DNA of 64,000 nucleotides, taken from Anaeromyces robustus. Its lineage: Eukaryota. The stretch covers positions 1 through 64,000 of the forward strand of contig MCFG01000099.1 of NCBI GenBank assembly GCA_002104895.1, read 5' to 3'. Below, in pieces: positions 1 to 64,000 of the stretch. The notes below the pieces were generated by a model that had not been told where the DNA came from, did not search any database, and saw only the letters and a program-made list of their open reading frames with translations. The position numbers were made by a program, and so were the translations under genes. The stretch's first letter is position 1. The number at the start of each line of letters is the position of its first letter.

Positions 1-59
1 ATATATATTATAATTGAAAAATATATATATATATAACTTTTTTTTTTCTTTTTACTACA

Positions 60-667
60 TTTACAGAAATCCATTCAAATGATATTTAATTAAAAAATTT
101 TGCCTAAGGATAAATTAACTCTTGGAAATTTTTCCTTTTCTTGTGACCTACCTATCGCAGGAGTTTGTGCTGCTAGACAAGTTAAGTGCTACATTTTTTG
201 TAGCACTTAACTTAACTTGAAATTTTCACATTATATTATTAAAGATCAATTTTACTTGAATTAAAATAAAATTGATAGAGAATTATAGGATAGTATGGAT
301 TTATTGGTTTTATGTATTACTATACTACTTTATACTTTCCAGTAGAACCTTCAGAGTCTTCTTTTATTGGAAATGATGACGATTACCCAAAGGAGAGTTT
401 AGTAGACACCACACTATCTTTAATTTAGATATTACCTATTTGCTTTATAATATTTTACTATTTAGAGAAGAGTGAAATTACTCTATACTGAAATTATTAT
501 AATGTCAGAAACTTATTATATTTTCTTCATATTAAATATATGCTATAGAATTCTCTATATTTTTTTAATTTATTTTACTATTTATACTAAATTTAAATGT
601 TTTAATAATTATTTATAATTAATAAAAACATGAAAGTGTATTTTCTTCCTTTAGTCTAAAAAAAAAA
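60..667 (+). mobile_element. Decayed non-LTR retrotransposon fragments ending in TAGTCT-poly(A)
   Basis: ~150-190 reads LPIAGVCAARQVKC, similar to SAICAIAQIYCF in the LINE copy at ~61810-61845. ~243-352 matches 62062-62160 (minus). The 3' end GAAAGTGTATTTTCTTCCTTTAGTCT(A)10 matches the minus-strand end at 61265-61303. Confidence 0.65.
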
Positions 668-1516
668 CTTTTCTAGGTGTTGCTCTTGTTGTGGTGAAAA
701 AAATGTAATGATTTTCTTATTGGATTTTCAACTGTAAGACTTTTAAACAAGATAGAAATACAATTATTAACTCTTAACTATATTAATAACTTATTCTTGA
801 AATTAGCCTTAACTAAACTATATGAAGATAAATCACTAGAAATATCTATGTTGTAGATTAGGATGAAGATTATGAAGATAATATCTATTACTTGATGCTT
901 AACGTTTCCCTTAATAAGCAAAAGAGAATACCAAAATATTTATAGCAAGTTATATTTTAAGAATTCTGTAAATACCAATAAAGAATACCTGATTCGAGTA
1001 AGTAGAAGGGGGAGAGAAGTTAGATGTTTTAATAACCATTGTAGCATATTTAACACTGATGTAGAATGGAGGAAAAACTACTTATCAAGATTCATCAAAA
1101 TTGCTTTTACTGTTGTGATTTATCTTATTTTCTTATTATTTTCTTATTATTATCATACCAATATTATATAAATACTTTCAATAGGTTTATTAACAATAAG
1201 AACACATTGAGTGACTTCAAAGACGTTGAAAAGATATGGCATAAAATTTATTACAATACAAATTTAAATGGTATTCCATTCGTCAAATGGGAGAGACTAG
1301 TAATTTTCTTTTTTATCTTTTTATTTATTTAATTTAATATTTTTTTAATTTGATTAATACCTGTAAAAATTTTTATTATTTTTCTGTATCTTTTATTATT
1401 TTAATTTAATTACATATCATGATATTACATATTCTTTACTTATTTATAATCATATTTCATATGTACACTACTTTTAAATTTTATTTTAAATAAAAAATAA
1501 TCCTAGTCTAAAAAAA
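668..1516 (+). mobile_element. Decayed 3' portion of LINE family A (CCHC region, ORF end, 3'UTR, poly(A))
   Basis: Colinear with the reverse complement of 63024-63725: TGTTGCTCTTGTTGTGGTGAAAAA (C-x2-C), DEDYEDNIYYLMLN, NKNT...FKDVEKI...NGIPFVKWERL, then the 3'UTR ending AATCCTAGTCT-AAAAAAA. Confidence 0.85.
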
Positions 1517-2065
1517 TAAAATGAATAATTTCATTTAATTTAATAATAAATTTGTGTAAATTTAATTATAAAAATTTTATTTTTTTTTTAATTACTAAAA
1601 AATCTAACCATTTAAATAACAATATAACCCTTTTCATTATACTACTACTATTAAAAAAAATATTTTAATATAAAACAAAAAAAATTTTATTTATATGTTA
1701 ATTAATAATTAATTAATTTTTTTTTTTTTTTTATTATTTTTTTAATATCTGTTATATTATATTTTTTTTAATAAAAATATGTATTCTTTAATACATTCAG
1801 TAATATTTATATTCTTTAATTGTAACTATAGAAAAAAATAAAAAAATAAAAAAATAAAAAAAAATAAAAAATAAAAAATAAAAATAAAATAAACTGAAAT
1901 AAATATAAAAGTTAAAAAATGAAATGAAATTTTGAAATTATAAAAAAATTTTGTCAATATATATTTTTAAATTATACAATTATAATTAATAATTATTACT
2001 ATATAATAAATATATAACTATATTTATTATTTTATTTAATTTATATAAACTTATTTGCTTGTTTG

Positions 2066-2104
<39 letters not shown>

Positions 2105-2196
2105 GTTATTATTATTATTATTATTTTTTAAACTGAATAAAAAAATATTTTTTTCTTAAAAATAATTATAAAAAAAATTTTTAATAAATTATCTGT

Positions 2197-4216
2197 CTAG
2201 TTTTTATTTTCTATTATAGCATTATATAATTTTTTAGCGGATTCTTTATCTTTAACGCGAACTGCAAATCTAATCATTTTAATTTCATCACTACCTTCTA
2301 AACGATCCATAGCATTAAAAGTAAATTGATTAGCATTAACTGGTTCATTGACAACCATTTCTTTAAATAAAGAAACATTTAAGAAAACTGAACCATTATC
2401 CATTCTACCTAATAATCTAGCTTTATTAGTTTTTTTATTTTTATTAACTTTTAAGAGACCAACACCACGTGATATATATTTTTTTTCTTCCATTGAATAG
2501 AGATGAATTTTTGCTTTGACTTCATAAACGGTATCTTCATCTTCTTCTCCAGCACCAGTAGTTAATTGAATTTGTTCAGTTGCTTCATCATCATCGTCAT
2601 TACTCTGAGCTGCAGCAATTTCATCCTTTGATGGTGGTGTAACACCAAAAGAAAAGTTTGGTTTTGGCAAAGTCTTACCTTGGTCATCTGATGAAGCATT
2701 TGCCATTTTTTGTCCAAAATTAAATGTAAATGGTTTGAAGGTTGGAATAGTTGGTTTTGATGAATTATCTTTATCATCTGGTTTTTTAAAAGTGAAAGTT
2801 GAAGCTGCTGTAGTGTTAGTAGATTCTTTTGAATCATCTTTCTTTAAATTAAAGGAAAATGCAGGCTTATTATCAGATTTATTAAATGAAAATGTTGGTG
2901 TAGTAGTAGTAGATGATTTATTATCAGTTTTATTAAATGAAAATGTTGGTGTAGTAGTAGTAGATGATTTATTATCAGTTTTATTAAATGAAAATGTTGT
3001 GGTAGTAGAGGCTGGTTTATCAGTGTTATCTTTATTTAAATTGAAAGTAAAGGCCGGTTTAGTTGTTGTAGTACTAGTACTTGAACTGTTATTTCCAAAA
3101 CCAAAAGTAAGTGGTTTAGTTTCTTTTGATTCTTCTGTTGGTTTTGTAAATGAAAATGTTTGTTTTGATGAAGTAATTGATGATTCTGGTGCAAAATTAG
3201 ATTTTGTTTCAGATATTAATGCATTTTTATTATTAGTTAAATATTTAATTACTTCATCATATTCTTTTTCAATTTCCTTTCTTTTTTCTTGATATTGACC
3301 AATGTTTAATGAAATATCAAAAACAATGTCTTCCTTAATTGATTTTGAAACAAATGATATAAAACTTTCATTTAATCCACAAATTTGTTCTGTAAATTTT
3401 TTTATTTTTTCTTTCATTTCATTATTTGTACTTGTTGTAGAATTAGTATTAGTAGAAGATGTAGTAGTTGGTACAATAGGAGATGTTGTTGATTTGAAAC
3501 TAAATGATGATAATGATGGATTATTTGAATGTTGCTTTTAATTATTTTATTTTATTTTATTTTATATTTTTAAATAAAATATATGTAAATTATTAATAAG
3601 TAATATTACATAATTAAAAATTAAATATATGAAATGTATATAACAAACTTTTAATGAAGCTCTGGAACGTCTTTTCAAAGGTTTAATTCTATTTGTTAAG
3701 TATATAAATATTTATTATTATTAAATAACAATAATATAATATTTAGATATATTTTAATATTTTAATTGTTATTATTATTATTTCAAATAAATAAAGTAAC
3801 AAATATTATCTTTTAGTGATGAAACATTTATATTAAAAATTAATTTTGCTATTAATTTATATTTTTAAGAATATATTAAAAATGAAAACATAATTACTTT
3901 CTTCTACGTAAAACATCTTCTGAAGCTCTTTTAAAAGTAGTTCCCTATTAAATATTTATGTATATATTTAATAATTATAAATAAAATGATATTTTAATAT
4001 ATATTAAATTCTTTCTCTCTCTCTCTCTTGTTTTTTTTATTTTTTTTTATTTTTTTTTTTTTTTTTTTTTTTATATTAATTTTTTAATTTAATATTAGAT
4101 AATAAATTAATTTATTAATTAATTTGTTATTTAATTACTCCAACATCTTCTTCTTCATCATCATAAGCATCGTAATTTCTATCAGTTAAGTAGTATTCTG
4201 CTTCTCTTTTTGACAT
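2197..4216 (-). CDS. NUP2: Nup2/Nup50-like nucleoporin (N-terminal Nup50 motif, FxF repeats, C-terminal RanBD1), 4 exons
   Basis: ATG at 4216 gives MSKREAEYYLTDRNYDAYDDEEEDVG (resembles the Nup50 N-terminus). Exons are ~4216-4139, 3944-3898 (GTTFKRASEDVLRRRK), ~3688-3649 and ~3536-2197, with GT-AG introns. The last exon has FSF/FTF repeats and a Ran-binding domain (GEEDEDTVYEVKAKIH...GVGLLKVNK...ARLLGRMD). Confidence 0.88.
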
Positions 4217-4397
4217 TTTGTCTTTTTTTTTTTTTTTTTTTTTTATTTAATATTCTATAAATAAATAATTGTGGTAAAATATTTTTGTGTATAGCATATA
4301 GTAAAAATAATATAAATTATACTGAAAAGAATTATGATTGGATATTTTTAAGTTGAATTTAAAAGAAATAGATTAATTAAATTAATAATATTTAATT

Positions 4398-4637
<240 letters not shown>

Positions 4638-5465
4638 ATACTAATAAAATTTATAAAGCTAAGTAATTTATTCAATATTAAGGATGATAACTTCAAATAT
4701 CATAAAAATTAATCAAAGAAAAAGGCCTTTCAAATACGTAATATATATAATATAATATAATATAATATATAATATATATAATTTTTCTTTTTTTATTTTT
4801 ATTTTTCTTTGTTTATTTATTTATTTTATTTAATGTAATAATTTATAATACATAAAGAATAAATAATATAATATTGATTGGTATTATTTTATAAAATACT
4901 TTTATTCAATAAAATAAATAAAAAATTATATAATATTATTACATTTAGGGAGCAATTTAATATTTATTTATCATTATTTATTATTATTATTATTTTTGAT
5001 ATTCATTATTTTGATTTACTATTTTATTACTTTTATTTTCATTCTACTTTTATTTTCTTTTATTGCTTTATTTTGTTTCATTTTTTTTTTTATCATTTTA
5101 GCAAATATAATATCTTTTATTGTTTTATTTTATTTTGTTTCATTTTTATTTTTATCATTTTTAGCAAATATAATATTATGCTATATATTGGGAAATTTTT
5201 ATTTCTTTATAGATTTTTGTAACAATATCCTATGTCATATTTTAGTAAACATAGTTTAATTGATTTATTGTGTATTATATTTATATATAAATAGTAAATA
5301 AGAAAATATTAAATAATATTTATCTAAAAACTATAAATATAGAAATATAATATAATATATGAAAACTTAAAATTGTATTATAAAGATCTTTAATATTGTT
5401 GTCTTTATAATTTAGAGTACACTTTTTTGTTTAAATTGTTGTTGCTTTCTAACGGGATCATTTAG

Positions 5466-6254
5466 TCAAAAATAAAGAACCATTTCATTTTCTTTCTTTT
5501 CGAATCCACATTTTTTATAGAAAGCCTATTTTTTTTTTTTTTTTAATAAATGTTTATTTAGTAAATATATATATATATATATATTTAAATAAATACTTAA
5601 TTGATAAAACTTTTTACTTACAATGTTACCATCATTACAATCTAAAATAATCTTGTAACAACCCATGGTTTTACCAATATGTTTTAAAGTTTCAATAACA
5701 CTGTTAATTATAAAAATATATAAAATATAATATTATTAAATATTTATTTGTGATTTTTACTATTTTTATTATTTTTATATTAAAAATTTATATTATATCA
5801 ATATTATTGATAGTTTTCAACATACTAGAGACCAAGACGCTTTCCACGTTGATTTTTGTCAACGACAATATCTATTTTGATTAATAAAATATTATAACAA
5901 AAATTTAATAAATGAATAAAAATTCAATAAATACAATAAATTTATAATTTTTACGAATTTTTTTTTAATATTATGAAGTTGCTTACCTTCAATGTGACCA
6001 CACTAAAATTTTAAGTATTAATGAATATTATAATATATTAATTATATAAAAGAAAAACATAAACATAATTAATTATCCATCTAATTATAAAAAGTATTAT
6101 AATATACTTTTATTATCATTATTGTCATATCATATTAGGTATTAATATAATAAACATACTAAACCAAGAGCGTGAATAAATTTTCTTTCAACAATTAAAC
6201 TATATTAAAAAATAAAATAATAAAATTAAAATTTTATTCTTATATATTTATTGA

Positions 6255-6342
<88 letters not shown>

Positions 6343-6688
6343 TAACAATAACAATGATACTTACGTTCCACTTCTACATATTTATAAAAGAAAAAGAAAA
6401 GAAAATCATGAAAAATTATATACAATTAAATGTTAGACAAATATAATTTTTATTTATTTTTTTTTTTTTTTAATTTTTAATTTGAAATATATTAAAGAAA
6501 AAAAATTGACATTTACGCAACAACTCTTTTGGATTCAACATGTTCAATGACAATACTAGCATAAGTATCTTGTCTGTCTTTTAAGTAATTGAAACGTTGT
6601 TCATAATCTTCCTTTTTAATTTCACCAACAGTAGTAAGTTGAGCTAAACAATCGAGATGACCCTTTTTTTTATTAATATTTAATACAA

Positions 6689-6737
<49 letters not shown>

Positions 6738-7103
6738 AACAAAGAATGTTATTTTATTTTATATATTTTCGAAACATTTAAATATTATAAATGAAATTGA
6801 TCTTTATTTTTATTATTTTATTATAAATTATTTATTTTCAAGGTTTAAAAATAATATGATGATCAATTCATCTCTTTTTAAGTTCTTATTATATAATACA
6901 TTACTAAGTTATAGTAATAATAATAATAATAATAGAAAAAAAAAAAAAAAAAAAAAAGAAAAAAGAAAAAATTTAAATAATATTAGTAATTAAAGTACTT
7001 TAGCATAGTCTTCAATTTCAAGTGGTCTAACACGGTAACCTTCTGGTAAACTTTTTTGAACTTCTTCAGAGATTAAATCAACAGAGCATTGATAGTTAAC
7101 CAT
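5466..7103 (-). CDS. GNA1: Glucosamine-6-phosphate N-acetyltransferase (GNAT family), 7 exons
   Basis: Spliced product: MVNYQCSVDLISEEVQKSLPEGYRVRPLEIEDYAK|GHLDCLAQLTTVG...VVA|SGT|LIVERKFIHALGL|CGHIE|DIVVDKNQRGKRLGL|VIETLKHIGKTMGCYKIILDCNDGNI|AFYKKCGFEKKENEMVLYF*. The GHIEDIVV, QRGKxLG and GCYKxILDC motifs are characteristic. Stop TGA is at 5466-5468. Not visible in the ORF track because the exons are short. Confidence 0.93.
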
Positions 7104-7313
7104 TTTTAGATTATTAATACAATTTTATTTTATTATTTTATAATGTAATGAAAATAAAAGATAAAAAAATTTTTTTTTTTTTTTTTTTTTTAAAAAAAGT
7201 TTTTATATATAATGAAATTGATAGTATACTTATAATATATTGGATAATATAAATTATTTAATATGAATATAATTATATAAATAAAAATAATGAAATAATT
7301 AAATTTATAATAC

Positions 7314-7344
<31 letters not shown>

Positions 7345-7605
7345 TATTTTACATTTATTTTTGATTTCTTTATCGTATTAATATGCATATTAAAGTACAC
7401 CCAAAAAATTTTTTAATATTACATTACTTTTAAAAACAAAAACAAAACAAGAAAAGAAAAGAAATAAAAAATTGAAAAATAAAAAAGATAATTAAATTGA
7501 ATATATAATATATACTTTACATTAATTTTATTATATATATATTTTCCTTTTTCTTTCTTTTTCTTTTTCTTTTTTTTTTTTTTTTTCATATGTATTATGA
7601 ATTTG

Positions 7606-7649
<44 letters not shown>

Positions 7650-7825
7650 AATTATTATTAATTAATTAATTGAAAATTTACAGATTAAACAAGATAAATA
7701 GATAAATATATTAACAATAACAATAAAACTAAAAAAAAAAAATAAAATAAATTTATATATTATATTATATATATAATTATTAAAAAAATAATGGTTTAAA
7801 ATTTATAATATTAATTTTTAATAAT

Positions 7826-7866
<41 letters not shown>

Positions 7867-8028
7867 TCATTATTGTAAAATAAAATAATGTTATGATAAA
7901 ATAGTACATATCATGATATCATGATAATAATCTTTTATAAATAATAAAACTATATTCAATTATATTGTATATTATATTTATTATTTATATTTATATATAT
8001 ATATTTAATAATTTCAATAATTATTAAT

Positions 8029-9242
8029 TTAATTAGATGAAAATGAATAATTATTATGTTCCTTTATTTGTTCCTTTAATAACTTTATTTCATTTTCGTA
8101 ATTTTCTTTAATATTTTTTGATTCTTCTAGTAATTTATCATATTTATCTTTAGTCATTTTTAATTCATTTTGAGTATTTAATAATTCTTTTGTAAGACGT
8201 TCAACAGTTTCCTCTAAATTTTTCATTTGTTGAACTTTTCTTTGTCTTGAACGTCTTGCAGCTTCCGTGTTTCTTTTACGCTTTAATAAGACATGTTGTT
8301 CTAAGGCAATAGGATCATTCTTTGCACTCTTTAGAGAGAATCTCGTTTTCTTTTTAATTTTTAATGGTGTATTTACAGATAATAAAGCTTTTGAATCAGA
8401 ATCTTTTTTGGAAATATTGGTCTTTTTTAATGAATCCTCTTTTAAAGTATCATTTTTTGAAGTTATTGATTCAGATTTTTGAGTTTCATTTTTTTCTTTT
8501 AATCCTTTTTCAGATTTTTGATTGTTATTTTCTTTAATTTTTTTATCCTTTTTTTTATTCTCATCTTTCTTCGTTATAGTTTTAGTTTTTGTCATTTTAG
8601 TAGTTTCTTTCTTTTCTTTGATAATACCTATATTTTTATTATTATTTTCTTTCTTAATATTTTCTTTTTGTGAAGGTGATTTTAATACTAAATCTTTTTT
8701 CTTTTCCTCTCTCTTTCCTTCTTCTTCTTTTTCTTTTTCTTCTTTTTTCTTTTCCTTTTCTTTTTCCTTTTCATACTTATATTTATTAGTACTTCCATTT
8801 TTACTTTCTTTCTTAAAACCTTTTTCATTATTATCATTTTTATTATTATTATTTAAATAATTTTCAGTTGGACTTTTTAATTTTTCATCAACTAACATAT
8901 TGTCATTATCACTATTTTTGTTTTTACTATCATTTTTTTTGTCTTCCTTTATTACTTCTTCCTTTTTCTCATATATTTCTTTTTGTATTGAATTGTTATC
9001 ACATACGATTTCATTTGTAATACTAGATGTTGGAGAAGCTGTTAAAATTGGTAATAAAGTTTTATTTTCAAGAGGATATGATTTTTCCTTAGTTAATAAT
9101 AAATTTGATTCTTGATCAATATTATTTAATGTTTTCATTATTATTTCTTTTTCATTTAAATTTTTATTTTCTTGAATTAAATTATGTTTTTGAACTTCTG
9201 TGATTATCATCTTATTTTCTTTATCTTGATTATCAATATCCA

Positions 9243-9290
<48 letters not shown>

Positions 9291-10588
9291 TTGGTTTTGT
9301 TTTAATAAATTGTGTATTAAATGATTTCATATTAGTGGCCATATAAGAATTAGAAAGTTTATTTGTTTTTTTATTAATAGTTGTTTTAATTAATGGAATG
9401 GAATTGTGCTTTGTTTTATTAATTACGTTATTAGAACCTGTAGGTATAGGGGTTACATGTTTTGTTTGATTATTTATAATATTAGAAGAATAAATCTGAT
9501 TTAAAGTTGGTGATAAAATTGGAGAGAAGAAATTATTATTAACTTTTTGATAATTTTGTGAATAAGCCATGGATGGTACTTTGGGATTGTTAATTGGTGT
9601 GGAAGAAACAGGGGTCATTAAATTATCTTGACTTACAGGAGTATAACTATTGTTATAATTTTCAGCTGGCATTAGAATAACATCGGTTAGTAATGGTGTA
9701 GTATCTTTATTACTTTTAGGACCCAGCAAAGTATTAGCAGCCATGATTTCAGCACTGTTTGAACCTGTAAGTATATTCATTTTTCCATCATTAATAGCTT
9801 TCAAATCAGAAATAGAAAGTAAAGATGAAGATACTGATAATAAATTATTATCAAAACTATTAATATATTTTGATTGTTGTTGTATAACATCAATATTTTC
9901 TTTAAATGTAGGTGTATTGATATCAGATATAAAATTTGAACTGTCTATTAATTCTGAACCAGAAAGATTACCTACTAAATTACAATTAGATAATAATTTA
10001 TTATGATTTGGTGAAATTGGAGTAATATTTCCATATACCATCATTGATTTTTGTTGAAGATTAATATCCACAGGTTCTTGAGATATATAAGGAGTATAAA
10101 CAATATTTTGTGAAAGAGGTATATCCTGAGAAGTGTTTAATTCATCCCATAATTCTTGATTGTTAAGCATTTTTGAATTATAATTAAGTGAATTTAATAC
10201 ATTTAAATCATTTCTTTGTAATTTCTTTGCCGTTGTTGCTTTTAGTAATAAATTTTGTTCATTAATAAGATTTTGATTATAATAATTTTGTACATTATTT
10301 TTTATACCCTATTTTATAATTACATATTTATAAAATATATAATATTAATTTCAAAAAAAAAAAAAAAAAATATAAAAATATAAATAAATAATAATATTTC
10401 TATTATTATATTTTACAGTATATTAAAAATATCAAAAATTAATAAATAAAAAAAAAATATTTAATATATACAAATGAATTTTGTCTATATCTGTCAGGAC
10501 TTGAATAGATTGCATAATTTAAAGTATTTGGTGAACCATCATACAATTGTGCTTGAGGTTTTCTTATGGAAGTATTATATTGTGCCAT
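8029..10588 (-). CDS. GCN4: bZIP transcription factor, Gcn4/CpcA-like, 2 coding exons
   Basis: C-terminal DPIALE...LKRKRNTEAARRSRQRKVQQMKNLEETVERL closely resembles the Gcn4 basic region/zipper (RNTEAARRSR). An upstream exon from ATG 10588 (MAQYNTSIRKP...) splices in phase 0 into the long exon (~10307-8029). Orthology versus paralogy is not established. Confidence 0.8.
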
Positions 10589-11493
10589 ATTTTTAATATC
10601 TAAAAATTAAATATATTAATTTATTTTATAATAAATATTTAATTATTTTATAATAATATTAATTTATTTAATATATGTATAGTATAAAATATATAAAATA
10701 AAATAAAATAAAACTCTTAAGTACCTTCTACATAAAAAGAATGAAAAAGAAAAAAAAAAAAGTTTTTTTTATTTATTAATAATACTTATTATTTTATAAT
10801 TATATAAATTTTGTTACTATTATTGTTGTTATATTTATATATATATTATATTTTGTATTTTATATTTTAATTTTTTAATATTGTATAAATTTAAAAAGAA
10901 AAACTAAATGTGTAAACTGATTTTTTATAATCTATAGAAATATAATTATTTTTTTGAAGTAAAAAAAAAAAATGTAACATATACTTAATATCTATATATT
11001 TTCATCTATTTTTTTTTTTTTGTTTATTTTATCAAATAAAATTTATCATATATTACTACTGAAATAAATAATTATATAAAAACAAATTTCTTATAAAATA
11101 AATTATAGAATAAAGAGTGATAAATACATTAATTAATTGTATCTCTTTTTTCTTTTGAATTTCTTTTTTTTTCTTTCCTTTCTTTCTCTTTTATTATTCT
11201 TATTATTAATTATTATTATTATTATTATTTGAAATATATTGATAGTATAATTTGTTTATATTTTTTTTTATATCAAATTTACAATAAACCATTTAGTTAT
11301 ATATATATAAACTTTTATTTGTTTGTTTATTTATTTATTTATTTATTTATTTATAAATTTAAAAAATAGAAAATATAATTGAAATAATTGAAAAATTAAA
11401 AATAAAATTAAATAATTAAAAATATATTTGCTTTATAATTTTTATAATAAAAAAATATTATATTCAGAAATAATAATTTTTTAAAAAAAAAAA

Positions 11494-11539
<46 letters not shown>

Positions 11540-12974
11540 GATGTAATTAATGTATTTTATGTGAATTTCAAGTTTTTTTGTACTATCATTTTCCAATATA
11601 TATAAGATTAAATGTATTTTTTTTTTTTTAACAAGGATGTTAAAAGTTTAATTAGTATTAATTTTAATTTTAATTATATTGAGTTTAATGCAATTAGTTA
11701 ATTAGTTATATGAACCATATACATACAAATATTAATTAATTTTTAAAATTGTAGTTATAAAAACTTTAAATAATATTAAATTTAAATTTTGACTTCTTTT
11801 GTACTACATTTGACATTAAAATATAAAATGTATAATATAACAATGTAAATGTATTATAAATAAATATAATGATTATTATATATAGTATTAATTATTATAT
11901 ATATTATTAATATAATCAAATATATATCTTTAGAAATAACATAAAAAAATTTGATGTAAATATAAATTAAATAAAAAATTTTTTTAAAAAAAAATTATTA
12001 CAACTAAATTACATTTTCATATTTTATTTTTATAGTAGTATTAATAACATAAAAGGAAAAAAAAAAAAAGAAACAATTTATCATTATATATTATGTATTA
12101 TAATATATTAATATATTCAAGAATACCAAGGTTATAATACAAGTTAATAAATACTGAAATTTTATTTTATTATATTATTAATATTTAATATAGGATTTTA
12201 ATTATTTTAATAAAATGATACTGTAGATGTTCAAAATTATTATAATAATCCAATTTTATGTAATATAGTTAAGATTAATATGAAATTTATGAAATTTTAA
12301 AATAAATATATGAATATAAGATTGATTAATATGAATTTTTAAAACTATTGAATAAAATTATTAATATTTTATTTTTAAATTTTATATATATATATTGTAA
12401 GTTTTAAAGTTTTATATAAATTTACATAACGGAGTAACTAATGTGTTATTTTTATGATTTTTTTTTTTTTTTAGTTTTTTTATAGTATTCCTTTTATTTT
12501 ATAATTTCATAATATATTAAAATATATCGTTACAAAATAAAAAATATATTCTAATAATTCTTACAACATATTACTATTTTATATTAATATATTATAGTAA
12601 TATATTAGAATATATATTAGAATTTTTATTTTAAAAAATTAATAATTCCAAAAATGGATAATAATATATTAAAATCTTTAATATAATAATATAAATAATT
12701 TAATTAATATAGTTTAAGAAATTTCTACATAACTTTTTTTTTTTTTATAGCCAATAAAATAATTTTTAAATGTATTGATACAATATAAAATTCTATATAA
12801 TACAATATATTATAAATTATATAGCCATTATAAAATAAAATATATATGTTATAATAACCTAAAAATCTTTATATTTTATTTATCATATTATTGTCTAAAA
12901 TTGAATTTTATGGCTTGTTTAATTAAATGTCAATTATAATGTGTTTTTTCATTACAAAATCAAAAAAAATGGGA

Positions 12975-13531
12975 AGTGTGCATTTCGGCAATGTATTTTG
13001 TAAATGTATCGCTCATTAAAATAACGTATTATTTAAATGTATTATATTGTGGCTTATAAATTAAATTAATAAAAAATTTATTATATTATTAAAATCAATA
13101 TTTTATTTATTATTGATTTATGAAACCAATTTATTAGTGACATCTTCTTTTTATTAATATTTCTTTTTTTTTTTTTTTTTTATTTAACTTATGAAATAAA
13201 TAAAATATTAAGTGAAATTTAAAATTTATCTATAATTATTTAAATTATTAAATAAATAAAATATTAAGTGAAATTTAAAATTTATAAATTCTTTAAATTA
13301 TGAAATAAATAAAATATTAAGTGAAATTTAAAATTTATATTTATAATTCTTTAAATTATGAAATAAATAAGAAATGCTTTAATATACAAGTACTAGTAGT
13401 ATATAAACTCTCTTAAAAAATTTTTATATAAATGTGGCGTTAAAATATTTATATAAATTTACAATATAAAATGTGGCGTAAAGGACCATTCAATGCAAAA
13501 AATTTCATGTACATTGCCGAAATGCAACACT
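12975..13531. mobile_element. MITE-like non-autonomous DNA element (~555 bp)
   Basis: Perfect 17-bp inverted repeat TGCATTTCGGCAATGTA (12979-12995) / TACATTGCCGAAATGCA (13510-13526), extendable outward with one gap. The interior is non-coding, with ~3 direct repeats of AAATAAATAAAATATTAAGTGAAATTTAAAATTTAT and 2x AAATGTGGCGT. No clear TSD (A-rich flanks). Confidence 0.6.
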
Positions 13532-14609
13532 CAGAAAAAAAATATGTATGGAATAATTTTATTTTTATGACAACTTAACCATAACAATTTTATATTGAAA
13601 TTTTCCATATTTTTAATATAAAATTGTATATTTAAAAATAAATAATGTATAAATAAAATTATATTGTTTAAATTAAAACCAAAATACAAAATAAAAATAC
13701 TGTAAGAAACAAAACGAAGCATTTATTTATTTAAAAATAATATATATAAATTTTGGAAAAACTTTTATATATAAATAATTATTGTAAAAGAGTAAAGTTA
13801 ATAGAAATATTTGAATATTTTTCATAAGCACTATAATTATTATGTTATTTATTTCTTTTTTTTTTTTTAAATTTTTATATATTCTAATATTTCATTTTTT
13901 TTTAATTCATAATTATTATTTATTTTATTTTTTTATTTTATTTTATTTTATTTTATTTTATTTTATTTTATTTTATTTTATTTTATTTTATTTTATTTTA
14001 TTTTATTTTATTTTAACATTTTTTAAAATTTAATGTATTTATCTATTGAAAAATTGTTTTATAATAAACATAATCATAATAAGCATATTAATTGTAAAAA
14101 TCACAATAAGCATAATAATTGAAATAATCAAGAAAATTTGTAAAAATATTTTATAAAAAATATAATTATTTAATATATATATTAGGTAATATTAATTTTT
14201 AAAAATTAAAATATAAAGGATAATCTGAGTACACTTTATTTATGTAATACTAATTAATTGGTTTTATAATGTTTATTATAAATAATAAACATTATTATTA
14301 TTTATTTTTTCTTTTAATTTTAATTAGTAAGAAAAAAAAAATAAAAAAAAAAATTAAAACTAAATAAAAGATGATTATTTAATTTATAATATAAATTAAT
14401 AAAAAAGGATTATTAATATAGAGAAAAAGATTTTTAATTTAGAGTAAACTTTAATTTTAATCATAAAAATTAAATTTCATCAAAAGAAAAAATAAAGAAA
14501 AGACAATATATGTTTTTTATTTACAATTTTCTTAAGTAAATTCTTATTTTTATTTTATTTTTCCTTTTTTTTTTTTTTTTTTTTTTTCCTTTTATTTATA
14601 TAATGTTTC

Positions 14610-14640
<31 letters not shown>

Positions 14641-15227
14641 TATTTTTTTTTATAGTTTTAATTTTAATTTTATTTTCTTATATATATACATATTTATAAT
14701 TTAATTAATTATTTATCATTGAATTTTATATATTAAGGTAAAAAAATAACTTTATATATTTTTTTTACTTAATAATTTTTACTTAATATATTATAAACAT
14801 AAATATATATATATATATTTAATGCTTATATTATATATATTAAGTAAAGTATAATTTAATTATCCTCAGGTAAATAAAAAATAATTAATAATAATAAGTA
14901 ATAGTTAATACACTAATACAAGTAGTGCCATCTTTCTAATTATTTTTTTAATAATATTAATAACAAATATTATTGAAACATAAATTAACATGAACTAGTT
15001 TATCTTTAATTAATATATAAGAATATAAATTAAATAAAATTGGCGATATTTTAAAAATAATGAGAAAAAATATGATAAATTATTTATATACGGAAAAATT
15101 AAAAAGAAAATAGATTTTATATTATTTTCATTATTTTCATTATAGATATTATTTATATACACTTTTTAACTTTAACATTTTCAAAATAAGGTTTATTAGT
15201 AATATATATGTATTATTATTTGTAAAA

Positions 15228-15323
15228 AATTTAATATGGATAATAAAAAATAAGAAAAAAAATTAATATGGATAATAAAAAATAAGTGAAAAAAAGAATT
15301 TAATATGGATAACAAAAAATAAG
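15228..15323 (+). repeat. Imperfect tandem repeat, 3 x ~33 bp (AATTTAATATGGATAATAAAAAATAAG)
   Basis: Direct reading. Confidence 0.8.
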
Positions 15324-16598
15324 TATTTAAGGTTAAATTAAAAATTCATATATGTATTATTTAAAATAAATAGATAACTTAATAAATAAATATTAAGTAC
15401 TTAACTCAAAATAAGTAAATAATTCTACATGAATAACTTAACATTTAAATTAAAAATTAAAATAATAAGAATCAAACAATAAATTATAAATAATTAGTAT
15501 CGTTTTATTTTTATCAGAATGAATAATAAATATAAATTTCTTTAATTATCCTTTAATAATACCTCATAAAAAATAATAAACATTGATATTTTATTATTAG
15601 CTTTTTTTTTATACCATTTTACAATACTATAAAATATATATTAAATATTTAATACTAACGGTGGTAATTGTTGATATCTTGTTGATATCAATATTTACTA
15701 AATTTATTAATATATTATTAATAATATAATAATAATATATAATATAACACTACTAATATTGAATAGTAATAATAGATTACTAAAAACAATAATAATAGTT
15801 AAAATCATAATTACATATTAATAATTAATAAGTTTAAAAAAAAAATAGTTAATAGTTAATGTTAATATTTTAAAATAAGTACAACATTTATAATAAATAT
15901 AATAATAATAATACGCTTGATTTATATTAACAATTTAATAATAGTAGCTCTAAAAAAGATATTAAAACAATTCGAAAATCTCAAATATATTGTTATATAT
16001 TAATAATTTAAGTTCTTATTGTTTTAATAAATCAATAAAGTAAATAAATTGTTACTATATAAATATTATTTATTAAAAGTTTTATATTTATAGATAGTTA
16101 TATATAAGAATAAACCAAAAAATATAAATATATAATATTATATTTTAAATAAACAATAATAACATTTCTTTTTTATGATAAGTTTTTATAGTAAAGATTT
16201 TTAAAAGTTAAAAATGATTAGGTATTAATTTTTAAAAATAAATATTTAAATATTTCATTAATTATTATAATTTTTCAATAAATTAATGAAATTTTTTAAA
16301 TCCATTAAATTTATAATGTATTAAGAATTAGGACATTTCAAAATATGAAATATTCTAATTTTTAAATAATAATCTATAATTAATTGACAATTATTAATAA
16401 AAGTTTTTTCTTTAAAAGAAAATATAAAGTTAAAGATTGATAAAATTAAAAAATAAGAACCTTTAAATTTTATTTACACAATTAATTATTCATACATTTT
16501 ATATATAATATATGTAATTTAAAAATAATAGTAATAAAATAATAACATCTAATAATAATATTAATAATAGTAATAATAGTAAGAATAATAATAATTAT

Positions 16599-16709
<111 letters not shown>

Positions 16710-17528
16710 TATCAAAATGACAATTAATATTATACAAAAAATAAATATTATTAATAATTTAAAATTATAATTATCTGAATCTAATATTATCTTATGTTAA
16801 TTATCTTATTTAATCATTAGTGTATTAATATATTTAAATCAAATAAATGCTTATATTTAGTTAATTTATAATTTCTATTTTTTTATCTTATAGATTTATT
16901 TGATTATATAAATATTATTTAATATTATTTAATAATAAAAATATAGAAAAAATACTCCATTTTTTAAATTTAATAAATATTATTAAATTCTTCTTTAATA
17001 TTTATGCTACATTGATATATTGATATATATTAAGAAAAAAAAAAAAAAAAAAAGAAATATTTTTTTGAAACAATGATCCCAATTGGCTGAAAATTAGAGT
17101 ATAGATCTTGAGAAGAGCTTCCAAATGAGTAGAAATCCGGAAACTTTCATATGTGGAGTCATGGTTATTTTTATATATTTAGTTCTTAACAAATTATTAT
17201 GAGGAGATAATAATTTTATTTCAACAAATTTAAAAAAATATTAAAAGGGTTTGGACAAACAAACAAATTATAAATTAAATATAATAAATAATTAAAAAAA
17301 AATAATTTACAAAAAATAATTATTCATTTAGTTTTATTTAAAAATTTAATTAATTTTCAATAAAGTATTTATTTATTTAATATTTTTATTTTTAATAGTT
17401 TTTAATAGTTATTCATTTAATTTTATTTATAAATTTAATTAATTTTTAATTAATTATTTATTTATATAATAATTTTATTTTTAATAATGAACTAACTTAA
17501 CTGACTAATTAAATAATAAATAAGTAAG

Positions 17529-17667
<139 letters not shown>

Positions 17668-18007
17668 AAAACATAATGATTAAATAAATATTTTTTATAT
17701 TCAATAATTGGACCATTCAATTTTTATAACCAATAAATTTGGAATTTTATTATTGAAAAAATGTTTTATTTTATGAATAATTAAATTTCAATAATTAACA
17801 GAAATATTATTAATAGTTATTATAATAGTATAAGATAAAAAGCAAAGGTAAACTTTTTTTTTTTTTTTGTAATTTATTTAAGTGCTTACTAAAATTTTAA
17901 AATACTAATCCAAATTTTATTAATAAAATTCAGTTAATATTTTAAAATATAAGTATATTTTTTTCATTAATAATATATCTAATCAATATAAATTTAATAG
18001 TTATATA

Positions 18008-18442
18008 ATGGATGACGATAAAACTACTTTTGAAACAAGTGAAGAAGTCAAAGTTGTTCCAACTTTTGAATCTATGGGCTTAAAAGAAAATCTTTTAAGA
18101 GGAATTTACGCTTATAGTAATATATATATTTTTTATTTCTTTTTTATTATATTATAATATAAAGTTTTTATTTTTTTATTTAATTTAATTAAAAAAATTA
18201 AATTAAATTGCTTTATATTTTTTTATTAAATATTTTTTGATTAACTTTAATTTTTTTTTTTTTTATTTACTTTGTATATAATATGCATTTTTAATAATTA
18301 ACCATTAAAATAAAATTAACAATATATAATATATTATTTAAATTCATCATGAACTAATTAAATACATATTAATTATTTAAATAATATAATTTATTATTTC
18401 AATATTATATTAATCTTTCATATTTTAAAATTTTATATATAC

Positions 18443-18473
<31 letters not shown>

Positions 18474-20574
18474 TGGATAAAAATTAATATAATTAAAATT
18501 GTAATATTATTCAATTTCAATATTTAATATACAACACTTAAATAAATTGTTATCATGATATAATAGATTTTGAAAAACCTTCTTCAATTCAACAACGTGC
18601 AATTGTTCCTATAATAAAAGGTCGTGATGTTATTGCTCAAGCTCAATCTGGTACTGGTAAGACAGCTACATTTTCCATTGCTATGTTACAAAAAATTGAT
18701 ACTAAAACTAGAGAAACTCAAGCAATTGTATTATCACCAACTCGTGAACTTGCAACTCAAATTCAAAGTGTAGTATTAGCTTTAGGTGATTATATGAATG
18801 TTCAATGTCATGCATGTATTGGTGGTACTAATATTAGTGAAGATATTAAAAAATTAGAATATGGTCAACATATTATATCTGGTACTCCAGGTCGTGTTGG
18901 TGATATGATTCGTAGAAGAAGTTTACGAACTCGTCACGTAAAAATGTTAATTTTAGATGAAGCTGATGAAATGTTAAATAAAGGTTTCAAAGATCAAATT
19001 TATAATGTTTATCGTTATTTACCACCAGATACTCAAGTTGTATTATTAAGTGCCACTCTTCCAAATGATATATTAGAAATGACTTCAAAATTCATGACTG
19101 ATCCAATTAGAGTTTTAGTTAAACGTGATGAATTAACTTTAGAAGGTATAAAACAATTCTTCGTACCTGTAGAATTAGAAGAATGGAAATTTGATACCCT
19201 TTGTGATTTATATGATTCATTTACTATTATTCAAGCTGTTATTTTCTGTAATACTAGAAAGAAGGTTGATTGGTTAACTGAAAAAATGAGAGAAGCTAAT
19301 TTCACTATATCATCAATGCATGGTGATATGCCACAAAAGGAACGTGATGCTATTATGCAAGAATTTAGACAAGGAAAAAGGTTTTTTTTTTTTTTTTTTT
19401 TTATCTTTTTTTTTTTTTTTAATGTAGACTATATAGACAATATATAAAAATTTTAATAATGAAATATTAATTATTATTATTATTATTATTATTATTATAG
19501 TCGTGTTTTAATTACAACTGATGTTTGGGCTAGAGGTATTGATGTACAACAAATTTCTACTGTTATAAATTATGATTTACCACTTGATCGTGAAAATTAT
19601 ATTCATAGGTAAAATTATTAAATTAAATATTTTTTATAATAATAAAATAGTAAAGATTTTTGAATTATTTTAGAGAATTAAAGTTTGCAATTACTTGAAA
19701 AAGAAAAAGAATATTTAAATATGCATTTATATCTTTAATTTTATTTTTATTATTTTAATTTCAAATTTCAAATTTCAAATTTAAATTTTAAAATTTAAAA
19801 CATTTATATTAAGAAATTATATAATTTAAAAACAATAAGACAATAAAGATTTAATTTATTAACATAGATATTAAGACATTTAGAATATTAAAATTAAGAA
19901 TAAAGAATTTTAAAATTAACAAAAAATTAAATTAAATTATAAAAATAATAAAACCTATTAAAATAATGAATCATCAAAAATAGTTAAACAACATTAAAAC
20001 AAACGTTAACATTAAAAGATTAAAAATTTGAAAGATTAGTAATATAAGAATAGAAAAAGTTTAATTGTTAATTCATTAGAAAGAAAAAAATAGCGTAATT
20101 CATTATTAAATATATATATATTTTTTCTTAAATAATTAAAATAATTTAAATAGAATTGGTCGTTCAGGTCGTTTTGGTAGAAAGGGTGTTGGTAAGTAAA
20201 ATAATATTAATAGTATAAGTAGTATAAATAAATAAAATAATATATATATATTTTTTATTATCATTTTTTTTTTTAATTTATATATACATATTAATGAATA
20301 TTATGTATCTTTTTTATTATTAAAAATAGCTATTAATTTTGTAAAGAATGATGAAATTAAAATTTTACGTGATATAGAACAATATTATAGTACACAAATC
20401 GATGAAATGCCAATTAATAGTAAGTTTTCTTTATTTCAAATTTTAATAAATATATTTATATGTAAAATATTTTTATATTTGAAATGATTATTAACCTTTT
20501 TTATTATATATATATATTTATATTTATTTATTTTATTTTATTTTTTTTTTATTTTAGTTACTGATTTGGTTTAA
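18008..20574 (+). CDS. FAL1: DEAD-box RNA helicase eIF4A-III / Fal1, 6 exons
   Basis: [49 protein letters not shown]...[10 protein letters not shown]...PTRELA...TPGRV...DEAD...SAT...[13 protein letters not shown]...[13 protein letters not shown]...[15 protein letters not shown]...[50 protein letters not shown] and DVWARG point to eIF4A-III rather than eIF4A-I. Confidence 0.93.
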
Positions 20575-20728
20575 TTTTTAAAAATATCTCAAAATAAATA
20601 CTGATAATACTAAAGATATTTATAATTTATATATTTTTAATCATTTCATTTTTTTCTTATTTATAAAACAAAATAATTTAATTTATAATCATATCTATAT
20701 TATTAATAATGTCAATGTTAAAATAAAA

Positions 20729-20775
<47 letters not shown>

Positions 20776-20809
20776 AAGTATCATTCGCATATATTAACAT
20801 AAGTTTTTG

Positions 20810-20864
<55 letters not shown>

Positions 20865-21430
20865 TAAATTTTAAATTTAGTTCTTTTTTTACTGTATTTT
20901 TTACTGTATTTTTATTTTTATTTTTTTTTTTAAATTAAAAAAAAAAAAAAAATTAGATTCAGTATTAAATTTTTTTATTGGAAATAAAAATTAATTATTG
21001 GTTAAATTTGTGTATTTTAAGTATATAATAGATTAAGAGCAGACAGGGCCAAATATATTAATTTAAAGAAGAAATATAGAAATATATTATATATTAATAA
21101 TTTATTATTATTATTATTATGAAATAAGATGTTTTTTTATAGATGTCTATTTTAATAATTAAAAAAGAAAAAAACAAAAAAAATATACTTAAGTAATAAC
21201 AATATATAATTAATAAAATTTTAATTTCTTTTCTTTTTACTATCTGATACAAGAAAACATTTATAAAATTTATTTATATATAAATTTTAAAATAATAATT
21301 AATATTGTTGAATTAAAGTTTTTTGAAATCCTTTTTATTAAATAATTTTATGTTACATAAGTTATAAGATAATACTTAGCGTTATTAAAAAAAAAAAATT
21401 GATAATTTATTAAAGGATGATATATTGAAA

Positions 21431-21929
21431 ATGTACAATAAAAATATTGAAAATAATTTTAATTTTAATAAAATAGAAAAAAAGAGAAAATATCCTGATT
21501 CTAAAGTGTTATCTGAGTCAGCTGTGGCATTAATATCTGTTGCACAAAAATATCGTAAAAATTTAAAAAAAATTGAGGATGAATTTAATGCTATAAAAAA
21601 AGAAGAAACAGAGATTCATAATAATTTTAGACGTTTACTCTTTCAAAATCAAAAACGTTTAAAAGAATTTAAAAATTCGGAGTTATCTAGAAGAGAAACT
21701 TATACTAAGGAATACTTAAAAAGTGTTGAAGATTTAAATAAGAAATATAAAAATCAATTACTTGATAAAACTATATGTAAAAAATGTTACAATAATGTTA
21801 TTTCAAAATCAACTCTTTGTATAAGTTGTCAAGAACCTGTATGTAAAAATTGTCAAGATGATAATATTTCATGGGGATGCTATCATTTTTCTGTTAATTT
21901 AAATGATACATCTCAAATGGATATAGGTA

Positions 21930-21974
<45 letters not shown>

Positions 21975-23718
21975 TTTATTATTTTTATTTAAATATAAAT
22001 ATTTATTTTTTTCTATTAAAATAATTATTATAGTACTTTTTACTTTATTCAATTATAATTATTTATAATTGATTTACTAACAATTCAAATATTATTTTAT
22101 TATTATAATTCTTCTTTTTTTATCATTATAAGATAAAAATGAGAATAATGGTATAGAAAATTCAACAGTAAATAATCATGATACCCATAATAATACTTTA
22201 AATGAAATTTGTTGTAAAGATTGCATTTCTTCTTTATTAGTTAAACGTTGTGAAAAATGTTTCAAACGCTTATGCTCTAATAAATGTCATTATATTTGTA
22301 ATATTTGTTGTAATAATAATATGAAAAGAAATATTTTATTATGTGATTCATGTAAAGATATAGTTCGACAATATCAAGAATCATTAATTAATAATGAGAA
22401 TAAAAATATTAAAACATTGAAATATACATTTATAAATGATTCATTTTTATGCTATAAATGTGAAAATCCTTTTTGTCATATTAATATGTGTAAATCATGT
22501 ACTGATAAAGAAGGTGCCATTTGTAAAAAATGTAATAAAGTATATTGTAGTCATTGCCAGAAAAAAAATAAATTTATAAAAATTGTAATGGATTCAGATT
22601 CTGTGCTAGAAAAGGATAAAAATTCAAAATTAATTGATAATATAAATCATAGTCATTGGGAATGCATAAATTGCTTAAAAAATAAAAAGTTTAGAAATAG
22701 TAATAGTGATAATAATAAAACGAAAGAGTTAAAAAATGAAGTTCAATCAAATGAAAATGATATGAATACTGATGATATTAATGATATTAATAAAATCAAT
22801 CGTAATACAATAGATAACAATTACATTGCAAATATGGATAAATTTGATAAGAAAGATCATCAAGAAAATAAAGCATCGGTTACTGAAACTACAATAATAA
22901 CCATGTCAAAAACAATAACAACCTCTACTCATAAGAATGACATTAAAATAAATAGTAATAATGATAATATTGATAATGTCAATAATACTGACAATAAAAA
23001 CATTAACATTATCAGTGATTATACCAATAACAACACCGATAACGACATCAAGAACAACAATAACGACAATAACGCCAGTAACGACAACAATATTAATAAT
23101 AATAATAGTGGTAGTAATAGTAATGATAATAGTAGTAATAATAACAATAATAACCTTCAAAATGATAATATAGTAAATAAAGATATATCATCAGAAGAAA
23201 TTATATATTTCAATGATAAAGAAAATATTCCTCTACGAAAAAATAATACTAAAAATAAAGTAAGAGAGATTGAAGCAAAATTAAATAGTCGAAACCATGG
23301 TAAATATTTTTCAAGAATGATGAAATTAAGACCTGAGATTAAAGCTTATCAACAACAACAAGAATCTTTCAATATAAAAGTCAAGAATAAACAAAATATT
23401 GATGATAAATCGGCTAATGTGACTAATAATAATATGATTGTAGTTAATCAAGAAACTATCCCTAAAAAGGAATCTGAAATTTCAGAAGACAAAAATAGAA
23501 AAGATAAAATTTTAAATAATGTAAAAAATTCAAATGAAAATGTTGAAGATAAAAATAGAAAAGATGAAATTTTAAATAGTAATGTAAAAAATACAAATGA
23601 GAATGTTGAAGATAAAAATAGAAAAGATGAAATTTTAAATAGTAATGTAAAAAATGCAAATGAAAATATTGTTATAAAACCATTAGAAAAAGCATTAAGT
23701 AATGTATCTTTAGAATAG
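21431..23718 (+). CDS. Uncharacterised protein: N-terminal coiled coil, long array of CxxC pairs, Asn-rich tail with 21-aa repeats; 2 exons
   Basis: Exon 21431-21926 joins exon 22133-23718 in frame across a GT-AG intron. It has many CxxC pairs (CKKC, CISC, CKNC, CKDC, CEKC, CDSC, CYKC, CKSC, CSHC, CINC) and C-terminal EDKNRKDEILNSNVKN repeats. Confidence 0.75.
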
Positions 23719-23971
23719 ATAGTTTTAATTATTATTTTATTTTTTTTTTTTTTTTTTTTTGATTTAAATTTGATATATTCATTTTTTTTTTTTTATTTAT
23801 TTTTTTAATCATGATTTTTAATATTATCTTCTTTTACTCTTTTTTCTTTTTTAATCATAATTATCAATATAATTAATATGACATAAAAATAAATTGAAAA
23901 TTATAATAGAATAATTAATCAAATAAAGTAATTTATTATTAACAATTCGTTTAATTCTAATTAATAAATAA

Positions 23972-24078
<107 letters not shown>

Positions 24079-24790
24079 ATGAATATATTAATAAATATTG
24101 TATAATATAAAATGCAAAGTTAAAAAAAAAAAAAAAAATCCCTTATAAAAATTATTATTACAATAAATAACTATATTAATTTTAGATAATAAAAATAAAT
24201 ATGTGGATGAATCTTATTTTATAAAAATTTTTATATGTAAATTAAAACACCGAATAAATAAACGAAAATTTTTAATAATATTAGTATTATACATATTATT
24301 CATTAACATCTACAATATATATATATATATTTAAGATATTATCCAATTATTATATAAATATGTATATTTTATCTTTTTTTTTTAATCTTTTTTTTTTTAA
24401 TCTTTTTTCATATTATTATTAAAAAAATTGAAAAAAATTATTATTTTTAATTCTATATAAAAATCTTTGTTCTATAATTAAATTTATTATTTTAAGTTTA
24501 TTAGTTTTTTTTTTTTTTTGTAATGTAAAAGATAAAAAAAGTAAATGATAATACCAAGTAACAATCTAACAAACAAAAATAACACATAATAATAATAATG
24601 TAAAAATAATAATAAGAATTATTAAAACATATTATAATAATAAATAATAAAAAAGTGATATCCTTGTTTTATAAAAATATATAAAATAGTTTGTTTTCCT
24701 TTTTATTTTTATTCTATTAATTAAATTTTTATTATTTAATACAACTGTCATATTTAATATATATATATAATATAAATTAAATTCTATAAA

Positions 24791-31646
<6,856 letters not shown>

Positions 31647-31899
31647 ATAACAAGAATAATAAAAGAATATTAAAAAATATTAAATAGAATAATAAATCAT
31701 TAATCACATTTTTTTAAATAGAAATGTATATAGATATAAAATAATTATTACCAAAATATATATATAATAATTACAATAGTGTAGTATATAAATGTATACA
31801 TAACAATCAGTATATAGAGATGTATATGATAATTATTATTATGCAAAAATGTATATATTGGAAATACATATAAAGTATATATTTAAATGATGAATATAA

Positions 31900-32006
<107 letters not shown>

Positions 32007-32671
32007 CTAAATAAATAAATAAGTTAAAAATGAATAAATTAATAAATTTTAAAATATTTATACAATACAATAAAAAAAATATATATTAAGCAATAATTAA
32101 ATAATATTATTATATACAGTTTATTGTAATAAAAATCAAGAGTTCGTATTGCTTAAATTTAAATTGATAAAGAATATATATATAGTATTTATTTTGTTAA
32201 TTTACTAATATACACTTTTTTTCACTTATATAATCATAGTGTATTTTTAATATATTAAAATAAGTTTTCAAAAAAATTTTTAAATGAATAATTATAAATT
32301 AATAAAACACAAACCTAAGACAAATATTCAAAAATTTGAATATATAATTCTAATAAAAAACATATTTTTTTTTATACTAAAAATTGATAGTTATTTTAAT
32401 AGATAAAACTATTATTTTATTATTTTATTTCATTCATATTTAGATATATTTAACTCAAAAATGTATGTTTATATTAATAAAAATTTTATATACAATTGCA
32501 TATTATATAATTTTTAGATAACAATTTATTATCATAAAAATAATATTAAAATAAGTGAATAAATAAATAGATTAATAATAAATAGGTAAATAGATTAATA
32601 AATGTATAAAATAAATAATTATATAGATAAATAATTAACTAAATAACTAAATAACTAAATAACTAAATAAC

Positions 32672-32834
<163 letters not shown>

Positions 32835-33170
32835 ATATAAACTATTTAAATAAATATAAATTATTTAAATAGATATTACAATATATATACATATATATAT
32901 ATATATATCAAACTAATTAATAATCAAAAATACTAATGAAAAAAAGTTTATCAAAAACATATATAAAAAATGCATAAGTAATTATTAATTGTTATCAAAA
33001 TTATTTTACAGAATTTAAAATTAAAAAAAAAAAATAGATATGAAAAAGGAAATCAAAAAGTTGTATATATTTTATGTTGTTGTTTTTAATATATTTAATA
33101 TATTATTATTGTATTGGTTAATTATTATAGTAATTATATTATTATTAATATATGAATATAAGATATATAT

Positions 33171-37062
<3,892 letters not shown>

Positions 37063-37986
37063 AATTTATTTCTCTTATATTGGGTATTTATGTTGAATAA
37101 AATTAATAAAATTATTTAATTATATAAATATTCATATATATATGTTCAATGTTTTATATTTGATTAAGATAAGTTTAATGTAGATTGTTTTATGTGTTTT
37201 ATGTATAATATTATTGACAGAAAAAAATTTTTTTTTAATTTGTTCTTAAGGATGCAGTAATGCAATATGTTTATACTTAAGAATATTAAAGTTTATCGAA
37301 CTATGAAAAAATTTTTTTATCTTTCTAATATATAAAGAAATAATAAATTTCACTTTGAATTTTATCCAATAATTTGTTTTATTATGATTTTTTTTTGTTA
37401 CTTTTAATTAGTGTTTAATATCAAATTATAGATGATAAAGCTATTCTTCATAAATTTACATTATAAAGATTTAAAGACAATGATTAATTATTTCATGAAT
37501 ATTGAAAAATATATATAGTATAATAAAAAATATTTTTTGGTATAAATATTAATTTTTTATAAATTTTTTTTATTGTTTTTATTTTAATATGAGTATATAT
37601 TATTAATATATATAATTGTAATTATAAATATATTTATTTTTATTTTAATTTATAATTTAATTTTTTATATAAATGATAATTTTAAAAAAACTATTAATTA
37701 TTATTTATTTTTAGTTTTGAAAAATATAAAATATAATTTAATCTCCATATTATATAATTTTTATAATAAAATATTATTATTTTTTTATTTTATTTTATTT
37801 TATTTTTTTTTTCTACTAATATATAAAATAAAATTTATATACTAAAAATCTTTTTTAGTATTATTTTTCATTCTTAAAAATATAATTAAATTTTAATTTT
37901 TTTAATTAAAAAAAAAAAAAATTATATATTATTTTCAAAATTTTATTTTTTATATTTTTATATTATTTAAATTCTTCAATAATATT

Positions 37987-38021
<35 letters not shown>

Positions 38022-39585
38022 TTATTGTTTTTTTATTTGTATTATAAAACGTTTCAACTCAATAAATTGAATTAATATTTAATGCTCTATATTAATATTT
38101 AAAATTCAGTTTTTTTTTTTTAATTAATTTTAATACAACTTTTTTATATTTTCAATTTTTTGTGATTTGATATAGATTATTATATGTTTTCATTTATATA
38201 ATATGTTATTATATTTTTAATTATTTATGTATATAATAATATTTAAATTTTATATCTTATATATATAAAAAAATAATTAATAATACCTAATTAATAATAA
38301 AATTTCTTTTCTTATAGTTATGATATATAACGTTAAAGTTTAATTTTTTAATAATAATTAAATTATTCTGGATTAAATATGAAATGAATATGTTGTTTAT
38401 CATTTCAGTTAATAATTATTTATTTATTCATTTATTATCAATATTATACTAAAAATAATAATTATTTATATATATATATTTTAAGTAAATATTCCTTTTT
38501 TTCTTGAAATTTTATTATATTCATATTTAATAATAGAATTATACCAATTATATTAATTATTATAAAAATTATATAGTTATTATTAAAAACAATAGAATAT
38601 ATATATAAATACATCTTATATGAATAGAAAATTTAAATAAATTTGAGCTCTCTCTATATAATAATACATAATATTCAATTATACATAATATTTATAATTA
38701 AAAATGACTATGGAATTAATAAGTAATTGTCATTTTCATGAAAATTGTTATTCGGTATTTATTAAATAAAATAAATGTATGACATAATAATACACAAATT
38801 GATATGTATATTAAAAAAAGTTTAATCTATAATATATCAATTTAATGTTAAATTCTAATTATTTATTTAACTTAAAATTGAAATTATATATATATGAATT
38901 CAATTTAAAAGCTTTATTTATTTACAAAATTTTAAGTTTATTATTGAATTATATATTATCCATATATTATGGATGTAATGGCTTTTTTCTTATTTATAAT
39001 AAGGTTTTTGAATATTGAAATTTAATTGATAACGATAAAAAAAAAAAAAAAGTGTCTCACCTTAAATAAATTTAAAAATTTTTTTGTGGATTTTTTGTTA
39101 TAGGATTTATATTTAAGAATCCAAACTTTTATCCAATAATATTGAAGACATTTTATATTATAATTAGTATAACATGTGAAAATAATAGAATTTTTAAAAT
39201 AAAAAAGAATTTGAAAAGAAAAAGATATAATAAAATTAGAAGTATATTTATATGTTTACGCTTGTGTGGATATACTTATTGTGATTAATTATTTAAAATA
39301 TAAAATATTTCTATATGTACATTTATATAACTAAATGGATCATAAATAATTATTAACATTCTATTTCTTTTCAATAACAATAACAAATTAGTAGTCAATA
39401 ATTTGATAATTTATTCATTTCTTATGAATTCATTACTAGATAAATATATATATATATATTTATATATCTTTAATTAATTATTATTATTATCCTTTTAAAT
39501 TTTTTATTTATTTTTTATTTTATATTTTTATATTTTTATATTAATACTATTTATATTATTTATTTTATTAATATTTTTTTGTAAT

Positions 39586-39642
<57 letters not shown>

Positions 39643-54944: not shown

Positions 54945-57003
54945 TTATTTACTATACATAGTTTTCCAAATAGAATATATAGAAGTTTATTAATTATTAA
55001 TTACTTATAATATAATTGTATTTATATTTATATATAAAATATATTAAATAAATTGGAACTATTTATTACATTATATTTTATTATATTGTTAAAAAATGTT
55101 TTAAAAAATTATATATAATAATTAATAATTGAATATTAAAATTTGTTTTTTGTTTTTTTTTTCGTTAATTCTTTTTTTTCCAAAAAAATAAAAGTAAAAT
55201 AAATTATAAATAATCATTTGATATATAATATATATTTATATATTTATATTTATAATATAGAAAATACTTTTTTTACCTAACATATTTATTAATAATATTC
55301 AACACCATTTTTTATTTTTTGTTTTATTGAATTGATAATCCTAACCTTTAAATTGAAATTAAAAAAGAAAGAGTATAACATAAAACTAATAATTATCTTT
55401 TTTTATTTTCATATTTTAGAATAAAAAAAGATAATTATTAGTTTTATGTTATTATATAAATATAATAAAATCGTTTTTGATCATTATTTTTCATATTATG
55501 AAATATTATTAATTTATATTTATATAATATGTTACAACAATTGTTAATTTTAGTTTTTTCCTTTTTCATATATATAATATAAATTATTATATTATAAATC
55601 ATTTAATATATCACATATCACACCACAATCAGAAAAAATTATATAAGGAAATATTTATATTAACAAATATTATATCATTCAGGTAAAAATAATGAATAAG
55701 TGACAGCATTAATGGTATATAATTATTACTCAGCTATTTAATTTCCTATATTTATACATAATATAATATAATAATAAAATAAAATAGGCCGTCATTTTTG
55801 TATATGTGCATATAATAATTATTATAATAAAAACATTAATAATAAATAATAGTGATGATAAATAAAAATTTATTTTTTTAAAAAATTAATAGTAATATGA
55901 AAATAAATAAATTAGTAAATAAGTAAATAAGTATTAAATAAATAAATAAAAATTGTATTTAAATAATATATTAATATATATTATTTATTTATTTAACTTA
56001 ATATAATTATTTATTTTGTAGAATTTATTTATTAATTAAATTTTTTTTAAATATATTTTTTCCTTTAAAAGTTTTAGATATATATTAAGTTTAATTTAAT
56101 TAAATATATAATAATATATTATATAATGTAATGAAATGTATTACATTTGAAATTTTAATTAAATAAATTAAATTTAATATGTTAATATATTTAAATATAT
56201 TAAAAAAATGTAAAATTTATATTATAATATTATATTTTATTATTAATATTATTTATATTATTTATATTACAATATTATTATATTTTATTATTAATATTAT
56301 TTTTAAAATAATTTAATATTAAAATTACAATTTTATTTTTCAAATGTGGAGGCAAATAATATTATAATAGAATAAATTATAGGTACCTAATATAAAATAA
56401 TCATTTATTATAAATTAAAAAAAAAAAAATTCAAAAGAAATTCCTTTTTTATATACTTTATCATATGACCATATGAGTATTATGTATAAATACATAAATA
56501 TATGTAATGACCATATATATATGTAAAAGTCATTTTTATAAATACAAACAAATAATATTTATAAATTAAAAAGAGTTGAATTTTTTTTTCTATATTGTTA
56601 ATTGTGAATTAAATAATAAAAGTGAAAAAAAATATTAAAAGTTAAAATATATATTTATTGTTTATCTAATTATGTATATAATAAGAAATATATTATTTTA
56701 TCATATTTTAATTTATAATATATTATCCTTTTTTTCCTTTAATAGGAAAAGATTATTATTATTTATTTACTAAAAATGTTAAAAAAAACATAGGTTAGAG
56801 ATACATATTATTTAATTAATAGATTAAATTGATAAAGTAATAAATAATGAATAAGTAATGTATAATAATAAGTAAGTATAATAAATAAATAATTAATTAA
56901 TTAATATGAATAATAATTAACAATAATTAACAGTAAAAAATATACTATTAATTATTATAATTTCATTTTTTTTATATTTTTTTATATTTTTTTATTTTTT
57001 TAA

Positions 57004-57100
<97 letters not shown>

Positions 57101-58160
57101 CAAAAACAAAACAAACAAGAAAAAAAAGTTTTTATATCAATTATTGATATAAAATATTGATATATATTTATGTTAATATATTAATATATTGTATTATTGA
57201 TAAATTTTGATATAGAATTATATGATATTAAAAAAAAAATTATTGACCTTTTTTGTTTTAAAAATTTTTTTAAATTATATTTAAACAATAGGAAAATAAC
57301 TTTTTTTAATTTATTTTTTTATTTTTATTTAGATATAATAAAGTACTTTTTTTTTGCGGTTTTGTATATATATAATAAATTTATTAATATTCACATAATT
57401 ATTTTTTTTTATTTTTTAATAAAAATATACTATATTAATCTTTTTTTTTTTTTTTATTTTTTTTATTTTTTATTTTTAATAAAAGTATAATATAATAAAG
57501 AAAAAAAAGATTAAAATAAATGAATAATGAATTTCATTTGTTAATTTTGAAAATGATTATTACTAAATAGTTTAAAAAAAATTAAAAAAAAAAAAATTAA
57601 TTAAAAGTTTAATCATAATTATAATAAAAAAGTAATTATAATAAAAAAGTATTAAATAGAAAATAAATATAATTTTAATATTTATGGTTGATAATTAATA
57701 TTAGAATAGTATATCTACTTTTATTTAAATCATGAAAAATAAGAAATTTAATTATCTATAATAATAATAATGATAATGTATTATAATACATTATCATTAT
57801 TATTAAAAGTATGTATAAAAAATACATACTTTTAAATGCATTTTCAATTACTATTAATTTTTTTTTTATATATATTAATAACAAAAAAACTTATAAAAAA
57901 TGATGAAGAATGAAAATACATTCTTCAATAATTTTTATTCATTGATTGAAAAAAATTTATCAAATAAAATAATAAAAAAAAAAAAAATTAATAAAATTTA
58001 ATTAAAGTATATTTAAAAATAATTATAAAGAAAAAAGGTTTTAATAAAATACACAGTTCTAAAATCCCTTTTATTAAACCAGTACACTATAATTAATCAT
58101 TAATTAAAACAATAAAATTATATATTATATATATACATATATTTTATTTTAAAACAAGAA

Positions 58161-58280
58161 ATATTAAGATATTTATTATATTAAATATTAAATAATAAAA
58201 TAATTAAGATATTTATTATATTAAATATTAAATAATAAAATAATTAAGATATTTATTATATTAAATATTAAATAATAAAA
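58161..58280 (+). repeat. Tandem repeat, 3 x 40 bp
   Basis: ATTAAGATATTTATTATATTAAATATTAAATAATAAAAT core repeated three times with a 40-bp period, immediately next to the SINE-like insertion. Confidence 0.9.
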
Positions 58281-58287
58281 TTATTAA

Positions 58288-58510
58288 TTTTTTTTTTTAT
58301 AGACTTATCATGTGATTTTTCACATGAATGTATCGGAATTAAATTCCCTGCCTTACCTTTTCGGCGTCGACGCCCTTGGTATATTCATATATTTTACATT
58401 TGTACTTAAACCCTAACGCTAACTTAATAACGGGTCCAGTCTACAAGCCCCACATATGAATAGTAGTCACCAAGGAAACCGCCCAATAATTTAGAGCCGC
58501 ACCCCACATT
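58288..58510 (-). mobile_element. Short non-autonomous retroelement (SINE-like) sharing a LINE 3' module
   Basis: GC-rich island. 58330-58378 matches LINE 63244-63291 with about six differences. It ends AGTCTAT-(A)11. Candidate 15-bp TSD TAATAAAATTATTAA at 58273-58287 and 58537-58551. Confidence 0.7.
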
Positions 58511-58791
58511 ATTATTATTTAATAATTTTATTATTCTAATAAAATTATTAAGATATAAAGATTATATATTAAATATATTATTTAATATACTATTTTTTCA
58601 ACATCAAATTACTGAAAAATATTTTTTTAATAAGAATATTTAGATTAAATATTTTTAATTTAAAAGTTACCAACTGAAATTAAATATAATATCATTTATA
58701 TAAAAAGAAAAAGAAAGATTAAAAATATTTCCCTTCCATAGAATATCTAATATAACAAAATGAATAGTTTTTATATGCATATATTATTAAC

Positions 58792-58853
<62 letters not shown>

Positions 58854-60389
58854 GTTTTTTTAAATCTTTTTCATTTTATTTCTATCTTATTATTAATATT
58901 TTTAATTTTTACTAAATAGGCCATATTAAAATAGTTAAAAAGAAAAAAAAAAAAAAGAATAAACCATAAATTATTAACTTTTATAGTAATTCTCTAAGTA
59001 TAAATTTTAATATATATAAAGAAAAGTTATAAAAAAAAAAGTTTTTTTTTTTTTTTCTTAACAGCCGCATTCGATAAGATTTTTTTTTTAATTTAATTTA
59101 CATATATTTTTGATCTAAAAGTAAGAAATTTATCTTTTCCAAAAAATTGAATAAGAATGGCTTTAGAGGCTAATATCACTTAAATATAAATACAATATTA
59201 TTCATAATATTAAATCATATTTTAATGATCATAATAAACATTACTAAACTATTAAATAAAAATTTGGATATTTTTTACTTCAAAACTTACATTGACTAAT
59301 TATAAATTGTAAATATATATTTAATGATATAAATGTTTAAAATATATATTATTAAATAAAAGACAATAATAATGTTTATTAATAAAATTATGAACAGTTA
59401 ATATTTTAATGATAAATTTTTATAAATTAATTAAATAATTAAAACTGAGATTAATAATTAAAAAATATATATTAATTGTTTAATTATTTATTAATTCAAT
59501 TTTTAAATATAGGAATGGATACTTTATCATAGTTTTTTTCTTTTTCATGGTTATGTATAGCCACATATCTAAACTGAACCTATATTTTTTTTTACCTACT
59601 AAATATTTTTTAGTGTAAAAGGAAAAAAAAAATAAATGTATTTATAGGTGTTTTTAATTATTAATACAAAAGAAAGTATATTGTAGTACATGCATTTATT
59701 AGTTTAAAAAATTATTATTAATGAAAATATAAAACAAATAAAATTCTATTATTTAGAATAAAGATATATTGTAAGAATAGTTTTACCACAAAATAATTTT
59801 TTTTTTTACAATAATTTTATTTTAGTTCCATTCAATAATTAACTTGTATTTCCCTCCTTTTTTTTTTTTTTTATATATATATATTATTTTGTATTCTAAT
59901 TTTTTATGCATAACTTTATCTATATTCATGCATTTGGTTTCTTAATTAAATAATAATAAAAAAAAATTTAATAAACAACAAAAATAATTTAAAAGATAAA
60001 GTTAAATAGATTACTTAATTTGATGTAGCATATAATATTTCGATATTGAATCATTATGAAAGAAAGATATTTTCATTATTAAAAAAACATTTAACCTACT
60101 GCCTTATCCTATTTGTATTATCAGAATAGATGCTCTTGGTTAGATTAAGGAACCTATGAAATAATTATCAATTATTATTAACAATAGATATGATTTTACT
60201 TAACAGTGGAATACCTAAAAAATTTCTGTATTTAAGTTACACGTGATATAATAAAAAAATGTAAAACAAGGAGATTATAGAAAGAAAAGTAAAAAAAAAA
60301 AATTATTATAGTCCAAAAGAATAAATTTATAAACATCGAGGAAGGAATTCAAACTTAAATCTTAACAGATAATTTAATAAATTTTATTT

Positions 60390-61260
60390 TTATAATAATG
60401 ATAAATGATAGAGTAGTCTGTAAATTCCAAAAGTCAATAAATAATTAATATAGAGAATATATTTTAATATATAACTGAGCTTCCATATAAAAGTTGTAAT
60501 CTGTATTGGTTGGATTAATCTTGCTGGTTTGAATTTACTGGAATTATCAGTTTTGACACTATTGGTATGTTTAAACTTATACTTATTGAAGAAGATATAT
60601 TTCTGTTCGATAATGATAAGTTGAGGGTAAGAAGCTAGTTTGATTATATAATAGGATGTGATAATAATCAAAGTCAGTTTGACACACTTAAATATTTTTG
60701 GCGTACTACTTATTAACAAAATTTTTAATGATTATTCGTTAATCTTACACTAAGAAGGAAATAAACAATAATTTTTTGAATTTCATATACATTGTAAACA
60801 TAAATATAAAAATTCTATCTAAATTATGAATATAATGGCTATCTATAACTATTTGGATGTTCTAGCTGTTTCAGTATGGTCAATAATTATTATGACGATT
60901 AGAGTTAGGATTAGAAACAGAATTGAATAATAAATTTTTTTTATAATATAAAAAGGATATACTAGTTATTATTAGGGAAACTTTTAATAGCAAAGAGTTA
61001 TTTCCTAACTCTACTTTATAAATGATTAGTAATGATATAACATAACTTTTTATTATTAAAAGGAATACATAGTTATGTATGTATAAAGCATTTAGTTTGG
61101 GTGATTGAAAGTCATTGTTAATTTTTAAAATTAACAATGACTTTCAAATGTATAAAGACCATTTGAAAGTTGGATTATCTTATCATAACAATTTTTTTAT
61201 TGATTTCAAAGGTCATTATGATTAATATTAGTCCATTTTGAAGCCTTTCTAAGAGTTTAG
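60390..61260 (-). mobile_element. Highly decayed LINE C-terminal fragment
   Basis: FKC...YIIKLASY...FFNKYK...SVKTDNS parallels LKC...PYLLQF...WFNKFK (62230-62380) and LFKG...PYIVGLSHF...LLNWYN...GVDVEK of family A. Boundaries are approximate. Confidence 0.45.
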
Positions 61261-61264
61261 AAAG

Positions 61265-61885
61265 TTTTTTTTTTTTTTAGACTAAAGAAAGAGAATATAC
61301 TTCTATAATGTATTACTGATATAAATAACAACGTACTACTTACCTTATAACCACTAAGGGTGTTGTTAATGATCTTAGTTTTCGTTAGAATGTTATTGAG
61401 AAAAACTTTGCATTTTTTAACCACAACAGGGGCAGCAGGTAGGAAAGTTTTCAAATGTTGATTAATTTACCTTTAAGTAAAAACTTATAATTAAATTAAA
61501 AAACTGTTATGTATTCGCATAATTCAGAAGAATCCAATTTGATATTGGGAGTAAGTTAGAGCAAGATCCTGTATATCTTTGAATGGTTCATATTTTACAT
61601 TCAATGTATATATAGTAGCTCTTTTAGCTGGATTTTTCGTTAGTGTGTCTCTCATTAAATACTTACCTTTAATATCCTTTTTTGAAAGACTTTTTCATTT
61701 CTTTTTTACAGTACGAGATTTTTTTGTCCATGAATAATAATAAGGAATAGTAAGAATGTTTGTAATTAGTTCTTTAACAATACAAGAAGATTATCCCCAC
61801 TTATCAAAACAATAAATTTGAGCAATTGCACAAATCGCTGAAAAGAAAGTAAACCAAAGTTTACAAAATATGGTACAAGAGCAAG
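61265..61885 (-). mobile_element. Decayed LINE family A fragment (~61400-61885) joined to a short family B 3' tail with poly(A)
   Basis: 61400-61735 aligns with 63675-64000 (SWTKKSRT, NPAKRA, GFF*IMRI, ENFPTCCPC-like). 61265-61395 ends ...TTCTTTAGTCT(A)14. Confidence 0.8.
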
Positions 61886-62382
61886 TTTTTTTTTTTTTTT
61901 TTTAAATCACATAATTTGTACATCATCATTATTGAGTTTAAATATTAATATACATGAATCATAAAAAAAATACAAAATTAAAAAAAAAAAAAAAAGATAC
62001 TAATAAGAAAAAAAAAAAAAAAAAAAAAAAAACAGATAAACATTATAAATAATAATGAATAATACTGAAAGGTATAAAGTAGTATAGTAATATATAAAAA
62101 CAATAAATCCATACTAGCCCCTTAATTTTACCTATAGAATTAAAAGTAAAATTGATCTATCCTATTCCACTAGGGTCTGAAATAGGATCGACATTTGCCC
62201 TACTAGGCTGTTCCTACTGTGTTATCAGCATTGATGTTTCTTGAAGAGGTTGGTTTTGAATTTATTGAACCATATATGTTGTCTTTTACAGACAACAGGC
62301 ATGATATCATTCAATAGAGCCTCAAATTGCAACAAATATGGAAATTTTACATATGTACCAGACTCAGTTTGACACTTAAGGT
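61886..62382 (-). mobile_element. 3' end of a third LINE family (C): ORF end, 3'UTR and poly(A)
   Basis: LKCQTESGTYVKFPYLLQFEALLNDIMPVV resembles the family A ORF end. The 3' terminus is CTCAATAATGATGATGTACAAATTATGTGATTT-(A)18 (T run 61886-61903). Confidence 0.6.
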
Positions 62383-62441
62383 TTATGGTTACTATATAAC
62401 TCTACAGTCAACCGCTCTACCAACTGAGCTATCGAAGGATC
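62383..62441 (-). pseudogene. 3'-truncated, intron-containing tRNA-Tyr(GTA) retro-fragment
   Basis: Minus strand reads GAT-CCTTCGATAGCTCAGTTGGTAGAGCGGTTGACT-GTA-G-AGTTATATAGTAACCATAA: tRNA positions 1-37 with GTA at 34-36, then non-exon sequence and no T-arm. Flanked by perfect TTGACACTTAAGGT repeats (62369-62382, 62442-62455). Confidence 0.85.
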
Positions 62442-62455
62442 TTGACACTTAAGGT

Positions 62456-62940
62456 AAGTATAACACTCTGTTTTAGGAATTGCAATTCCTAATAAATAAA
62501 AGGTAGAGTCTTCTCTAAGAATAAATTCCGACTTTTTCATTTCTAACAATTAATCTGGTACATTTATTAATTCCAAAAGTTATTTCATTGTCCTTAGCCC
62601 ATTTAATAACTGAGCGAAGAAGCTTATTCATATATTCATATACAAGATCTACTAGAGGCACAAAGAACAATATCATCAATATCATCTGCAAATAGTCCAC
62701 CAAAACAATATTCAGTATCAATTTTTCACGCCATTATCAATGGTTAAAGATGTCGTTGATAATAAGATTATAAAAAAGTATAGGAGATAAGTTTTTTTTT
62801 TTTTTTTTTTATAGTACACAATTCGTACATCATCTTTATTGAGATAGGAGAAAAGGAACATCCTTTATCGAACTCCTTTAAGTATACTGAATGAATCAGA
62901 AAAATTATTCATAAGATATGGTTAATTGATTTGTATTCAA
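62456..62940 (-). mobile_element. Degenerate non-LTR reverse transcriptase fragment
   Basis: Frameshifted motifs SDSFSILKGVR*GC..SPI, LSPILF...INDIF, CFGGLFADDI..VLCA, VIKWAKDNEITFGINKC and IPKTECYTYL. Confidence 0.85.
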
Positions 62941-62997
62941 GACTTCATTTTTGATAATAATAACAATAACAATAACAACAACAACAACAACAAATAA

Positions 62998-64000
62998 TTT
63001 TTTTTTTTTTTTTTTTTTTTTTTAGACTAGGATTAATCTTTATTTATATTATTAATTTAAAATAAACATACATGTGACATAAATATTACATGAAATGTAA
63101 ATTAAATACAAGTAATAAAAGATACAAAAAATAAATAAAATTTATTACAGATATTAGTCAAATTAAAATATTAAATAAAAAAAAAGGAAAGAAGTTAAAC
63201 TTCTAACCTCTCCCATTCAACGAATGAGATACCATTCGAATCCGTGTCGGAATAGATTCCATGCCTTATCTTTTCGACGTCGACGCCCTTGAAGCCGCCC
63301 GGAGTGTTCTTATTGTTATTATACCAATTAAGAAGAATCCGAAAGGAAATATTCACAATTGGCATGACAACAGTAAGAAAATGCGACAGACCCACAATAT
63401 ACGGAACAGGAGACTCGGGTGAACCTTTGAAAAGTTGTCCACGCCACCATCTCCGTTCCCTCTTAATATCTAGTTTATCAAATGCATAACACCCATCAAG
63501 GAAAGCGTTAAGCATCAAGTAATATATATTATTTTCAAAATCTTCGTCTAAGTCCTCAGAAAATCCCAGTGAGTTAGTTCGATTAATTTGGGTGAACTTC
63601 GAGTTTAAGTCAACATTGTGTTTAATAAAAGTATTTCTATCCTGTTCAAAGGCCTTACAATTGAATATCCAATGAGAGAAACTTTGCGTTTTTTCACCAC
63701 AGCAAGGGCAGCAAGTAGGAAAGTTTTCAAGTGAAGACTTACCTTTAAGTAGAAACTTATAGTTAAACTGAAAACCGCTGCGTATTCTCATAATCTAGAA
63801 GAACCCTAGTTGGTATTGGGGGTATGATAAAGCAAGATCCTGTAAATCTTTAGAAGGTCCATATTTACATTCCAAGTATATAGAAGCTCTTTTAGCTGGA
63901 TTTTTTGTTAGCACATCTCTAGTTATATACTTATCAATAATTTCCTCTTTAGTAAGACCTGATAATTTCTTTTTTAGGGTACGAGATTCTTTAGTCCATG
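62998..64000 (-). mobile_element. Relatively young LINE family A copy: 3' end of RT ORF with C-x2-C-x8-H-x4-C knuckle, 3'UTR and poly(A); continues beyond the window
   Basis: The frame is open from 64000 except for one TAG (63795-63797). It encodes CPCCGEKTQSFSHWIFNC, with ORF stop at 63195. The 3' end is AATCCTAGTCT followed by ~26 A (62998-63023). GC and CpG content are higher than in the flanks. Confidence 0.88.

Follow-up and report, generated by a model that had tools for sequence, protein, structure and literature searches.

A conserved tail behind the UGA-CUA stop of GNA1 in Anaeromyces robustus: a candidate case of stop-codon readthrough in anaerobic gut fungi

In 2012 Freitag et al. 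reportedly described peroxisomal isoforms arising by stop-codon readthrough in fungi, in Ustilago maydis. In this organism Pgk1, Art1 and Rpe1 have readthrough-derived peroxisomal isoforms at UGA-CU(A), according to the retrieved portion of the paper of Stiebler et al. (2014; PMC4207609). The same portion states that no more than UGA CU(A) is needed for efficient readthrough in both U. maydis and HeLa cells, that the residues insertable at UGA are Trp, Arg, Cys or Ser, and that peroxisomal targeting signals of type PTS1 that depend on readthrough in some species are part of the ordinary open reading frame (ORF) in others.

The status of peroxisomes in gut fungi was considered unclear by Seppala et al., who reported homologues of the import machinery in Neocallimastix, Anaeromyces and Piromyces (PMC5168858). 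Their annotation of the Piromyces finnis transcriptome includes the PTS1 receptor PEX5 together with PEX3, 19, 13, 14, 2, 10, 12, 11, 6 and 4; the TCDB hits for Anaeromyces in that paper (3.A.20) are unspecific. In Trypanosoma brucei the enzyme GNA is glycosomal, according to the available text of a paper citing Marino et al., 2011 (PMC7909634). A literature search of titles and the beginnings of abstracts found only this trypanosome work and no report of a peroxisomal fungal GNA1, and a two-term search of the same scope found no report of stop-codon readthrough in anaerobic gut fungi.

The subject of this article is the GNA1 gene of the gut fungus Anaeromyces robustus, in which a stop of the UGA-CUA type is followed by a conserved in-frame tail ending in SVL. 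Readthrough, the mechanism considered, is already known elsewhere; what is new here is the client enzyme, the lineage and the ending in SVL. If this reading holds, anaerobic gut fungi would have their first candidate for programmed stop-codon readthrough.

The GNA1 gene and its stop

The window, that is, the whole stretch of 64,000 nucleotides of A. robustus DNA that was analysed, carries on its minus strand a gene of eight exons with GT..AG borders, spliced by eye and checked by translation, which encodes 166 amino acids (Table 1). The splice joints in contigs of three runs (X2, X3 and X14) fall exactly on these exon borders. The spliced protein is identical to the database protein P0124, which shares a 90%-identity cluster with named glucosamine 6-phosphate N-acetyltransferases of Piromyces finnis and Neocallimastix sp. 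The domains PF00583 and PF13508 are precomputed on the related protein P0002, and the AlphaFold model has a mean pLDDT of 89 with a confident fold of GNAT-type topology. Judged by its sequence, the window gene is GNA1, the glucosamine-6-phosphate N-acetyltransferase of the GNAT superfamily.

The public A. robustus model P0001 (105 aa) ends prematurely behind exon 4, the 16-nt exon 5 having apparently been missed. The introns and flanks of the gene contain long (ATT)n, (TTTATTTATC)-like and poly-T/poly-A tracts (6250-6345, 4400-4700, 6690-6740 and 7590-7650), at which GC falls to 0.00-0.04 in 100-nt windows. A Pfam scan that took in 28 of the 59 GC-richer ORFs of the window placed the four other genes of Table 1 and found no peroxin domain among those 28. 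None of the 59 ends in TGA-CTA.

Table 1. Features of the GNA1 gene and of its surroundings in the window
Feature	Position	Strand	Basis or remark
GNA1 exon 1	6999..7103	-	ATG at 7103-7101; spliced translation equals P0124
GNA1 exon 2	6517..6662	-	48-aa translation 100% identical to A. robustus protein P0001
GNA1 exon 3, 9-nt micro-exon	6365..6373	-	AG|..|GT borders; the frame and the residues SG (as in P0002 and P0124) require the exon
GNA1 exon 4	6160..6199	-	spliced contigs over 6160-6195
GNA1 exon 5, 16-nt micro-exon	5987..6002	-	exon reverse complement equals the 14 letters between joint 5873/6160 in X2, X3 and X14
GNA1 exon 6	5826..5871	-	contig pieces over 5826-5873
GNA1 exon 7	5622..5700	-	contig pieces over 5621-5700
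GNA1 exon 8, coding part (..FEKKENEMVLYF)	5469..5525	-	read on the strand and spliced translation
Stop TGA (5468-5466) and CTA (5465-5463), UGA-CUA leaky-termination context	5463..5468	-	the six bases also in L001 and L002
Candidate in-frame readthrough extension, 17 codons, LNDPVRKQQQFKQKSVL	5415..5465	-	conserved; homologous to the chytrid GNA1 tail
Second stop TAA	5412..5414	-	conservation and CDS-like GC cease at the TAA
A6 homopolymer within the extension	5423..5428	-	0 other letters and 0 gaps in X2, X3 and X14 contigs
TCT AAA TTA TAA (SKL-stop), one base out of frame	5405..5416	-	SKL not shared by L001 and L002
Rest of 3'UTR, AT-rich, unconserved	5165..5411	-	present in mRNA contigs; GC 0.134
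RanBP1-domain protein exon	2200-3537	-	Pfam scan
DEAD-box helicase exon	18542-19444	+	Pfam scan
Protein kinase fragment	26329-26481	+	Pfam scan
TRAF/XAF1-type zinc-finger protein exon	45521-46519	+	Pfam scan

A preliminary description of this DNA had noted the TGA CTA, the 17 open codons and the TAA on the minus strand, and its coordinates were reproduced. It had called the extension more GC-rich and codon-like than the untranslated region, which is borne out by the GC contents: 0.314 for the extension, close to the 0.313 of the coding sequence (CDS), against 0.134 in the remaining 3'UTR; the introns stand at 0.094. The in-frame end was likewise correctly described as the non-canonical SVL, for it reads SVL-TAA in the window and in two relatives, L001 and L002. 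Taken alone, a 17-codon open frame is within chance (P about 0.27): a run of 17 or more open codons comes directly after 27% of positions in the window's low-GC parts, and when the 51 nt of the extension are shuffled the frame is still open in 26%. The significance of the tail comes from the comparison of orthologues, not from the single sequence.

The contigs of X2, X3 and X14 span 5165-5519 without a difference or a gap, and the mRNA continues at least 300 nt beyond the TGA. Polyadenylation before 5412, which had been named as evidence against an extended product, is ruled out by the reach of these spliced contigs to 5165. They also dispose of the suggestion that the A6 run is an assembly error for A5 that hides a frameshift, since all three keep A6; in addition, every relative ends in SVL in frame, and this candidate explanation was rejected. 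The check draws on three spliced contigs, of which X3 is recorded as RNA and X2 and X14 are of unrecorded kind, while the DNA run X1 gave short pieces of 90-95% likeness, all lying outside 5378-5713. The out-of-frame SKL to which the description had drawn attention does exist. It is not a meaningful signal: the same frame gives ..SKFDH-stop in L001 and ..SKSLND-stop in L002, and since SKL occurs in the window and in neither relative, it is a chance feature of A. robustus.

Conservation and descent of the tail

A database search with exon 2 led to P0002, a protein of 183 aa that continues beyond the GNA1 end as ..MVLYF-W-LNDPIRKQKVFKRSVL. A metagenome scan with P0002 gave 35 loci. Two of them, L001 and L002, are close relatives, 99% and 91% identical to P0002, respectively; the remaining 33, none above 56% identity, were left out of the comparison. 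Both close relatives are intronless and thus transcript-derived, and the extension of L001 sits ahead of the contig's poly(A) end. Their DNA has TGA at the place of the 'W' of P0002, a codon that the gene caller evidently translated as Trp, and TGA CTA lies at 1896-1901 in L001 and at 580-585 in L002.

L001 also contains, at 2-1405 on the plus strand, an open frame of 467 aa that is open at the contig start and ends 8 nt inside the GNA1 start region. An assembly chimera could explain it, or an upstream gene packed tightly against GNA1; no counterpart was found upstream of GNA1 in the window.

Comparison of the DNA of these three taxa shows that TGA CTA AAT GAT CC is identical in all of them, so that UGA is followed by CU(A) in each. 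All three extensions terminate in AGT GT(A/T) CTC TAA. A conserved TGA-CTA and a conserved terminal SKL had been the two features to look for in orthologues; the former is present in three of three sequences, each with an in-frame extension, and the latter is replaced by SVL in the relatives. The extensions of the window, L001 and L002 have 17, 16 and 15 codons (51, 48 and 45 nt), so all length differences are multiples of three. The three CDSs are 86.5-91.2% identical, with 70-78% identity at third positions (22-30% differ), which indicates that neutral sites have diverged substantially. Nevertheless the extensions align at 80-84% identity, with z values of 8.3-10.2 against shuffles, whereas the alignment of the 100 nt beyond the TAA is at the level of shuffles (z -1.1 to 0.7). 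Synonymous changes in the tail comprise CCC/CCT, AAG/AAA, AAA/AAG and GTA/GTT; the replacements are mostly conservative (V/I/L, R/K and F/Y), and there are whole-codon insertions or deletions. About 4 of 16 codons are replaced in the tail between the window and L001, compared with 5 of 167 in the body, so the tail evolves faster. The in-frame insertions and deletions, the protein variants described below, and the steps in z and in GC at the TAA together mark a conserved coding extension that runs in frame to the next stop.

The protein records extend this picture. The cluster of P0002 has 17 members, and the 15 that are listed were used for a census of tails. Five of these are extended through a W (P0002, P0125, P0128, P0129 and P0131), nine end at YF and one, P0133, ends in YFIMVLC. 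Four of these extended proteins are matched by a twin whose body is identical and which stops at YF, confirming that the W stands for a TGA stop. Among the listed members the extended proteins add four tail variants to that of the window, five distinct tails in all; each begins with LNDP-[VIL]-[RK]-K-Q and ends with [KR]-S-V-L. P0002 has exactly the same body as a protein named for Neocallimastix sp. 'constans', and the feature thus spans at least two genera.

P0133 has a Piromyces-like body and ends ..EMFLYFIMVLC, with no stop after YF and no LNDP..SVL tail, as read from its protein record. In the five extended proteins a code-4 model was presumably chosen for AT-rich contigs, giving W for TGA. 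Since callers of metagenome genes can read TGA as Trp in this way, such extensions hide in public protein sets, and these artefacts in metagenome and metatranscriptome proteins can reveal conserved extensions.

The origin of the tail is indicated by other early-diverging fungi, in which PTS1 ends on GNA1 are widespread. Among the 120 best GNA1 homologues, 33 have a canonical PTS1 end of the form [SAC][KRH][LM], comprising 16 AKL, 15 SKL and 2 SRL; the chance probability of such an end is 0.0025 per protein. The genera named among them are Spizellomyces, Rhizophlyctis, Synchytrium, Phlyctochytrium, Globomyces, Catenaria, Allomyces, Blastocladiella, Paraphysoderma, Sorochytrium, Basidiobolus, Scutellospora and Acytostelium. 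In chytrids and blastoclads the GNA1 tail has the form Y-I-D-E-N-D-x(1-6)-K-[SA]-K-L. The sequence Y-F-stop-L-N-D-P..K-S-V-L of the anaerobic fungi matches the chytrid tails in every column, its stop standing opposite the D of IDEND, its ND equally offset from EMVLY and its end being K-S-x-L. By this alignment the extension descends from a constitutive PTS1 tail. The link to PTS1 that the preliminary description had drawn from the out-of-frame SKL thus survives in another form, through descent from the PTS1-bearing GNA1 tail of chytrids. GNA1 would then illustrate how a constitutive targeting signal can turn conditional through one leaky stop.

Blastoclads show a different arrangement. In Allomyces, Catenaria, Blastocladiella and Sorochytrium there are pairs of GNA1 paralogues (P0004/P0019, P0008/P0021, P0014/P0034 and P0018/P0023), in each of which only one member has a PTS1-like end, AKL or SKL. 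These pairs suggest dual localisation by way of gene duplication.

Readings of the tail

A stop of the leaky type, followed by a conserved coding tail of PTS1 descent, implies that a minor, longer GNA1 is probably made. That the tail is translated and has been selected as a peptide can be held with good confidence. GNA1 would be made as two forms in A. robustus and in at least one other genus of Neocallimastigomycota. The majority of ribosomes would terminate at UGA to give the 166-aa enzyme, and a minority would read through UGA-CUA, with a near-cognate tRNA inserting a residue, by analogy with Ustilago and HeLa cells. Readthrough would add a tail of 15-17 residues, LNDP[VIL][RK]KQ..[KR]SVL. 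This tail, by descent a constitutive PTS1 tail, now has a stop at its head, and with the stop in that position it would have become conditional. In the AlphaFold model the pLDDT is 48 and 38 in the last two blocks, after the last strand (161-165), and the tail is therefore probably flexible and exposed. The reading as a whole, in which UGA readthrough gives a minor GNA1 isoform with an ancestral and probably weak PTS1 tail, is the one favoured on balance, a judgement weighted to its readthrough part.

The destination of the longer form is a separate matter. It is tentatively proposed that the tail acts as a weak PTS1, by which PEX5 would direct the minor isoform to an organelle of peroxisome type. 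Because SVL is non-canonical, peroxisomal import is only plausible. A canonical tripeptide [SAC][KRH][LM] is absent from the end of the extension, which is SVL in all five variants; SVL has no basic residue at -2. Speaking for such a role of the tail are its descent from a PTS1 tail, a basic residue conserved at -4 and the glycosomal location of T. brucei GNA. The sole support found for SVL itself as a signal is an algal catalase whose SVL is described as a non-canonical PTS1 in the available portion of PMC9637915. Other weak PTS1-like ends, SAL, PKL, PRL and TSL, occur among the tails of the 120 GNA1 homologues. A PTS1 on GNA1 would link the acetyl-CoA-using step of chitin-precursor synthesis to peroxisomes. 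A more far-reaching and rather doubtful proposal is that Neocallimastigomycota have functional 'anaerobic' peroxisomes, that [KR]SVL is a PTS1 adapted to this lineage, and that a readthrough-tuned dose of GNA1 acts within the organelle, where it continues an ancient and hitherto undescribed peroxisomal step in the formation of UDP-GlcNAc, the chitin precursor. The SKL and AKL tails suggest that this step is constitutive in chytrids and blastoclads. The locus would provide a testable handle on whether hydrogenosome-bearing gut fungi keep working peroxisomes, and with what contents.

Among the alternatives, the one that best accords with the data is that the tail is read through and selected for a non-peroxisomal role, such as partner binding, regulation of the dimer or turnover, the ancestral PTS1 having been lost with the change of K to V. 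The invariance of SVL indicates that the V seems to be selected: it occupies -2 in five distinct tails, though one change could restore K or R, and its constancy in place of K could reflect selection for something other than PEX5 binding. The head LNDP[VIL][RK]KQ is conserved beyond the needs of a linker, and the ND motif is retained in chytrid tails too. However, the position, the range of lengths and the K-S-x-L end fit the PTS1 tails of the 33 homologues, the SAL, PKL, PRL and TSL ends suggest that weak signals are tolerated at this position, and no alternative motif was identified in the tail. A non-peroxisomal role is accordingly considered unlikely.

The preliminary description had also offered a decaying relic. 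On such a reading a nonsense mutation would have severed the PTS1 tail once peroxisomal GNA1 became useless in anaerobes, leaving a remnant not yet eroded. Such a history agrees with the homology of the tail to a formerly constitutive one, with the degradation of SKL to SVL and with its faster evolution relative to the enzyme body, and the chance expectation given above makes an open frame of this length unremarkable by itself. It fits poorly with the conservation of the frame, which survives two length changes without a stop despite the divergence at third positions and an untranslated region that cannot be aligned past the TAA. It fits equally poorly with LNDP and [KR]SVL in five of five variants from at least two genera, and with a GC content of 0.31 in the tail against 0.09-0.13 in non-coding DNA. 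A relic is thus improbable.

It is most improbable that the conserved 45-51 nt are instead a cis-element of the mRNA, acting in its stability, its localisation or the formation of its 3' end, or a small ORF in the +1 frame (MIPLES..). In favour of these readings, the nucleotides themselves are conserved at either end of the stretch, and an ATG five bases past the TGA opens 18-19 codons overlapping the tail in all three sequences. Against them, RNAalifold gives -1.8 kcal/mol with none of nine pairs compensatory, so that no conserved RNA structure was found, and Rfam gave no match at E up to 1. The insertions and deletions come in threes with conservative or synonymous changes in frame 0, the +1 frame has non-conservative changes (P/L, E/K and S/N) and differing ends (SKL-stop, SKFDH-stop and SKSLND-stop), and frame 0 is homologous to the chytrid tails.

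A selenoprotein, with UGA as Sec, was also rejected because no Rfam family, including SECIS, was found at E up to 1 in 4900-5600 of the window, L001 or L002, and because the UGA is aligned with Asp of the chytrid tails.

Comparison with known systems

The readthrough reading of GNA1 has its nearest mechanistic parallel in Pgk1, Art1 and Rpe1 of Ustilago. According to the retrieved portion of PMC4207609, these share with GNA1 the UGA-CUA context, a short conserved in-frame extension and a mainly cytosolic housekeeping enzyme, and there too other species carry the tail within the normal ORF ('no readthr.'). The GNA1 extension differs in ending in SVL rather than in a canonical PTS1, and its host is an obligate anaerobe. 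GNA1 is not among the enzymes in that portion of the paper, in which 'glucosamine' and 'acetyltransferase' have no occurrences. The +4 base of GNA1 is A, whereas G is said there to strengthen the motif.

The mammalian LDHB and MDH1 are likewise similar in having UGA CUA, a scarce extended isoform and a cryptic C-terminal targeting signal (PMC4359377; PMC5133446, in their available portions). They belong to another kingdom, are other enzymes, have recognised PTS1 ends and have been shown experimentally. The GNA of Trypanosoma brucei, in the available text of PMC7909634, resembles the present case in that the enzyme is able to work in a peroxisome-type organelle; it differs in its unrelated lineage, its constitutive localisation and in not involving readthrough.

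The evident forebears of the Anaeromyces extension are the constitutive PTS1-bearing GNA1 proteins of Chytridiomycota, Blastocladiomycota, Basidiobolus, a glomeromycete and dictyostelids. These are orthologous and have the tail in the same position, with the same offset of ND and with K-[SA]-x-L at the end. In these proteins the tail is part of the ORF, with SKL or AKL as its last residues, whereas that of Anaeromyces lies behind a stop and ends in SVL. In several blastoclads two forms of the enzyme would come from duplication of the gene; in the anaerobic fungi they would come from one gene with what is apparently a leaky stop.
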